Notes: a model not told the origin generated them from the sequence alone. DNA of 64,000 nt from an uncultured Candidatus Saccharibacteria bacterium (GCA_964371445.1 CAYJLK010000003.1:1108-65107), one strand, 5' to 3'. Positions 1-64,000 are shown, counted from the stretch's first letter. Translations and numbers: made by a program.

Positions 1-1599
1 GCTGCTATCGGCTTGTTAAGTGATGCCGGAGATATACGCATCGGTGGTACCGGCGGTTCCTGCACCCTCACTGGTGCGGCAAGTGGCGGCACCTGCTTCT
101 CCGACCAGGCGCTCAAGAGCGTGCAGGGTGACATAACTGGTGTCTTAAACGGCATCTCTTCTATCCAACTCAAAACCTTCTACTGGAATGACCTTGCGCA
201 TCAGACGACCAATGCCTCCACGACCATCTTGAACCGTGGGTTCATTGCGCAGGATGTTGAAAATGTATTCCCTGAACTTGTACGTACTGATGAGAATGGA
301 TATAAGACACTTGATTACGGCTCGCTCGGCCTTTATGCCATTGAGGGGATTAGAGAGCTCGACTCCCGCACCCGCTTCATCGAGAACGCCACCACATCCA
401 CGGTTCTCTCCGTGGATGTCGCAGGGCGCATCGGCATCGGCACCTCGACCCCCAACCACACGCTCGAGGTCGCAGGCGAGATAGGCGCCATCGCCTTCAT
501 CAACACCTCCACAAAGGAGCTCAAGACCGACATCAACTACGCCTCCGCGAGCTCCACGAGCGACATGCTGACCCAGCTCAAGAACCTCAAGGTCGCCACC
601 TACCGCTACAAGATAGAGAGCCAACAGGACCCACTGCGCATCGGCCTCATCGCCGAAGACACCCAGCAAGTCGCCCCCGAGATCCTCTCTATCGACGGCA
701 AGGGCATCGACCTCTACAAGCTCGCCACCTTCACCCTCGCCGGTGTGCAGGCCCTCGCTGACAAGGTGAATGCCCAGGAGACACGCATCACCTCGCTTGA
801 AGAGCGGCTTGCGGCCCTTGAGAGCGGGGCTATCTCTACCGCGACGAGCTCGATGCTCTCGCTCTCGACCAGCTCGCTCGCGAGCGCGATTGAGAGCATC
901 GGGAGTGTGCTCCGCATCGGCAAGCTCGTGAGCGACACCTTCTATGCGGCACAGGGCTGGTTCGACAACCTCACGGCAGGGAACGCGACTGTCGGTACGC
1001 CGACCGCGCCGGCAGGCGTCACGCTCTATGACCAGGTGACGAAGCAGCCGTACTGCTTCTCGATCGCGAACGGCGCGCCGACCACGACGCCGGGCATCTG
1101 CGCCGAATCTACCGAAGACATGAATCCGTTTACCGCATCGACAACCCCCTCGACAGCAGCAACCTCCACGCCCACCATCTCAATCACGGAGGCGCTCACC
1201 GTCACGTTGCTCGGCGACAATCCGCTCCGCCTCCCGGTCGGGGGCACCTTCGTCGAGCCGGGTATCGCGGTGACAAACGGCGCCTCGTACATCACCTTCG
1301 TTGACGGTATCGAACAGCCGGCTGATTCGTCTACGATAACCACGTCGAGCGAGACGACCCACATCATCACCTACCGGGCGATGGACGCGGCGGGGAACAC
1401 CGCGACCGTGACGCGCTCGGTTATCGTCGAGAACGCCGACAGCACAATCTCAATTTCTCCGGACACCACTATGCCGGTAGCCGATACCGCCTCTTCGACC
1501 GACATGACAGCAACAACGACACCGATAACGATAACTGAAATCACGACCGATACAGCAACAACGACAGCAACAACGACAGCAACAACAACTCCGCAATAA
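1..1599 (+). CDS. Large surface/tail-fibre-like protein, 5'-truncated at window edge: two tandem peptidase-S74-like intramolecular-chaperone domains, Ig-like (DUF5011-like) domain, Thr-rich C-terminal repeat
   Basis: The frame of ORF 13..1599 stays open back to nt 1 (the start at 13 is TTG). Motifs GFIAQDVENVFPELV...DYGSLGLYAIEGIRELD and IGLIAEDTQQVAPEIL...DLYKLATFTLAGVQAL are present, with a 12-nt x3 TATTTATTTATTT-encoding repeat at the 3' end. Confidence 0.6.
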   Translation, partial: AAIGLLSDAGDIRIGGTGGSCTLTGAASGGTCFSDQALKSVQGDITGVLNGISSIQLKTFYWNDLAHQTTNASTTILNRGFIAQDVENVFPELVRTDENGYKTLDYGSLGLYAIEGIRELDSRTRFIENATTSTVLSVDVAGRIGIGTSTPNHTLEVAGEIGAIAFINTSTKELKTDINYASASSTSDMLTQLKNLKVATYRYKIESQQDPLRIGLIAEDTQQVAPEILSIDGKGIDLYKLATFTLAGVQALADKVNAQETRITSLEERLAALESGAISTATSSMLSLSTSSLASAIESIGSVLRIGKLVSDTFYAAQGWFDNLTAGNATVGTPTAPAGVTLYDQVTKQPYCFSIANGAPTTTPGICAESTEDMNPFTASTTPSTAATSTPTISITEALTVTLLGDNPLRLPVGGTFVEPGIAVTNGASYITFVDGIEQPADSSTITTSSETTHIITYRAMDAAGNTATVTRSVIVENADSTISISPDTTMPVADTASSTDMTATTTPITITEITTDTATTTATTTATTTPQ

Positions 1600-1615
1600 T
1601 TATCAGAATTGAAAA

Positions 1616-2242
1616 TTATTGGACCTTGCGATTCGTGAGCGCGGCGCGGAGGGTCTCGGCGTCGGAGTATTCGAGTTCACTGCCGGTCGCGAGACCGCGA
1701 CCGAGACTCGAGAGTTTCAAATGGTCTCGATAGGGCTGGAGGAGTTCGCGCACACGATCGGCGGTGTGTTCTCCCTCGCTCGTCGCTGAGAGGGCGAGCA
1801 CCACTTCGCGTAATGTGATGGACACGGAGTGTCCATCAGAAAGACGTTTCTCGACAGTGCGTACGAGTTCTTTCTCACGTATCGCACCTTTGCCGGTGAG
1901 GGTGAGGACGCCGCCGAGGACGAAGTAGCGCCCCTTATAGGTGCCGGCGCGCTCAAGGGCGGCGAGGTCCTGGTCTTTTTCAACAACGAGGAGCTGAGTG
2001 TCGTCGCGTCGGGTATCAGAACAATAATTACAGACGAGTGTTGTCGTACCACCCGGATTGTAGAAGCGCATGCAGTCGGGACACTGGCGGACATCCTTAC
2101 CTAAAGAGACGATAAGCTCAGCGAGCTTCGTGCGCTCGCTCGCGGGAGCAGCGAGCAGGTAGTAGACAAAACGCTTCCCCTGGCGCGGACCGATACCGGG
2201 GAAGCGAGCAAGCGCCGTGGCGAGTTCGTCGATTCTGTCCAT
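1616..2242 (-). CDS. recR: Recombination protein RecR
   Basis: C4 zinc finger CPDCMRF...CNYC followed by a Toprim region; typical length. Confidence 0.9.
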   Translation of the reverse strand: MDRIDELATALARFPGIGPRQGKRFVYYLLAAPASERTKLAELIVSLGKDVRQCPDCMRFYNPGGTTTLVCNYCSDTRRDDTQLLVVEKDQDLAALERAGTYKGRYFVLGGVLTLTGKGAIREKELVRTVEKRLSDGHSVSITLREVVLALSATSEGEHTADRVRELLQPYRDHLKLSSLGRGLATGSELEYSDAETLRAALTNRKVQ

Positions 2243-2244
2243 TT

Positions 2245-3600
2245 TTAAAACTCTGCAGCGAGCTCACCGTAGCCCTTGGTGTCGACCGGCTGGAAGGTGG
2301 CGCGCTTCTCGTCGAAGTAGAGCTCGGTCTTGCCGGTCGGACCGTTGCGGTGCTTCTCGATGAGTATCTCGGCAATGCCGGGACGGTCGCTCTCTTTGTT
2401 TGTTTTGTCATCGCGATGAATGAACATCACGACGTCGGCGTCTTGTTCGATAGAACCTGAATCGCGCAGGTCGCTCAAGCGCGGTTTGCCGCCTCTCTGC
2501 TCGACTGCGCGCGAGAGTTGAGAAAGCGCGATGACCGGTACTTCGAGTTCACGTGCGAGCGACTTGAGTGAACGGGATATTTCAGTAATCTGCTGGACCA
2601 TAGAATCAGAAGCCTTGGTCGAGGTCGGCGCCATGAGTTGGAGGTAATCCACCACGATGAGCCCGATGCCGCGTTCGCGCTTCAGCCGGCGAGCGACCGC
2701 GCGCATCGCGAGAATGTTGTTTCCCGGTTTGTCGTCGATGAAGATAGGCGCTTTAGAAAGTGTCTCGAGCGCGTCGCGGATGCGATTGAAATCCTCTTCC
2801 TCTTTCACCTGTCCCGTACGCAGTTTCCACGAGTTGACGAACGATTCAGCCGAGAGCATGCGGTCGATAAGCTGTTCAGAGCTCATTTCAAGGGAGAAGA
2901 TACCGACCGGGACGTTGTGGCGCACGGCGGCGTTTCGGGCGATGTCGAGTGCGAGCGACGTCTTACCGACCGAGGGGCGCGCGGCGAGAATGATGAGGTC
3001 GGATGGGTGGAATCCCGACAACAGATTGTCGAGCGCGGGGAAGCCGGACGGGACGCCGCGGATGCCGCCCTCCTTATGCGAGAGCGCTTCGATGCGCTCC
3101 CACGCCGCGTGTATCTTGTCGCCGATGGCGGTGAACTTGTGCGCGGCAGAGGCATTGCCGATGGCGTAGATGCTCTTCTCGGCTTCATCGAGGACTTCCA
3201 TCGTTTCGCGCGCCTCATCGTATGCGGATTCGCTGATGCCGTATGCTGCGTCGATAAGAGAGCGCATCAGGAACTTGCGCGAGACGAGTTCGGCATAATG
3301 CGAGAAGTTGCCGGGCGCTGGTGCCGAGCCGGCGAGTTCGGCGAGATAGGACCTGCCGCCGCCGCGCTCGAGCAATCCCTGGTCAGAGAGTCGCGCGGAG
3401 AGCGATAACTGATCAATCGGTTCACCACGGTCAGCGAGCTCGCGCATCGCGTTGAATATGATGCGATGCTTCTCTGCGTAAAAAGAATCGGAGTGAATGA
3501 GATCCGAGACGTCGTGGATGGCGTCGGGCTTCAGGAGCAGAGCACCGAGCAGGGCGCGTTCGGATTCGAGAGATTGAGGAGGAACGCGGTCGGTAGCCAT
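2245..3600 (-). CDS. dnaB: Replicative DNA helicase DnaB
   Basis: N-terminal DnaB domain (SLESERALLGALLL) and Walker A GxxGxGKT (ARPSVGKTSLALDIA), RecA-like C-terminus. The ATG at 3600 (MATDR) is preferred over the upstream ATG at 3639. Confidence 0.9.
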   Translation of the reverse strand: MATDRVPPQSLESERALLGALLLKPDAIHDVSDLIHSDSFYAEKHRIIFNAMRELADRGEPIDQLSLSARLSDQGLLERGGGRSYLAELAGSAPAPGNFSHYAELVSRKFLMRSLIDAAYGISESAYDEARETMEVLDEAEKSIYAIGNASAAHKFTAIGDKIHAAWERIEALSHKEGGIRGVPSGFPALDNLLSGFHPSDLIILAARPSVGKTSLALDIARNAAVRHNVPVGIFSLEMSSEQLIDRMLSAESFVNSWKLRTGQVKEEEDFNRIRDALETLSKAPIFIDDKPGNNILAMRAVARRLKRERGIGLIVVDYLQLMAPTSTKASDSMVQQITEISRSLKSLARELEVPVIALSQLSRAVEQRGGKPRLSDLRDSGSIEQDADVVMFIHRDDKTNKESDRPGIAEILIEKHRNGPTGKTELYFDEKRATFQPVDTKGYGELAAEF

Positions 3601-3745
3601 TGCGCCCAATTGTATCAAACCCGACACACAAAGCGACATTGCAATAGTAATTGCTTTTTATTGCTATTGTTCTCTAGAAACACAACCTGAAGTTTCCAAA
3701 ATATCCTTTATCTACTGCACGATTATGTCGCTCTTGTGTGTCGGG

Positions 3746-5209
3746 TCAAAGAGTCAGCCGAATCAACACCGGTCCGTCCGGCCCGTCATCCACACGATAT
3801 CCACTGCGTTCGATAGTGGCTCGAATACGGTCAGCTTCTTTAAAATCCTTGGAAACACGGGCTACTTCGCGACGGGAGAGCATCTCGCGTATTTCTTCTG
3901 GAATGTCCACCTCCAGAATCACGTCGTTGTCGTGCGGAACGGTAATCGAAAGACCGAGATGTTTTTCGGCGTCTTCAAGAAGACCCCATTTCTCCTCCGG
4001 CGTGTAATCCTCGCTCTTGAGCGAATCCCACAGGATGCCGATCGCCTGCGACGTCGCGAGATCGTCGCGAATGGCCGCGAGGAATCGTTCCCGCGCTTCA
4101 GAGGGCGCGCTCGCATGCTTCGATTCTTCACCGATTTCTCTTCCGAGTCTCCAGAGCCGTTCGAGCGCGCTCGCGGCGCCCGCAAGCGCATCCCACGAGA
4201 AGGAAAGGGGAGTGCGGTAGTGCGCCTGGAGGAAGAAGTAGCGGAGCGCAAGCGGATGGAATCCTTTTTCGACGACGTCGGAGAGATAGACGACGTTTCC
4301 GAGCGATTTTGAGACTTTCTCTCCGCTCATAGTAAGGAAAGCGTTATGCATCCAGTAATGCACGAATGTTCGACCGCTCGCCGCTTCCGACTGGGCGATC
4401 TCATTGTTGTGGTGAATGGTGACGTGCTCTTCGCCGCCGGTGTGGATGTCGATTTCTTGCCCGAGAAGCGACCGGCTCATCGCCGAGCACTCGATGTGCC
4501 AGCCCGGATTGCCGCGACCCCACGGACTGTCCCACTGCTGTAGGTCGTCCGGCTCCGCAGCTCTCCAGAGGACGAAGTCTGCAGGGTGCCGCTTGCCCTT
4601 CACAACGTCGACACGCGCACCGGCCTCGAGGCTCACGCCGGAGAGCCCTCCGAGCTTCCCGTAACTCGGGAATTTCTGCGTATCGAAATAGAGGCCGTCT
4701 GGGAGGCGGTAGGCAAACCCTTTTTCTTCCAGTGTCCGTGCGAGCGCTATCTGCTCTTTAATATAGTCGGTCGCGCGCGGGAAGACGATGTCGTCGGTAT
4801 CGACATTTAGGTCGTTCAGGTCGTCGATGAAAAATTTCGTATACCGGAGCGCAATCTGTTCGGGAGTCGTGTGTTCACGCTCCGCGCCGACGGCCATCTT
4901 ATCTTCACCGCGATCGCCGTCACCGACGAGGTGGCCGACATCCGTGATATTGATGACGCGCCGCACGCGGTACCCGGCGGCGGCGAGGACGCGCGCGAGC
5001 GTATCTGAAAAAATGAATGCGCGCAGATTGCCGATATGAGCGCGATCATAGACGGTCGGTCCGCACGAATACAAGGAGACGATGCCGGGTCGCTGTGCTA
5101 TGAAGAGCTCTTTTGAGCCCGACAGCGTGTTGGTGAGGAAGACTTGCGCGATCCCCGTTTCTTTTGCCGTGCCCGCTCCTCTGCCGAATAGCCGTTGCCA
5201 GATGCTCAT
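3746..5209 (-). CDS. cysS: Cysteinyl-tRNA synthetase
   Basis: Class I aaRS: CGPTVYDRAHIGNLR (HIGH-like) and KVSKSLGN (KMSKS-type); N-terminus aligns with CysRS. The stop lies 4 nt from the corA start. Confidence 0.9.
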   Translation of the reverse strand: MSIWQRLFGRGAGTAKETGIAQVFLTNTLSGSKELFIAQRPGIVSLYSCGPTVYDRAHIGNLRAFIFSDTLARVLAAAGYRVRRVINITDVGHLVGDGDRGEDKMAVGAEREHTTPEQIALRYTKFFIDDLNDLNVDTDDIVFPRATDYIKEQIALARTLEEKGFAYRLPDGLYFDTQKFPSYGKLGGLSGVSLEAGARVDVVKGKRHPADFVLWRAAEPDDLQQWDSPWGRGNPGWHIECSAMSRSLLGQEIDIHTGGEEHVTIHHNNEIAQSEAASGRTFVHYWMHNAFLTMSGEKVSKSLGNVVYLSDVVEKGFHPLALRYFFLQAHYRTPLSFSWDALAGAASALERLWRLGREIGEESKHASAPSEARERFLAAIRDDLATSQAIGILWDSLKSEDYTPEEKWGLLEDAEKHLGLSITVPHDNDVILEVDIPEEIREMLSRREVARVSKDFKEADRIRATIERSGYRVDDGPDGPVLIRLTL

Positions 5210-5212
5210 ACT

Positions 5213-6160
5213 TCAGATCCAGCGCTTGCGGGCGACAAAGAGAGTGAGGAAGGTGCCGACGGTGAACATAATTCCCAGAATAATCCAAAAACCATTTGGG
5301 TCGTTTACAAACGGCATATATGCCGCCTTCATCGCAAATATCTTGGCGATAAGAGCGAGCGGCAAGAAAATAAAGCTGACAACGGTAAGTATCTTGATAA
5401 CCTCGTTCTGACGCGCAGAGAGAAGCGCGTTATTGGTCTCGCGCAATTCGCCTGCGATGGCGCGGTGCGTCCCGACGAGCCGCATGACCTGCGCGCGTTC
5501 GGCGAGGATGCGCCCGGAGCGTTCGGCGAACGAAGGACCGAAGAAGCCGCGCCCAGCAAGTACCTTCATGAAATTCTCAAGCGTTTCTTCTTGATCTGCG
5601 AGCGCCGCTTCAAGGTGGAGGAACTCGCGGCTGATATTGGATATCGAGCGGATCGTCAGACGCTCTTGACCGTCGAACATCTCGCGCTCGACGTGCGAGA
5701 GATTGCTCGCGAGGTGGTTCGCGTGGTCGCGCGTAGACGCATAGAGATGCGCGAAGAGTATTTCAAGCAGGACATCGGTGGCGATCCCGTTGTGCTCGCC
5801 GACGAGCTTCTGCGTCTCGAGTATCTTCTTCAGATGATGAAGCGGCACGATAACGTCATACCGCACCGTGATGATGAACCCGTCGCCGACGACGAGATCC
5901 ACCTCTTGGTTCTTCGTCTCGCTGCCGTCTTCTTGAGGCGAAGGGAAATGGAGCACGAGAAGCGCCCGCAGGTCGTCCTGCACGACAAGCGGCGCCGGGG
6001 TAGGGAAGACCAGTTCGGTCTTGATGCGTTCGCGTATTGAAAATTCGCCCGCGATCTGTTGGATCTCGTCGACGCTCGGTCGTTCGAGGTCTACCCACAC
6101 GCCGCCCGGGTACTCATACCGGAATATCATGCATCTAGAATAGCACAGCGTATTTAGCAT
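5213..6160 (-). CDS. corA: CorA-family divalent cation transporter-like protein, with a variant pore motif
   Basis: CorA architecture with two C-terminal TM helices and an ...IAKIFAMKAAYMPF motif where canonical CorA has YGMNFxxMPEL (GMN replaced by AMK). An alternative start lies at 6130. Confidence 0.7.
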   Translation of the reverse strand: MLNTLCYSRCMIFRYEYPGGVWVDLERPSVDEIQQIAGEFSIRERIKTELVFPTPAPLVVQDDLRALLVLHFPSPQEDGSETKNQEVDLVVGDGFIITVRYDVIVPLHHLKKILETQKLVGEHNGIATDVLLEILFAHLYASTRDHANHLASNLSHVEREMFDGQERLTIRSISNISREFLHLEAALADQEETLENFMKVLAGRGFFGPSFAERSGRILAERAQVMRLVGTHRAIAGELRETNNALLSARQNEVIKILTVVSFIFLPLALIAKIFAMKAAYMPFVNDPNGFWIILGIMFTVGTFLTLFVARKRWI

Positions 6161-6177
6161 GTGCTACACTTTGCAAA

Positions 6178-7422
6178 ATGGAATTTGCGCATCGGACACA
6201 GAGCGTCGTTACTCGCGGGATTTCGTATGCGCTTGTTGCCGCGCTCGCATTTGGCGTCGGACTCTCTTTCGGCACGAACGGCTCCGCGAGCGGCGTCATT
6301 GACCGCATTCCGCTCCTCGGCGACGGTCTCGACGCGACGCCGGATCAGAGCGCCGATCTCGCCGCTTTCTGGAAGGCATGGAACGCGCTGTCGGCAAACT
6401 ACGTCATCACGCATGCTTCTTCCACGCTTCCTACTGCGAAGGAACGCCTCCATGGCGCGATAGGCGGTCTCGCATCTTCCTATGGCGACCCATATACCGT
6501 CTTCTTCCCGCCCGAGGAGGCAAAAGCGTTTGCCGAAAGCATCTCGGGGAGCTTCGCCGGCGTCGGCATGGAAATCGACGTCAAGGACGGCATCCTGACC
6601 GTTATCGCTCCTCTGAAGGGTACGCCCGCGGAGGCGGCGGGCATCAAGGCGGGCGACCTTATCGCCGCTATCGACGGTAAATCGACGGAGGGTCTGTCGA
6701 CTGAAAAGGCAGTAAGCCAGATCCGCGGACCGATTGGGACGACCGTGAGCTTCACCCTCATTCGCGACGGCAGATCGCTTGATATCAAGGTGGTTCGCGA
6801 CACGATCCAAGTGCCCGAGACAGAAGACGGCATCGATGAAGCAAGCGGCGTCTACCATATCGCGCTCTATGAGTTCACTTCGAACTCGGCAGATCTCTTC
6901 GACCAGGCATTCCAGCGATTCAAGAATTCGGGCTCGACAAAGCTCGTCATCGATCTGCGTGGAAACCCTGGAGGCTATCTCGATTCGGCGGTTGATATCG
7001 CAAGCCACTTCCTCCCGGAGGGCGCGACCGTCGTGACGGAGGATTTCGGCGGGAAGGAAAAGAATCAGGTGCACACCAGTCTTGGATATCTCGATATGCC
7101 GGCAGGAGGCGCGATCGCCGTGCTTATCGACGGCGGTTCCGCTTCCGCTTCTGAGATTCTTGCCGGCGCCCTGCAGGACGCCAAAGCCGCGACCGTCATC
7201 GGCGCGCGTTCCTTCGGGAAGGGATCGGTGCAGACGCTGATCGATCTCGACGGCGGGTCGCTGAAGATTACTGTCGCTCGGTGGGTCACGCCCGACGGGC
7301 ATTGGATTATGGGCAACGGCGTCACGCCGGATATCGCCGTAGCATATACGCGCGCCGACGCCGAGGCGAAGAGGGATCCCCAGATGGCCCGCGCGATACA
7401 ATTCCTCACTACCGGGAAATAA
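6178..7422 (+). CDS. ctpA: Carboxyl-terminal processing protease (peptidase S41) with PDZ domain
   Basis: PDZ region (GVGMEIDVKDGILTVIAPLKGTPAEAAGIKAGDLI), S41 catalytic motifs GGSASASE and RSFGKGSVQ, N-terminal TM anchor. Confidence 0.85.
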   Translation: MEFAHRTQSVVTRGISYALVAALAFGVGLSFGTNGSASGVIDRIPLLGDGLDATPDQSADLAAFWKAWNALSANYVITHASSTLPTAKERLHGAIGGLASSYGDPYTVFFPPEEAKAFAESISGSFAGVGMEIDVKDGILTVIAPLKGTPAEAAGIKAGDLIAAIDGKSTEGLSTEKAVSQIRGPIGTTVSFTLIRDGRSLDIKVVRDTIQVPETEDGIDEASGVYHIALYEFTSNSADLFDQAFQRFKNSGSTKLVIDLRGNPGGYLDSAVDIASHFLPEGATVVTEDFGGKEKNQVHTSLGYLDMPAGGAIAVLIDGGSASASEILAGALQDAKAATVIGARSFGKGSVQTLIDLDGGSLKITVARWVTPDGHWIMGNGVTPDIAVAYTRADAEAKRDPQMARAIQFLTTGK

Positions 7423-7454
7423 AGGGCGGGTTCTTTGCTGATATACTTTTAAAA

Positions 7455-8021
7455 ATGAATACTACGCCGAACCGAGCCAAAGGCTTCTTGTTGCACGATA
7501 TATTGATTATCGTCGTGAGCGTCAGCATCGCCGCCACCCTCATACGAACGGGATTTCTCGCGGCGATACTGGCGTCGACGCAAGGATTTCAATTCATCGG
7601 GAGCTTCATCGCGGGGTTATTTTTCACTTCAGTCTTTACGACGGCGCCCGCCATAGTCACGTTCGGCGAGATCGCTCGCGTGAGTGCGATACTGCCGATG
7701 GCCCTCTTTGGAGCGATGGGAGCCGTCGTGGGCGACCTAATTATTTTCCGATTTATCCGGGACAAGTTCTCCGAACATCTGCTCGAGCTGGTACAGCACC
7801 GGCATATAGGGAAGAGGGTGCATACGCTTTTCAAGCTGAGACTCTTCCGCTGGTTGTCGCTCTTCGTGGGAGGTTTGATCATCGCTTCGCCGCTCCCCGA
7901 CGAGCTTGGAATCAGCCTGTTCGGCTTTTCAAAACTGAAGACGTCATGGTTCATTCCGCTTTCATTCACCTTTAACTTCATAGGAATCGTTCTGATAGGT
8001 CTCGTCGCGCGGGCGGTCTGA
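7455..8021 (+). CDS. Hypothetical polytopic membrane protein
   Basis: ATG at 7455 (MNTTPN) lies downstream of the ctpA stop; 5-6 predicted hydrophobic helices; no recognisable catalytic motif. Confidence 0.5.
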   Translation: MNTTPNRAKGFLLHDILIIVVSVSIAATLIRTGFLAAILASTQGFQFIGSFIAGLFFTSVFTTAPAIVTFGEIARVSAILPMALFGAMGAVVGDLIIFRFIRDKFSEHLLELVQHRHIGKRVHTLFKLRLFRWLSLFVGGLIIASPLPDELGISLFGFSKLKTSWFIPLSFTFNFIGIVLIGLVARAV

Positions 8022-8066
8022 GGAATAGTTGCTAAATATAGGAAAGGCAGTTACTCTGGGCGCTAT

Positions 8067-8510
8067 ATGAAAGTAATTTTGACCAAGGATGTGAAGGGCG
8101 TGGGGCGTGCGCATGACACGCTTGTCCTTGCGGACGGGTATGCGCTCAATTTCCTCATTCCGAAGAAGCTGGCGATTGCGGCGACGCCCGTCGCGATACA
8201 GGAGGCGGGATTGCGCCAGAAACAGACGGCCGAGCGTTCAGCGCTCGACACCGCGCTTATCGCGCAAAATATCGCCTCCCTCGCCACTGCACGCATCGTG
8301 CTCAAGGCAAAAGCGAATGAAAAAGGGCATCTCTATGATGCGATCGGGGAGCTGGAGATACTCACCGCATGCAAGGAACAGGCGCACATCGACCTTCCCA
8401 AGGGCGCGATCAGGCTCGGAAAGCCCATCAAGGAACTCGGTACATTTGATATCCCGGTCGCCTCCGGCGAAGTATTCGGGAAGTTTCCCATTACTATTGA
8501 AGCCGAATAG
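8067..8510 (+). CDS. rplI: 50S ribosomal protein L9
   Basis: MKVILTKDVKGVG...YALNFLIPKKLA conserved L9 N-terminus. Confidence 0.9.
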   Translation: MKVILTKDVKGVGRAHDTLVLADGYALNFLIPKKLAIAATPVAIQEAGLRQKQTAERSALDTALIAQNIASLATARIVLKAKANEKGHLYDAIGELEILTACKEQAHIDLPKGAIRLGKPIKELGTFDIPVASGEVFGKFPITIEAE

Positions 8511-8514
8511 TTAT

Positions 8515-8551
8515 TAAAAAAAGCGCCGCCCCGATGGGCGGCGCTTTTTTC
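8515..8551. terminator. Bidirectional rho-independent terminator between convergent rplI and rpmA
   Basis: An A-tract, then GCGCCGCC-CCGATG-GGCGGCGC hairpin, then a TTTTTTC run. Confidence 0.7.
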
Positions 8552-8557
8552 TGTTGA

Positions 8558-8830
8558 TTAGATGACGTCGGCGACTTTCTTCTGCATCACGCGGCCCGTG
8601 AAGCTTACCTTGCGGCGGGTGCGGAAAGCGACCTTGCCTGTGGCGATGGAGAAAAGCGTGTGGTCGCGACCGACACGGACATTTTTTCCCGCTTCGATCT
8701 TCGTTCCGCGCTGGCGGACGATGACCATGCCCGGACGAGCCGCTGCACCGTCGGCAAGCTTCACTCCGAGATATTTCGGATTTGAAGTATTAAGGTTTTT
8801 TGCCGAACCTCCGGCTTTCGTTGATGCCAT
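8558..8830 (-). CDS. rpmA: 50S ribosomal protein L27
   Basis: MASTKAGGSAKNLNTSNPKYLGVK...GRDHTLF signature. Confidence 0.95.
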   Translation of the reverse strand: MASTKAGGSAKNLNTSNPKYLGVKLADGAAARPGMVIVRQRGTKIEAGKNVRVGRDHTLFSIATGKVAFRTRRKVSFTGRVMQKKVADVI

Positions 8831-8858
8831 AGACGAATATTTAGTATAGTGTTACCCG

Positions 8859-9224
8859 ATGACTATAGCAGAGGCGCGGGAAAAATGCAAAGGATTGCTC
8901 GCTAGAATACCCCGGGATGTGCTTGTTATCGGCATCCTCGTTCTCTCTTCTTCGGCGAGCTTCGGTCTCGGATTTCTCGCGGGGCAGGGAAGCGGATCGG
9001 GAGGCGCCGCTCCCTCCTCTACAGAGCCCTCTGTCACCTCCCTGCCTGAGGCGGCACCGGACGCGGCAGGACAGGTCGTCGCATCGAAGAACGGGACGAA
9101 ATATTATCTGCCGGAATGTGCGGGAGCAGACCGCATTGCTCCGGCAAATAAGGTATGGTTTGCGTCTCCCGCCGCCGCACTCGCGGCCGGTTATGCGCCG
9201 GCAGTGAATTGCAAAGGTCTCTAG
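8859..9224 (+). CDS. Small membrane-anchored protein with C-terminal Ada-N-like metal-binding domain
   Basis: N-terminal TM helix, Gly/Ser/Pro-rich linker, C-terminal YYLPECAGADRIAPANKVWFASPAAALAAGYAPAVNC resembling the Ada N-terminal Zn-binding fold. Confidence 0.45.
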   Translation: MTIAEAREKCKGLLARIPRDVLVIGILVLSSSASFGLGFLAGQGSGSGGAAPSSTEPSVTSLPEAAPDAAGQVVASKNGTKYYLPECAGADRIAPANKVWFASPAAALAAGYAPAVNCKGL

Positions 9225-9242
9225 TCTGATATCATAAAGCGA

Positions 9243-10001
9243 ATGAATGACGATCTGACGCGCGACACGGATACTGCACAACCGCCGATTCACGAACACA
9301 CCGAACGGCTTGCGAAAATAATTCATGAAGGAGGGCGGACTCAGCCGAAAGATCGTCCGCTCCTTGTCTGTAAGCCGCGAAAGATAGAGTCGTGGCGCGT
9401 TTTTAAGATCCTGTCTGAATTTATCGAAGGGTTCGATATTATCCGCCGCTACGGTCTCGCCGTATCCTTCTTCGGCAGTGCGCGCGCTACGCTCGGCGAC
9501 GACTCATATCGGCACGCCGAGGAGCTGGCGAGCCGGCTCTCGAAGAAAGGCTTTGCTGTGGTCACCGGCGGCTCCTCCGGCATTATGCAGGCGGCAAATA
9601 AGGGCGCCTTTGAGGCTGGTGGCGCATCCGTCGGGCTCAATATCAATCTGTCGGAGACGCAGAACTACAACCCGTATCTCACCGAGAAATTCGTCTTCGA
9701 CCATTTCTTCGTGCGGAAAGTGATGCTGACCTATTCTTCTGAAGCCTATGTGTATTTCCCGGGCGGTTTCGGAACACTCGATGAATTATTCGAGATTGTG
9801 ACACTCGTGCAGACCAAGAAGATACGCAAGGTCCCGATCGTCCTCTTCGGAAAGGATTATTGGCAGCCGCTCATCGGCTTTATCGAAAAAACGCTCTACG
9901 AGGATCATGCGGCTATCGATAAGGACGATATGACGCTCTACACGCTTGTCGACTCGGTCGATGAGGCATACGAGTACATCACCGCACACGTTACCTGCTA
10001 G
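9243..10001 (+). CDS. LOG-family protein (Rossmann-fold nucleotide-binding / cytokinin riboside 5'-monophosphate phosphoribohydrolase-like)
   Basis: VTGGSSGIMQAANKGA...YFPGGFGTLDELFEIVTLVQT motifs (PGGxGTxxE). Confidence 0.8.
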   Translation: MNDDLTRDTDTAQPPIHEHTERLAKIIHEGGRTQPKDRPLLVCKPRKIESWRVFKILSEFIEGFDIIRRYGLAVSFFGSARATLGDDSYRHAEELASRLSKKGFAVVTGGSSGIMQAANKGAFEAGGASVGLNINLSETQNYNPYLTEKFVFDHFFVRKVMLTYSSEAYVYFPGGFGTLDELFEIVTLVQTKKIRKVPIVLFGKDYWQPLIGFIEKTLYEDHAAIDKDDMTLYTLVDSVDEAYEYITAHVTC

Positions 10002-10278
10002 CAGGGAACAGGGTAGGGGAAAACTCCTTGTACGACATTCTCCCGTGGTATCCTCTTCCCCATGAGCCAAAAATCTCGCCGCGCTGAACGTCTCCAGCTC
10101 TATGCCTTTTGGACAGGATTAACCAGTACAATTATCAGCCTTTCGCACGTCATCATCATCGCCATTAAGAAATAGGGAATAAAGCAAAGACGCCCGACCG
10201 AGCGTCTTTCTTCGTGGGGGAGCGCGGTGGCTATAGTGCGCACATTATATCTTTTGCGAACAATCGCTCGTCAAAGCT

Positions 10279-10560
10279 TCAGAGATTCTCCAGAACAGAC
10301 ATGAATTCCTCCTCACTTATTCCAAGGTTCTGCCATGCCTTTTTTAGATTGGTATCCCAGATTATTTTCTTTCGTTTGTGCCCAACATGTACAACCCATA
10401 TCTCGCAGGGTTCTTTATCACCTTCTTTCTCAAATAAGCGGAATGCTACCGCCGAACCTCTTTTTGACTCAATTTCGCATTTCCCATAACCCCGAGTTGC
10501 CGCGCAAATACGGACAGCTTTTTCGTACTCTTTAAGACCGTATTTTGTGGGTTTCGGCAT
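10279..10560 (-). CDS. HicA(YcfA)-like toxin-family small protein
   Basis: C-terminal ...KKIIWDTNLKKAWQNLGIS resembles the HicA C-terminus. ATG at 10560 (MPKPTKYG). Overlaps the upstream HicB-like gene by 29 nt and sits in a markedly AT-richer patch. Confidence 0.4.
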   Translation of the reverse strand: MPKPTKYGLKEYEKAVRICAATRGYGKCEIESKRGSAVAFRLFEKEGDKEPCEIWVVHVGHKRKKIIWDTNLKKAWQNLGISEEEFMSVLENL

Positions 10561-10888
10561 GATAATTAAGTTGGTCCACAATGCCTTTTTCCTCTATCGC
10601 ATCATCAACTACCCGGGAAAAGATCTGACGATTTTCGAGGTCATCTTGGACTTTGTTTACAAGATGCACTGGGAACCCAAAATTACGAAGCTCATCTTCG
10701 TAGGCTTCAACAAGTTCTTTGAGATTGTCGAGGGTTTCCTTTTTTGTGTTTCCTTCAACAGTTACGTTGTAGGGGTGCGCGAAGCCCTTCCAGTATCCTT
10801 CCTGGGACTTATAAACCACCAATATCGCCGAAAAATCAACGGTTTTAGCGGTTTTTCTTACTGGTCTAAGAGATAGAGATGTAGCCAT
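10532..10888 (-). CDS. HicB-like antitoxin-family protein
   Basis: FSAILVVYKSQEGYWKGFAHPYNVTVEGNTKKETLDNLKELVEAYEDELR matches the HicB (UPF0150) N-terminal fold pattern; low-GC DNA. Confidence 0.45.
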   Translation of the reverse strand: MATSLSLRPVRKTAKTVDFSAILVVYKSQEGYWKGFAHPYNVTVEGNTKKETLDNLKELVEAYEDELRNFGFPVHLVNKVQDDLENRQIFSRVVDDAIEEKGIVDQLNYHAETHKIRS

Positions 10889-10944
10889 AAGGGTATGCTA
10901 GTACAAGTCCAAGAACAAGGCAAGATTTAGGATTTAACAACTTT

Positions 10945-11139
10945 TTATGATAGCGGACGGATCCAATAGGTGGCCCACGTCCAAGCCTCGGTGAGGACAC
11001 TCAGAAGGTAGGTGAGGTTTGCCTGGCCGACTGGAGAGTTGACAATCGCTTGGATAGAAATGCCGAAGAACGACAACGCTAGGAAGAGGACGAGCGTCCA
11101 GAACACCAGACGGACCATCTCATGGATCATGGTGTGCAT
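10945..11139 (-). CDS. Possible small membrane protein (64 aa)
   Basis: A hydrophobic helix is the only evidence. The longest ORF (to 11241) would overlap the divergent glycosylase start, so it is trimmed to the ATG at 11139. Confidence 0.2.
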   Translation of the reverse strand: MHTMIHEMVRLVFWTLVLFLALSFFGISIQAIVNSPVGQANLTYLLSVLTEAWTWATYWIRPLS

Positions 11140-11163
11140 TATATCAAATGATAGAATCTCGGC

Positions 11164-11778
11164 ATGCCGAGAAAGACTTCTGCACTCAAGCATTTCAAGC
11201 GCGTTGACCCGCAGTTCTACACCGCGACACAGGCATACCACACTTCCCTACCAACGCAACTCCCTGAGAAGAAAACACGCGCACAATTATTTGCATCATT
11301 GGTGCGCATTGTTATTTCTCAACAGCTCGGCACCGCCGCCGCCCGAAGCATTTTCCTGCGCACAAAAGAAGCGTGTAAGGGCCGATTGACTCCGGAGTCG
11401 GTCAGCAGGGCCTCTCCGGCGGCCTTGCGCAAGGCCGGTCTCTCAGGCGCGAAGGTGAAGACGCTGAAAGCGATTGCCCGGGCGGTAAAAAATAATTCGC
11501 TCGATCTTCTTTCATTAAAGAAAATTTCTGAAGCGCAAGCCGCAGAGAAATTAATGGCGATATGGGGTCTCGGTCCCTGGTCGGTCGAGATGTTCTTGAT
11601 GAACTCCCTCGGCCGCACCGACGTCTTCTCACCGGGCGACCTCGGCCTCATCCGTGCGATGGAAGTCATCTATGGTCTGCCGAAAAATGCGCCCCACTCT
11701 TCCCTCTTGGCTATCGCCGAAAAATGGTCGCCCTACCGTTCCTACGCTTCCCTCCTCCTCTGGCGCACGCGAGATTAA
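11164..11778 (+). CDS. HhH-GPD base-excision DNA glycosylase (AlkA / 3-methyladenine glycosylase II-like)
   Basis: Helix-hairpin-helix with Gly/Pro-rich loop and catalytic Asp: LMAIWGLGPWSVEMFLMNSLGRTDVFSPGDLGL. Confidence 0.75.
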   Translation: MPRKTSALKHFKRVDPQFYTATQAYHTSLPTQLPEKKTRAQLFASLVRIVISQQLGTAAARSIFLRTKEACKGRLTPESVSRASPAALRKAGLSGAKVKTLKAIARAVKNNSLDLLSLKKISEAQAAEKLMAIWGLGPWSVEMFLMNSLGRTDVFSPGDLGLIRAMEVIYGLPKNAPHSSLLAIAEKWSPYRSYASLLLWRTRD

Positions 11779-13109
11779 AGATACGACAGCGGGTTTAGGT
11801 AGGCGGTCAAAGTGGCGACCGGCATTTTGGCGTTCGCACAGCCAACCGTTGAGCCGCGGAATTGCTTCAGGGTCATGATTTGTGTCCCTTCGGTTGCATA
11901 CACGCCGAAGTGGATGTGCGGTCCGGTCGCGTAGCCCGTCATGCCGGAAAGGCCGACGAGCTGCTTCGTAGACACCTCCTGCCCTTTTGCCACGTCAATG
12001 GAGGAGAGGTGCGAATAGAGCGTGCTGAGCCCGTTGCCGTGGATAACCATCACCCACTTGCCGAAGGAGTAGCACCCGCGCACCAGATCGGTATTGCCAG
12101 TGTCGAGCACCGTCCCCTCGAGTGACGCATAGACGGGCGTGCCGATGGGCGCCGCGATATCGATGGCGTTATGGCCTTTTCCGTTATACACCTGCGGGTT
12201 CGCGGTCGAGAACGGCGTGTTGCCGAAAAATTGTGTGATGCAAAAGAGATTTCCGAATACGCTCTTACGCTGAGTGCAATTGAACATAAAGGCATTGCTA
12301 AACGGCCACGAGAGCACGCCCGAACCGACTTTCGGCAGAAGACCGGGATGCACGATAAGATTCAATTGGCCCTGCAGATTGAGGAGTTCCTGTTCAAACG
12401 CTTTTTCTGCCGCCTGCTTCTGCGCGATGAGCTTCTGGTAATTCGATTCCTGATTTTTTGTATCGGAGAGCAGTTTTTGTTGTGCTGCCTTGTTTGCGTC
12501 GACCGAACGCTTTTGGAGAGTGAGCTCCTTTTGGAGCGACAGGAGCTGGGCTTTTTTTGCAGAAACTTCGTCGCGATTGGTCGCGAGTTCGGTGCGCACG
12601 GCGCGGAGGTCTGCAATATCGTTCCCTAACGCCCGATTGAACTGCACCGCATGATCGACCGCTTGCCACGCCTCGCCGAGCGTGTCTCCAGAGAGAAGTT
12701 GTGTCACGAGCGATGATCGTTCGTCTTGCGCGATACGGCGAAGCGCTTTTGCGATCGCGTCTTTGTCGTCCGCGATTGACTGCTCCTTGTCGCCGATGGA
12801 GCGAGTAAGCTCTTGTATCTGGAGGTTTGCGGAGGCGATCTTGCTCTGTGTCACCTTTATCTGCGAGGCGAGCTGTTTCTGCGAGAGGGTGAGAGCGCTG
12901 ATCGTCGACTGGAGCGTATTTTTCTTCGCACCAAGCACATCAAGCTCTTTCTGGAACGCGGCAATGTCCGCCTCGAGCGATTTGATCTGCGCGCTGTTCG
13001 CATCGATCTGGGCTTGGATGTCAGCGGCCGACTGCGCCGTAGCCGTCGGCGCAGGCAATAGAAAAGAAATTCCCAGGAGGAGGAAGAAGGTGCAACGAGC
13101 GAGACTCAT
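11775..13109 (-). CDS. M23 family metallopeptidase with N-terminal signal peptide and long coiled-coil (EnvC-like)
   Basis: HxxxD (GHNAIDIAAP) and HxH (GPHIHFG) motifs; coiled-coil N-terminal half. The ATG at 13109 overlaps the gltX stop as ATGA. Confidence 0.85.
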   Translation of the reverse strand: MSLARCTFFLLLGISFLLPAPTATAQSAADIQAQIDANSAQIKSLEADIAAFQKELDVLGAKKNTLQSTISALTLSQKQLASQIKVTQSKIASANLQIQELTRSIGDKEQSIADDKDAIAKALRRIAQDERSSLVTQLLSGDTLGEAWQAVDHAVQFNRALGNDIADLRAVRTELATNRDEVSAKKAQLLSLQKELTLQKRSVDANKAAQQKLLSDTKNQESNYQKLIAQKQAAEKAFEQELLNLQGQLNLIVHPGLLPKVGSGVLSWPFSNAFMFNCTQRKSVFGNLFCITQFFGNTPFSTANPQVYNGKGHNAIDIAAPIGTPVYASLEGTVLDTGNTDLVRGCYSFGKWVMVIHGNGLSTLYSHLSSIDVAKGQEVSTKQLVGLSGMTGYATGPHIHFGVYATEGTQIMTLKQFRGSTVGCANAKMPVATLTAYLNPLSYL

Positions 13110-14455
13110 CCTTCGAGTATAGCAATAGCTTTCTGTACGCGCGAAACCGATTCTTCGGGGCCGAGGATCGCTATAAGCGTGAAGGGGTCGGGCGATCGTT
13201 CCTGTCCGGAAAGTGCGTAGCGCAAGGGCCATAGGACGGCGCCGCGACCCCCCTTCCCTTTTGCTTCTTCGGCGTCCGCTACGGGCATAATGACCTCTTT
13301 CACCGACTCGACAGAAACGCCCTCGGGAAGCGATTTTACGGCCTTACAGAGGGTTTCTAGGGCGGTTTTAGCCACTCCAGGGCGGTCAGGGAGCTCCTTG
13401 GCGAGGAGGCCGTCCAGGCTTGGTGCGGGCGCACTGAACAAGCACTTTAGCTCTCCGTCAAGCATCTCGCGCGCCTCGCCAAACGTACGGGCACGCTCTT
13501 TCAGAAGAGGTACAGCCCTACGGAATTTCTCGTCGCCCATGTTGGACGTACTACGTCCAACATGCAAATGTATGAGGAAATCATCGTCGGAGAGCGCGCG
13601 CATCCAATGTTGATTGACCGAGAGGAGTTTTGTCTCGTCAAATACCGCCCCTCCCTTTTGCACGCGAGACAGGTCAAAGGTCTCGATGAGCTCTTCTCGC
13701 GAGAGATACTCGCGGTCGTCGCCCGGATTCCAACCGAGAAGCGCGAGGTAGTTGAGCATAGCCTCCGGCAGTACGCCCATGTCGCGGTATTCGTACAGAG
13801 GCTTCGCGCCGGTACGGGTCGAAAGCTTTGTTCGGTTCGTATTTAGAAGAAGTGGCACGTGCGCGTAGATGGGGTGCGGGAGGCCGAGTGCCTCTTGTAT
13901 CAGAATATGGCGCGGCGTGTTTGAGATATGGTCTTCGCCGCGTATAACGTGCGTCACCTTCATATCGCCGTCGTCCACGACGACGGCGAAGTGATAGAGC
14001 GGGTCATCGATAGCTCGCGCGATGACGAAGTCGCCAAGCTCGGTCGTGTCAAAGGTAATGTCGCCGCGTATCTCATCGTGGAACGTCAGGTTCGTTTTTG
14101 GGTTGCGCAGGCGCACCACGTCAACCATGACGGCGGGGTCATCTTTTTTAGGTTCATGCGAGAGATAGGCTTTGTCTTCGGCAATCAGTTTTTGCAACAG
14201 TTCTTTGTGGCGTTCCATGCGGTCGCTTGAGCGCGTCGGCGGTTCAGACGGCATGAGGTCAAGCCAGGCGAGCGTGTCGAATATGTTTTGTTCGTATTCG
14301 GGTTTAGAACGCGCCTTGTCGGTATCTTCAATCCGCACGAGTGAAGAACCGTTCGTATGCTTTGCAAATAGATAACAAAAAACGGCAGTACGATAATTAC
14401 CGGCGTGTTTGAGGCCGGTCGGCGACGGCGCGAAACGGGTGATAACGGGACTCAT
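13106..14455 (-). CDS. gltX: Glutamyl-tRNA synthetase
   Basis: RFAPSPTGLKHAGN (HIGH region) and KLSTRTG (KMSKS-type) class I motifs. Confidence 0.9.
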   Translation of the reverse strand: MSPVITRFAPSPTGLKHAGNYRTAVFCYLFAKHTNGSSLVRIEDTDKARSKPEYEQNIFDTLAWLDLMPSEPPTRSSDRMERHKELLQKLIAEDKAYLSHEPKKDDPAVMVDVVRLRNPKTNLTFHDEIRGDITFDTTELGDFVIARAIDDPLYHFAVVVDDGDMKVTHVIRGEDHISNTPRHILIQEALGLPHPIYAHVPLLLNTNRTKLSTRTGAKPLYEYRDMGVLPEAMLNYLALLGWNPGDDREYLSREELIETFDLSRVQKGGAVFDETKLLSVNQHWMRALSDDDFLIHLHVGRSTSNMGDEKFRRAVPLLKERARTFGEAREMLDGELKCLFSAPAPSLDGLLAKELPDRPGVAKTALETLCKAVKSLPEGVSVESVKEVIMPVADAEEAKGKGGRGAVLWPLRYALSGQERSPDPFTLIAILGPEESVSRVQKAIAILEG

Positions 14456-15591
14456 GATTCGTGAGAGAGCGCGAGGTCAAGCACTTGTCGAGCGAGGATG
14501 CGCGCGGCGTCCGGATCGGTAAATCCGGATGCGGACTCCCCCATCTTCTTCCCAAGCGCCGGATCGCCCACGATGCGCCGGATCTCCGAGACGAGGAGAT
14601 GCGGAGTGAGATTCTCTTCTTCGATGACGATCGCCGCGCCAGTGCGCGCGTAGGCGTACGCGTTTGTGCGCTGGTCGTGGCTCACCGACTCGGGAATCGG
14701 GATGATGATCGCCGGCTTCTTCCAGAGTCCGATCTCGGCGATGGAGTTTGCGCCCGCTCGCGAGACCACGATATCCGCAACCGCCGCCGCCCTCTGAAGC
14801 GATATCTCGGAGAGATAGTTGATGGGATGATAGCGGCCCGCCTGTTCGGACTTCCCGAGCACGACCTGCGAGACCGCCTGAACATTTTTGAAATGCGCCG
14901 GACCCGTCTGGTGGATGACGTTGGCAAGCGCGACGAGATCCAGCAACGAGGTGAGCACCACTTCGTTTATCCTTGCCGCGCCCTGCGAACCGCCGATGAT
15001 AAGGACGGTTGGAACATCCTTTTCAAGTCCGAGGTATTGCCGCGCGCCTTCGGCCTCAATGCGCGTGAGCGCCTTGCGGATCGGAATGCCGGTGCGGGCG
15101 ATCTTGCTCTGCGCGTTCTTGGGGAAATAGCTCGCTGCGCTTTCAAACGAGATGGCTATCTTCACCGCAAATTTCGCCGCGAGCAGGTTCGCACGGCCCG
15201 GCTTCGCGTCTGATTCGTGGATGACGATGGGGATGCGCAGGAGGCGCGCGGCAAGCACGGTCGGCACGCTGCCGTACCCTCCCTTGCTCATCACGACGTC
15301 CGGATAGAGGCGGTAGAGCGCGAGAGCCGCTCGCACCGTCCCCGCGAGAGTAACGAACAGGTCGGTGACGTTCCGGAGCGACGAGTAGCGCCGCATCTTC
15401 CCCGCCGGTATGCGGATATAGGCGATGCCGTTTTCAAAAAGCGCGTTCTGGTCGAACGGGTCGGGTGCGAGGTAATAGAGCGTCGGCTCGACGAGATGCT
15501 CTTCGCGGACGATGTCCCGCATGGCTTCGGCGATGGCGATGATGGGATAAAAATGCCCTCCTGAACCGGCTCCGGTAAACACGATAGTCAT
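14452..15591 (-). CDS. murG: Undecaprenyldiphospho-muramoylpentapeptide beta-N-acetylglucosaminyltransferase MurG
   Basis: N-terminal TGAGSGGHFYPIIAIAEA and C-terminal GT28 motifs. Confidence 0.9.
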   Translation of the reverse strand: MTIVFTGAGSGGHFYPIIAIAEAMRDIVREEHLVEPTLYYLAPDPFDQNALFENGIAYIRIPAGKMRRYSSLRNVTDLFVTLAGTVRAALALYRLYPDVVMSKGGYGSVPTVLAARLLRIPIVIHESDAKPGRANLLAAKFAVKIAISFESAASYFPKNAQSKIARTGIPIRKALTRIEAEGARQYLGLEKDVPTVLIIGGSQGAARINEVVLTSLLDLVALANVIHQTGPAHFKNVQAVSQVVLGKSEQAGRYHPINYLSEISLQRAAAVADIVVSRAGANSIAEIGLWKKPAIIIPIPESVSHDQRTNAYAYARTGAAIVIEEENLTPHLLVSEIRRIVGDPALGKKMGESASGFTDPDAARILARQVLDLALSHES

Positions 15592-15610
15592 GCGCGGATT
15601 ATATCAGTTT

Positions 15611-16708
15611 TTAACTCCTTGTATGAGCGGCAACATTCAAGATGAACCCGCACATAAGGAGTACGGAGAAGAGCGCGGTCCCGCCGTGGGAGATGAAGGG
15701 CAAGGGTAATCCGGTAAGCGGGATGATGCCGAGCATCGCGCATATATTGATGAGTGCTTGAAAAATGATGAGGAAGGAGAATCCGAATGCGACAAGCCCG
15801 CCGAACATATCCCGTGAGTTCCCCGCTATCACGATGCCGCGCGCCGCAAGAGCGAGAAAAAGCGCAAGGAGGAGCGCCGCGCCGACGAAACCGGTTTCCT
15901 CGGCGAAGACGGCGAACACCGAGTCTCCGGCGGGTTCCGGCAGATAATTGAACTTTTCCACGCTCTGTCCAAACCCTCTTCCGAAGAGCCCTCCAGAGCC
16001 TATCGCGATGAGGGACTGTTGGATCTGGTATCCGCTCCCCAGAGAATTTTCTGAAGGATTGATAAATGTTTTGACGCGCTCGAGTACGTACGGCCGCATA
16101 GAAACAACGATGAGGAGCGTGATGAGAACGCCAATGCCGAGGATGCCGAAGTCGCGCCAGGGCGCTCCCGCGACGAAGTACATGGCGGCGCCAGTGATGA
16201 TGAGGAGGAGCGTGGTCGAGGTGTTCGGCTGAGCGAGCAGGATCGCCGTGGCCGGAATCAAAAGAGCAATGAACGGCAGCAACCCTTTCTTCGGACTCGA
16301 CAGTTGCCGCGCCCGCGGAGTGAGCCACCACGCAAGCACGAGCACGAACCCGATCTTCAGGAACTCAGCCGGCTGGACGGTCGTTACACCGAGATTGATC
16401 CAGCGCGTGGCTCCTCCGGCATGAAATCCTATGCCCGGGACGAAGACGAGTGCGGTAAAGAGAAGGGCGAGGATATAGAGAAGCGGAGCGAAGCGCCGCA
16501 CATGGGTCAAGGGGAGGGCGCGCGCGACGATGAATGCGAGGAATCCGAATCCGAGACCGAGCCCCGCCTGAAGCAAGATATCTTTTGATACCGAACTGCT
16601 TTCGCGCGCGAGGAGCCCGAGCGCCGCTGAAGAGTAGATAGCGAGACCGGCAAGCGCGATTGAGCACACGAGCATGAAGAACATGCGGTCGCCGGAAACG
16701 AGCTTCAT
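15611..16708 (-). CDS. ftsW: SEDS-family peptidoglycan polymerase FtsW/RodA
   Basis: Ten TM helices with SEDS signature regions. The ATG at 16708 overlaps the mraY stop as ATGA. Confidence 0.85.
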   Translation of the reverse strand: MKLVSGDRMFFMLVCSIALAGLAIYSSAALGLLARESSSVSKDILLQAGLGLGFGFLAFIVARALPLTHVRRFAPLLYILALLFTALVFVPGIGFHAGGATRWINLGVTTVQPAEFLKIGFVLVLAWWLTPRARQLSSPKKGLLPFIALLIPATAILLAQPNTSTTLLLIITGAAMYFVAGAPWRDFGILGIGVLITLLIVVSMRPYVLERVKTFINPSENSLGSGYQIQQSLIAIGSGGLFGRGFGQSVEKFNYLPEPAGDSVFAVFAEETGFVGAALLLALFLALAARGIVIAGNSRDMFGGLVAFGFSFLIIFQALINICAMLGIIPLTGLPLPFISHGGTALFSVLLMCGFILNVAAHTRS

Positions 16709-17787
16709 ACCGGCTTCAGCAGAGCGACCGTCATGCCGACGATGGCGCAGATGATGGAGATGATCCAATACCGCATGGTCACTTTATATGAAGGCCACCC
16801 GATTGCCTCGAAATGATGGTGGAGCGGTGCGATGCGGAACACTTTTTTCCCGCGGAATTTCTTTGAGGCGACTTGAATGATGTTCGAGAGGACAGTGATT
16901 ACGAGCGGGAACGCGATAATAGGAAGTGCCGCGATGCCGTAGCCGTTGCCGGGCGTGTCGGTCATGAAGGCGATGACCGCAAGCGTCATGGTGAGCCCCA
17001 TCGTGCCGGTCTCGGTCATCCAGAACCGCGCCGGCGGAATATTGAACCACAGGAAGGCGAGTATCGCGCCGGTGAGGGTTGCGGAGAAGGCTGCTAGATT
17101 GATCTGATTTTGGAAATAGGCGATGCCGGCATACGCCATGAATGCGGTACTGAAGACGCCTCCAGCGAGCCCATCGATGCCGTCGATAACGCCGCCCGCG
17201 TAGAGCCCGAGCGTGATGACTATGAAGAGCGGAATGATAAGTGCTCCGACGAACAGCGTTCCGTCGCCCGGTATGCCAATCGTGTCGACGCCAAGTTTCA
17301 GGTAGAACCACCAGCCGATAAATCCCGACACGAGCGTAACGAAGATGAGCCGCGTGCGCAGGCGGACACCCCGTTCGCCCGAAGGATGTATATCGAGCAT
17401 GTCATTGACGAATCCCATAAGGGCGCCGGCGAGAAGCGCAAAAAGCGGTATCCATGTCTGGCTGCGGCTGAGGAAGTCGAGCTTCTCGAACAGCGGCACG
17501 GGAATGAATCGCGCGAGGAGCCATGCGCCGAGTGTGACTATCGTGACGCTCGCCCAGATAAGGATGCCGCCCATGCGCGGCGTCGACGTCTCGGTATCGG
17601 TGTGCATAGTCGTGCGGATCTTCTCGAATTCGATCGCCGGCGTGCCGTCGAGTGCGGTCTTCGTCACTACCTTCTTCCACACGCGATACTTATAGAGATA
17701 GTGGGTGAGGAGCGGAGCGAACAGGATACCGACCACGAATGCGCCGGTCGCGGGAATGAATACCTTGATGATATTTGAAGTAATCAT
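16705..17787 (-). CDS. mraY: Phospho-N-acetylmuramoyl-pentapeptide transferase MraY
   Basis: Polytopic membrane protein with MraY conserved D/H motifs (APLHHHFE). Confidence 0.9.
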   Translation of the reverse strand: MITSNIIKVFIPATGAFVVGILFAPLLTHYLYKYRVWKKVVTKTALDGTPAIEFEKIRTTMHTDTETSTPRMGGILIWASVTIVTLGAWLLARFIPVPLFEKLDFLSRSQTWIPLFALLAGALMGFVNDMLDIHPSGERGVRLRTRLIFVTLVSGFIGWWFYLKLGVDTIGIPGDGTLFVGALIIPLFIVITLGLYAGGVIDGIDGLAGGVFSTAFMAYAGIAYFQNQINLAAFSATLTGAILAFLWFNIPPARFWMTETGTMGLTMTLAVIAFMTDTPGNGYGIAALPIIAFPLVITVLSNIIQVASKKFRGKKVFRIAPLHHHFEAIGWPSYKVTMRYWIISIICAIVGMTVALLKPV

Positions 17788-18737
17788 GGCGAAGAGAGCG
17801 AGGCGACGCCTGCAAAGTGCGCGAGTGTCGCGGATATGAGTGCCGAGCCGTCGCTGAAGCGGCCTGTCTTGGAGGAACCGAGAACGACGACCGCGATCGG
17901 GTGCTGTATGCCGCTATCGAATACCAGGACGAGATTGCCTCCGGCAAGATCGGTAAACCCGGTCTTTGAGAGAAGGAGGCGCGGGATGACACCCACCATC
18001 GGATCGGTATTTTTCACATTGAAAACGGTCCCGCCCGCCGACGTAGCCTGCGCGGACTCTCTCGTCGTAGCCGCCGCAACTGCCGGAGCCTGTTCGACAA
18101 GGGCGCCCGCGAGGCGGGCAAGGTCTCGGGCGGATCCGTATCCGCCCGAGATCGTGGCGCTCACATCAAGACCGCTCCCGTTGACCGCATAGGTCTGCGA
18201 GAGGTCGAGCGCCGCCGCCGCTCCCGCAAGCGCCTCGTTCTGGGTACTGTTCTGCCGCGCGGCGGTCGCGGAAGCGATCGCGGCGGCGCCGTCGTTGAGC
18301 GAGGCGGTGAGCGTGAGGCGTGCGAGGTCAGAGAGTGAAAAGGTTTGTCCTTCGTTGAAGGCGCGCGGCGCGTCAACGCGGAGCGCTTCCGCGGGGATGG
18401 TGATTGGCGTGTCCGACGGTAATTTCGAAAATGCCGCATAGACCGTGAGCAGTTTTGTAAGCGATGCGAGCGGGAGTTGTGCATCGGCGTTTTTGTCATA
18501 CAAGATTTCACCGGTCGCGAGGTCGTATACGATGGCCGCCCGTGCCGCAAGCGGGATCCCCGCAAAGGCGTCCGGTGCGGGAGAAGTCTCCGCGATGAGT
18601 ATCGCGGGCGGTTGTTTCGGTCCGAAGGGGACATACAGAGATACGGCGAGGACGAGAGACGCGATGATGAGTGCATACCCGCTCTCGCGCATGGAGCGAG
18701 TGCGTTCGGCGAGTTTCTGAAGATCAGCGGAATCCAT
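17784..18737 (-). CDS. D-alanyl-D-alanine carboxypeptidase (peptidase S11, PBP5-like)
   Basis: SxxK (ASLTK), SxN (SLND) and KTG motifs; signal/anchor. Confidence 0.8.
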   Translation of the reverse strand: MDSADLQKLAERTRSMRESGYALIIASLVLAVSLYVPFGPKQPPAILIAETSPAPDAFAGIPLAARAAIVYDLATGEILYDKNADAQLPLASLTKLLTVYAAFSKLPSDTPITIPAEALRVDAPRAFNEGQTFSLSDLARLTLTASLNDGAAAIASATAARQNSTQNEALAGAAAALDLSQTYAVNGSGLDVSATISGGYGSARDLARLAGALVEQAPAVAAATTRESAQATSAGGTVFNVKNTDPMVGVIPRLLLSKTGFTDLAGGNLVLVFDSGIQHPIAVVVLGSSKTGRFSDGSALISATLAHFAGVASLSSP

Positions 18738-18740
18738 GGT

Positions 18741-19298
18741 CTATGCGGGGACGCTCTCGGCTTCTTCTTTAATAACGTCAGCGGCGGCGGCTCGGAGCTC
18801 TTCGGCGCGCGGGAGCTCCTCGACACTCCTCACACCCAGATGCGCAAGCGCTTCGGTCGTCACGCTGTAACGGATACGGCGCTTGTCAGACGGGTCTTCC
18901 CTGCCCTCGATGAGTCCGCGCATAAGCAGAGTACGCAGAGAGGTGGAGGAGTTCACGCCGCGCACCCAATCAATCTCGCCGCGCGTTGCGCCAGTCTGGT
19001 AGGCGACGGCGGCAAGCGTCTCGAGACTCGCTTTCCCAAGGTCGCGCGCGAGCTCGCTCTCCCGGAGCTTTTTCACCAGAATAGCGGCTTCTGGAGCGGT
19101 GCGGAGCTCTACGTCGGTGTCAGTCTCTATGAGCGCGACGCCGCTCCCCCTCAGCAGACCGTCCAGCGCTTTGAGCACCACGACAAGCTCGGTGTCCTTC
19201 ATATCAAGAAGCTTCGCAAGCTGCTTCTTTGGGAGCGGTTCGCCGGAGGCGAAGAGGAGGGCGTGGGCGGCGGCAGGCGGCGTGAGCATTACGCCCAT
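18741..19298 (-). CDS. scpB: Segregation and condensation protein B
   Basis: Winged-helix tandem; LLFASGEPLPKKQLAKLL start typical of ScpB. Confidence 0.8.
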   Translation of the reverse strand: MGVMLTPPAAAHALLFASGEPLPKKQLAKLLDMKDTELVVVLKALDGLLRGSGVALIETDTDVELRTAPEAAILVKKLRESELARDLGKASLETLAAVAYQTGATRGEIDWVRGVNSSTSLRTLLMRGLIEGREDPSDKRRIRYSVTTEALAHLGVRSVEELPRAEELRAAAADVIKEEAESVPA

Positions 19299-19377
19299 TG
19301 TAGCTGTGGAGACCGGTCACGGCAACGTCCGCGCTTGGGGATGATTGCTCCAAACGGGCGTATGCGGACTTTGGCCG

Positions 19378-19776
19378 TTATGGAGAGAAGAAATCGCGGT
19401 GGCGACGGCGGTACGCGAGCCAGCCAGAGATGTTCGTGAACAGATAGAGCGCGAAGATAGCTGTCGCGACGACAAGCAGATCTTCGTTTTGGAACGAGTA
19501 CGTGCGCAGCACATAGGAGGTGAGGACATAAGCACAAATCGGCAGGATAACGTCGAGCAAACTGTTCTGGACGGTTTCTTTAATGTCGACGAACTTTTCA
19601 TACATCTCCCATGCAAGAGCGAGTATGAGTGTCAGCGCGAGTGCCGCGAGAAGCGACATGCCGGTGAAGGGTGGGAGAAACGCCATAAGCACGCCGAAGA
19701 GGAAATGTGGAATCGACCAGAGGTCGAACGCCTTTCCCTTCTGCCACCAGTCGCGTTTTATTTTTTTCTCGTTCAT
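19378..19776 (-). CDS. Hypothetical membrane protein
   Basis: Four hydrophobic helices; start at ATG 19776 (MNEKK). Confidence 0.45.
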   Translation of the reverse strand: MNEKKIKRDWWQKGKAFDLWSIPHFLFGVLMAFLPPFTGMSLLAALALTLILALAWEMYEKFVDIKETVQNSLLDVILPICAYVLTSYVLRTYSFQNEDLLVVATAIFALYLFTNISGWLAYRRRHRDFFSP

Positions 19777-19861
19777 ACGGTTATTAACGAAAGAGGTCGT
19801 CGTTTTTATGTTTGGAGACTCGCGCATATGCCTTTCTAACTGTCAATACATTGTCACTACG

Positions 19862-20560
19862 TTAAGGCAGGACAAACGTTTCTACACGTACCCGGTCGTT
19901 ATGAGGTGCTTCAGGATTGTCTTTGAATATTGAAACGGAAACGGTTCCCTTAGAATCGTCGATTGCACCCTCAAGAAGTGGGCCATTAAAGAGGTCGGCG
20001 TCCTGTTGTGCATATGTTTCGGAACTAATCAGCTTAGATCCTTCAATGGGTTGAAAATCGTCCGCGCCTTTCTTATACACGACGAGTTGTTCCTCTCCGG
20101 TCGATTCAGCTCCCGGGTATGTCAAGACAGGTTCCATAGCCACGATATAGGTCTCGTTCTGAATATAATTACCAGCCTGCATATACATATCAGCGTATGT
20201 ATTTCTTGTAGACAAGGTATCTACATCCGCAATATCAAGATTGTAACCCTGAGTTAGTGGAAACTCATAGAGTACAACATTATCATCGTAATAACGGAGT
20301 GCCGGTACTACATTTGCATATACTCCTCCAGCGTACTGAGAGCGTAATTTTTGTTGCAATCGGTCCAGGAGGTCTTTTTCGTATGGTGTTTGCGGCTGGT
20401 ATCCATGTGGAAGGATTTCCCCGAGACCAGAAATGTCGCCCCCCGATGGGTGATTTGCTGGTTGTGGTTGAACGTACAGATACATCCCGCCGCCAATGAG
20501 GAGAACGGCAGTGAGAATGAGGAGCAGAGGTGCAATGAATCCTTTTTGTGATGTGTTCAT
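19862..20560 (-). CDS. Hypothetical exported/anchored protein in an AT-richer patch
   Basis: N-terminal TM or signal (FIAPLLLILTAVLLIGGGMYLY); no homology recognised. Local GC is clearly lower than the flanks. Confidence 0.5.
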   Translation of the reverse strand: MNTSQKGFIAPLLLILTAVLLIGGGMYLYVQPQPANHPSGGDISGLGEILPHGYQPQTPYEKDLLDRLQQKLRSQYAGGVYANVVPALRYYDDNVVLYEFPLTQGYNLDIADVDTLSTRNTYADMYMQAGNYIQNETYIVAMEPVLTYPGAESTGEEQLVVYKKGADDFQPIEGSKLISSETYAQQDADLFNGPLLEGAIDDSKGTVSVSIFKDNPEAPHNDRVRVETFVLP

Positions 20561-20573
20561 TAACAGAAGTATA

Positions 20574-21296
20574 TCACCCGTAGTGCGGGACGGCGGCAGA
20601 GGCGGTGTGGCTGATGCGGATGTCGCCGTGCCGGTCGAACTGCTCGGCCGCGACGGCGCCCTGCTTCACGAGCTCGAGGAGCGCGAGGAAGGAGACGATG
20701 ACTTCTATCTTTTCTCTCGTGCCGCCATGGAAGTCTTTAAAGGAGAGCGTCATCGCGCTTTGGACGCGCTTCGCGAGCTGGTCCATCATCTCTTCTATCG
20801 TGACCAAGGGCTTCACGCGGGCTTCAGGAAGCTCTTCTACCTCTTCGCGGGCGGCAAGCACGCGCGCCATTGCTTCAGCAAGTGCGGTAGCGGAGAGGTC
20901 GCGCGACGGAGCGAACACGACTTCGGGCGCACGCTCCCCCGCTGGCACCATGACCGTCCGCCCATAGAGGCGTGAGAGTTCGCGTGCGGCGTCGCGCACC
21001 TTTTCATATGCCGCGAGCCGCCGTTTCAGATCTTCGACATCCGCTGTTTCTTCTTCGGAGAGCGTGAGGTCGGGGATGAGCGATTTCGACTTGATGAGAA
21101 GCAGGGTCGCCGCTATCTGGATGAACTGCGCCGTCTCTTCGACCGGGAAGGCGGTCTGAGCGCGCACATGCTGGATGAAATCTTCGGTGATGTTCGCGAG
21201 CGTGAGGTCGTTGACGAGAAGCTTCCGCGCTTCGATAAGGTCGAGGAGTACTTCGAACGGCCCTTCATATGAATCTGTTTTTATAGAAAACGTCAT
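20574..21296 (-). CDS. scpA: Segregation and condensation protein A
   Basis: FEGPFEVLLDLIEARKL N-terminus typical of ScpA. Confidence 0.8.
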   Translation of the reverse strand: MTFSIKTDSYEGPFEVLLDLIEARKLLVNDLTLANITEDFIQHVRAQTAFPVEETAQFIQIAATLLLIKSKSLIPDLTLSEEETADVEDLKRRLAAYEKVRDAARELSRLYGRTVMVPAGERAPEVVFAPSRDLSATALAEAMARVLAAREEVEELPEARVKPLVTIEEMMDQLAKRVQSAMTLSFKDFHGGTREKIEVIVSFLALLELVKQGAVAAEQFDRHGDIRISHTASAAVPHYG

Positions 21297-21321
21297 GGTT
21301 TTTTACCCCGTAGCCAAAACG

Positions 21322-22749
21322 TCATCGTTTTGTGGTATGGGGCCATTGTTCGATGAAGCGCAGGAGGAGCCGCACCGGCGTTCCTGCCGCACCCTTTGCG
21401 AGCTCGTCGCCAGGCGCCGAAGTCATCCGAGGAGCGATGTCGAGATGCGCCCACGGGCAGTCGAGCTCCTTGGCGAACTGCCAGAGGAACATGCCCCCGT
21501 CTATCGCACCGCCGAGACGACTCGTTGAACCGCCCGGTACGTTCTTAAGGTCGGCAAAGGTACCCTTTACCCGAGTCTCGTATTCGTCCCAGAGCGGGAG
21601 TCGCCAGGCGTAGTCGCCCGAGGCTTCCGCATCGCGAGAAATCCTCTCGGCAAGCGCGTCGTCGCGAGTGAGGACGGCGCTCGCATGCTCACCGAGCGCA
21701 ACCATCGCCGCGCCGGTCAAGGTCGCGATGTCGATGACCACTGCGGGCTTAAAGCGTTTCGCATAGGTGAGCGCGTCGGCGAGAATGAGGCGACCTTCCG
21801 CGTCGGTGTCGAGCACCTCGATGGTCTTTCCGGAAAGCGATTTCAGTATGTCGCCGGGGCGGAGCGCATTGTTGCCGGGCATATTCTCAACTGCGGGTAT
21901 GAGGCCGACAACCGGAGTCTTCAGCTTCAAGCGCGCGGCAAGCGCCACTGCGTGGATGACCGCAGAGGCGCCCGACATATCCATATGCATCTCGTAGATG
22001 CCGCTCGAGGGTTTGAGATTGAGCCCGCCGCTGTCGAAGGTGACGCCCTTCCCGGCAAGGACAATTGGCTTTCCTCCCTTCCCTTTGTACTCGAGGATAG
22101 TAAACGTCGGCGCCTCGCTCGAACCTTTCGCCACACCGAGAAGCGCGCCCATGCCAAGTTTCTTTATTTCTCTTGCACCGAGCACTGTCACCTTTACCGG
22201 CAGACCTTTCACCGCAGACTTCGCCGCGGCGGCGAGAAGTGTCGGGGTCATATCGCCTCCGGGCGTGTTCGCGAGCGTGCGGCACGCATTCACCGCCTGC
22301 CCTATCAGTTGGCCTTTCCGCACGGCTTTTTCTCGTGCAGGAGAAGATGCTCCGCAGAGCAGTATGTCTTCGACGGCATCCCATCCCTCTTTCGGTTTCG
22401 TCTTGAAATGGTTGAATTCGAAGTTCGCCATCTCGAAGTTCTCTGTAACGAGCTGTGAGAGTTCCTCTGGACTGATACCCTGCAAGTTTTTAAAAAGTCC
22501 CAATATCGAATCGAGCGGGAGCGCGATCTTCTTGCAGGTGTTCACCTTTGCTGCCGCGACGATAGCACGGCACAGCACACGGAACTTCCGCAGATTCATT
22601 TCCTCCGATGTGCCGACACCGAGCTCGAGTGTCTCGATGCCTTTTTCCTTCACGAAACGTTTTGTACCTTTCTTTTTCGATGTCAGACTGATGCGCACAT
22701 ACTCCTTTGATGCTTGGGTGACGTCTCCTTTTTTGAAAGTGATGTTCAT
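21322..22749 (-). CDS. pepA: Leucyl aminopeptidase (M17)
   Basis: NTDAEGRL signature plus metal ligands. Confidence 0.9.
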   Translation of the reverse strand: MNITFKKGDVTQASKEYVRISLTSKKKGTKRFVKEKGIETLELGVGTSEEMNLRKFRVLCRAIVAAAKVNTCKKIALPLDSILGLFKNLQGISPEELSQLVTENFEMANFEFNHFKTKPKEGWDAVEDILLCGASSPAREKAVRKGQLIGQAVNACRTLANTPGGDMTPTLLAAAAKSAVKGLPVKVTVLGAREIKKLGMGALLGVAKGSSEAPTFTILEYKGKGGKPIVLAGKGVTFDSGGLNLKPSSGIYEMHMDMSGASAVIHAVALAARLKLKTPVVGLIPAVENMPGNNALRPGDILKSLSGKTIEVLDTDAEGRLILADALTYAKRFKPAVVIDIATLTGAAMVALGEHASAVLTRDDALAERISRDAEASGDYAWRLPLWDEYETRVKGTFADLKNVPGGSTSRLGGAIDGGMFLWQFAKELDCPWAHLDIAPRMTSAPGDELAKGAAGTPVRLLLRFIEQWPHTTKR

Positions 22750-22752
22750 CGC

Positions 22753-24141
22753 TTATTTTTTGTCGATTTTGAGACCAAGTTCTTTGAGCTGTTTGTCGGT
22801 CAAAGGTTTCGGCGCATTCATCACCGCAGTCTGTCCACCGCGTGTCATGGGAAATGCCTGCACCTCCCGAAGCATCGTCTCGCCGGTGAGATTCATAATA
22901 TTGCGCTCTACGCCGAGCGCGATGCCGCCGTGCGGCGGCGTGCCGTGGCGAAATGCTTTCAGCATATGGCCGATGCGTTCCTCAAGGTCTTCCTGCGAGA
23001 ATCCCATAACGCGATACACCGCTTCAAGAATTTCTGGTTTGTGGGCGCGAATGGAACCGCCCCCTGATTCAAACCCGTTGCAGACGAGGTCGTACTGCGT
23101 GGTAAGGATTTCATCAATATGTTCGCCTTTCAGGAGCCATTCCAGGTGTTCGGGAATCGGCATCGAGAACGGATTGTGGGTAAAGGTCCAACCGCCCTCG
23201 TCTGTCTTTTCGAAGAATGGGAAATTCACCACCCACGCATAGGCGAGAACACCCTTCTCTTTATCCTCGTCGGTACGCATGTCGAATTTATCGGCCCCGT
23301 ATTTCTCCATTGCTTCTTTGTAGGAGATGCGCGGAAATGGCTTTTGCTTAATGGTGTGCCCCATCGCTTCTACGACGGTCGTCACCATGTCTTCGACAGC
23401 CGCCATCACCTCTTCCATAGTCACGAATGACATTTCAATGTCGACCTGTGTGTGCTCGAAGCCGCGGTCGGCACGAAGGTCTTCGTCGCGCACCGCGCGC
23501 GCGATCTGGAAATAGCGTTCAAAGCCGGCAGTCATGAGAAGCTGTTTGTACTGCTGAGGTGACTGCGGAAGCGCGTAAAACTTTCCCGGGTTGAGACGTG
23601 ACGGTACGACGAAATCACGCGAACCTTCGGGCGTTGATTCGGTGAGGAGTGGCGTTTCGATTTCGGTAAAATCGTGTGAAAAAAGGTATTCGCGGCATCG
23701 GCGGATGAATTCACTCCTGACCTTCATATTCTTCTGCATACGCGTGGAGCGAAGGTCGAGATAGCGGTACTCGGCGCGAACGCTCTCGTCGATGCCGCTT
23801 GTATCATTGCTAATATCGAACGGCAGTGCGTCTGACGGATTCAAAATCTCCAGAGCTTTTACTTCCAGCTCGATATCGCCATTTTGACGGTCGGCCTGGG
23901 CGTTTTTCTCTGGTCGCTTGTTCACGATACCTTCCGCACGAACGACATATTCATTCCGAATATCTTTTGCAATGTCCATTGCGAGACTCCCCGGGAGCAC
24001 AACGCCCTGCACGAGTCCGGAACGGTCGCGGAAATCAAAAAAGACCATTTTCCCTTGGTCGCGACGGACATCCACCCAGCCGGATATAGAAACTGTCTCG
24101 CCTACGTGTTTGCCTAGCTCCCCGATAAGCGTTCGCTCCAT
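22753..24141 (-). CDS. aspS: Aspartyl-tRNA synthetase, short form without GAD insertion domain
   Basis: OB-fold N-terminus; class II motif 2 FQIARAVRDEDLRADRGFEHTQ. 462 aa from ATG 24141; the upstream ATG at 24189 would include the terminator hairpin. Confidence 0.85.
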   Translation of the reverse strand: MERTLIGELGKHVGETVSISGWVDVRRDQGKMVFFDFRDRSGLVQGVVLPGSLAMDIAKDIRNEYVVRAEGIVNKRPEKNAQADRQNGDIELEVKALEILNPSDALPFDISNDTSGIDESVRAEYRYLDLRSTRMQKNMKVRSEFIRRCREYLFSHDFTEIETPLLTESTPEGSRDFVVPSRLNPGKFYALPQSPQQYKQLLMTAGFERYFQIARAVRDEDLRADRGFEHTQVDIEMSFVTMEEVMAAVEDMVTTVVEAMGHTIKQKPFPRISYKEAMEKYGADKFDMRTDEDKEKGVLAYAWVVNFPFFEKTDEGGWTFTHNPFSMPIPEHLEWLLKGEHIDEILTTQYDLVCNGFESGGGSIRAHKPEILEAVYRVMGFSQEDLEERIGHMLKAFRHGTPPHGGIALGVERNIMNLTGETMLREVQAFPMTRGGQTAVMNAPKPLTDKQLKELGLKIDKK

Positions 24142-24160
24142 ATACCCTATAAAATACCAC

Positions 24161-24186
24161 ACCCCGCGACAAAAATCGTCGCGGGG
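24161..24186 (-). terminator. Hairpin terminator after dipeptidase gene
   Basis: CCCCGCGAC-N7-GTCGCGGGG followed on the minus strand by a TGTGGTATTTTA T-rich tract. Confidence 0.4.
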
Positions 24187-24210
24187 CATTTGTTACTGTC
24201 TGCAGGCCTT

Positions 24211-25239
24211 CTATACCTGCGGTAAAGAACGGGAAAGGAACTCTTTGAAGTTTTGACCGAGGATGTTCGGGTCGAGCACAAGCGTATTGCCCTTTTGGAG
24301 TTTCGACTTGATGACCGGGAACATCGTGCTGCCGTGCTCGATAAGGTCTTGCGGTCGGTCGGGAAAGTATTCCCCGAACGAACCATCGGTTTTGAGCATC
24401 CGGGTCATGCTGACGTAATGCTCCTTCGCTTGCTCCATCGTCATGTCGAGATGATTGCAGTCCGACCCGATGCCGACCTTCCCCTTGCCCATCACGCTAA
24501 GCGCGTGAGTGACGTGTCGGGAAAACTCGATAAAAGGGACGGAATCCTTTCGGCCAAGAAAGAACGTAATGAGCGGTATACCGCAATACCCGTCCAGCTC
24601 CGCAACGTCCTTCAAGAGGTCGTTCGGCACGTTGCGCGGATGCTCGTATATCGAGAAGCATCCCGAGTGACTCAGCATCGGCTTCATCGGCAGACGTTCC
24701 TGCGCGATAAAACGTAGCGCGCCGCGGGCAGTCGAGTGTCCGGCGTGCGAGAGGTCGAGAATAATGCCGATTTTGGCCATCCACTCGATCAGACGTTCGC
24801 CGCGACCCTTCAGCCTGCCGCCGCTCTTGAAGCCGCCCCCGTACTCGGTATCACCGTCATAGGCAATCGCCATCGTGCGAACTCCCGCCGTAAATAGCGT
24901 GTGGAGATCCGCATAGGTGATAGCTGCGGGAGTGCGTTGCAGACCGAACAGCAGACCCATGTGGACGGTGCTAATCCCGTCCAGGTCTCCTGCGTTTAGA
25001 ATTGCCTTCACGTTCGGATTCGAAAGCGCGACTCGGGTAAAGATTTCATGCGCCTGAATCGCACCTTTGAAGTCCTTGATGAATGGCGGGACGCTCGTGA
25101 GATGCGCGAGCGCGAGCCTGGGTCGCGGGAGCCAGTTTTCTTGAGACTGGCTCTGGAGCTCCCCAAACTGCGGAAGCTGACCCTGTAGGCCGACAAAGGC
25201 CATTGAGTCAGCAAAAAATCCTTCCTTTGGAATGTTCAA
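24211..25239 (-). CDS. Membrane dipeptidase (peptidase M19)
   Basis: Renal-dipeptidase family metal-binding motifs (GKVGIGSDCNHL, HxD regions). Confidence 0.8.
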   Translation of the reverse strand: MNIPKEGFFADSMAFVGLQGQLPQFGELQSQSQENWLPRPRLALAHLTSVPPFIKDFKGAIQAHEIFTRVALSNPNVKAILNAGDLDGISTVHMGLLFGLQRTPAAITYADLHTLFTAGVRTMAIAYDGDTEYGGGFKSGGRLKGRGERLIEWMAKIGIILDLSHAGHSTARGALRFIAQERLPMKPMLSHSGCFSIYEHPRNVPNDLLKDVAELDGYCGIPLITFFLGRKDSVPFIEFSRHVTHALSVMGKGKVGIGSDCNHLDMTMEQAKEHYVSMTRMLKTDGSFGEYFPDRPQDLIEHGSTMFPVIKSKLQKGNTLVLDPNILGQNFKEFLSRSLPQV

Positions 25240-25318
25240 TTCAAACCTCCTTTGATGCGTTTGAGATCCCGGAAACCGGGCTAACCACTAGAGTAGCAGA
25301 TTATTATGAAAAGTCAAT

Positions 25319-26278
25319 CTATGCAACGCCGATAGCGGCGCGTACCTGCTCCATCTTCGCTTCGCTTATGGCGCGAGCTTCCTGTTTCCCCCGCACGAGG
25401 ATGTCGTCCACGATACTTGAGTCGCTCTTGAGCTCTTCATATTTTGTGCGCATCGGCGCGAGGTAGCGGTCGAGGTCCTCGATGAGCGTCTCCTTGAGCG
25501 CCTTATAGTTGCCGCGGTGTTCCTCATAGAGCGCGTTCAAGGTCACTTCGCTCCGGAAGAGCCGATGGATGCGGAAGACATTCTCGGGACGATCACCTGA
25601 AGAATCAGTGACGATGCTCATCACCGCCTTCGCGAGTTCTTCGCGCGTGCCGAAGAGCGGGATGACATTGCCGTAGCTCTTGCTCATCTTCTGTCCGTCG
25701 GTGCCGGGGACCACCGCAACCTCCGGCATAATGAAGGGCTCTGGGAGGTTGAACACCGCAGTCTTGAAGACACGGTTGAACTTCTCTGCAGTATCGCGCG
25801 CTATCTCGATATGCTGTTTCTGGTCAGCGCCAACCGGCACAATGGCGGCGTCGTAGAGCAAGATGTCGGCGGACATTAGCATCGGGTAGTTGAAGGTCCC
25901 GACGTTTATCTCTTTATTCTTCGCTTCTGCGTCTTTGAAGGCGTGTGCGCGCTGGAGGTACGGCATCGTGGTGATAGTGTCGAATATCCATGCAAGCTCG
26001 GTGTGGGAGGGCACGTCTGACTGTTTGAAGAAGACGACATCGTCTGGATTGAGGCCGATGGCGAGATACGCCATGACAATCTCGCGGATGCGCCGTTTCA
26101 TCTCCTCGGCGTCCTGCATCGTATTAAGAGCGTGGTAGTCGGCGACGAAGATGAAGGGACGGTACTTCCCTTCTTTGGTGAGCTCCACAAATTGACGCAT
26201 CGCGCCGAAGTAGTTGCCGATATGCAGGTCGCCGGTCGGCTTCACGCCGGAGACAAGGACAGGTTTCAAGTCAGTCAT
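25319..26278 (-). CDS. trpS: Tryptophanyl-tRNA synthetase
   Basis: VSGVKPTGDLHIGNYFGA and KMSKSYGN. Confidence 0.9.
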   Translation of the reverse strand: MTDLKPVLVSGVKPTGDLHIGNYFGAMRQFVELTKEGKYRPFIFVADYHALNTMQDAEEMKRRIREIVMAYLAIGLNPDDVVFFKQSDVPSHTELAWIFDTITTMPYLQRAHAFKDAEAKNKEINVGTFNYPMLMSADILLYDAAIVPVGADQKQHIEIARDTAEKFNRVFKTAVFNLPEPFIMPEVAVVPGTDGQKMSKSYGNVIPLFGTREELAKAVMSIVTDSSGDRPENVFRIHRLFRSEVTLNALYEEHRGNYKALKETLIEDLDRYLAPMRTKYEELKSDSSIVDDILVRGKQEARAISEAKMEQVRAAIGVA

Positions 26279-26290
26279 AAAGCTACGATA

Positions 26291-27349
26291 TCATGCGCCG
26301 CGCTCTTTGGCATATCGCTCGCAGATTTTGCGCACCAGGCCAGGACCCTCGAAGACCATCCCCGAGACGAGCTGGACGAGGTCGGCGCCGGCGGCAAACT
26401 TCGCCATCGCCTGGTCGGGAGTGAAGATGCCTCCCGTACCGATAATCGTGAACCGCTTCCCATACTTCGCCCGGGTCTTCTTGATAAGCTCGTTCCCGAG
26501 TGCGAAGGTGGGTGCGCCCGAGAGCCCGCCGCGGAACTCTTTCGGCGCATCTTCGGGGTAGGTTAAGTCATCGTAATTCTTATTCAAATTACCGATGATG
26601 ACGCCTTGTATCTTGTTCGTATCGGCGATATCGAGCATCTTTTCAAATTGTTCCCACGGGACGTTGATGGGCATCTTGAGATAGACCGGCTTTGTACAGG
26701 GTATCTCGCGCAGGCGCGGCAGAAGCTTCGCGAGGAGCTCGGGGTTGGTAAACGTCTCGCCGGTAAATGAGTTTGGGCAGGAAATGTTGATGGTGTAGTA
26801 GTCGCCGATGCCCTTCGCATTCAGCTTCTGGAATGATTCAACATAGTCGAAGATGCCGGCTTCAGTGTCAGCCGATGCGCTCTGTATATTGGTGCGCGCT
26901 ATCGAGATGCCAAGCACGAAATTTTGGACACGGCGTGTCCTAGATAGTTTTTTGATGAGCGCATTGACGCCACGGTTGCGGAGCCCTTTGTACACGACGA
27001 GGCTTTTATTGCGGATGAGGCGCGTCATCCGCGGGAGCGGATTGCCCTCGCAGGGGTGGGCGGTGACCGAACCGATTTCCTCTCCGCCGAAGGCGAGCGC
27101 GGGCAGTATCCGCGTGAGCCGTCCGTCCGCGTCGAAGCCGGCGGAGAGCAGGACGGGCGTGCGATACGTGATGCCGTCTACGGTTTTACTGATGTCGGGA
27201 CCTCGGTAGTTATATAAAAAGCTGAAGATTTTCCGCTTCAGCGCAAATCGTCCAGCTAGCTCGCCAAGCGTTATGAAGATCTCGTGCACCGTGTCCGGAC
27301 TCATCCTGAAGAGTATCGGCTTCAGTGCGCGACGATACAAAAAGTCCAT
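26291..27349 (-). CDS. pyrD: Dihydroorotate dehydrogenase (class 2, quinone)
   Basis: N-terminal membrane-association helix, FMN-binding TIM-barrel motifs, active-site Ser region. Confidence 0.9.
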   Translation of the reverse strand: MDFLYRRALKPILFRMSPDTVHEIFITLGELAGRFALKRKIFSFLYNYRGPDISKTVDGITYRTPVLLSAGFDADGRLTRILPALAFGGEEIGSVTAHPCEGNPLPRMTRLIRNKSLVVYKGLRNRGVNALIKKLSRTRRVQNFVLGISIARTNIQSASADTEAGIFDYVESFQKLNAKGIGDYYTINISCPNSFTGETFTNPELLAKLLPRLREIPCTKPVYLKMPINVPWEQFEKMLDIADTNKIQGVIIGNLNKNYDDLTYPEDAPKEFRGGLSGAPTFALGNELIKKTRAKYGKRFTIIGTGGIFTPDQAMAKFAAGADLVQLVSGMVFEGPGLVRKICERYAKERGA

Positions 27350-27392
27350 TGGCTGTACGATAACACGCGAAACTGATATAATCGCGCGTATT

Positions 27393-27479
27393 GCGTCGGT
27401 GGCGGAGTGGTCAATCGCAACAGGCTGTAAACCTGTCGGGCATAGCCCTACGAAGGTTCGAATCCTTCCCGGCGCACCA
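27393..27479 (+). tRNA. tRNA-Tyr (anticodon GTA), class II long variable arm, CCA encoded
   Basis: Hand-folded: 7-bp acceptor stem GCGTCGG/CCGGCGC, D arm GCGG..TCGC, anticodon stem ACAGG/CCTGT with loop CTGTAAA, 15-nt variable arm, T arm GAAGG-TTCGAAT-CCTTC, A73 then CCA. Confidence 0.85.
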
Positions 27480-27482
27480 AAC

Positions 27483-28736
27483 TTATTTCAAAACAAGAAC
27501 GAGGACGCCCTGCTTCCCTTTTCTGACGAGCGCATAACCGCCCGCGAGGTCGCCGTTATACACCTTCTGATCCGGATCGGTAATCGTCTGTCCGGAGAGG
27601 GTAATCCCCTTCCCGAGGATGAGGCGCCGCGCGTCACTCTTGCTTGAAGCGAGGCCGCCCGCGACGAGCGCCTCGGCGAGCGGAGAGCCGTCTGCGACAT
27701 CCTTCTTAGTAAGCGCGACCGACGGCGCTTCGGCGAGCGCGACCTGGAGCGCTTCGCGCGAAAGCTCGTGGAACGGTGTGTCGCCAAAAAGTGCGTCGGT
27801 CGCGGCGGCAGCCTGCGCGGTCGCGGCGGGGCCGTGGACTATCTCGGTCACGAGCCGCGCGAGCGTCTCCTGCGCTTGACGCTCGTCCGGTCTCTGTTTG
27901 TGCAGTTCGATAAGCACGCGTATCTCGGCAAGCGAGAGGAAGGTATAGACCTTCAGGTACTTCTCAATGCCGGCATCCGGCAGATTGATCCAGAACTGAT
28001 AGAAACGGAAGGGCGATGTCTTCTTCGGGTCAAGCCATAGTGCATTGCCCTCCGACTTGCCGAACTTCTTGCCGGACGTGTCGGTGACGAGCGGCATGCC
28101 GAGCGCATAGACCTGCTTTCCAGTGCGCTTGCGGATAAGGTCAACGCCCGAGAGGATGTTTGTCCACTGGTCGCTTCCGCCGATCTGGAGGTCTGCACCG
28201 TACTTCTCATTGAGCGTGAAGTAATCAAGACCTTGGAGGAGCGCATAGGTAAATTCCGTATAGGAGATGCTTTCGTCCGGAGTATCGAGGCGCTTCTTGA
28301 TGATGTCGCGCTTTATTAAATCATTGACCGTGAAGTGCTTGCCCACATCGCGGAGAAACGGGAGCAGCTTTACCTTTGTGAGCCAGTCAGCGTTGTCCAC
28401 CATTTTAAACGACGAGTGCCCGAGGATTCCTTTCAACTGCGACTTGAGCGCGCGCGTGTTCCGCGCGACCGTCTTCTCGTCGAGCATCACACGCTCCCCT
28501 TTCTCCTTCGGGTCGCCAATCATTCCCGTACCACCGCCGACGAGGAAGACGAGCTTGTGGCCGGCGTCGCCGAGCCGCTTCATAAACAGCACGACGGCGA
28601 GATTCCCGACTTGGATAGAGTCGGAGGTCGGGTCGATGCCGAGGTAGGCGGTGCGCGGCGCAGAGAGTACCTTCTCCGGTTCGGCAGAAGAGTATTCGAT
28701 AAGCCCGCGCGCTTTCAGTTCTTCGGCGAGATTCAT
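27483..28736 (-). CDS. tyrS: Tyrosyl-tRNA synthetase with C-terminal S4-like domain
   Basis: GIDPTSDSIQVGN (HIGH region) and KFGKS (KMSKS). The true start is ATG 28736 (MNLAEELK); the longer ORF to 29027 is a spurious extension. Confidence 0.9.
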   Translation of the reverse strand: MNLAEELKARGLIEYSSAEPEKVLSAPRTAYLGIDPTSDSIQVGNLAVVLFMKRLGDAGHKLVFLVGGGTGMIGDPKEKGERVMLDEKTVARNTRALKSQLKGILGHSSFKMVDNADWLTKVKLLPFLRDVGKHFTVNDLIKRDIIKKRLDTPDESISYTEFTYALLQGLDYFTLNEKYGADLQIGGSDQWTNILSGVDLIRKRTGKQVYALGMPLVTDTSGKKFGKSEGNALWLDPKKTSPFRFYQFWINLPDAGIEKYLKVYTFLSLAEIRVLIELHKQRPDERQAQETLARLVTEIVHGPAATAQAAAATDALFGDTPFHELSREALQVALAEAPSVALTKKDVADGSPLAEALVAGGLASSKSDARRLILGKGITLSGQTITDPDQKVYNGDLAGGYALVRKGKQGVLVLVLK

Positions 28737-28752
28737 GCGAAAACTATAGCAC

Positions 28753-29274
28753 TTAACGCGCCAGGAAGAAGAGGCCGACGGCGGGAGCGACGAACCACCA
28801 CCAGAAGTAGGCCTTCGGCGCGAAGAGGAGGTCGATGGCGGGCGTGAAGCGGTAGACGTCGGCGACCGGGAATACGTGATATGCAAGCGCGATAAGGAAC
28901 GCGGCGGCAAGGAACGAGAGCGCGATAAGACCGAAGATGCCGATATAAAGGAAGTCAGAGACGACCACGCGGCGCAGGATAATGAAAAAGAGGAAGGAGA
29001 GGCCCAGGTAGAGGCCCGCCTGCGCAAGAAGCGCAGTCATCGCTGGAGCGGTCGGGAGGGCGGACATATATGGGAACATCAGATAGAGCGCATAGGCGCA
29101 GTAGAACGCGAGGAGCACCGAGACGAGCTGCCCGCGCCCGATGTACCACGCGTAGAGGAAGAAGACCGCGACCATTACGAGAATGATGAAGAAGTCGCTC
29201 ATACCGTTCCAGACGGTAAACGCGTACTGCGTCGCGAGCGTGTTTACCTGAGCGATCCCGTCGGTAGCGGACAT
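28753..29274 (-). CDS. Hypothetical integral membrane protein
   Basis: Five hydrophobic helices, no motifs. Confidence 0.5.
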   Translation of the reverse strand: MSATDGIAQVNTLATQYAFTVWNGMSDFFIILVMVAVFFLYAWYIGRGQLVSVLLAFYCAYALYLMFPYMSALPTAPAMTALLAQAGLYLGLSFLFFIILRRVVVSDFLYIGIFGLIALSFLAAAFLIALAYHVFPVADVYRFTPAIDLLFAPKAYFWWWFVAPAVGLFFLAR

Positions 29275-29331
29275 GACTAAAGTATATAGTATTTAGTATA
29301 GAGTATATAAGGAATCCCCTTATACTGGAGC

Positions 29332-30423
29332 TTAAAGTCCCTCGGTTTTCAGCTCTTCAAGCGCCTTTTTCGCCTTGCCAGAGAGCTTGTGCGGGAGGGC
29401 CACTTCGAGACGGATGATGAGGTCGCCACGGCCCCCTTGTTCGGGAATGCCCTTGCCGGCGACGCGCAGAAGTTCTTCGGCGCGTTTCATCACAGGGATC
29501 TTCACTTCGAGCGTCTTCCCTTCGAGCGTCTCAATCGAGACCGTTGTGCCGAGCAGGGCGTCGGTGAGCTTGACCGGCAAGTCCATAACAAGGTTCACAC
29601 CGTCGCGACGGAACGTCGTGTGCGGCTTCACGTGCACTTTTACATACAAATCGCCCGCAGTTCCCGCCTTGATTGCCTCGCCCGCCCCGGGCATGCGAAT
29701 CATCTCGCCGTTATCGATGCCGGCGGGTATGTTGATCTTTACCTCCTCCTGCTTGCGGTGCACGCCGTGGCCTTTGCACTCCGGACACTTCTCCTTGGGA
29801 ATCTTACCGGTGCCTTCGCACGCGGCGCAGGTGCGTACGCTCGTGAACTGACCGAGAATGGAATTGCGCGTTTCGTGCACGCGTCCGCTCCCGTTACAGG
29901 TCGTGCATTTCTCCAGCTCGGTGCCCGGCTTTGCACCATTGCCCTTACAGAGGGTGCAGGTCGAGACTTTACCGATAAGTACGGTGCGTGTCGTACCAAA
30001 AACCGCGTCCTTAAACGGAACTTCCAGGTCAATGGAGATGTCGCGCCCGCGTGGCGTACGCGACTGTTGCCGGCCGCCGCCGAACACGTCGCCGAAGATA
30101 TCACTGAAATCGAAATCGACGCCGCCTTGTCCGAACCCCTGCTGGAACTGTGAGAAATCAAATCCGCCGAACGGATTCCCACCGGCGCCTCCTGACTGCC
30201 CTGGATGCCCTCCAGGGAATGCCTGGCCGTAAGTGTCGTACTCGCGGCGCTTTTTATCGTCGGAGAGCACCGAGTAGGCCTCGGTGATTTCCTTGAACTT
30301 GGACTCGTCGGTGCCGCCCTTGTCGGGGTGGTACTTATGCGCGAGCTTCCTAAACGCCTTCTTAATGTCGTCTGGGCTCGCCCGTCTGTCGACGCCCAGT
30401 ACGTTGTAATAATCCTTTGCCAT
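29332..30423 (-). CDS. dnaJ: Chaperone DnaJ
   Basis: J domain with HPD (KYHPDK), G/F region, four CxxCxGxG zinc-finger repeats. Confidence 0.95.
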
Positions 30424-30432
30424 GATTTTGTC

Positions 30433-30461
30433 AGTATACGCTCTACTGTTTTTCTATGCAA
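30433..30461 (-). promoter_or_regulatory. Putative sigma70-type promoter for dnaJ (TTGCAT-17-TATACT)
   Basis: Read on the minus strand; ~9 nt leader to the dnaJ ATG. Confidence 0.35.
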
Positions 30462-30491
30462 AAACAAACCGCGCTTGCGCGCGGTTTGTTT
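30462..30491 (-). terminator. Hairpin terminator/attenuator between dnaK and dnaJ
   Basis: AAACAAACCGCGC-GCAA-GCGCGGTTTGTTT perfect 13-bp stem with T-rich 3' side directly after the dnaK stop. Confidence 0.45.
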
Positions 30492-30492
30492 T

Positions 30493-32412
30493 TTACGGTT
30501 TCTCTTTGAACTCGGCGTCGGTTGCCGGAGGGGCATCGGGTGGGGGCGTCTGACCTCCCTGCTCGCCGCCCGCTGCGGGCGGCGTAGTCTGCTTCGCCAT
30601 TGCTTCGCCAATTTTCGAGAGCGCGGCCGAGAGCGTCTCGGTCGCCGACTTGATAGTGCCCGCGTCTTCGCCCGCTCGCGCGGTCTTGAGCGCATCGATC
30701 TTGTCCTGTACCTCCTTCACTACTTCTGCCCCAGCCTTCTCGCCGAAGTCCTTGATCGCCTTCTCGCCGAAGTCCTTGATCGCCTTCTCGCCCGCGTAGA
30801 CCGCCTGGTCGGCGATGTTCCGCGCCTCGACGAGCTCTTTGCGCTTCTCGTCATCAGCGGCATGCGCCTCGGCGTCTGCCTGCATCTTCGCGATGTCATC
30901 TTTAGAAAGTCCCGTGGAGCCCTCGATGCGGATCGACTGCTCCTTGCTGGTCGTCTTCTCCTTCGCCTTGACCGTGAGGATGCCGGAGGCGTCCACATCA
31001 AAGGTGACTTCCACCTGCGGCATGCCGCGTGGCGCGGGCGGGATCCCGTCGAGCATAAACTTGCCCAAGGACTTGTTGTCGGCACTCATCGCGCGCTCGC
31101 CCTGGGTAATATGAATCTCGACCGACGGCTGATTGTCGGCAGCGGTCGAGAAGGTTTGCGAGCGAGAAGTAGGGATTGCCGTGTTGCGCTCGATAATCTT
31201 GGTCGCGACGCCTCCCATCGTCTCGATCGAGAGCGAGAGCGGGATGACATCAACAAGCAATATGTCCTTCACGTCCCCTTGCAGGATGCCCGCCTGAATC
31301 GCCGCACCGATGGCGACAACTTCGTCCGGGTTCACGCTCATGTTCGGCTTCTTACCGAAGAATTTCTCTACAGCCGCTTGGAGCGCGGGCATGCGCGTCT
31401 GACCGCCGACGAGAATGACCTCGTGTATGTCGGGGATTTTGAAGGGCGATGCCTCCATCGCGCGCTTCGTAATATCCATCGCGCGTTCTATGAACTCGTT
31501 TGAAAGCTCTTCCAGCTTCGCGCGGCTCATCTTGATAAGCAGGTGGCGCGGACCGGAGGCGTCGCTGGTGAGGAACGGAATGTTGATTTCTGTCTCCATC
31601 GCGCTCGAGAGTTCTATCTTCGCCTTCTCGGCGGCCTCGTCGAGGCGCTGGCGCGCGAGCGCATCGGTGCGCACATCAATGCCGCTCTCCTTCTTAAACT
31701 CGTCCGCGAGCCAGTTGATAATTTTCTGATCGATGTCCTTGCCGCCGAGGTGCGCGTCGCCGTCGGTCGACTTCACCTCGATCACGTCGCCGCCCACTTC
31801 GAGCACGGAGATGTCAAACGTGCCGCCGCCGAAGTCAAAGACGGCGATCTTCTCATCTTTCTTTTTATTAAATCCGTATGCGAGCGCAGCAGCGGTCGGC
31901 TCGTTGATGATGCGAAGCACTTCGAGGCCGGCGATCTGCCCCGCCGCCTTGGTCGCACTGCGCTGGTCGTCGTTAAAGTAGGCGGGGACGGTGATGACCG
32001 CCTGTGTCACCTTCTCGCCGAGCTTCGTTTCGGCGTCGGCCTTCATCTTGCCGAGGATCATCGCAGAGATCTCTTCAGAGCGGTACCACTTCTCGGTCAT
32101 CTTGACCTCGATACCGCCGTTCTCCGCCTTCCGCATCTCAAAAGGGACGACCGCCTTATCCTTCTGCACCTCCGGCTCGTCAAACGTGTGGCCGATGAAG
32201 CGCTTGATCTGGAAGATGGTGTTGAGCGGGTTGGTCACCGACTGGCGCTTGGCCAAGGTGCCGACGATGCGCTCGCCATTCTTCCCCACTGCCACGATAG
32301 ACGGGGTCGTGCGCGCACCCTCGGCGTTCTCGAGAACGCGCGGTTCGCCGCCCTCCACGACAGCCATCGCGGAATTCGTGGTGCCCAAATCAATACCGAG
32401 TATTTTTGCCAT
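30493..32412 (-). CDS. dnaK: Chaperone DnaK (Hsp70)
   Basis: [14 protein letters not shown] start at ATG 32412, full Hsp70 signature set. The C-terminal tail contains an in-frame 24-nt tandem duplication (KAIKDFGE x2). Confidence 0.95.
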
Positions 32413-32425
32413 AATGATAAATGAA

Positions 32426-32962
32426 TTAAACTTTGTGTCCGACACGCACTTTTGCCGGTCGAATAACGGTGTCGCCCACTCTCCAGCCCTTCTCAAGTAT
32501 GGATGTAATCATATCATTTTCTTTTTCTGATTCAACTTTGTCTTGACCCAATGCTTCGTGATAGACCGGATTAAATGCTTCGCCCACCTTGCCCACTTCC
32601 TCAAGCCCGAGCGCCGCGAAGGCGCCTTCCAATTGCTTCGCGATGGCGAGGAATCCTTCGGGGATTTCACCATGCTCTTTCGCGCGTTCGAGCGCGTCAA
32701 ACGCCGGCAGAAGCGTCTCTACCGCCCCTACCTTACCCTTTAACTGTGCGGCCGTGCCGTCGGTTTCTATGCGCTTCAAAAGGTTCACATAATCGGCCTT
32801 CGACCTCTGCCAGCCATCAAGATATTCCTGCTTGTCCTTGCGGCAGGCGCTGAGCTCCTCGCGAACCTTCGCAATTTTCGCCTCGGCGCGCTCCTCTCCG
32901 GCCTCGTCCCCCTCCGGTTCCACGACGCTGTTCTGGTCTATGTCATCGCCTTTCCATTCCAT
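32426..32962 (-). CDS. grpE: Nucleotide exchange factor GrpE
   Basis: Coiled-coil plus C-terminal beta domain. Start set at ATG 32962 (MEWKG), preceded by a TTGACC-17-CATAGT promoter-like element; longer in-frame extensions are possible. Confidence 0.75.
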
Positions 32963-33029
32963 ACGCTCACTATGCCCGAAATTTCTTACGGGGTCAATAA
33001 AACGAACGCCGCTCCGATTTTGGAGCGGC

Positions 33030-33212
33030 TCACGAGACATCGTCTTGTGGTTTTGGATTGGGTACAAACTCTGCATCCCACGTCCACCACTTGTCGTCTC
33101 TTTCGTGGAGCTCTTTACCGCAGTGGATGCAGTTTGTTGTCCCGCGAGCACCCTGCATCGCTTCGCATCGTCCCCTAATTTCGCAAATGGGGTTACCTTC
33201 TTCGTCTAACAT
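33030..33212 (-). CDS. Possible small zinc-ribbon protein (60 aa)
   Basis: CEIRGRC...CIHC four-Cys spacing. The stop abuts the hairpin GCCGCTCC-GATTTT-GGAGCGGC (33008-33029), which is followed by a T-rich tract. Confidence 0.3.
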   Translation of the reverse strand: MLDEEGNPICEIRGRCEAMQGARGTTNCIHCGKELHERDDKWWTWDAEFVPNPKPQDDVS

Positions 33213-33300
33213 GACGTTCTCCTCAAGATTGCCTGCAGAGACTCTATGTTCCTATCATGTTCAAGTCAAACCCGCCCCGCCGCCCCGAGCCGGAATCAAT

Positions 33301-33350
33301 TTAGGACATGACATGTCCTAAATGGGTTCAAGGAAGGACTGGGGGTGGTG
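33301..33350. repeat. Left copy of ~50-bp direct repeat containing 21-bp perfect palindrome TTAGGACATGACATGTCCTAA
   Basis: Matches 35579-35628 at 41 of the first 43 positions; the two copies differ at the palindrome centre (A vs T). Confidence 0.8.
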
Positions 33351-33391
33351 GAAAAATGAAATATCCTTTTCGCAAAGTCGAACCTTGCGAA

Positions 33392-33438
33392 GTCAAATAA
33401 AAAACGGCACAGAAGTTTTCGAGCTTCCTGCGCCGTTT
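33392..33438 (-). terminator. Intrinsic terminator for islet genes
   Basis: AAACGGCGCAGGAAG-loop-CTTCTGTGCCGTTT hairpin followed on the minus strand by TTTTTTATTTG. Confidence 0.45.
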
Positions 33439-33455
33439 CCGGAACTCCCGATGCA

Positions 33456-33590
33456 TCATTCCCATCCTTCGAACGAGCCCGGTTCGTTCGGTTGGACCAA
33501 CTGTTGCGGGGTCATCCCAGCATCCGGGACACCATCGTCGTTAAACCACTCCACCAACGTTCTCCACATGCGCTTGAGCAATTCCATCAT
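33456..33590 (-). CDS. Small ORF (44 aa) with canonical Shine-Dalgarno
   Basis: GGCGGAGGTA then ATGATG; the 44-aa form MELLKRMWRTLVEWFNDDGVPDAGMTPQQLVQPNEPGSFEGWE starts at the second ATG (33587), while the coordinate 33590 is the first ATG, 3 nt upstream. The terminator hairpin follows. Not in the ORF track because it is under 60 aa. Confidence 0.4.
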   Translation of the reverse strand: MMELLKRMWRTLVEWFNDDGVPDAGMTPQQLVQPNEPGSFEGWE

Positions 33591-33700
33591 TACCTCCGCC
33601 TATGTTGTGTGACTGGGAACAGTTTAAACCAAGTACAACGTAGCACCTTTCGGAATACACGATTCTTCCGTCGTTGGGATTCTCTCCAACGACGCCGCGA

Positions 33701-34018
33701 CTAGTGCATGAAGGCAATGGGAATGTTCTGGTCGCGCAGCGCTCGTGCGAGAGCGGTCCTTGTCGTCTGTATGTCCGAACAATAGATCCGCAGTTCCTGT
33801 ACCGAGCTTGATTGCCTCACCGTCAGGAGCAGGAACCCTTGCATGTCGCAGAATTTGACCTTTTGAGTCCCACCAGACGACCCAGTTCCATTCTGCAGCA
33901 GACCGAGCGAAATCCCTTTTACTTCTGCCAGTCGCGCAGCGATGTCTGCTACTTTGCCAGCCAAATCAGTGCATGTAGTGTGTGTACCTCTGAACTTCCC
34001 GCCATTACGATGCGGCAT
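33701..34018 (-). CDS. Hypothetical protein (105 aa), islet gene
   Basis: Has its own TTGACA-17-TATATA promoter and an AAGGGGG Shine-Dalgarno 4 nt upstream; no recognisable domain. Confidence 0.5.
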   Translation of the reverse strand: MPHRNGGKFRGTHTTCTDLAGKVADIAARLAEVKGISLGLLQNGTGSSGGTQKVKFCDMQGFLLLTVRQSSSVQELRIYCSDIQTTRTALARALRDQNIPIAFMH

Positions 34019-34061
34019 GATGCCCCCTTTGTTTAGATAGTTAGAATGTTCAGCTATTTCT

Positions 34062-34090
34062 TATATAACACGACACATTCATTATGTCAA
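34062..34090 (-). promoter_or_regulatory. Near-consensus sigma70 promoter TTGACA-17-TATATA for the 105-aa islet gene
   Basis: Exact -35, 17-nt spacer, TATATA -10, read on the minus strand. Confidence 0.5.
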
Positions 34091-34121
34091 ACCCTCACCG
34101 TTTTTTCAGGGTGGAAGATGG

Positions 34122-34157
34122 TGGAGTGAAAAGAAGACCGCCCTCAGGGAGGGCGGT
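34122..34157 (-). terminator. Intrinsic terminator after the 179-aa islet gene
   Basis: Perfect 9-bp stem ACCGCCCTC-AGG-GAGGGCGGT followed by CTTCTTTTCACT on the minus strand. Confidence 0.5.
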
Positions 34158-34182
34158 ACTACGAAAACTACAGAACCGACGG

Positions 34183-34722
34183 CTAGCTAACGAGACTCAG
34201 CTGTCCGCGCTTCGGGAACGGGCAGAGCAATGTCCGCCGTGGCAGGATGATTGAATCGTGTCCGTGGTGGGTATGGTTGATCCAATAATTCAGACCGAAC
34301 GAATTCACCCGAACCTGTTGGTGCTCGAGGAGCGTGATGCCCACCCAGAGTATCCCTTTGCTCACCGCGTTGCCCCAGTTCTTCTTCCCAGACCACGCGA
34401 GAACGAACTCGCTGCTGAAGGAGTCGAACTTGAACGGGTCGGCTGACTTGGGGTCCGGACATGCGGCGAACCAGCTGATATGGTCCAACGCAAAGTCACC
34501 GAGGAAATGCTTCGGATGTCGATATTCGATTACCTCACCACTCCGCTGGTGCCCGACCATTGCAATCGGTTCTGGCGTTGAAGCTGGTATATCGAACAAC
34601 GAGACCGTCCTGAGGGGCCTCTCGTACACGTAATCGTACTTGGTGCCCATGCGGATCTCGTAGAGGACGTCCAAAAGCGTTGCGACCTTCGGCATTACTT
34701 CAATGTGCTTCTTTCCAAACAT
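34183..34722 (-). CDS. Hypothetical protein (179 aa), islet gene
   Basis: AGGTGA Shine-Dalgarno 5 nt upstream of the ATG; His-rich C-terminal segment (NHTHHGHD); no recognisable family. Confidence 0.55.
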   Translation of the reverse strand: MFGKKHIEVMPKVATLLDVLYEIRMGTKYDYVYERPLRTVSLFDIPASTPEPIAMVGHQRSGEVIEYRHPKHFLGDFALDHISWFAACPDPKSADPFKFDSFSSEFVLAWSGKKNWGNAVSKGILWVGITLLEHQQVRVNSFGLNYWINHTHHGHDSIILPRRTLLCPFPKRGQLSLVS

Positions 34723-34856
34723 TTTATCACCTCGCTAGGAGAATGATTGCACTCGGAGGGCTAGCCTCACAAAGCGACGTCTCAGGATTGAGAACGTTTA
34801 ATTACACTACAATAAGTATTATCCGCCGTCCATACCTCTCCGAACCGGAAGTGATG

Positions 34857-34902
34857 GGGTAAAAAGTGAACCGCCTCCCAACGGTTCAGGTTGGTGGCGG
34901 TT
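34857..34902 (-). terminator. Intrinsic terminator after the HExxH gene
   Basis: AACCGCCTCCCAAC-loop-GTTGGTGGCGGTT stem followed by CACTTTTTACC. Confidence 0.5.
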
Positions 34903-34911
34903 TTAATCGAG

Positions 34912-35493
34912 CTAACGGAAGGTCATGTACGTGGCCGCATAGCTGACCTCGTCGAAAGTCAGGTAACCCTGAGTTCGCACTTCGCGAACACTGAGTCCCT
35001 CCATGGCATCTTTCTGCGAACTCACGTTGCGTATCGTGCGGCATCCGGTTATATAGAAATCCCGGAATCCCATCAGCATAGCGGCCAGGTCGACGGCTTC
35101 TTCTTGTTTGTGCAGCGGATGTCTGACGGAGTCGAGTAGGATGTGGCACAACTCATGCGCAATCGCACACGCCACCTCCTCAAAGCAACCTTCCGTCACG
35201 AATGACTTCCGGAGATACATCGTGATAAGGGTTTGCCTGAATTCCAGAGTTCCGAGCATGGGTATGCGTCTCGGGACGACTACCCATGCCGGCGCCCTTT
35301 CTCCGCCACCGTTGACCAACCCAAGGAGAACCCGCATGTCCAAGTGTAGGGCGCCCCTGATGTAATTGACCATCGCCGCGTAGTCCTGTCTGTTGTATTC
35401 GTGCCGCAACCGATCTTCTTCAATTGGCGGTCTGAGCGGGCCAAACGAAAGCCGCAGACTGTCGATGTAAGACTCGAGCATATTCTTTCTCAC
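34912..35493 (-). CDS. HExxH zinc-metallopeptidase-like protein (ImmA/IrrE- or SprT-like), islet gene
   Basis: AIAHELCHILLDS motif with downstream acidic residues. GTG start at 35493 with a GGGGGG Shine-Dalgarno; its own near-consensus promoter. Confidence 0.55.
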   Translation of the reverse strand: MRKNMLESYIDSLRLSFGPLRPPIEEDRLRHEYNRQDYAAMVNYIRGALHLDMRVLLGLVNGGGERAPAWVVVPRRIPMLGTLEFRQTLITMYLRKSFVTEGCFEEVACAIAHELCHILLDSVRHPLHKQEEAVDLAAMLMGFRDFYITGCRTIRNVSSQKDAMEGLSVREVRTQGYLTFDEVSYAATYMTFR

Positions 35494-35548
35494 AATATTC
35501 CCCCCGATTGTAATGTTCGAATTGAGTCTCTCGACTCGGCCAAGCTTT

Positions 35549-35577
35549 TATATATCACGCAAATACTGTTCTGTCAA
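35549..35577 (-). promoter_or_regulatory. Near-consensus sigma70 promoter TTGACA-17-TATATA for the HExxH gene; its -35 abuts the right palindrome
   Basis: The palindrome TTAGGACATGTCATGTCCTAA lies immediately upstream of the -35 on the minus strand. Confidence 0.5.
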
Positions 35578-35578
35578 C

Positions 35579-35628
35579 TTAGGACATGTCATGTCCTAAA
35601 TGGGTTCAAGGAAGGATTGTGGTGGGGC
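35579..35628. repeat. Right copy of ~50-bp direct repeat with 21-bp palindrome TTAGGACATGTCATGTCCTAA
   Basis: See 33301-33350; located just before the rpsI terminator. Confidence 0.8.
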
Positions 35629-35635
35629 AAAAACA

Positions 35636-35674
35636 AAAGAACGCCCGAGGTTATCGAGCGTTCTTTTTGTTTTA
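35636..35674. terminator. Intrinsic terminator of the rplM-rpsI operon (bidirectional hairpin)
   Basis: GAACGC-N13-GCGTTC flanked by T-rich tracts on both strands, directly after the rpsI stop. Confidence 0.55.
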
Positions 35675-36073
35675 TTAGCGTTTGCTCCACTGTGGGGCCT
35701 TGCGGGCTTTCTTGAGGCCTGGCTTCTTGCGCTCCTTGGCGCGCGGGTCGCGCTTGAGGAAGGTCGCAGCCTTCAAGACCTTGCGGGTGTTCGGCTCCGC
35801 CTTGATAATGGCGCGGCTGATCGCGTGGCGCACGGCGTCTGCCTGCGCGGCGATACCGCCGCCCGAGACGTGGGCCGTGACGGCGTAGTGCTCGGCACTC
35901 TCAGCCTTGGCGAACGCTTCTTCGGCAATGTGGGCGCGCAGGTCAGTCTTGAAATAGTCCTTCGCGGTTTTGCCGTTGACCGTGAGGCTCGACTTCGCAG
36001 CTTTCGCCATGCGGACGCTCGCGATAGCGGTCTTGCGGCGTCCGACGGCAGTGATGAAATTTTTTAATGCCAT
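35675..36073 (-). CDS. rpsI: 30S ribosomal protein S9
   Basis: C-terminal ...KKARKAPQWSKR and GGGIAAQADAVRHAISRA signature. Confidence 0.95.
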   Translation of the reverse strand: MALKNFITAVGRRKTAIASVRMAKAAKSSLTVNGKTAKDYFKTDLRAHIAEEAFAKAESAEHYAVTAHVSGGGIAAQADAVRHAISRAIIKAEPNTRKVLKAATFLKRDPRAKERKKPGLKKARKAPQWSKR

Positions 36074-36190
36074 ACCCCAAATGATTACCTTGCGCGGTTG
36101 CGCGTGCTGATAAAAGTTGCGGCAGCCACTCGCGTGGACTTGAACTCGGTGGACATACGGCTCTGGTGAGTAATCATACGGGGCAAGTTA

Positions 36191-36565
36191 TTATGCGTTG
36201 ACGACGAGATTTTTCATCCGCGGCGCACGCAGCTTGTTGCGCGGAATCATCCCGTCAACTGTCTTCTTGACCACCTCGGCGATACCCTTCTTGTCGATCA
36301 TCACGTCCATGCGCACCTCACGCAAACCGCCCGGGTAGCCGGTGTAGTGCGTGTAGACCTTCCCTTTTGCACGGCGGTCGGTGATATGGAGCTTGCTCGC
36401 ATTGTTGATAGTGACGGTCATCGGGAGCGCCTGATTCTTAGCGAAGTGTACCGACTTCTTGCCCAAGAGTGCGCTCGCCGCCTCGCTACACACGCGACCG
36501 AGCGTGCGGTCGGTCGCGTCGATGATGTAGGTTGTGGGTGCCGGTTTGGTGTTGGAAGTTGCCAT
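36191..36565 (-). CDS. rplM: 50S ribosomal protein L13
   Basis: YIIDATDRTLGRVCSEAASALLGK aligns to the L13 N-terminus; ATG at 36565. Confidence 0.9.
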   Translation of the reverse strand: MATSNTKPAPTTYIIDATDRTLGRVCSEAASALLGKKSVHFAKNQALPMTVTINNASKLHITDRRAKGKVYTHYTGYPGGLREVRMDVMIDKKGIAEVVKKTVDGMIPRNKLRAPRMKNLVVNA

Positions 36566-36581
36566 GGATGAGATATGAATA

Positions 36582-36935
36582 CTAGACAAATGCTATATAC
36601 GCAAGCTTGCGCGCGTCATTTGAGCCGCGGAGCGTGCGTTTTGTGATGCGGGTGTAGCCACCTTTGCGGTCGGCATAGCGCGGGCCGATAGTGCCGAAGA
36701 GCTTCTTCACCGCCTCCTTGTCGTGGATGCGCTGGATGGCGAGCCGACGACTGGCGAGCGTGTTCGACTTCGCATAGGTGACGAGCCGTTCAATAAACGG
36801 ACGGAGCGCCTTTGCCTTGGCTTCGGTCGTCGAGATGCGCTCTTCGAGGACGAGGGAGCGAGCGAGCGAGCGGATCAACGCCGCGCGCTGTCCGGTCTCG
36901 CGATGGAAGGTCTGTGCTTTTTTAGTAAATGCCAT
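36582..36935 (-). CDS. rplQ: 50S ribosomal protein L17
   Basis: L17 signature KAKALRPFIERLVTYAK...GGYTRI. Confidence 0.9.
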   Translation of the reverse strand: MAFTKKAQTFHRETGQRAALIRSLARSLVLEERISTTEAKAKALRPFIERLVTYAKSNTLASRRLAIQRIHDKEAVKKLFGTIGPRYADRKGGYTRITKRTLRGSNDARKLAYIAFV

Positions 36936-36940
36936 ATGTC

Positions 36941-37891
36941 TTATTCACCTTTCAGGGTGAGGCCGAAGCCGGCGAGAGATTCAGAAATCTCTTCAACCGC
37001 CTTCTCGCCGATGCCGTCGAGCTCTTTAAGTTGGGTCGCCGACTTGCGTGCGAGACCGGCAGCACTCTTGATGCCGGCGCCTTCAAGCGAGGAAACGATG
37101 CGTGCGGAGAGGCCCATATCGGCGACCTTCACCTTCGTCGCCTCAGTGGTGCCCTCGGCAGACGCCTTCGCTGTGGAACCGCCTCCTGTCGACACCGGCT
37201 CGTTCTCCTGGAAGCCGATCACGGCGCGGAGCTGGTGAATCATCGTCTCGATGGACTGCTCAAGCGCCTCACGCGGCGCGATGGTGCCGTTGGTCTCGAT
37301 AAGGATGCGCAGGCGATTGAAATCGGTGCGGTCGCCGACGCGCATGTTCTCCACCTCATAGTTCACACGGCGGATCGGCGTGAAGGTCGCATCAAGTGCG
37401 ATAGTGCCGATGTCGACCTTATCTTTCGTGAGCACCTCGCGCGCGACGTAGCCCAAACCGCGCTCGATAGTCGCTTCGAGCTCGAGGACCGCCTTACCCG
37501 AGAGGTCAGCGATGTGCTGTTCGGGATTCTTAATCTCGACCTGGCTTGGCAGGTTAAAATCTTTTGCCGTAATCTCGCCGGTACCCTTCGCGACGAGTGA
37601 AATGGTCTGCGGCTCGTCGCCATGAAGCACGAAATGCACACGCTTGAGGTTCAAGAGGATCTCCATGACCGTCTCGCGCGCACCGTCGATAGTGGCGAAC
37701 TCGTGCGGAACGCCCTCGATCTTCACCTGCGTCACCGCTGCGCCGGGGAGCGATGAGAGGATGATGCGGCGAAGCGAGTTGCCGAGCGTGTGACCGTAGC
37801 CCGGATAGAGTGAATCTATTTCATAGACGCCCTGCAGTCCTTCTTCAGAGACGATGCGCGGCTTGCTGGGAAGTGTAATGTGGTATTCCAT
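36941..37891 (-). CDS. rpoA: DNA-directed RNA polymerase subunit alpha
   Basis: Alpha N-terminal dimerisation domain (GHTLGNSLRRILLSS-like) and C-terminal domain. Confidence 0.95.
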   Translation of the reverse strand: MEYHITLPSKPRIVSEEGLQGVYEIDSLYPGYGHTLGNSLRRIILSSLPGAAVTQVKIEGVPHEFATIDGARETVMEILLNLKRVHFVLHGDEPQTISLVAKGTGEITAKDFNLPSQVEIKNPEQHIADLSGKAVLELEATIERGLGYVAREVLTKDKVDIGTIALDATFTPIRRVNYEVENMRVGDRTDFNRLRILIETNGTIAPREALEQSIETMIHQLRAVIGFQENEPVSTGGGSTAKASAEGTTEATKVKVADMGLSARIVSSLEGAGIKSAAGLARKSATQLKELDGIGEKAVEEISESLAGFGLTLKGE

Positions 37892-37924
37892 AACTCAATC
37901 GTAATTACCGGTAAATAATAAAAA

Positions 37925-38536
37925 CTAACGCGTGTAGAACGAGAGCACTGCGGCCAAGTCGCCCGCCGGATCCGCCGATGCGGCGGTCGGACGCTCCGAA
38001 ACCGCACCTTCCATCTTCTTCGCGTCCCACCGAAGCCACGACGGGAGCGGACGCTCCGCAAACTTCTCCGCGAAGCCGACGAGAACGCCGTGCTCCTTGG
38101 AGCCCTCGCGCACAGCGATGACGTCGCCGACGCCGAGCGCCTGCGACGGCACGCGGCTCTTCTTGCCGCCGACCATCACGTGACCGTGCGCGACCATCTG
38201 GCGCGCGCCGCGTCGCGTCGAGGCGAGGCCGAGGCGCCACACGACGTTGTCGAGACGGAGCTCGAGAAGCTCGTGGAGGCGATCCTTCGGCTGGGCGCTG
38301 TGCACTGCGAGCGCCTTGCGCACATAGTTGCGGAACTGGCGCTCGGTAAGCCCATAGGTCACGCGCACCTTCTGCTTCTCGAGCATCTGCTTGCCGTATT
38401 CGCTTTGGCGCCCGCGCCCGCGGCGCTTATTCTTAGCAGAGCGCTCGGCAGAAATCGCAAACTTCTGCGTTTGCGCTTTCTCGAAGACGGTCGCGCCGAG
38501 GCGCTTCGCTATTTTATATCGTGGTCCGGTAATCAT
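37925..38536 (-). CDS. rpsD: 30S ribosomal protein S4
   Basis: MITGPRYKIAKRLG N-terminus, S4 RNA-binding domain. Confidence 0.95.
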   Translation of the reverse strand: MITGPRYKIAKRLGATVFEKAQTQKFAISAERSAKNKRRGRGRQSEYGKQMLEKQKVRVTYGLTERQFRNYVRKALAVHSAQPKDRLHELLELRLDNVVWRLGLASTRRGARQMVAHGHVMVGGKKSRVPSQALGVGDVIAVREGSKEHGVLVGFAEKFAERPLPSWLRWDAKKMEGAVSERPTAASADPAGDLAAVLSFYTR

Positions 38537-38551
38537 GGTGCAGGTAAAAGG

Positions 38552-38986
38552 TTATACGCGACGAGGCTTCGGCGGACGCGGACCGTTATGCGGCACCGGT
38601 GTCACATCCTTGATGGACTTGATCTGCACGCCCTTGCCCGAGAAGGCGCGAAGCACCGACTCGCGACCGGCACCGACACCGCGGATGATGACCGTCGCTT
38701 CCTTGAGTCCGATCATCATACCCTTCTCGCCGAGAAATTCGCCGACCTTCGCCGCCGCATACGGCGTCGACTTACGCGCGCCGGAGAACCCGAGCGCGCC
38801 GGCAGAAGACGAGACGACGGCGTTGCCCTTTTCGTCGGTAAGGATGGCCTTGGTGTTATTGAAAGTCGCTTCGATGTGCAAGATGCCTTTCTCGAGATGA
38901 CGCTTGGTAACCTTCGACATGGCGCGCTCCTTCCGCCCGGCATCCATGCCTCTCCCGCTCTTCTTGATGATGCGTTTCTTTCCCAT
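38552..38986 (-). CDS. rpsK: 30S ribosomal protein S11
   Basis: GILHIEATFNNT...SSAGALGFSG S11 signature. Confidence 0.95.
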   Translation of the reverse strand: MGKKRIIKKSGRGMDAGRKERAMSKVTKRHLEKGILHIEATFNNTKAILTDEKGNAVVSSSAGALGFSGARKSTPYAAAKVGEFLGEKGMMIGLKEATVIIRGVGAGRESVLRAFSGKGVQIKSIKDVTPVPHNGPRPPKPRRV

Positions 38987-38988
38987 AT

Positions 38989-39369
38989 TTAGGTCTTTTC
39001 GAGCGTACGACGGCCGGAGGTCATCGTCTTACGGACGTTGCCGCGACGCGTGCGCGAGTTTGTCTTCGTGCGCTGGCCGCGCACTGGCATCCCGCGCGTG
39101 TGGCGCTCGCCGCGCGCCGAACGGATATCCTTCAGGCGCTTGATGTTCTGTCCGATCTCGCGGCGCAGCTCGCCTTCGATCGTGAAGCCTTCGGCAAGCA
39201 GGCGGATCTTCTGCTCCTCATCGGCAGTGAGGTCGCTCCCCTTCTTTGTCGCAGCAATGCCGACCTGCTTCAGGATGTCGCGCGCGCGCGTCGGTCCGAT
39301 GCCGAAGATAAGCGGCAATGAATACGCGAGCTGCTTGTTATCGGGGAGTGTGACGCCGGCTATACGCAT
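38989..39369 (-). CDS. rpsM: 30S ribosomal protein S13
   Basis: MRIAGVTLPDNKQLAYSLPLIFGIG signature. Confidence 0.95.
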   Translation of the reverse strand: MRIAGVTLPDNKQLAYSLPLIFGIGPTRARDILKQVGIAATKKGSDLTADEEQKIRLLAEGFTIEGELRREIGQNIKRLKDIRSARGERHTRGMPVRGQRTKTNSRTRRGNVRKTMTSGRRTLEKT

Positions 39370-39405
39370 ACGAATAAATTTAAAAGTTTAAATATGTAAA
39401 TATCT

Positions 39406-39522
39406 TTAACCCTGACGTGCCTTGCGGCGCGGATTCTTCTTATTGATACGGTACAGACGCCCGCCGCGGCGGACGAGCTGGTCTCCTGATTGCTGGACTT
39501 TGATAGACGCACGGACTTTCAT
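39406..39522 (-). CDS. rpmJ: 50S ribosomal protein L36, zinc-independent (Cys-less) type
   Basis: Translated by hand: [38 protein letters not shown] (38 aa). Canonical alpha-operon position between infA and rpsM. Under 60 aa, so absent from the ORF track. Confidence 0.8.
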
Positions 39523-39541
39523 CTTGAAAATTAAAAGTGAA

Positions 39542-39781
39542 TTACGTTAATCGGCGCACGATCCTCGCGCGACCCCCATACGGGTCAAGCACCATATCCA
39601 CCTGGTCGCCGACCAGAACGCGGATACGATGCAGACGCATCTTCCCTGCAAGGTAGGCGAGCTTCAACTCCCCTTCTCCCCCCTCCTCCGCGGCGGGCAG
39701 GCGAACGCGAAAAAGCGAGTTCGGCAACACTTCTTCAACGGTCCCTACCGTTGTTGATTTTGTTTCGTCGCCGTCACTCAT
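39542..39781 (-). CDS. infA: Translation initiation factor IF-1
   Basis: S1-like OB fold: [14 protein letters not shown]...[16 protein letters not shown]...IVRRL, with a short acidic insertion. Confidence 0.9.
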
Positions 39782-39848
39782 TTAAGCTTCCTTCATGCAG
39801 GTACTCCAATAATCTAGCAGGTATCTGAAAAACCGTCAACAACCGCCT

Positions 39849-41054
39849 CTACGGATTCGCCACGACGACCGAAATAGAGGCCGGATCCTGGGGAAAGGTC
39901 TGCCGCCAGAAGGGGCGCAGGATGATGACTGCCCGCTTGACCTCGGGGTAATTTGTGAGCGCTACCTCGGCGGCGGCTCTCGTCTTCCCGCTTACGGCGG
40001 CACTGATGCGGGTCGAATCGACGGTGTAGATAAGCGACGCCGTACCGCTCATCTTGAAGGCAAATGACTTTGCTTCCGGCGTAGGCATATCGGTTTCCGG
40101 AGCGAGCTCGAGCTTGCTTGCCGGAGCGAGCGTCAACGCCTCGCCTTGATAGCCAAGCCCGGTCACCGATTCGGCAACTGCCTTTGCGAGCGCGGCATTC
40201 GGAAAGATGACCGCGGTAATCGTCGCCTGTTCTCTCACTTCGACCATGCCGGTCGTCGACGAAGGAGCCGAGTCGAGCGCCTCGTAGGTCGTCGCCGACG
40301 CACCCGGAAGAAGCACGTAGCCGGGAGGAACCTTCGCGTCGAGGCTCGACGCGAGGTCCGGCGCAAGCGCCTTGATAAGCGCATCCCTCGCCTCTGCCTC
40401 CAGAGTCGCATCGACGACCGGGACACTCCCCGAGGCGCCGCCCGTCATCTGATTCGTCGAGCGCGCGTAGACTTGGGTCGCTTGGGGCGTTCCGGCAAAT
40501 CCGGGAATAGTGAAGGAGGTCGGGGCGATATTGTAGGTACTGCCTGCCTGATCCGCATAGACCTTCGCGACGACACTCCCGGGATTTGCAGCGGTACCGC
40601 CTGGAATGGTTATTGCGGTACGAATGCGGAAGATAAGCCCCGCAGAAGTTGCAAAACGGGTGGTCGCGATAAGTTTCTGGGACTTCGCTTGCGTGTTGTA
40701 GACGGTGATATTTCCGGAAGCAAAAGAGTTCACGGTCTTAGTGCCGTTCCCTTTGACGCTCTGCGACGCTATCTTCTGCGCGGTGATGATCTCAAACGGC
40801 AGGTCGCCGGAACTCTGGGTCGCGATAAAGGAGCTCTGGACCGCCGCGGAGACGGTATTCGGCGTCACCTCGACTTTAGCGCTGGAGAAATAGAGGAGCG
40901 CACCGAGAGACACTGCGATGACGAAGATAATGGCGAGGAGCGTCGCATACGGGAAGCGGGACCTCCCCGTTCGACCCGAGGCGACAGACTTGCTTAACGG
41001 TTCTACTTCCCTACTACGGCGAGACGGCGGAGTGATGTCGTTGAGTGTGCGCAT
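39849..41054 (-). CDS. Hypothetical membrane-anchored extracytoplasmic protein (401 aa)
   Basis: Single N-terminal TM helix, Ala/Thr/Ser-rich beta-rich body, no motif recognised. Confidence 0.5.
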   Translation of the reverse strand: MRTLNDITPPSRRSREVEPLSKSVASGRTGRSRFPYATLLAIIFVIAVSLGALLYFSSAKVEVTPNTVSAAVQSSFIATQSSGDLPFEIITAQKIASQSVKGNGTKTVNSFASGNITVYNTQAKSQKLIATTRFATSAGLIFRIRTAITIPGGTAANPGSVVAKVYADQAGSTYNIAPTSFTIPGFAGTPQATQVYARSTNQMTGGASGSVPVVDATLEAEARDALIKALAPDLASSLDAKVPPGYVLLPGASATTYEALDSAPSSTTGMVEVREQATITAVIFPNAALAKAVAESVTGLGYQGEALTLAPASKLELAPETDMPTPEAKSFAFKMSGTASLIYTVDSTRISAAVSGKTRAAAEVALTNYPEVKRAVIILRPFWRQTFPQDPASISVVVANP

Positions 41055-41100
41055 ATAAGACTCAGTATACCAGTTTTATAGGTCGAGGTCAGTCTATCCA

Positions 41101-42150
41101 CTACAGCTCCCGCTCATGTCTCGCTTGGTAGTAGATGGCGATAAGGAGGAGCAAGAGGTCGGGGGTAGCCGCCGCAGACTGGCGCACGAGCCCGGTGATA
41201 TGACTCGCAAGCACCGAGATTATTTTCGGCGGGTTATCCGAGAGCCAGAGCTCTCCCAGGCTTGCCGAATCGAGCGCTTCGCGCAGGTCGGACACTTCCG
41301 GTTCGCGAGCAAGCAGAAATATCGTCCGCGGCAGGGGGAAATGTTTCGCGAGTTCGGCGAGTTCGTCTCCAATATGCCCGACCCAGGAGCCGATAGTATC
41401 CGCATCCGACACCTTGACTTCAGTTATCGAAACAAACAAGCCTTTCCGTATAAGCGCGATAGAGGTGAGCGGCCCTGTCGCGTCGAGAATGAGCGCATCG
41501 CGCTCGTGCGGAAACGCCTTCTGCATCGCCTGATAGCGGAGCGAACTTCCCGCGATAGTGAGGATATCGGTGGTGTGATAGATACTCTGTAGAGTCTTCG
41601 CGACACTCTCCGCGACTTTCGCATCAATGAGCGACGTCAAAACAATAACGGCGGCCCGATGCACCTCCTTCCCGTACGGATCACGCGACTCGTAGCCATT
41701 GAGAATCGTACCGATGATACTCTCGTCGGCAAGCGTCTTCCCGGGCGTGGTTACCCTCGTTCTTTCCAGCGTCTCGGCGACAAGATTTTTGGTGAAGATA
41801 AACGACTCTCCTTGCTCGAACATTTCGGTACGTATCGAAGTCTCCTGCCATGGTGCATCGATGGAAACGAGGATTGCATCGGCATTTCCGCTTCCGGTCG
41901 TTCGAGCGAGGATCGGCGCGCCTTCGCGAACGAGCGTATTGCCGAGCGTGATGAGCGCACGCGTCATAGCCTCTTCTCGCGGCTCGTCCGCGCGGACTTC
42001 GATGGGGAAACGCCGTGTATAGAGGAGTGCGGGCGGCTCACCCTCCGCATATCGCGCGTACGCTCCCGCGACCGAGGTTATGCCGATATCAATAAGTACA
42101 ACCGACGTGCCCTTTTTCTTACCGCTAAAAAGATCAGCTATGAAACTCAT
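41101..42150 (-). CDS. Actin-like ATPase-fold protein (possible PilM/FtsA-like)
   Basis: N-terminal VVLIDIGITSVAGAY resembles the phosphate-1 motif of the PilM/FtsA/Hsp70 superfamily; hydrophobic C-terminal helix. Confidence 0.3.
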   Translation of the reverse strand: MSFIADLFSGKKKGTSVVLIDIGITSVAGAYARYAEGEPPALLYTRRFPIEVRADEPREEAMTRALITLGNTLVREGAPILARTTGSGNADAILVSIDAPWQETSIRTEMFEQGESFIFTKNLVAETLERTRVTTPGKTLADESIIGTILNGYESRDPYGKEVHRAAVIVLTSLIDAKVAESVAKTLQSIYHTTDILTIAGSSLRYQAMQKAFPHERDALILDATGPLTSIALIRKGLFVSITEVKVSDADTIGSWVGHIGDELAELAKHFPLPRTIFLLAREPEVSDLREALDSASLGELWLSDNPPKIISVLASHITGLVRQSAAATPDLLLLLIAIYYQARHEREL

Positions 42151-42154
42151 CAGC

Positions 42155-44017
42155 TCATTCTAACACCGCCTTGATGCGACGGATGCCGGCGGACGACGCT
42201 TCTTCTTTCAAAATTTTAAATGTCCCCTTGAGCTCGCTTGTGTTGGAGACGTGCGGACCGCCGCAGAATTCTATTGAAAACGCGCTGTCCAAGGGTCCGA
42301 CCGAGTACACCGAGACCGTGTCCGGGTACGTCGCACCGAACTCGTGTTCAGCACCAAGCTTCTCCGCTTCCTCCTTTTTCATATCGGTACGAATGACGGG
42401 AATCGCTTCGGCTATCTTCTCGTTCACGATTCTTTCCACCTCTGCCTTCTGCTCCGGCGTCATCTTGGCACCGTAGGAGAAGTCGATGCGCAAGCGTTCG
42501 CTCGTGATGTTGCTCCCCCGCTGATGCACTTCGCTCCCGAGCACCATCTGGAGAGCCTTCAAGAGGAGGTGGTGTGCCGTGTGATAACGGACCGTCTGTT
42601 CTGCGTGGTCGGCGAGCCCGCCCGCGAACTTCTGCGCCGCGCCCGCACGCGAGAGCGCCTGGTGCTCTTCCATTTTCGCCTTCACCGCGTCCATAGGGAG
42701 CGCGATGCCGCGCTCCCTTGCAATCTCTTCGGTGAGCTCTATCGGAAAACCGTAGGTTGTGAAGAGCATGAAGGCATCGATAGAGCTCCCCATCTTCTCA
42801 AGCTCGCGCTGACCTTGTGTGAGCGTCTTACGGAACTGCGCTTCTTCTTTCACCAACTCTTCTTTAATCTGCGAGGCACTTTCATATATGAAAGTGTACT
42901 GGTCTCGGTATGCTTGACCGAATCCCTCGGCAACCTCTGCAAGCACGGCGTCCTTGATGCCGAGCTTGTCAGCTTCGCGGATAGAGCGGCGGATAAGCCG
43001 TCGCAGAACGTACCCTTGCTCAGAATTCCCCGGTCGGATGCCGGAAGCGATGAAGAACGATGCCGCGCGCATGTGGTCGAGGATGATACGGAACGAACGG
43101 GTTGCGTCGACATCGCCATATGACCTCCCCGAGCGCTTCTCGATAACCGCGCGTGCAGCGTTGAACACATCAATCATAAAAATATCCGGGTTCCCTATCG
43201 ACGCGAAGGCAAGCCGCTCGAGCCCGCCGCCGAAGTCTACATTGCGCTTCGGCAACTCGGTAAACGAGCCGTCAGCCTGCTTTACGTACTGCATGAAAAC
43301 TGAATTCGCGATTTCGACGAAGCGGCCGCAGTCGCAATTCACATGACATTCCTTTCCCCATTTCGGGTCGTGCGGAGTGCCGAAGTCGTAGAACACTTCT
43401 GAATCCGGACCGCCCGGCTCACCGGGCGGCATTTTAGCCGGTACGCCCGAGCGACTCCACCAATTTTTCTTCGCTCCGTAGGAGAAGATGCGGCCGCCCT
43501 GCATGCCCTTCTCGTATCCAGCCTCCTCGGTGCCGATACGGACAAGCTCGGCAGGCATCCCTTTTGCGGCGAAATTCTTCTTCCAGATTTCAACCGCTTC
43601 AGTATCAAGGTCCATCCCCGTACTTTCGTCGCCGTCGAAGACGGTTACATAGAGCTTGGCGGGATCGAAACCGAGACCCTCTTCTGTAGAGGTAAGGAAT
43701 TCAAATACCCACGGGAGTTGCTCCTGCTTGAAGTAGTCTCCCAAACTCCAGTTTCCCAGCATTTCAAAAAAAGTTGTGTGGCGATTGTCACCCACCTCTT
43801 CAATGTCTTCAGCACGAAATGACATCTGAGAATCGGTCAAGCGATTACCTTCTGGATGCGGCTGGCCCAAGAGGTACGGGACAAGCGGTTGCATCCCACT
43901 GCTGGTGAAAAGCGTGGTGGGGTCATTCTCGGGCACGATAGGCGCCGAGGGGATGACTGCATGTCCCCGCTTGGCAAAAAACTCTAAGTAGCGCTTGCGT
44001 ACGTCTGCGACGTTCAT
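42155..44017 (-). CDS. alaS: Alanyl-tRNA synthetase, truncated form lacking the C-Ala/DHHA1 domain
   Basis: Class II catalytic core plus editing domain (HxxxH ...TAHHLL..., CGGPHV). Ends after the editing domain at 621 aa from ATG 44017. Confidence 0.85.
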   Translation of the reverse strand: MNVADVRKRYLEFFAKRGHAVIPSAPIVPENDPTTLFTSSGMQPLVPYLLGQPHPEGNRLTDSQMSFRAEDIEEVGDNRHTTFFEMLGNWSLGDYFKQEQLPWVFEFLTSTEEGLGFDPAKLYVTVFDGDESTGMDLDTEAVEIWKKNFAAKGMPAELVRIGTEEAGYEKGMQGGRIFSYGAKKNWWSRSGVPAKMPPGEPGGPDSEVFYDFGTPHDPKWGKECHVNCDCGRFVEIANSVFMQYVKQADGSFTELPKRNVDFGGGLERLAFASIGNPDIFMIDVFNAARAVIEKRSGRSYGDVDATRSFRIILDHMRAASFFIASGIRPGNSEQGYVLRRLIRRSIREADKLGIKDAVLAEVAEGFGQAYRDQYTFIYESASQIKEELVKEEAQFRKTLTQGQRELEKMGSSIDAFMLFTTYGFPIELTEEIARERGIALPMDAVKAKMEEHQALSRAGAAQKFAGGLADHAEQTVRYHTAHHLLLKALQMVLGSEVHQRGSNITSERLRIDFSYGAKMTPEQKAEVERIVNEKIAEAIPVIRTDMKKEEAEKLGAEHEFGATYPDTVSVYSVGPLDSAFSIEFCGGPHVSNTSELKGTFKILKEEASSAGIRRIKAVLE

Positions 44018-44063
44018 GAGGAAAAAGATAGCATGAGATACAGGATTCATATACTATGCGTCT

Positions 44064-46028
44064 ATGAAAAAAGATTGGGGATTCGATGCACGAGATATTG
44101 ATGCTAAGGTCCGGCCTCAGGACGATTTTTATCTCTACGCGAACGGCGGTTGGCTCGCGAAGAATCCGGTGCCGCCCCACGAATCGCGATGGGGCTCCTT
44201 CATGATTTTGCGCTATGACACCGAGAAGAAGCTCCGCACTCTGGTGACAAAGGTGCAGCAGATGAAGCATCTTGCGGCCGGGAGCCCAGAACAGATGGTG
44301 CGCGACTTGTATCGTTCGGCACTCGACATGAAGACTCGTAATGCATTGGGGATAAAACCGCTCAAAACATGGCTCGAGCGCATCGCGAACATCAAAGACA
44401 TCCGATCGCTTGTCGAAACCTTCGCCCATCTCGAGACAATAGGCGGCGGCGGCCCGTGGGGGCTCATGGTCGATCAGGATATGCAGGACAGCGAGACCTA
44501 CATCGTCTATCTGCATCAGAGCGGTCTTGGGATGCCCGACCGCGACTACTACTTGAAGAATGATGCCGAGTCGAAGCGCGTACGTTCTGCCTACGAGAAG
44601 CATCTTGAAGCGATATCCGCCCTCATGGGCAAACCGAGGGGAGAGGCAAAGCGCGATCGAGAAACAGTGATGCGCCTTGAAACCGCCATCGCGAAAGCTT
44701 CGATGACGAAAGAGGACCTGCGTGATGTGGACAAGACCTACCACAAGATGCGGACGACCGCGCTCGCACGCCTCGCTCATTCGGTCGACTGGAAGGCATA
44801 CTTCCGCATCACCGGCGCCGGCGCTGTGCGCGAGGTCGTCGTAATGCAGCCGAAATTTCTCGAAGCGATTAATGCCCTTATTGCAAAGGAGCCGCTTGCG
44901 GATTGGAAGACGTATCTCACGTGGCATCTCGTCGGCGGCTCCGCAGGCTATCTCTCAGCCAAATTTGAGAAGCAGAACTTCGCCTTCTACGGGACAGTGC
45001 TCTCTGGAGTGAAGGTGATGAAGCCCTTGTGGCGGCGCGCCTTGGGCGGGGTGAACGGCAATATCGGCGAAGTGCTCGGCAAGCTGTATGTGAAAGAATA
45101 TTTCGGCCCCGGGGCGAAGCACAAGATAAAGACCGTCGTCGCTGACCTCTTCGAGGCTTATGCAGCGCGTATCAAGCATCTCGACTGGATGAGTCCCGCG
45201 ACTAAAAAGAAAGCGCTTAAGAAGCTCGGCGAGATAACCCGCAAGCTTGGGTATCCTGACAAGTGGAAGAGCTATCGCGGTCTCGTCATCAAGCCAGATG
45301 ACTACTTCGGCAATGCGGTTCGCGCAATTCTCTTTGAACACAAGCGCGTCATGAACCGATTGAAGAAGCCGGTCGACCGCACCGAGTGGTTTATGACGCC
45401 GCAGACCGTGAATGCGTATTGCAGTTTCGGTATGAATGATGTCGTCTTCCCCGCCGCCATCCTGCAGCCGCCATTCTTTGACGCGAGCGCCGACGATGCG
45501 GTCAATTATGGCTCGATCGGCTCGGTTATCGGCCACGAGATAACGCATGCATTTGACGACCAAGGATCCAAGTTCGACGGCAAGGGCAACCGCAAGACGT
45601 GGTGGACGGCAGCTGACCAGGCGCGCTTCAACAAAAAGGCGAACGTGCTCGTGAAGCAGTTTAACGAATACACCGTTGCTGGCGGACTCAACGTGAACGG
45701 CCAGCTGACACTTGGCGAGAACATCGCTGACCTCGGTGGCGCCTCGATCGCCTTCGACGCCTATCAGCTCCGCTTGGCGAAGACAGGACGAAAGGATATA
45801 GCTGGCCTCACGCCTGAACAGCGCTTCTTCCTCTCTTTTGCGCTCTTCGATCGCGAGAATCGCCGCCCGGAGTCGGAGAAAACAGCGGTGCTCACTGATC
45901 CGCACTCGCCCGGCCAATTTCGCATCAACGGCCCAGCCTCGAACCTCCCCGAGTTCTACGAAGCGTTTGGCGTCAAAAAAGGCGACGAGCTCTACCGTGC
46001 TCCCAAAGATCGCGCGAAGATTTGGTAA
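44064..46028 (+). CDS. pepO: M13 family metallopeptidase (neprilysin/PepO-like)
   Basis: HEITHAFDDQG (HExxH), NAYY-type and GENIADLGG motifs. Confidence 0.85.
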   Translation: MKKDWGFDARDIDAKVRPQDDFYLYANGGWLAKNPVPPHESRWGSFMILRYDTEKKLRTLVTKVQQMKHLAAGSPEQMVRDLYRSALDMKTRNALGIKPLKTWLERIANIKDIRSLVETFAHLETIGGGGPWGLMVDQDMQDSETYIVYLHQSGLGMPDRDYYLKNDAESKRVRSAYEKHLEAISALMGKPRGEAKRDRETVMRLETAIAKASMTKEDLRDVDKTYHKMRTTALARLAHSVDWKAYFRITGAGAVREVVVMQPKFLEAINALIAKEPLADWKTYLTWHLVGGSAGYLSAKFEKQNFAFYGTVLSGVKVMKPLWRRALGGVNGNIGEVLGKLYVKEYFGPGAKHKIKTVVADLFEAYAARIKHLDWMSPATKKKALKKLGEITRKLGYPDKWKSYRGLVIKPDDYFGNAVRAILFEHKRVMNRLKKPVDRTEWFMTPQTVNAYCSFGMNDVVFPAAILQPPFFDASADDAVNYGSIGSVIGHEITHAFDDQGSKFDGKGNRKTWWTAADQARFNKKANVLVKQFNEYTVAGGLNVNGQLTLGENIADLGGASIAFDAYQLRLAKTGRKDIAGLTPEQRFFLSFALFDRENRRPESEKTAVLTDPHSPGQFRINGPASNLPEFYEAFGVKKGDELYRAPKDRAKIW

Positions 46029-46038
46029 CATAGCTACA

Positions 46039-46410
46039 ATGAATACTTCCCAACCAAAAATTATCGCCTTCGACTTCGACGGAGTACTCGCTACCTACAA
46101 CGGATTCATCTCGAAAGAGGATATTCAGGCGCCCAATCCTGAGGTGGTGAAGGCGATTACTCTGCTCAAAGAACAAGGATACAAGATCCTCATTCACTCC
46201 ACGCGCGGAGACGAGTTTTTAGAGAAATACTGCAAGCAATTTTCCATACCGGTTGATTACATAAATCGGCATATGCACCGCGAGGGAGACAATCCGGGCA
46301 AGCCCATCGCCTTCGTCTACGTGGACGATCGCGCCATCTGTTACAGGGGAGAAAACGCTGAATCACTCGTCTCTGAAATTATCAGTTTCAAACCGCACTG
46401 GCAGAAATAA
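46039..46410 (+). CDS. Small HAD-superfamily hydrolase-like protein (123 aa)
   Basis: Motif I IIAFDFDGVLA (DxDGV); ATG at 46039 lies 8 nt after the pepO stop. Confidence 0.55.
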   Translation: MNTSQPKIIAFDFDGVLATYNGFISKEDIQAPNPEVVKAITLLKEQGYKILIHSTRGDEFLEKYCKQFSIPVDYINRHMHREGDNPGKPIAFVYVDDRAICYRGENAESLVSEIISFKPHWQK

Positions 46411-46411
46411 T

Positions 46412-46445
46412 AAAAACACCGCGGAGTTTCCTCCGCGGGTTTTCA
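46412..46445. terminator. Bidirectional intrinsic terminator between convergent genes
   Basis: An A-tract, then CCGCGGAG-TTTC-CTCCGCGG, then GTTTTC. Confidence 0.65.
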
Positions 46446-46458
46446 AGTGGTGTGCTGA

Positions 46459-47229
46459 TCAGGCAACAGCGACCTTCGAGTACTTGTTGATGATGATGAT
46501 CTCTGATGGACCATTCTTTGGAATGAACTTGACCGCGAGCGACACACGGTTGTCAGCGTTCAGTGCATCCCAGTACGTCCCCGCAATGAAGTTGGCATCG
46601 CCGCCGAGTGGCATGAGGTACGGCTCGCCCTGGAATGCCGGTAACGGCTCGTCGTCGCCGGAGTAGGTGTGGAAGCAGTAGCCGAAGCCCTTCCCCAGAC
46701 CATTTATTTCGTACAGATGGCGGTCGCATGCGTCATCCCACAGCGACTTCCGTTGGATTGCCATTTCGACACGCGCCGTACCATTCACCCACGAGGAAAC
46801 GGCCGTGATGCGGGGCGTGAAGTTCGGCCTGTCTGGTTCATACTGGAAATGGCGCGTTGCCTTTCCGAGCGATTCGCCGTTGAAGTACGCAAGTTTGACG
46901 ATGTCGGTCTGGTGGCCGTTACTGACCACACTCACGGCAATGTCGTCGGGTGACAACGTCTCGTCCATCGCGTTATAGATGATGAGCGACGAGTCCTTGA
47001 CCTTCGACTGGTCGGCCGCCTCAGTAAACAGGCGACTGCCTTCGCTCCCGAAAATGCGATTCCGGCTGTTCTCGCTTCGGCCCATAATCCAATACACCTG
47101 GACCAAGGACTGTCCCGAATCATTCAGTCCGACGACGATGCCGCGGCCGGGATAGGGATTCTTCGTGAGTGCTTCGAGATTTGATGCGGCCGCGCGCAAT
47201 ATGCTGGCCAGGACGACGGATTCTTTCAT
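46459..47229 (-). CDS. purO: Archaeal-type IMP cyclohydrolase PurO-like protein
   Basis: YPGRGIVVGLNDSGQSLVQVYWIMGRSENSRNR, VVSNGHQTD and FTPRITAV align with M. jannaschii PurO blocks (YLGRILAVGRN...YRVSSRSFPNR, VVSNGSHTD, NTPRIAA). Confidence 0.55.
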   Translation of the reverse strand: MKESVVLASILRAAASNLEALTKNPYPGRGIVVGLNDSGQSLVQVYWIMGRSENSRNRIFGSEGSRLFTEAADQSKVKDSSLIIYNAMDETLSPDDIAVSVVSNGHQTDIVKLAYFNGESLGKATRHFQYEPDRPNFTPRITAVSSWVNGTARVEMAIQRKSLWDDACDRHLYEINGLGKGFGYCFHTYSGDDEPLPAFQGEPYLMPLGGDANFIAGTYWDALNADNRVSLAVKFIPKNGPSEIIIINKYSKVAVA

Positions 47230-47316
47230 GTTCAGATCCCCTCTATGAGAACTTCGATGGAAACAACAATGGATTGACTCCGTCGGGACTCTACGCTTCT
47301 TCCCGTTTCTGGTCAA

Positions 47317-47985
47317 CTATAGCCAGTCGATGGGGGGTTCGTTGTGGGAAATGAGGTAGTCATTTGCTTTAGAGAAGTGCTTACAGCCGAAGAAGCCTGA
47401 GGCGGCAGAGAATGGTGAGGGGTGTGGGGCTTCCAATACTAAATGTTTTGTGCGGTCTATGTGCGCGCCCTTCACCTTCGCATAGTTGCCCCAGAGCATG
47501 AAGACGAGATGCTCACCTTCCTCGGAGAGTACCTTGATAACCGCATCGGTAAATTGCTCCCACCCCCTCTCCTGGTGCGAGCCGGCAGTGTGCGCACGCA
47601 CCGTGAGTGTCGCGTTGAGGAGAAGTACACCCTGCTCTGCCCACCGTGTTAAATCGCCGTCGGTGTGCACAAGCGGTTTGCCAAAGTCGCTCGCTATCTC
47701 TTTAAACATGTTCTGGAGCGAGGGTGGAACACGTGTCTCTGCATCAACGGCGAATGCAAGACCGTTCGCCTGCCCTACCCCGTGATACGGATCCTGCCCC
47801 AGGATGACGACCTTTACCTTCTCAAACGGACACAGATCGAAGGCACGGAAGATGTTCTTGGGCGCCGGGTACACTGCGCCGTTTTTATATTCATCCTTCA
47901 CGAATGCCGAAAGCTCTGCAAAATACGGCTTTTCAAACTCGCCCGTAAGATGCTTCTTCCACGACGGATCAATTTTCACTTCCAT
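47317..47985 (-). CDS. ung: Uracil-DNA glycosylase (family 1)
   Basis: GQDPYHG water-activating motif and HPSPFS C-terminal motif. Confidence 0.9.
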   Translation of the reverse strand: MEVKIDPSWKKHLTGEFEKPYFAELSAFVKDEYKNGAVYPAPKNIFRAFDLCPFEKVKVVILGQDPYHGVGQANGLAFAVDAETRVPPSLQNMFKEIASDFGKPLVHTDGDLTRWAEQGVLLLNATLTVRAHTAGSHQERGWEQFTDAVIKVLSEEGEHLVFMLWGNYAKVKGAHIDRTKHLVLEAPHPSPFSAASGFFGCKHFSKANDYLISHNEPPIDWL

Positions 47986-48596
47986 ACCTTGGTGATAAGC
48001 GGCACGAATGCAAAACCTTCATGACGGGTAATTTTGATGCCGCCGCCCGCGCGGTCCACGACACAAATAGCTTCCTGTACCGGGATGACCATCCGACCGC
48101 CGTCTTTCAATTGCCGCACGAGCGCGTCCGGTATCTCGTCGGCGGCCGCCGAAACGAGAATGCGGTCAAAGGGCGCTGCGTCAGGCTTGCCGAGCTCGGA
48201 CCCCGCCTGTTCAATGCGGGCGTTCTCAAATGAGTACGTCCCGAGATTTTTGGAGCCGGACGCGACAAGCTCGGGAATGCGCTCAACGCCGATGACCGAG
48301 CCTTCGGGGCCAACCATATGTGCGAGGAGCGCGGTCGTCCAGCCCGAACCGCTCCCCACATCCAGCACACGGTCACCCGGGCGCGCCGCGAGCCATTCAA
48401 GGCAGTACGCGACCACGGTCGGCTGAGAAATAGTCTGCTCCGCGCCTATCGGCAGAGCCGTGTCCTCGTACGCCTCCGCCTGCAGCGGTTCCGGCACGAA
48501 CCGCGCGCGATCAATGGCGTGGAAAGCATCCTCGACCGTCGTCGTCGTAATTGCTCCGGAATCTTTTAGAGAGGCGATGAGCGTTGCGTTCGTCAT
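47976..48596 (-). CDS. pcm: Protein-L-isoaspartate O-methyltransferase
   Basis: SAM-binding VLDVGSGSGWTTALLA and PCMT pre/post motifs. Confidence 0.85.
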   Translation of the reverse strand: MTNATLIASLKDSGAITTTTVEDAFHAIDRARFVPEPLQAEAYEDTALPIGAEQTISQPTVVAYCLEWLAARPGDRVLDVGSGSGWTTALLAHMVGPEGSVIGVERIPELVASGSKNLGTYSFENARIEQAGSELGKPDAAPFDRILVSAAADEIPDALVRQLKDGGRMVIPVQEAICVVDRAGGGIKITRHEGFAFVPLITKVWK

Positions 48597-48865
48597 AGCG
48601 CGCCTTCTTTTTCGAGTAACCGCCTCTTCGCGCGCTCCCCGCCGCGATTGTAATCACCTACCCTTCCGTCGGCGCGCACGACTCGATGACACGGCACCGC
48701 CGGATCATAATTATTCTTCATGACGGTGCCGACCGCGCGCGCGGCGCCCGGATAGCCGATCGCCTGCGCGACCGCTCCGTAGCTCTTTGTTTCTCCTCTC
48801 GGTATCTGTCGCACGGCGTCTCGAACGCGGTCGGCAAATGAGCTATTTTTTCTTATTTTTCGCAT
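48593..48865 (-). CDS. ogt: Methylated-DNA-protein-cysteine methyltransferase (C-terminal domain only)
   Basis: Active-site PCHRVV and HTH; 90 aa from ATG 48865. Has a 4-nt overlap with pcm. Confidence 0.8.
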   Translation of the reverse strand: MRKIRKNSSFADRVRDAVRQIPRGETKSYGAVAQAIGYPGAARAVGTVMKNNYDPAVPCHRVVRADGRVGDYNRGGERAKRRLLEKEGAL

Positions 48866-49643
48866 GAAGCTCTTGGAGAATCTTGCCGGCGCTCTCACGA
48901 TACGTACAGTAATCGCACGGTCCGCCGCCGAAGGCCGTACCGATGGGCGGAATCTCGTCGCTCATCAACATCTTTTTCAGATCAAAGATTGCCGGCTCCA
49001 CCCACGTGTCGCTGCCGGTGTACGGGATGAGCTCTATGTCGAATTCGAGCCTGCCGTCAAAGGCTTCCGCATCTGACTTTCCGTTCACGTAGACGAAATA
49101 GACGGTCGGCGAGACGGCAAAACCGTTTTTACGGAACAGCCACTGGTAGATCTCGAGCTGCCGCTTGTAGGAGTCGTAGAGATCGTCTTCGGTGCTCGGC
49201 CCTATCTTCTTGCTCGTCGCCTTATAGTCGACGATGATAAGCTCGCCCAAGGGATTCACCCATACGTCGTCGACGCCGCCGCGTATAAGAAGATTCGTCG
49301 GTTCGTGAAGAAACGCGATGCCGCGCCGGAGCGCGTCGCGCCACTCCTCCATCCGCTCGTCGACGAGCGGTACCGCATCGAGACCGTACTTCTCCACCAG
49401 AGGATGCTTGCTCCCCTTCGCGCGATGAATATCGAACTCGCGCTTCAGAAGCTCGTCGACCGCGTTATTGAGCGTGAACGCGGGCATCGAGGGACGCTTC
49501 ACGCCGAGCCGCAGATCGAGATAGGCGCAGCGCGGACACTCGGAGAACAGATCGATCTTCGAGCGGCTTACCTTAAAGGGCTCCGGCGAGGCAGGATCGA
49601 ACGGTCCGCGAGTATACTTTCCTTTTGCATTGCTCGCCGCCAT
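48843..49643 (-). CDS. PD-(D/E)XK nuclease superfamily protein (Cas4/RecB-nuclease-domain-like) with C-terminal Cys cluster
   Basis: IIVDYKATSK (D..EVK/DYK core) plus CPRC...C...CDYC cysteines; start at ATG 49643. Confidence 0.6.
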   Translation of the reverse strand: MAASNAKGKYTRGPFDPASPEPFKVSRSKIDLFSECPRCAYLDLRLGVKRPSMPAFTLNNAVDELLKREFDIHRAKGSKHPLVEKYGLDAVPLVDERMEEWRDALRRGIAFLHEPTNLLIRGGVDDVWVNPLGELIIVDYKATSKKIGPSTEDDLYDSYKRQLEIYQWLFRKNGFAVSPTVYFVYVNGKSDAEAFDGRLEFDIELIPYTGSDTWVEPAIFDLKKMLMSDEIPPIGTAFGGGPCDYCTYRESAGKILQELHAKNKKK

Positions 49644-49644
49644 A

Positions 49645-50121
49645 TCAGTCGGTGGTCGAGAAGTATGCGACGACGCGCGCACCGGTATCAAAGTCGACAT
49701 ACACGCTATTGACCGCAGGGTCGAAGATTCCGCCGCCGTCATCGCGGTACAGCTGTACCGCATAGGAACGGCCCGCTTCGGTCGCGCGCAAAAGCGAGAC
49801 GGGGAAATTGCTCCTTGGTCCTCCGACGCGCGCGGCGCCGAGCACATTCCCAAGATCGCCACCATTCACTTCGCGCACGGCGATCCAGATACCCGGCGGC
49901 GGCACGGTCACCGATTCGACGATAACCGTGTCGCCGGAAAGCTGGTCGGCAACGGAAATGGCTCCGCTTTTTTGCCTCAGGCTTTCGGTGTTCGTCGCGA
50001 GATTCGATGGAGACCGCAGCGAGACAAATAGGGAATCATTGCCGAGGAACCACGCACCCGCGAGCAACACGCCGAACATAACGCCGGTGATGAAAGAATT
50101 CATGGAAAAGTTTTTTGTCAT
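49645..50121 (-). CDS. Hypothetical exported protein
   Basis: Signal/anchor helix; no motif. Confidence 0.4.
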   Translation of the reverse strand: MTKNFSMNSFITGVMFGVLLAGAWFLGNDSLFVSLRSPSNLATNTESLRQKSGAISVADQLSGDTVIVESVTVPPPGIWIAVREVNGGDLGNVLGAARVGGPRSNFPVSLLRATEAGRSYAVQLYRDDGGGIFDPAVNSVYVDFDTGARVVAYFSTTD

Positions 50122-50987
50122 AAAGGGGCGCGGTGATGCGGCATTTCCGGAAGATCGAGCAGGCCTTCAGCTTCTGCGAGAAGCTCGCCGACGCGCGAGC
50201 TCGAGAGGTGCAGCGCGTCGAGCTGGCGGCGGTCTTTCACAATCTCGTCGACGGCGATGATACCACGCTCGATAAGGAGCCGCTTCTCGGCGCGCGCGAG
50301 CCCAGTCAAGGCGGTTACCGGATACACCGCCGTGCGGCTCATGCGCATAAAAAGACTGTCATGCACCGGATAGCTCCATCCGAGAAGTTCGACACCGGCG
50401 CACTCAGCATAGGCAATCGCCTCTGAAGTAAATTTGGTATTGGTAACCAAGAGGCCGCGATTAATCGGGCACATGCGTACCGACGGATCGCATGCGAAGA
50501 TATCGTCGAAACGGCTCTTCACATAGAGTGCCACCTTCAGATCGGTCTTATATCCCGGATCATTATGATATTTCAGCTCTGCGGCGAGAAAATCTCCTTG
50601 TCCCGCATGCGACGCATAGAAGTCGACCTCGTGCGAGACGCACTTCCCTCGTATCATCTTGCGTGTCTCGACTTGCCATCCTTCTGTACGGAAAAGGTGC
50701 GAGATAAAATCTTCAAACGGGTGTCCGGTAGGGCCGAGTTCAAGCAGAGCGCGGCGCAATGCATAGCGCGCGGCGACAGGACGCGCCTCTTTCCGCAGGA
50801 GACCGAACGCGCGCGCGTAAATCTCTTTCGAGGAGATGCCCGGTATAATCGTATTCGTAATAGATTCGGCTATGCGTTGCGCCGTGTGCGGGCCCGCGCC
50901 CGCCCTCTCGAGAGAGAAGATCAGCCGCACTGGATCGAATATCTCGTTTGAACCGTCGGCTTTGGTGATGATTGGTAGCGTCGTCAT
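50118..50987 (-). CDS. ATP-cone domain fused to restriction-endonuclease-like (Mrr-cat type) domain
   Basis: N-terminal ATP-cone (LPIITKADGSNEIFDPVRLIFSLERAG...). Central FEDFISHLFRTEGWQVETRKM...GKCVSHEVDFYA...AAELKYHN matches the Mrr/type IV REase catalytic core (D-x-EVK-like). Confidence 0.55.
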   Translation of the reverse strand: MTTLPIITKADGSNEIFDPVRLIFSLERAGAGPHTAQRIAESITNTIIPGISSKEIYARAFGLLRKEARPVAARYALRRALLELGPTGHPFEDFISHLFRTEGWQVETRKMIRGKCVSHEVDFYASHAGQGDFLAAELKYHNDPGYKTDLKVALYVKSRFDDIFACDPSVRMCPINRGLLVTNTKFTSEAIAYAECAGVELLGWSYPVHDSLFMRMSRTAVYPVTALTGLARAEKRLLIERGIIAVDEIVKDRRQLDALHLSSSRVGELLAEAEGLLDLPEMPHHRAPL

Positions 50988-51394
50988 AACACGCTTGAAG
51001 TCGCCGTCGAACCGTTGACCATCACTGTAAACGGGAGACGCGCAGGTGCGGTGATTGTCGTCTCAAACGCCGCACGCGTCGGCAACTGAAGGCACACGCC
51101 TGTGTCAGTCGGTAAAGTAATATTTACCAGGATGCTTTGCGTTGTTGACGCGTCGCCCTGGAGCATGGCTTCCGCCGAGGCAAAGGTGCAGGCATTCGGC
51201 GCTTCAACCGAGCCGGTAATGGTGTGGACGCCTTTTTTGAACACATCGCGCAGCGTGACGGTCGGTATGTTCGCTGCCGCGCCTTCCGGCGCCGCCTCTC
51301 TTACATCGCGCGTATGCGGTACCGACAGGACAAATCCGATGAGAATGACAATTGCGATAATAGTCGCAGAAATCCAAAGGCGCTTGTGGTTCAT
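50984..51394 (-). CDS. Hypothetical exported protein
   Basis: N-terminal TM/signal, Thr/Ala-rich. Confidence 0.4.
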   Translation of the reverse strand: MNHKRLWISATIIAIVILIGFVLSVPHTRDVREAAPEGAAANIPTVTLRDVFKKGVHTITGSVEAPNACTFASAEAMLQGDASTTQSILVNITLPTDTGVCLQLPTRAAFETTITAPARLPFTVMVNGSTATSSVL

Positions 51395-51450
51395 GCGGTA
51401 ATACTACCACCCCATTGGACAAAAAATCAGTCCAACGGGGCATGCCACCT

Positions 51451-52368
51451 CTACAAAATAATGCCTCCCCCAATTAGCTCTCCATCGCGATAGAAGACGA
51501 CTGACTGTCCGGGAGCGGGGATCTCGGGAAGCGGCTCGGTGCTTAGAAAGCAATCATGCTCGATACGTCCAGCGATGCACCGACCGCGATAACGGTACTG
51601 TGCCTCGGTAGCCGAGGAGGGTGCGGCAAGCCAGTTTGCATCGGTAAACCGGATCTCGTGCGAGCCCCCGACGCGTGCCTTTGAAACAGTGATTTCTTTC
51701 TTTTCCACGTCCTTCCCGATGACATATCCGCCGCGAGCTCGCTCGCCGATAGTGTACAGAAGAGCCGGATTATCGGTTCCGAACTCATGTGCTAGAAACT
51801 CTTTCACGGAAACTGCTCCGAGAAAGCAGATGCCTTGGCTGTCTTTCTTCTCCGCCACTGGCAGGCCGAAGTGCTTCGCAAGCGCGCGCACATCGTCCTT
51901 ATTCATCTTCCCTATCGGGAACAGCGCTGCCTCCAGAATGTCTTTCGGCACCGCCCACAGGAAGTAACTTTGATCTTTCTCGCCGGCGCGATAATGTCCG
52001 GTCGCGATAGCGTCGGCTCCGTGGGCCTTCGCGAAACGATGAAACGCGCCGAATTTCACTTCCCGATTGCACATGACGTCCGGATTCGGCGTCCGCCCCG
52101 CGCGATATTCGGCAAGCAGGTAGTCGATAACGCTTTTTTTGTATTCGACGCTCGCGTCGAGTGTGAGAAACGGGATGTGGAGGCGAGCCGCCACCCGCAT
52201 CGCGTCGCGGCGCTCATTCGCCCAGGTGCAGGGCATCCCTGGCGGATACCAGCCTTTGATGAATACGCCGGTCACCTGCGCCCCCGCTTCCTTCAGCAAT
52301 GCCGCCGACACGGCGCTGTCCACGCCGCCAGAAAGCCCGACGAATATTTTCTTCCCTTTCACGTCCAT
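51451..52368 (-). CDS. mnmA: tRNA-specific 2-thiouridylase MnmA
   Basis: PP-loop SGGVDS at the N-terminus, catalytic Cys region. Confidence 0.9.
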   Translation of the reverse strand: MDVKGKKIFVGLSGGVDSAVSAALLKEAGAQVTGVFIKGWYPPGMPCTWANERRDAMRVAARLHIPFLTLDASVEYKKSVIDYLLAEYRAGRTPNPDVMCNREVKFGAFHRFAKAHGADAIATGHYRAGEKDQSYFLWAVPKDILEAALFPIGKMNKDDVRALAKHFGLPVAEKKDSQGICFLGAVSVKEFLAHEFGTDNPALLYTIGERARGGYVIGKDVEKKEITVSKARVGGSHEIRFTDANWLAAPSSATEAQYRYRGRCIAGRIEHDCFLSTEPLPEIPAPGQSVVFYRDGELIGGGIIL

Positions 52369-52422
52369 GGGTGCAGTCTACTGGAATCGGCCATTCATTC
52401 CCAGTCGCTGTAAGGCGAGGCT

Positions 52423-53379
52423 TTACTTCAAATACTTCCGTTGGTTTGCCTGGTGGCCGGCGTAGGTGGCGGCGTAATGCATCACGCCGTCCTTGTCGGT
52501 GAGGTAATACAAGTAATCCGTTTCTGCAGGATGGAGCGCCGCATCGAAAGAATCGAGCCCGGGATTGCCGATCGCGCCGGGAGGCAAGCCGGTGTGCGTG
52601 TAAGTGTTATACGGCGAGTTCACTTTTAAATCGGCGTATGACGGCGAATAGGTATCGCGTTCAAAAATATACCCGAACACCGCATCAACCTGGAGCGGCA
52701 TGCCGCGCGCGAGACGATTCCACAAGATACCGCTTACCATGCGTCTGACTGCAGCAGTGCGCGCCTCTTTCTCAAGGAGCGAGGCCATGATGACGATGTC
52801 GGAGAGCGAATGTTCCGAAGCGCGTATCTCGTCTAGAAGCGAGGTGGTTTTCGCATCAAAATTTGTACGCATCGCCGCGACAACAGATGCCGCATCTGAA
52901 GCCGGAGAGAAGAGGTAGGTGTCCGGGAACAGATAACCTTCGCGCGGCTTCGCTTCCGTAATGAAATCTCCCGCTGTGATTTCCGGAAATGCGATCTCTA
53001 TGTGTGTCGCCATCTCGCGCACGGTCGTCCCCTCGGGAAACGTGAGCCGTACCGGCGGGAAGCCGTAATCGCCCGCCACGAGACGAAAAGCGACCGCAAA
53101 CACGTTTTGGGGTGCGGTAAAGCGATAGGCGCCCGCGTGTATACTGCCGCTCGTGCCCGAAAGGCGCAGGATAGAGCGCAGAACAAACGGATTCGCGACG
53201 ATGTGCGCATCGGCGAGCAGCTCGGCTGCAGCCGGCGCCGATGATCCTTTTGAGATACTCACGATACTCTCCGCGGGAAAATCCGCAGGCGCAGAAAACA
53301 AAAGGCGGTATCCGACGACGATACTCACTGCAAGCGCGAATGCCACCACCCACCCGGCCTGCCGTTTGAGAAAATCCAT
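52423..53379 (-). CDS. mltG: Endolytic murein transglycosylase MltG (YceG family)
   Basis: N-terminal TM; EGYLFPDTY and NTYTHTGLPPGAIGNPG motifs. Confidence 0.85.
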   Translation of the reverse strand: MDFLKRQAGWVVAFALAVSIVVGYRLLFSAPADFPAESIVSISKGSSAPAAAELLADAHIVANPFVLRSILRLSGTSGSIHAGAYRFTAPQNVFAVAFRLVAGDYGFPPVRLTFPEGTTVREMATHIEIAFPEITAGDFITEAKPREGYLFPDTYLFSPASDAASVVAAMRTNFDAKTTSLLDEIRASEHSLSDIVIMASLLEKEARTAAVRRMVSGILWNRLARGMPLQVDAVFGYIFERDTYSPSYADLKVNSPYNTYTHTGLPPGAIGNPGLDSFDAALHPAETDYLYYLTDKDGVMHYAATYAGHQANQRKYLK

Positions 53380-53384
53380 ATACC

Positions 53385-54797
53385 CTAGGTCGGGAGGTTA
53401 GAAGGAGCTTCGCCGGTAGCCGAGTGGATGCGCTCGAGACCCGGCGCCTGGACTCCTTGCGAAGGAATATGGAAGACCGTCGCGAGTTCCTCGGTACTCA
53501 TCACCATCGCGTCATGTCCGTGCTTACCGCCTTCGAAGAACGGGTCATAGAAGAACTGCCGGCGGCGATACGCTTCGACCATATCGCGGCGGAAATGATT
53601 CTTCCTCTTCTCGACGTTTATTTCCCAAGGATAATCGTCAAACGTTTTCATCCACGCCGTTGAGTTGATGCCGTTCCATCCTTCCGTGCTGAACGGCTTG
53701 AAGAGTCCGATCAAGTGGCTGATCATCGGACCGTTGAAATGCTCAGGCCTCGCGAGATAGATGCCGCGCGCGCCGACATCAAACGCGAGCTTCGAAGTAT
53801 TGCGCTCCATAGCGGCCATCTTCTCCATCTGACCCTTGGTCGGATTCGGGAATCCTGGCCGCTCTTCGCCGGTGAATATGTCAATATAGGAATCGCGCGT
53901 CGCCCTACGGATCTCCTCCACCATCTCCTTCGCTTCGTCCTGCCAGGTATAGGGCTTGCCTTCCTTGTTCAGCCGACTGCTCTTGTTGCCTGCGGGCGTG
54001 GTCCCGTATTTCTCGCCTTTGTGGACACGGATAACGAACTGAAGCCAGAGATACTCGCCTTTCCCGATGGAACCCATAAATTCAATGAGGTTTGCGAGCG
54101 GATCGACCTGTTCAGGCTCCTTCTGTACTTTATCGAGCCCGTATTCGATATACGTCTTTATCGGGAGCGGATCCTTGGCGGTATGCACGAAATCGCAGCC
54201 CCAGATGCCCCACTCTTCGGGCGTCGCGGAGATGAGACGCGTGTAATCGAGCGCCTCGACTATCTGCACGCCCGGGTACTGCGCATACATCTGGGATTCG
54301 ATGAGCCGACGGAGGGCCGCTCGCGTCCATATGAAAAAATGTATCTGACCTTCCATCGAAACTAATTCGAGCGACCAGAACGGACGGATGCCTCCCTTGA
54401 AACGCGCATACCAGGTCGCTTCGCCGCCCGAGAGATGAATGCTCGAGAGGAATGCCTCCATCGCGAGCGGCGTCTTCACCAGATTGCGCGGCGGCTTTAT
54501 CTCCAAGAGGACATATTTCTGAGAGGCGATAAACTCGGAACGCTGGAGGATAATCCACACTCTCCACGCGCCGTCGATAAGAAGGATCGGCAGCCATATC
54601 GGCGCGAGGAAGAGCGCGATAGAGAGCGCGAGCGAGACCGCATCCGGCATGAGCATGAACGATACGGCGAGCAGGGCGAGACCAATGATGAAAATCGGCC
54701 ACTGTTCGAAGCGGATGCCGAGATTGTTGGTAATCTTCTTGCTGTATGCCTCAAGATCGTGAAGAAACGGTACCATAGGGTGCACAAAGTATAGCAA
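53385..54797 (-). CDS. Hypothetical large membrane protein (470 aa)
   Basis: Four N-terminal TM helices plus a large soluble domain; no family recognised. Confidence 0.5.
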   Translation of the reverse strand: MLYFVHPMVPFLHDLEAYSKKITNNLGIRFEQWPIFIIGLALLAVSFMLMPDAVSLALSIALFLAPIWLPILLIDGAWRVWIILQRSEFIASQKYVLLEIKPPRNLVKTPLAMEAFLSSIHLSGGEATWYARFKGGIRPFWSLELVSMEGQIHFFIWTRAALRRLIESQMYAQYPGVQIVEALDYTRLISATPEEWGIWGCDFVHTAKDPLPIKTYIEYGLDKVQKEPEQVDPLANLIEFMGSIGKGEYLWLQFVIRVHKGEKYGTTPAGNKSSRLNKEGKPYTWQDEAKEMVEEIRRATRDSYIDIFTGEERPGFPNPTKGQMEKMAAMERNTSKLAFDVGARGIYLARPEHFNGPMISHLIGLFKPFSTEGWNGINSTAWMKTFDDYPWEINVEKRKNHFRRDMVEAYRRRQFFYDPFFEGGKHGHDAMVMSTEELATVFHIPSQGVQAPGLERIHSATGEAPSNLPT

Positions 54798-54841
54798 TAA
54801 AAAGAGGCGGCGCCGTAGAGCGCCGCCTCTTTTTGTGTGTA

Positions 54842-55921
54842 TTAGACAGCTGCGTAGCGGCCGTCCTTGAGGCGCTTGAAGTAGCGGGGGTCGTTTAGAT
54901 TTACCAAAATAGTGTTGTCCTTCACGAAGCGCGCCTTCTTCACGTGCTTGATGATCTCGTCCTTCTTCAGGGGACCCGTCTGTTCAAGCGTCTCACGAAT
55001 AACGTCGCGTACGACACCCGGCTTGTATCCCCACTCGGTAAGTGCATAGAGTCCGCGGCCGACCAGGACGAAGCGCGGGTCTTTGATGAGCTCGTTGTGC
55101 GTCGTCGCGATGTGCGCCTTCTTCGAGAAAAGCGTGCCGATGGTCTTCGCGACGGTCGAGAAGTGCATCGGTTCGCCATGGCGCTTGATAGCAAGATACG
55201 CATAGTCGCGGATGCCCTTGATGCGGATAGCAGGAGCGCTCATGCGACCCCACTCGGCGAGCGGATTGCTCCCGATATGTTTTGAAAGGGAGAGCCATCG
55301 CTTCAAGACCTCCTCGTTCTTATAGGCATCATTGACACTCTTCAGCTCGTCGAGGAACCGGTCGAGTAGTTCAGCTTCGGTAAGCACTTCATCATCGGAA
55401 AGCGACGTGTAGAGTTTGGAAAGCGCGTCATGGATGTTCTTCGCCGTCGCGCTGTCGATATGCCAGCGTGCGAGGAAATCGTTCGTCTCGCGCTCGCGGA
55501 AGAACGCCGAATCGAGTACGAGAAAGAAGCGGAATCGGTTGCGGCTCTTTTCATCTTTGCCGAGTGCGGCAAGAAGCGTCTCTTCGGGTACGATTGCGCC
55601 GAGAGAATCGATGTAGCGCGCAATCTCTTCAAACGCGGCACCTGATTCTTTGAAAACCTTGCTGGCGCGGATGGCGTCAAGCCCGGCGGCCTCGATCTGT
55701 CGGACGCGCTCGCGGGTGATGCTTGAACGATCGCCGATCGCTTCGAGCGTCTCTCGTGCGGGATTCGCACCCAACCCGAAACGCCGGATAAGAACCTCGC
55801 GAGCGCGCTCTGGCGCCGCGGAGAGGAGCCGTTTTACGAGCAGTGCACTGTCAAAAGAAAAGGATGCGCTCGGAGCGCTTTTCGCCTTGGAATGCTTTGC
55901 CGTCTGGCTCGCCTTGGTCAT
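54842..55921 (-). CDS. DNA-binding protein with sigma-70 region-4-like HTH and C-terminal HARE-HTH domain
   Basis: LIRRFGLGANPARETLEAIGDRSSITRERVRQIEAAGLDAIR (sigma r4 pattern) and PMHFSTVAKTIG...DPRFVLVGRGLYALTEWGY (HARE-HTH pattern). Confidence 0.55.
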   Translation of the reverse strand: MTKASQTAKHSKAKSAPSASFSFDSALLVKRLLSAAPERAREVLIRRFGLGANPARETLEAIGDRSSITRERVRQIEAAGLDAIRASKVFKESGAAFEEIARYIDSLGAIVPEETLLAALGKDEKSRNRFRFFLVLDSAFFRERETNDFLARWHIDSATAKNIHDALSKLYTSLSDDEVLTEAELLDRFLDELKSVNDAYKNEEVLKRWLSLSKHIGSNPLAEWGRMSAPAIRIKGIRDYAYLAIKRHGEPMHFSTVAKTIGTLFSKKAHIATTHNELIKDPRFVLVGRGLYALTEWGYKPGVVRDVIRETLEQTGPLKKDEIIKHVKKARFVKDNTILVNLNDPRYFKRLKDGRYAAV

Positions 55922-56046
55922 GTGGTCTAATTTATAGCAAATACCTTATAAAGAGTCAATAGGCGCGATTATACCACCCCGTTAGAGACTAGGCTAGGTA
56001 GACAATTACACATCAAAGACCCCTAATTTATCTCGAAAAGGGGTCT

Positions 56047-59000
56047 CTAACGGGGTACCACAAGATTGAGGATTTTCCCCGGTACATAAATAACCCTCTT
56101 TGGCTCATGTTCGCCGAGCGCGGTGGTCACGGGCGGGAGTTTGAGCGCTTGTGCAACGGCATCTTCTTCAGAGGCATCGACAGCGAGCGTAATCGAGCCA
56201 CGACGTTTGCCGTTCACCTGTACAACAACTTCTTTCTCGGTCGCGATGGCGATGTCAGCTGTCGGCCATGCGTGCGCGTGCACACTCCCCTCTTCGCCGA
56301 GTGTCTCCCAGAGGTGCTCGGCGAGATGCGGCGCAAACGGCGCGAGCATGACGATGAGTTGCGCGAGCGCGGCCTTCGGCACGGACGGCGCCGCTTCGAG
56401 CTCGTTCACGAGTATCATAAGCGCTGCAACTGCGGTATTAAGTTTAAACCGATCTCCGTCTCCGGATACTTTCACGCTTGCCGTCGCGAGCGCCTGCTTA
56501 ATATCTTCTGGAGTATCCTCAGGCATGGATGTCGTAAGTCCATATTTCTCAACAAGACGGGTGATGCGCTCAAGGAACTTGCGCATCGATGCGACGCCAT
56601 CCAGATTCCACGGGTAGCTCCCCGGCTCGTTGTAGGGGCCGATAAAGGCGAGGTAGATGCGCACCGCGTCTGCGCCATATTTCTGCACGAACTCGTCGGG
56701 GTTCACGACATTCCCTTTCGACTTACTCATCTTCTGCCCGTCGGGGCCCATGATGAGTCCGCGGTTGAAGCGCTCGGCAAAGGGTTCGTCGAAGGGCACG
56801 AGTGCGAGGTCGTAGAGCGCCTTCATAAAGAACCGCGCGTAGAGCACGTGCATGGTGGTGTGTTCGCTCCCGCCGGAGTAGCGATTAATCGGTAGCCACT
56901 TCTTCATCATCGCCGCATCAGAAAAGTTGTGTGCGTCCTGCGGATTCAGATAACGCAGGAAGTACCACGAGGAATCTACGAATGTATCCAGCGTGTCATA
57001 CTCCGGCGTCCAGCCTTCGCCGAAGATGCGTATAACACGTTCTTTCAGCTCTTGTGAAGACGCAAGTGGCGCCTTACCCGTGGGAGTGAAGTCAACGTCG
57101 GTCGGCAAAAGCCAGGGCAGATGTTCGGCAGGTATCGCGTGCGGCTTCCCTTCGGGATCGTAGACGATAGGTATCGGACAGCCCCAGTAGCGCTGGCGGG
57201 AGACCAGCCAATCGCGGAGCCGATACATCGTCGCCTTCTCGCCGCCGACCGCCTGCACGATGTCCCATATCGCTTCTTCGTTATCCCGACCATCGAATGT
57301 ACCGGAATTGATAAGGTAACCATTTTCAACCAGTGCTTCTTCTTTTTCTAATAATTGCCAGACCTGTTTCTGATGATCGGGAGTAAGACGAGAAAGGACC
57401 TCATTCTCTTCGGTCCAGACAAGTGTATGTTTCTTCTGTTCTGAAGTATGGATTACACCCTGTTCAGCAAGACTTTCTACTTCTGCGATGAAAGCATACG
57501 TATGAGCACAGCGATTCTCTTTTTTATGAGATGCACAGTATTTCGCAGATGTTATCCAGCGAAGTCTTTTGACGATACGGACATTCTTAAGTGCAGCTTC
57601 TTCACGAATTTCGGTCAATGCAGCCTCTTCCGGAGTTTGTCCCGACTCGACACCGCCCATGATGGCAGTAGTAATTCCTTCGAGTGTCTCGTGCCAATTG
57701 AGGAGCGCGAACTTGCCGGTTGATTTATCACGTAAATGAACGATAACCGTATCACGTTTAACCTCCTCGAACCCATCTTGAGGAGGATTTTTAGAGTCGT
57801 TAGCGCACGGTACCACTACTTGCTTTATTGGTAACTGCATTTTCTGCGCGAACTCAAAGTCGCGTTCGTCGTGCGCGGGGACCGCCATTACCGCGCCCGT
57901 GCCATAGGACGCGAGGACATAATCGGCGATAAAAATAGGAATTTCTTCTTTCGTCGCTGGGTTAATCGCAGAAACACCCTCCAGCCTCACGCCGGTCTTC
58001 TCCTTGTTCTCGCTTCGCTCGCGCTCGGTCTTCTGCGCCGTCTTCTGTATGTATTCTCGCACCTCCACCGTGTTATTGATGGACTTCGTAAATCCATCAT
58101 CTGAAAGGAACGAGTGTTCGGGTGCAAGCACGACATAGGTGGCACCAAACACCGTGTCCGGCCGTGTCGTGAATACTTTAATCTTCGTGTCTCGCCCAGA
58201 AACAGATATATTGAGACTTTCCAAAACGTCGGGCTCTTCTTTGTCTGTGTAATGCTCTCTTTTTGATGTTCCCGTAACGAGCTCTGCGTCGAGGTTTGCG
58301 GCCATCTTCTCCAAATAGACAATCCGGTCTTCTTCTTTGAGATCCGAAAGTATCAGGCGTTTAGGCGCTAACTTTTTAAGTGTTTCGAAATCAAATTCCC
58401 ATGAGAACGTAGTATGGAAGTTTTTATCTTCATTACTGTGTTTCGGATCCTTCGCTGCAGCGACGAGTACGAGTTCGCGAATAGGCTTACCGTGTTTTAC
58501 CAGCGCTTTCATCGCCACTATCGCACCTAGACTATGCCCGATGAGAACAGTGTTCTTATCCATCCGGCAGTTTTCCAACACATAAGCCACTTGATCCTTC
58601 TCCGTTGGATGGTCGGTATCCGGCATTTGCGGTGCCTGCACTTCATAACCCTTATTTTCTAGTTCTGTCTTTAGCCACGGGATGAAGTTTTTGTCTGCGC
58701 GGCCAGTCCATCCGTGCAGGATGATGAAGTTTGGTTTGTCATTATTGGCAATTGAGAACTCGAGATACGCGCCTTCCGACTTTCCTATCCACGCCCGTTG
58801 CGCCGTCTTAATCTCTTCGCGCCACGGGAGCGCATCGAGACCGGTCAAAAGCCGCTCAGCATAGTCGGTAATCTTGAAGAACCACTGCGTGAGCCGCTTC
58901 TCCTCAACTTCCGTACCGCACCGCTCGCAGTGCCCGTCGATGACCTGCTCGTTGGCGAGCACGGTCTGGTCCTTGGGACACCACTTCACCGCCGCCTCCC

Positions 59001-59451
59001 GATGTTCGGCAAGCTTGTGCTCAAAGAGCTTCGTGAAGAGCCACTGCGTCCACTGGTAGTAGCCCGGGTCGCAGGCCACCACCTCCTTACTCCAATCGAA
59101 CGACGCGCCCATGCTCTTGAGCTGGGTACGCATCCGCTCCATGTTCTGGTAGGTCCACTCCTTGGGGTCGACACCGTGCTTGATCGCCGCGTTCTCAGCC
59201 GGTAATCCGAATGCGTCGAATCCTATCGGGAACAGCACATTCTTCCCGCGCATGCGCAGCAGACGCGCGTAGATGTCGGTCACAGCAAAGGCGTACCAGT
59301 GGCCGATATGCAGGTCGCCGGAGGGATAGGGAAACTCGACGAGAAGGTAATACCCCTCTTTGGACTCGTCTTTGAGATCAGTGCGGTAGAGATCGAGACT
59401 TGCCCACTTCTCTTGGGCCTTCTTCTCTATCTCGCGGTGATCATACGCCAT
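56047..59451 (-). CDS. leuS: Leucyl-tRNA synthetase carrying two extra in-frame inserted domains (alpha/beta serine hydrolase and Nudix-like), 1134 aa
   Basis: HIGH (PSGDLHIGHWYAF) and KMSKS (KMSKSKGN) present, with a CP1 Thr-rich start TTRPDTVFGATYVVLAPEH. Two ~185- and ~150-aa insertions of lower GC lie relative to the bacterial LeuRS landmarks. Confidence 0.9.
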   Translation of the reverse strand: MAYDHREIEKKAQEKWASLDLYRTDLKDESKEGYYLLVEFPYPSGDLHIGHWYAFAVTDIYARLLRMRGKNVLFPIGFDAFGLPAENAAIKHGVDPKEWTYQNMERMRTQLKSMGASFDWSKEVVACDPGYYQWTQWLFTKLFEHKLAEHREAAVKWCPKDQTVLANEQVIDGHCERCGTEVEEKRLTQWFFKITDYAERLLTGLDALPWREEIKTAQRAWIGKSEGAYLEFSIANNDKPNFIILHGWTGRADKNFIPWLKTELENKGYEVQAPQMPDTDHPTEKDQVAYVLENCRMDKNTVLIGHSLGAIVAMKALVKHGKPIRELVLVAAAKDPKHSNEDKNFHTTFSWEFDFETLKKLAPKRLILSDLKEEDRIVYLEKMAANLDAELVTGTSKREHYTDKEEPDVLESLNISVSGRDTKIKVFTTRPDTVFGATYVVLAPEHSFLSDDGFTKSINNTVEVREYIQKTAQKTERERSENKEKTGVRLEGVSAINPATKEEIPIFIADYVLASYGTGAVMAVPAHDERDFEFAQKMQLPIKQVVVPCANDSKNPPQDGFEEVKRDTVIVHLRDKSTGKFALLNWHETLEGITTAIMGGVESGQTPEEAALTEIREEAALKNVRIVKRLRWITSAKYCASHKKENRCAHTYAFIAEVESLAEQGVIHTSEQKKHTLVWTEENEVLSRLTPDHQKQVWQLLEKEEALVENGYLINSGTFDGRDNEEAIWDIVQAVGGEKATMYRLRDWLVSRQRYWGCPIPIVYDPEGKPHAIPAEHLPWLLPTDVDFTPTGKAPLASSQELKERVIRIFGEGWTPEYDTLDTFVDSSWYFLRYLNPQDAHNFSDAAMMKKWLPINRYSGGSEHTTMHVLYARFFMKALYDLALVPFDEPFAERFNRGLIMGPDGQKMSKSKGNVVNPDEFVQKYGADAVRIYLAFIGPYNEPGSYPWNLDGVASMRKFLERITRLVEKYGLTTSMPEDTPEDIKQALATASVKVSGDGDRFKLNTAVAALMILVNELEAAPSVPKAALAQLIVMLAPFAPHLAEHLWETLGEEGSVHAHAWPTADIAIATEKEVVVQVNGKRRGSITLAVDASEEDAVAQALKLPPVTTALGEHEPKRVIYVPGKILNLVVPR

Positions 59452-59457
59452 GTGCTA

Positions 59458-59497
59458 AAGGTTCAACCTTGGGAATCCGGGGTTAAGGTTGAACCTT
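59458..59497. repeat. Inverted repeat AAGGTTCAACCTT-N14-AAGGTTGAACCTT between the upstream membrane-protein gene and the leuS start
   Basis: 13-bp perfect arms; the stop codon of gene 59483.. lies inside the right arm, and the leuS ATG is 7 nt from the left arm. Confidence 0.7.
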
Positions 59498-60457
59498 GTT
59501 GATCGGTGGATAGAAGGCGGGGTCAATAATGCGTTCGAAGCATATCTGCCCTGTGCCGTGTTGCCAGTTGTCTGCTTGCATCATGATATCCTTGCCGCCG
59601 ACACCTACTGGGACCGGTTCAACGGGACGGGTTTCGGTGAGAGTGCTTGGATTGGGGCGGCTCACTGTGTTGAAGTCTGCACAGAGCTTGAACGAGAGCC
59701 CTTCGCCCGGCTGGTACACGTACGACTCCCCCGTCTGCGGGTCGACCGGCACAGGACCGTAATTGAGCGAGTTGTTGAGATCAGTGATTTTCCCCGGCAA
59801 CTTCTGTTTTGCCTGCCAGAAATAGATGATCTGTGACTGTATGACCTGCAAGTCACTTACCTTCTGCGCGTCGAAGCGCGCGAGGCGCGCCTCAGCCGGC
59901 GTGCCGACGATGAAGAACCCTGAGATAACCGTACCGACGGCGATAACGGCTACGCCGATGCGCACCATATTCCGCCGCTTGGGGAACATATCCCAGTATC
60001 CTCTGAAGTCAGCGATGAAGTGCATAAACACGCCGCCCGCGACGAGGAAGATGATGAGCACCTTCAGAAGGAAGGCGACCGTGAGCGCTTCACCGTTGAG
60101 GAAGGTAGTAAGAAGCGTGATGAGGTCGACCGCCATCGCGATGCCCGCAACGAAGAGGGTTAGGATGAGCGCCCATCGCCGGACCCAGATCTCATTGCGC
60201 GAAGGGTCGCGGACGGCGTCCTTATGTATGAACCGCATGAGGAGCAGATAGATGGGAAAGAGCACGATGATTGAGGCCATCTCGTAGCTGATACCGCTCT
60301 GGTACGGGTCGGCCGGATAGTAGCTCAGCACGTTTGGGAACGTGTAGTTGATGTAATCGAACGTGAGGAGAATAAACGCGATAACACTCCAATAAAACGT
60401 GACCATCGCCCCTGCCCACAAGAAGAAGTCCTTTGGTGTTGTTTTTGGTTTGTCCAT
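59483..60457 (-). CDS. Hypothetical membrane protein (6 TM plus C-terminal extracytoplasmic domain)
   Basis: ATG at 60457 (MDKPK) lies 8 nt downstream of the extended -10 TGGTATAAT (60466-60474), suggesting a leaderless mRNA; an alternative ATG lies at 60463. Confidence 0.55.
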   Translation of the reverse strand: MDKPKTTPKDFFLWAGAMVTFYWSVIAFILLTFDYINYTFPNVLSYYPADPYQSGISYEMASIIVLFPIYLLLMRFIHKDAVRDPSRNEIWVRRWALILTLFVAGIAMAVDLITLLTTFLNGEALTVAFLLKVLIIFLVAGGVFMHFIADFRGYWDMFPKRRNMVRIGVAVIAVGTVISGFFIVGTPAEARLARFDAQKVSDLQVIQSQIIYFWQAKQKLPGKITDLNNSLNYGPVPVDPQTGESYVYQPGEGLSFKLCADFNTVSRPNPSTLTETRPVEPVPVGVGGKDIMMQADNWQHGTGQICFERIIDPAFYPPINKVQP

Positions 60458-60536
60458 AAGCATGCATTATACCACAAATAAGGTGTGCTATCGGCTTCCT
60501 ACACTATCAGCCGCTCGACTTAAATGCCTATTTCAG

Positions 60537-60582
60537 CCGTGGAGGAAGACCATCACATCATCGGTATAAAAAGAGTCCCCGC
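60537..60582. repeat. Copy 1 of duplicated ychF 3'-end segment (encodes ..DVMVFLHG-stop on the minus strand) plus shared terminator half-stem
   Basis: Identical 46-mer to 61251-61296; shares the core CCGTGGAGGAAGACCAT with the authentic ychF end. Confidence 0.85.
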
Positions 60583-60620
60583 GCGAGCGCAGGGACTGAG
60601 GATGGACAAGGGGTGGATCG

Positions 60621-61142
60621 TTAGTTTGGCGCAGGAATTGGTGCGGGTTTGAGTTGGTCGTTCAACCACGTGAGTCCTCTTTCGTACCACTCCCGTGCCT
60701 TACTCTTACTCGGCGGCCGAGGAACACAGGCGCAGATGTACAGCCATATGGAAAGCGAGATCATTCCGTAGGACATCCATTGACCGCCTTTGCTTGATGG
60801 CAGTAGCCACATTAAAAATCCCATGCAACCAATAGTCATAGCGAGAACGAACCGCAGAGAAGCGTCACTCCAAGGAACGGCAAACAGTTTACCGTTCGCC
60901 AAGAATTCACTCTCTTCTTTTTCTGTACGACGAACGATACTCATCATAGAAAAAGTGTTAATGGACAACAATGCAAACATGGCGGGATCGAAATAAGATA
61001 CATTTCCTCCCCAGAAAAATACCGTGGAAGTTATCAACGTCCATTTCTGTAGTCTAAACTTCGTCAGTCCGGTGAATTGCTGGAACTTGTCGCAGAACTT
61101 CTGTGCTACAGACAGTAGCAAACTATCGAGTAATTCGACCAT
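60621..61142 (-). CDS. Hypothetical small membrane protein (174 aa), cassette B cargo
   Basis: AGAGGGAGG Shine-Dalgarno 7 nt upstream of ATG 61142; 3-4 TM helices; followed by a hairpin plus CTCTTTTTATACC terminator. Confidence 0.55.
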   Translation of the reverse strand: MVELLDSLLLSVAQKFCDKFQQFTGLTKFRLQKWTLITSTVFFWGGNVSYFDPAMFALLSINTFSMMSIVRRTEKEESEFLANGKLFAVPWSDASLRFVLAMTIGCMGFLMWLLPSSKGGQWMSYGMISLSIWLYICACVPRPPSKSKAREWYERGLTWLNDQLKPAPIPAPN

Positions 61143-61217
61143 GATCGTACCTCCCTCTCTTTTGGTTGCGTAAGGGGATATATTCCCCACCTTTATGTCT
61201 CAACGTGCTCTAAAACT

Positions 61218-61245
61218 AATATACTGAAATTTACTACTTCGTCAA
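61218..61245 (-). promoter_or_regulatory. Promoter-like element TTGACG-16-TATATT directly after the ychF-tail copy 2
   Basis: The -35 begins right after the pseudo stop codon; this is a paralogous position to the TTGACA element after the authentic ychF stop. Confidence 0.45.
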
Positions 61246-61250
61246 GTCAT

Positions 61251-61296
61251 CCGTGGAGGAAGACCATCACATCATCGGTATAAAAAGAGTCCCCGC
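61251..61296. repeat. Copy 2 of duplicated ychF 3'-end segment (encodes ..TDDVMVFLHG-stop on the minus strand)
   Basis: See 60537-60582. Confidence 0.85.
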
Positions 61297-61330
61297 CGGA
61301 GCGGGGATGAGTCGGGATGCGGCGAAACAT

Positions 61331-61747
61331 TCAGGGCATGACGAAGATGAACTCGTCATTCGGTTCGAACAAGTCGTCACCAGAACAGCTGGCGCTCCCG
61401 CTCGAAATGGTGCTCTCGCCTCTCGTAAATCGCATGATGTAGGGCGACTCTGTGCCGGGTTTGTACGGCTCCATGGCGAGATTCAATACATCACCCGGTT
61501 GCGTGTCCTTGCCGTTGCGGAGCTCGTTCATCAAGAAAAAGTGCAGCCCCCTCGGCGCATGTACGAGTCCGAGTACTGCGGCCGCCGCAACAATTGCGCT
61601 GTACGGTGCCGGTTCGTTGAAGCCGAGATCGGTCACTTTGGTCCTCGTCAGATAGTGCGGACTGCCTTCGAACCTCACACTCATCCAGATGTTGAATGCA
61701 CGCTTAACCCTCGTTTGCGGAACCTTCTGTCCTGATTGAGCTGTCAT
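61331..61747 (-). CDS. Hypothetical protein (138 aa), cassette A cargo
   Basis: AAGGGGAG Shine-Dalgarno 7 nt upstream of ATG 61747; followed by a CCCCGC-TCCG-GCGGGG hairpin plus T-run; no family recognised. Confidence 0.55.
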   Translation of the reverse strand: MTAQSGQKVPQTRVKRAFNIWMSVRFEGSPHYLTRTKVTDLGFNEPAPYSAIVAAAAVLGLVHAPRGLHFFLMNELRNGKDTQPGDVLNLAMEPYKPGTESPYIMRFTRGESTISSGSASCSGDDLFEPNDEFIFVMP

Positions 61748-61788
61748 CGAACTACTCCCCTTGTGTGATGTATCGGATACCCTCGCTC

Positions 61789-61817
61789 AAGCTAGATAGA
61801 ATCCACTATATTGTCAA
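61789..61817 (-). promoter_or_regulatory. Promoter-like element TTGACA-17-TAGCTT immediately after the ychF stop
   Basis: An exact -35 hexamer sits 1 nt after the TAA; the -10 is weak. Confidence 0.35.
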
Positions 61818-61818
61818 G

Positions 61819-62916
61819 TTACCCGTGGAGGAAGACCATTACGTCGCCGTCCTTGACGATGTACTCCTTGCCTTCCGTGCGGACCTTTGCCGCCTCGCGC
61901 GCGGCGGCGTAGCCGCCAGCGGCGATAAGGTCGTCATATGAAACGACTTCGGCGCGGATAAATTTATTCAAAAAGTCATTATGGATTGCCGCGCCCGCAA
62001 CGGGCGCTGTACTTCCCTCTTTAATCGTCCACGCGCGCGTCTCGTCGGTGCCGGTAGTAAAAAATGAAATGAGTCCGAGTGTGTCGTACGCATTTCTGAT
62101 GAGACCGGCGAGTCCGTCTTCGGACACACCGAGCTCCTGACGGAAGCTCTGGCGGTCATCATCAGCGACATCATTCAATTCGCGCTCCGTTGCGGCATCG
62201 AGGAATATGTACCGCCCGCCAAGCGCTTCGATGAGCTCATACGCGCGCTCGGCGCGACCGTCATTGACCTCGTCGAGGTTGTGTCCGCCGCTCTTCCTAT
62301 TAAGCGCGTAGAGGATCGGCTTCATCGTGAGAAGGTTCAGGTGTGCAACAAGTTTTTTCTCATCGTCGGTGAGCTCGGCATGGAGCGCGAGTTTCCCCAG
62401 GGTTATGCCTTGCATAAGCTTGGCGAGAGCCGCGTCCTCGGCGACAAACTCCTTTCGTCCCGCCTTGATATCGCCCGCGATCTTGTCGCGCCGCTTCCGC
62501 ACCTGCTCGCCGTCGGCAAGCACGAGCTCCATGTTAATGATCTCAATGTCCTTGTACGGCTCGATAGTGGTATCGACGTGCGTAATATTCGTATCGTCGA
62601 AGAAGCGCACCAACTGGAGGACGGCATCGGTCTCGCGGATATTCGCGAGAAATTGGTTGCCGAGACCTTCACCCTCTGCCGCGCCCTTCACAAGCCCGGC
62701 GATATCGACGAATTCTATCGCCGCCGGGATAATCTTCTCGCTCTTTGAAAGTTCTGCGAGCGCGCCGAGACGTGCGTCGGGAACGCCGACCACACCCACC
62801 GACGGATCGATAGTGCAGAACGGATAATTCTCTGCCGGCACCGAGGTCTTCGTGAGTGCATTAAAAAGCGTGGACTTCCCCACGTTCGGCAGACCAACAA
62901 TGCCTATCTTCAACAT
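61819..62916 (-). CDS. ychF: Ribosome-binding ATPase YchF (Obg-family GTPase)
   Basis: G1 MLKIGIVGLPNVGKSTLFNALT, TGS C-terminal domain ending ...KDGDVMVFLHG. Confidence 0.9.
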   Translation of the reverse strand: MLKIGIVGLPNVGKSTLFNALTKTSVPAENYPFCTIDPSVGVVGVPDARLGALAELSKSEKIIPAAIEFVDIAGLVKGAAEGEGLGNQFLANIRETDAVLQLVRFFDDTNITHVDTTIEPYKDIEIINMELVLADGEQVRKRRDKIAGDIKAGRKEFVAEDAALAKLMQGITLGKLALHAELTDDEKKLVAHLNLLTMKPILYALNRKSGGHNLDEVNDGRAERAYELIEALGGRYIFLDAATERELNDVADDDRQSFRQELGVSEDGLAGLIRNAYDTLGLISFFTTGTDETRAWTIKEGSTAPVAGAAIHNDFLNKFIRAEVVSYDDLIAAGGYAAAREAAKVRTEGKEYIVKDGDVMVFLHG

Positions 62917-62956
62917 ATATGCACCCTACGACTTCATCACTTTTTACGCAAGGCAG

Positions 62957-63463
62957 TTAGCCTCGTTTCGGCACGAGGAGGAACCGCATATACTGAAGCA
63001 GTGCATAGAAAATGGCGGTCGCGACGACGAAGAATGCAACAGCAGAACCGAAGGACAAGGGCGGTATCTCTCCGAGCGTGAGGAAGACGAGGAACCACCA
63101 CCCTGTAAAGGCGATTGCGCTGCCAAAGGCAAACGAGATGCGCTGCCGCGAGAGAGCCCACGAGACGGTAATGATTAAAAGTGCGAGCGCAATAAGAGTC
63201 CAGTAGCTCGAAGAGAGTGCCGACTGTTCTGAAGTGTGCTGTAGATACGCGATGCTGACGAGACCAAATGACGAGAGTAAGAGAAGCGACATGCCGAAAC
63301 GTAATCCGCGGGCGATTGCGTGGAGGTGCGCACGTTCGGCGCTATCTATCTTCCCGTCCCGCATAGAGCGGACATACGCAAGTTCGCCCCACACCGCCGA
63401 GAGCGCCCCTAGTGCGGCGCCGAGCGCTTGACAGAGAACGAGCGCCGGGACGAGTGTGTTCAT
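62957..63463 (-). CDS. Hypothetical membrane protein
   Basis: Five hydrophobic helices. Confidence 0.5.
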   Translation of the reverse strand: MNTLVPALVLCQALGAALGALSAVWGELAYVRSMRDGKIDSAERAHLHAIARGLRFGMSLLLLSSFGLVSIAYLQHTSEQSALSSSYWTLIALALLIITVSWALSRQRISFAFGSAIAFTGWWFLVFLTLGEIPPLSFGSAVAFFVVATAIFYALLQYMRFLLVPKRG

Positions 63464-63488
63464 ACGTGTGGTGAGTTTGTCGAATCCA

Positions 63489-63719
63489 TTACTTCTGCAT
63501 CAACACGGAAAGCTCAGAACGATATTTCTTCATCACCTCCATCGCCGCCTTTATCTCGCTTTCACCGCCCTTCTTGCGGCGTTCGATCTCTTCGCCGATC
63601 TTCTTAAAGAGTTGGGGATCCTTCGTCACGAGCGCCGTCATCTGTTCGCGCTGCGCGGGCGGCACGTCCTTCAGCTTCCATTTCGCGTATTGATTGAGGA
63701 GAAAACTCTGGAGAGACAT
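63489..63719 (-). CDS. Hypothetical small protein (76 aa)
   Basis: ATG at 63719 lies 6 nt after the TGGTATTAT -10-like hexamer (leaderless candidate); charged helical protein. Confidence 0.45.
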   Translation of the reverse strand: MSLQSFLLNQYAKWKLKDVPPAQREQMTALVTKDPQLFKKIGEEIERRKKGGESEIKAAMEVMKKYRSELSVLMQK

Positions 63720-63739
63720 AGTGAAATAATACCACAAAA

Positions 63740-63783
63740 CCAAGGTTCGACCTTACATCCGAACCCCCAAGGTCGAACCTTGG
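63740..63783 (-). terminator. Inverted repeat CCAAGGTTCGACCTT-N14-AAGGTCGAACCTTGG acting as a terminator of the upstream partial gene
   Basis: 15-bp arms, followed on the minus strand by GTTTTGTGG and then the -10 of the next gene. Confidence 0.55.
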
Positions 63784-63785
63784 TT

Positions 63786-64000
63786 TTAATGACTCGGTCG
63801 AAGATGGAAGCCGCGGATGGTCCGCGTGGTGAAATAGAGTGCCACGAGCGCTATGAGCGCTAGCGCCTCAATATAGATGAATGAAGGGTCGAAGATGCTC
63901 GTGCCGGCGCGATAGTGACTAACGGCGCTCGTGCCGAACAAAAACGTCCCGTATATCGCGACGAGTTCGTTGAACCAATGGATCCATCCTTGCGCCGGAT
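63786..64000 (-). CDS. 3' end of a CDS continuing beyond the window (C-terminal TM helix)
   Basis: Open frame from the window edge ending ...IYIEALALIALVALYFTTRTIRGFHLRPSH-TAA at 63786-63788. Not in the ORF track because no start codon lies inside the window. Confidence 0.45.
   Translation of the reverse strand, partial: PAQGWIHWFNELVAIYGTFLFGTSAVSHYRAGTSIFDPSFIYIEALALIALVALYFTTRTIRGFHLRPSH

Follow-up and report, generated by a model that had tools for sequence, protein, structure and literature searches.

On the best reading, cassettes accrete at the 3′ end of ychF, a hotspot from which arrays grow and which is conserved in the Paceibacteria (Patescibacteria). In the 64-kb stretch of DNA analysed here (hereafter the window), two displaced copies of the last ychF codons lie downstream of the gene and delimit two self-contained units, each consisting of a promoter, a single ORF (ORF138 or ORF189) and a terminator. 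The extra tails lie 572 and 1286 nt downstream of the authentic one, on the same strand (spacings of 572 and 714 nt).

The anchor of the array is ychF itself (61819–62916, minus strand), which encodes a 365-aa GTPase with the Pfam domains MMR_HSR1 and YchF-GTPase_C. Its authentic tail, the last codons and the TAA stop, occupies 61819–61842 (minus strand) and contains the 17-nt core CCGTGGAGGAAGACCAT at 61823–61839. The core occurs exactly three times in the 64 kb (60537, 61251 and 61823) against an expected count of 0.10, and three occurrences were reached in 0 of 100 shuffles, in agreement with the first-pass annotation, which had described two duplicated tail segments and a core common to all three ychF ends. 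Repeat copy 1 (60533–60589) and repeat copy 2 (61247–61303), both on the minus strand, form a common 57-nt repeat of 95% identity. Each comprises the 3′ arm of a terminator, TTTTTATACC and then the displaced tail, which ends in GGC TGA in copy 1 and reads GAT GAT GTG ATG GTC TTC CTC CAC GGA TGA in copy 2 (tail proper at 61247–61276, minus strand). Translated from the minus strand, both copies give ..YTDDVMVFLHG-TGA, compared with KDGDVMVFLHG-TAA for the authentic end. The repeat includes a 46-nt exact block that reaches into the terminator of each cassette (its 3′ arm and T-run), as expected from the earlier description of an identical proximal flank forming half of each hairpin, and 20 non-ychF nucleotides to the left of the tail (GCGGGGACTCTTTTTATACC) are also common to both copies. 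The reported similarity of the distal flanks of the authentic end and copy 2 holds as well (CTTGACAATATAGT and CTTGACGAAGTAGT, respectively, with a −35-like element). An Rfam scan of 59300–63000 returned no family.

The ychF-proximal cassette 1 carries ORF138 (61331–61747, minus strand), a gene of unknown function without a Pfam match. Its 5′ region (61748–61818, minus strand) holds a −35-like TTGACA, a weak −10 and the RBS of ORF138, with the TTGACA box (61812–61817) located one base (C, 61818) past the ychF stop codon, and the cassette closes with an intrinsic terminator hairpin (61290–61307, minus strand; TCCCCGC-TCCG-GCGGGGA followed by a T-run). In a database of 5.8 billion proteins, ORF138 is found in its own cluster (P0001, 100% identical) and has a single other homologue (P0002, 68% identical), which likewise lies directly after ychF, in locus L097. 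A homologous TAA-TTGACGAAT upstream of the L097 gene matches the 5′ region of cassette 1, and an orthologue of the terminator hairpin is present there too. A more distant relative of ORF138 (37% identical) follows a tail copy in L202. The AlphaFold model of ORF138, built from a 2-sequence alignment, was unusable (pLDDT 41).

Cassette 2 carries a gene of the ORF189 family (60621–61145, minus strand; 174 aa), whose true start is likely the ATG at 61145 and not the GTG at 61190 chosen by the ORF caller, and whose product is a small hydrophobic protein, probably located in the membrane. The predicted promoter (61218–61245, minus strand; TTGACG-16-TATATT, a 10/12 sigma-70 match) begins right past the TGA of copy 2, and the same layout of a stop codon followed by TTGACRAAT is found ahead of ORF189 homologues in L101, L138 and L172. 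An intrinsic terminator hairpin is predicted at 60574–60597 (minus strand). The GC content of the cassette is 43–46%, compared with about 56% in the flanks. The family comprises 25 homologues of 168–182 aa with 38–49% identity, and in relatives these genes lie between ychF and either a DUF5671 gene or a gene for a 181-aa membrane protein.

Downstream of copy 1 lies what appears to be the original ychF-distal flank (B′; 60464–60532, minus strand), 69 nt in length, which holds the extended −10 TGGTATAAT of the DUF5671 membrane protein gene (59483–60463, minus strand; Pfam DUF5671). The latter gene is the conserved distal border of a variable slot and is followed by leuS (56047–59451), and the order ychF, gap, DUF5671 or 181-aa gene, leuS is kept throughout the Paceibacteria examined. 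The slot is empty in about half of the relatives (L022 and about 44 metagenomic loci), with spacers of 16–140 nt between ychF and the next gene, a range into which the 69 nt of B′ fall; in L022, the spacer runs TAG, 14 nt, TGGTATAAT, ATG. In other relatives alternative gene contents lie between the same conserved flanking genes, in short units that hold members of the ORF189 and ORF138 families, a DUF5674 pair, DUF6881, a PQQ-like protein or tiny membrane ORFs, and in many relatives these small genes fill the slot on their own. Wherever two units are stacked, a ychF 3′-end fragment is always found between them. The window holds three tails for two cassettes, the last tail being followed by an empty-site flank, and we infer that copy 1 is the oldest tail, still joined to its original downstream flank, and that the ORF138 cassette is the newest. 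The first-pass annotation had named the occurrence of the same genes without repeats in related genomes as evidence against its view, and half of this was found: L097 (ORF138 homologue), L098 and L101 (ORF189 homologues), with YchF proteins 82–84% identical to that of the window, each carry a single homologue in this slot, and no tail repeat accompanies it.

Chance similarity or assembly collapse is an exceedingly improbable source of the array, given the shuffle statistics, the recurrence of the arrangement in unrelated data sets and the presence of the same 3.6-kb sequence, at 99.9–100% identity, in over 20 assemblies made independently, among them a 723-kb contig at 16.6x. In addition, each repeat is shorter than a single read. 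A collapse would find its only foothold in the low-coverage scaffold L015, where a contig at 4.9x has Ns from scaffolding and lacks 32 nt at copy 2, and we do not regard this variant as a credible polymorphism. The Logan contig L218 begins exactly at repeat copy 1. The comparison for presence and absence of cassettes suggested in the first-pass annotation showed no variant among 23 assemblies of the window's population, in which the array is fixed.

The architecture recurs in related genomes with lineage-specific tails, as revealed by the tail search that the first reading had called for. At a threshold of ≤5 mismatches in 24, seven matches were obtained among 91 distinct loci, all downstream of ychF and on the same strand, compared with 0 matches in three control compartments totalling 551 kb. 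When more diverged copies are included, extra ychF tails are present in at least 12 of the 91 distinct metagenomic relatives, and extra tails of the IEFKI type are found in 5 of ~37 GTDB loci of more distant Paceibacteria. Tail copies are always downstream, co-oriented and of the type of their own lineage. The sequences of the VFLHG and IEFKI tail families are completely different, and the process therefore follows ychF and not a motif. Among 1827 ORF ends, duplicated ends were seen at 8 ychF loci versus 4 non-ychF matches, the latter made up of three adjacent tandem duplications and one repeat in L124, and in the vicinity of ychF no other gene was seen with a duplicated end. The mirror image, a duplicated 5′ head of ychF together with inserted genes, is found in L031 (44 nt, with a KilA-N gene) and L029. 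The head duplications came to light through a match between 'ATACCGATG' and ychF 5′ ends read in reverse complement, which was itself judged to be chance, as was a 15-mer repeat in L171. A mini-ORF (MVFLHG*) and an anti-Shine-Dalgarno-like CCUCC in the tail were dropped as explanations, since neither is applicable to the IEFKI clade.

The copies have the character of coding sequence. Differences between copies and resident tails at codon positions 1, 2 and 3 number 4, 4 and 32 (32 of 40 at third positions), and VMVFLHG* is still encoded in 9 of 11 copies. Since the copies differ almost only at synonymous sites, they appear to derive from other functional ychF alleles, and as relics of such alleles they indicate that a replacement tail arrived with each insertion and that the resident tail was displaced. 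The proposal that each unit brings its own tail is thus borne out, the copies being coding-quality fragments of other alleles. Within the VFLHG clade, the pieces of a different ychF allele extend over 29 codons in L138 and 16 codons in L202, and the smallest units measure only 53–68 nt (L185, L124, L164 and L172). A purely local origin with no horizontal input, in which the ychF end and adjoining DNA slip or are duplicated in tandem, would account for L185, a simple 53-nt tandem duplication of the tail plus TAACTTGACAT. The tail might then be kept as upstream context of a promoter behind the stop codon, in keeping with the many loci in which a −35 box abuts the ychF stop. As a general explanation, however, local duplication is very unlikely, because multiple synonymous changes separate the copies from the resident tail, the cassettes are mutually unrelated and one has a foreign GC content, and the three tails for two cassettes, with the last tail next to an empty-site flank, form the pattern of insertion.

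The position at which ychF homology begins differs between loci, with most junctions clustering at −24 to −33. In the VFLHG clade, it lies at −19/−24 in the hairpin type, −27 in the window, −30 in L114, L205 and L209, −50 in L202 and −90 in L138. The IEFKI clade has six copies with one and the same start position, located behind six different cassettes in three genomes. These copies have a consensus of their own (GAT GGY AGT GTT ATA GAR..) with a non-coding middle, and the copies of L031c1 and L036 are identical at 25/33 positions, compared with 19–21/33 between each and its own ychF. Judged by sequence, this common boundary and consensus looks like a conserved recognition site. Traces of exchange are also present. 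L175 and L209 have a 302-nt perfectly identical block across the ychF end between flanks that are 5–20% diverged, probably the product of a recent homologous exchange and the one clear case of it, and the co-variation of copy and authentic tail at synonymous sites within a genome (L114 vs L205, L164) suggests continuing exchange between tail sites. A mosaic test of the window's ychF against L097, L098, L101, L017 and L018 gave 66–85% identity throughout, these relatives being too distant for the purpose, and no near-isogenic pairs differing by a cassette were found among 100 loci.

The textbook sign of site-specific integration is a direct repeat of the 3′ end of the target gene. Like 3′-end integrative elements, the ychF units have such repeats on either side of the insert and restore the gene end, and they resemble CIMEs in being repeat-bounded and devoid of recombination and transfer genes. 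An element-encoded integrase, as expected for 3′-end integrative elements, is absent from all of the ~25 cassettes in ~17 arrays. The remark in the first-pass annotation that no integrase was evident holds for every gene of the 64-kb window, where neither a tyrosine nor a serine recombinase was found, and none was detected in the ±10 kb around ychF at the loci inspected. Searches of IMG/VR phage and plasmid sequences for an attP, using four patterns (the core, the IEFKI tail, the IEFKI copy consensus and the tail plus TTGAC), gave 0 matches each, and no integrase-bearing element using a ychF-tail att site was seen in ~130 loci or in IMG/VR. The array could also consist of decayed integrase-bearing islands or prophages at the ychF 3′ end, in which internal deletions took away the integrases and most cargo and left attL and attR around one gene each. 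There is precedent for ychF as a target, both for pipolins with large serine recombinases (PMC11551731) and for a pneumococcal prophage whose attB adjoins the gene (PMC8637289); the insert with the phage-type KilA-N gene on the ychF 5′ side and the atypically low GC of cassette 2 point the same way. Nevertheless, we regard decayed islands as very unlikely, since no integrase, phage or conjugation gene was found on the 3′ side of ychF in ~17 arrays among ~130 loci, each unit is a tidy module of promoter, ORF and terminator and not a truncated gene set, and the small genes recur as sole occupants in so many relatives.

An integron- or CIME-like process is a contender of more weight, one that we consider possible without expecting it to prove correct. 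A recombinase encoded elsewhere in the genome or by a helper would use the ychF tail as attB or attI and insert small circular cassettes, whose attP would carry the replacement tail, with arrays growing by tandem accretion at the ychF-proximal site. Such a process would explain why the unrelated window cassettes have an identical 46–57-nt right end, non-ychF bases included, and why the ORF372 cassette in L209 ends in a similar arrangement of terminator, TTTTTTATACC and tail. It is also consistent with the bipartite consensus and common left boundary of the IEFKI copies across cassettes and genomes, the specificity of end duplication for ychF, the strict polarity and the synonymous co-variation within genomes, and it has precedents in the tandem ssrA islands of Dehalococcoides (PMC3146451) and in CIMEs and their accretion (PMC5704250). 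Against it stand the missing recombinase in the window, the inspected surroundings and the cassettes, the empty viral-contig scans, the invariance of the array in 23 assemblies and the close relatives with the same genes and no distal repeat. Moreover, homology starts anywhere from −19 to −90 nt, and an attP arm would not be expected to preserve long coding-quality fragments; units of 53–68 nt are too small for circular elements; two unrelated tail sequences would need co-evolving specificities; and the ychF head duplications would need a second system. Of the original proposal, directional accretion and units that bring their own tails are supported; site-specific integration of mini-elements finds no support in the searches for a recombinase, an attP and polymorphism or in the variable junctions.

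Recombination of imported DNA anchored on ychF, with no dedicated integrase, has a little less than an even chance of being the process that builds the array, and we slightly favour it over a trans-acting site-specific recombinase. DNA from related strains would be taken up and recombine via the highly conserved ychF body as the homologous anchor, and the second joint would be formed by short homology or illegitimately within the last 20–90 nt of the resident ychF (homology-facilitated illegitimate recombination). Every insertion would deliver a new ychF end, a stop codon and a cassette, displacing the resident tail, which would stay attached to whatever previously followed ychF. The order of arrival in the window would then be the original tail (copy 1 with the B′ flank), the ORF189 unit and finally the ORF138 unit. 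The module of cassette and trailing tail could subsequently pass from genome to genome by double crossover, the left arm being provided by the ychF body and the right by the 24–33-nt tail, which would explain the recurrence of identical junctions. The short repeats would persist because RecA-mediated deletion is inefficient at such a length. We count in favour of recombination the variable left junction, the lack of a recombinase, the units too small for circular elements, the recurrence and polarity, the coding quality of the copies, the L175/L209 block, the two unlike tail families and the alternative occupants between conserved flanks, and the head duplications are as expected if ychF is the homology anchor. 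Homologous-recombination genes and comEC/pili are widely retained in Patescibacteria (PMC12455944), and Saccharibacteria are experimentally competent (PMC10633639). We count against it that two independent illegitimate joints would not give the 20 common non-ychF nucleotides of the window copies, so that a three-step path is needed, as well as the fixed start in the IEFKI clade, the clustering at −24 to −33, the restriction of nearby end duplication to ychF and the direct repeats themselves, as the textbook sign of site-specific integration. Competence, shown in Saccharibacteria, can also only be presumed in Paceibacteria.

Known systems resemble the ychF array in part. As in the Dehalococcoides ssrA islands and CIMEs, inserts are stacked downstream of one conserved anchor gene whose end is restored and directly repeated, many units lack integration genes, and the locus is a major source of strain-level variation in gene content. 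About half of the ssrA islands carry a serine-recombinase integration module and the rest do not; they have a fixed 20-bp repeat and a mapped insertion point and measure kilobases to tens of kilobases (PMC3146451), and CIMEs are cis-mobilizable elements formed by accretion (PMC5704250). By contrast, the ychF array has no recombinase, a variable repeat and junction of 19–90 nt and single-gene units of 0.05–1.4 kb, and its target is a protein-coding tail whose codons are preserved.

Integron cassettes are mostly promoterless and are expressed from a common Pc promoter. The ychF cassettes are similarly very small, mostly single-ORF, co-oriented and of unknown function, with similar 3′ boundaries within a genome and entry, as inferred, at one fixed proximal site. 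However, no intI adjoins the array and there is no attI/attC architecture (no R″/R′ GTTRRRY boxes): the boundaries are direct copies of the host gene's last codons, in line with the earlier observation that no attC-type site is evident, and the hairpins are ordinary G+C-rich terminators with T-runs that vary from cassette to cassette, and the DUF5674 cassette has none. With promoters of their own (the 10/12 sigma-70 match and the TTGACA box, the latter also carried by the L031 cassettes) in addition to terminators, the units are not integron cassettes.

The Neisseria minimal mobile elements (MMEs) and HFIR systems also place alternative cassettes between conserved flanks with no element-encoded recombinase (PMC3787668; PMC8116780; PMC5312590). 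Their exchange proceeds by uptake and homologous recombination, with a one-sided anchor and a short or illegitimate second joint (PMC3787668; PMC8116780; PMC5312590). The short tract of recent homologous recombination in L175 and L209 is a further likeness to MMEs, but the hosts of MME/HFIR systems are naturally transformable, a property that in Paceibacteria is presumed only. To our knowledge, there is no description of MMEs that grow into arrays or leave behind displaced gene ends in an ordered, co-oriented series. IMEX and the pdif modules of Acinetobacter plasmids are small, lack a recombinase of their own and are bounded by a repeated host recombination site. Like the ychF units, they can form tandem arrays. 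The ychF tail, however, has no dif-like dyad (two 11-bp arms with a 6-bp spacer), and over more than 50 kb the genes to either side of ychF share one orientation, with no terminus-type gene-strand switch; with neither dyad nor replication-terminus signature, a dif/Xer module was rejected.

Patescibacteria have tiny genomes with few recognisable mobile elements, and how they acquire and shuffle accessory genes is poorly understood. At the ychF locus, gene gain at a single chromosomal point has left a record that recurs, has a direction and is easy to recognise, spanning a clade with ~50% YchF divergence and without an element-encoded integrase. Short-read assemblies break here at the repeated tails, so that MAGs understate the variability of the locus. 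We suggest, with more doubt than conviction, that the Paceibacteria possess a native gene-capture platform analogous to integrons, integrase-less or served by a trans-acting recombinase, with the last codons of ychF as its insertion site; mini-cassettes of promoter, ORF and terminator would supply replacement tails, and the displaced tails would be reusable recombination sites. If a dedicated recombinase is involved, the locus would represent a new kind of gene-capture system. If transformation and short-homology recombination are responsible, it would provide a testable footprint of competence building arrays in uncultured bacteria, and the displaced coding-quality tails would be a record of past ychF alleles.

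The gene ychF (61819-62916, minus strand) ends in KDGDVMVFLHG-TAA, and the 17-mer CCGTGGAGGAAGACCAT occurs at three sites in the window (60537, 61251 and 61823), against a chance expectation of 0.10 and with no shuffled sequence carrying three; the copies of the ychF tail reported in the first-pass annotation are thereby borne out. The most distal tail (copy 1) and the one displaced between the two cassettes (copy 2) are parts of a 57-nt repeat (60533-60589 and 61247-61303, both minus strand) with 95% identity and an exact 46-nt core. On that strand, each repeat runs from the 3' arm and T-run of an intrinsic terminator through ATACC into the tail codons GAT GAT GTG ATG GTC TTC CTC CAC GGN TGA. 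The motif CTTGACRA lies directly 3' of both the authentic end and copy 2, and at the latter the flank is a predicted sigma-70 promoter (10/12 match). The cargo is ORF138 (61331-61747, minus strand) in the ychF-proximal unit and ORF189 (60621-61145/61190, minus strand) in the other, the start of the latter being probably the ATG at 61145, to judge from homologue lengths and a GGAGG box; the G+C content of the ORF189 unit is 43-46%, compared with ~56% in the surroundings. A 160-aa ORF antisense to ORF138 (61253-61735, plus strand), with a GTG start within copy 2, is probably spurious given the G+C-rich sequence.

Over 20 independent assemblies of a single population contain the same 3.6-kb sequence, a 723-kb contig among them, and the repeats are therefore not an assembly artefact, a source that the annotation itself had raised and that is ruled out here. 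In L015 (positions 1363-1407 and about 1990), a low-coverage scaffold of this population, an N run lies inside the ychF 3' region and a 32-nt deletion takes out the T-run together with the left-hand portion of copy 2, both probably scaffolding or assembly effects. With three tails to its two cassettes, and a flank 3' of the most distal tail that resembles an empty-site spacer, the window array is consistent with insertions made repeatedly at the end of ychF and not with tandem duplication. Purely local duplication, as in one small unit of a related locus (L185, a plain tandem duplication), is a most unlikely origin.

The source genome is a Patescibacteria/Paceibacteria MAG, and across the class ychF is followed by a variable gap, a DUF5671 or ~181-aa membrane gene, and then leuS. 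Within the DVMVFLHG clade, ~44 of ~90 distinct metagenomic loci have an 'empty' gap, the next gene starting 16-140 nt past the stop, typically in the layout stop, 10-20 nt, TGGTATAAT; other gaps hold an ORF189-family gene (~10 loci), a DUF5674 two-gene unit (~6), an ORF138-family gene (3) or other short inserts (~17). In three relatives with a YchF 82-84% identical to that of the window, the slot is occupied by a homologue of ORF138 (L097, 68% identical) or of ORF189 (L098 and L101, 45-47%); their slots contain no tail copy, and the terminator adjoins the TGGTATAAT of the next gene. The leucyl-tRNA synthetase of the window (56047-59451, minus strand) has 1134 aa with inserted alpha/beta-hydrolase (Ser_hydrolase/Abhydrolase_1) and NUDIX domains, whereas those of L097 and L101 have ~935 aa and NUDIX only. 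Between DUF5671 and leuS (59458-59497) is a perfect inverted repeat of 13 nt, AAGGTTCAACCTT / AAGGTTGAACCTT, and a similar CAAGGTTCGACCTT hairpin lies upstream of the neighbours of ychF (63739-63788); the motif, present also in relatives (e.g. L098, L121 and L122), suggests a lineage-wide REP-like element or a terminator hairpin without a T-run. At the window edge, a protein entering from outside (13-1599, plus strand) carries Peptidase_S74 (endosialidase chaperone, phage tail-spike type) and bacterial Ig-like domains.

A combined regex and mismatch search around ychF in 91 distinct loci extended the observation to relatives. Extra tails lie 3' of ychF on the same strand in at least 12 of the 91, either with ≤5 mismatches in 24 (L113, L114, L138, L164, L185, L202 and L205) or more diverged (L124, L134, L167, L172 and L209), and there are none in three control compartments (downstream on the opposite strand, and upstream on both strands; 551 kb in total). 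The annotation held that relatives with the same three genes and no repeats would refute its claim; L097, L098 and L101 go halfway, having an ORF138 or an ORF189 homologue behind ychF and no repeat. In more distant Paceibacteria YchF ends in ..DGDVIEFKI*, and extra tails of this type were found in L026, L027, L031 (four extra copies), L036 and L058. When 1827 ORF ends from all Patescibacteria loci were tested, a ychF tail copy within 3 kb was found at 8 loci, and non-ychF genes gave 4 matches; three of these, adjacent tandem duplications, have the look of assembly errors, and the fourth is a 19-nt repeat in L124. Contigs frequently break at the tail (L032, L218), and array frequency is therefore probably underestimated. 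In or beside genes, short tandem duplications, perfect and 22-52 nt long (L098:3515-3577; several places in L111), look like assembly or frameshift artefacts of MAG contigs.

Most units are equipped with their own promoter-like box, right behind the stop codon that precedes them, and with a terminator ahead of the next tail; a tail fragment separates the units in every two-unit locus (window, L113, L138, L202 and L209). The cargo in relatives includes DUF5674 with a partner ORF, DUF6881, a PQQ-like beta-propeller protein, a 372-aa protein without assigned function, and several ORFs of 40-66 aa that are membrane proteins or lack an assigned function. Very small units of 53-68 nt occur in L185, L124, L164 and L172, the last three consisting of a conserved hairpin and then the tail. 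In one subclade (L124:2945-2990, L172, L134, L167, L164, L113, L209 and L205) a hairpin, gYgaYgc..CCCCGTGAGA...TCTCATGGGG, is conserved directly after the ychF stop with a few compensatory changes; a displaced tail comes next, and the hairpin is accompanied by a resident tail in an atypical codon version, ATGGTGTTTTTRCAYGG.

A putative trans-acting site-specific recombinase is a plausible if slightly less favoured agent of these insertions. Pointing to it are the 20 non-ychF bases left of the tail common to both window copies, the similar end (terminator-TTTTTTATACC) of the unrelated cassette in L209, and junction positions mostly at -24 to -33. In three genomes, the IEFKI-type copies that follow six different cassettes share a start position and a consensus of their own (GAT GGY AGT GTT ATA GAR TTY AAR), with ATA in 6/6 copies versus 9/29 authentic tails; L031c1 and the L036 copy are identical at 25/33 positions, and each matches its own ychF at 19-21/33. 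Copy and authentic tail also co-vary within a genome at synonymous sites (L114 vs L205; L164). The site-specific integration of mini-elements proposed in the annotation is nevertheless not established, and a number of findings speak against it. The window and the 10 kb beyond it encode no recombinase, the arrays, relatives included, no integrase, and no viral or plasmid attP was found. The position at which ychF homology sets in ranges from -19 to -90 nt, the smallest units are too short to be circular elements, the three close relatives lack a tail copy beside homologous cargo, and the window array shows no polymorphism in 23 assemblies of its population.

Our tentative preference is for homology-facilitated recombination in which imported DNA would use ychF as an anchor, pre-formed cassette+tail modules then spreading. 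L175 and L209 (L209:4429-4730) share a 302-nt block of perfect identity between flanks 5-20% diverged, a signature of the recent import of a short tract by recombination; the block takes in the 3'-terminal 70 nt of ychF, the hairpin and the beginning of the following ORF (ORF372). The process also works on two tail sequences that are unrelated to each other. Mirror-image duplications of the ychF 5' head with inserted genes occur at 2/131 loci, with none in controls. In L031 the ychF start is repeated over 44 nt (5093-5137 vs 5995-6039; 43/44 identical) at a distance of 903 nt upstream, a KilA-N-domain gene intervening, and in L029 the ychF promoter region and first 17 nt (1244-1302 vs about 2912-2971) are copied 1669 nt upstream with two ORFs between. 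Such duplications are expected if the ychF body is a homologous anchor and the other end of the imported DNA joins by short or no homology. Homologous-recombination and DNA-uptake genes are present in Patescibacteria, and Saccharibacteria are competent by experiment (PMC12455944, PMC10633639). Tandem ssrA islands and CIMEs of Dehalococcoides and streptococci, integron arrays, and minimal mobile elements of Neisseria are the closest known systems, each sharing its defining features with the ychF arrays in part; an origin as decayed classical islands is very unlikely. No description of a ychF-tail cassette array was found in the searched literature.

The displaced tails themselves diverge as coding sequence. 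Over the last 24 nt of 11 authentic/copy pairs, 40 positions differ, distributed 4/4/32 over codon positions 1/2/3; 9/11 copies still encode VMVFLHG*, and a diverged yet intact ychF reading frame is kept over 16 codons in L202 and 29 in L138. In L036, it is the displaced copy (..IEFRV*) and not the present ychF end (..MEFLV*) that is nearer the family consensus. This pattern indicates that copy and resident tail split under coding selection in different genomes, which implies horizontal input. Together with the three tails for two cassettes and the inter-unit tail fragments, it supports the annotation's sequential insertions, each bringing one tail. Judged from sequence, each insertion would have supplied ychF with a fresh end, displacing its predecessor, and the copies would be relics of other functional ychF alleles.
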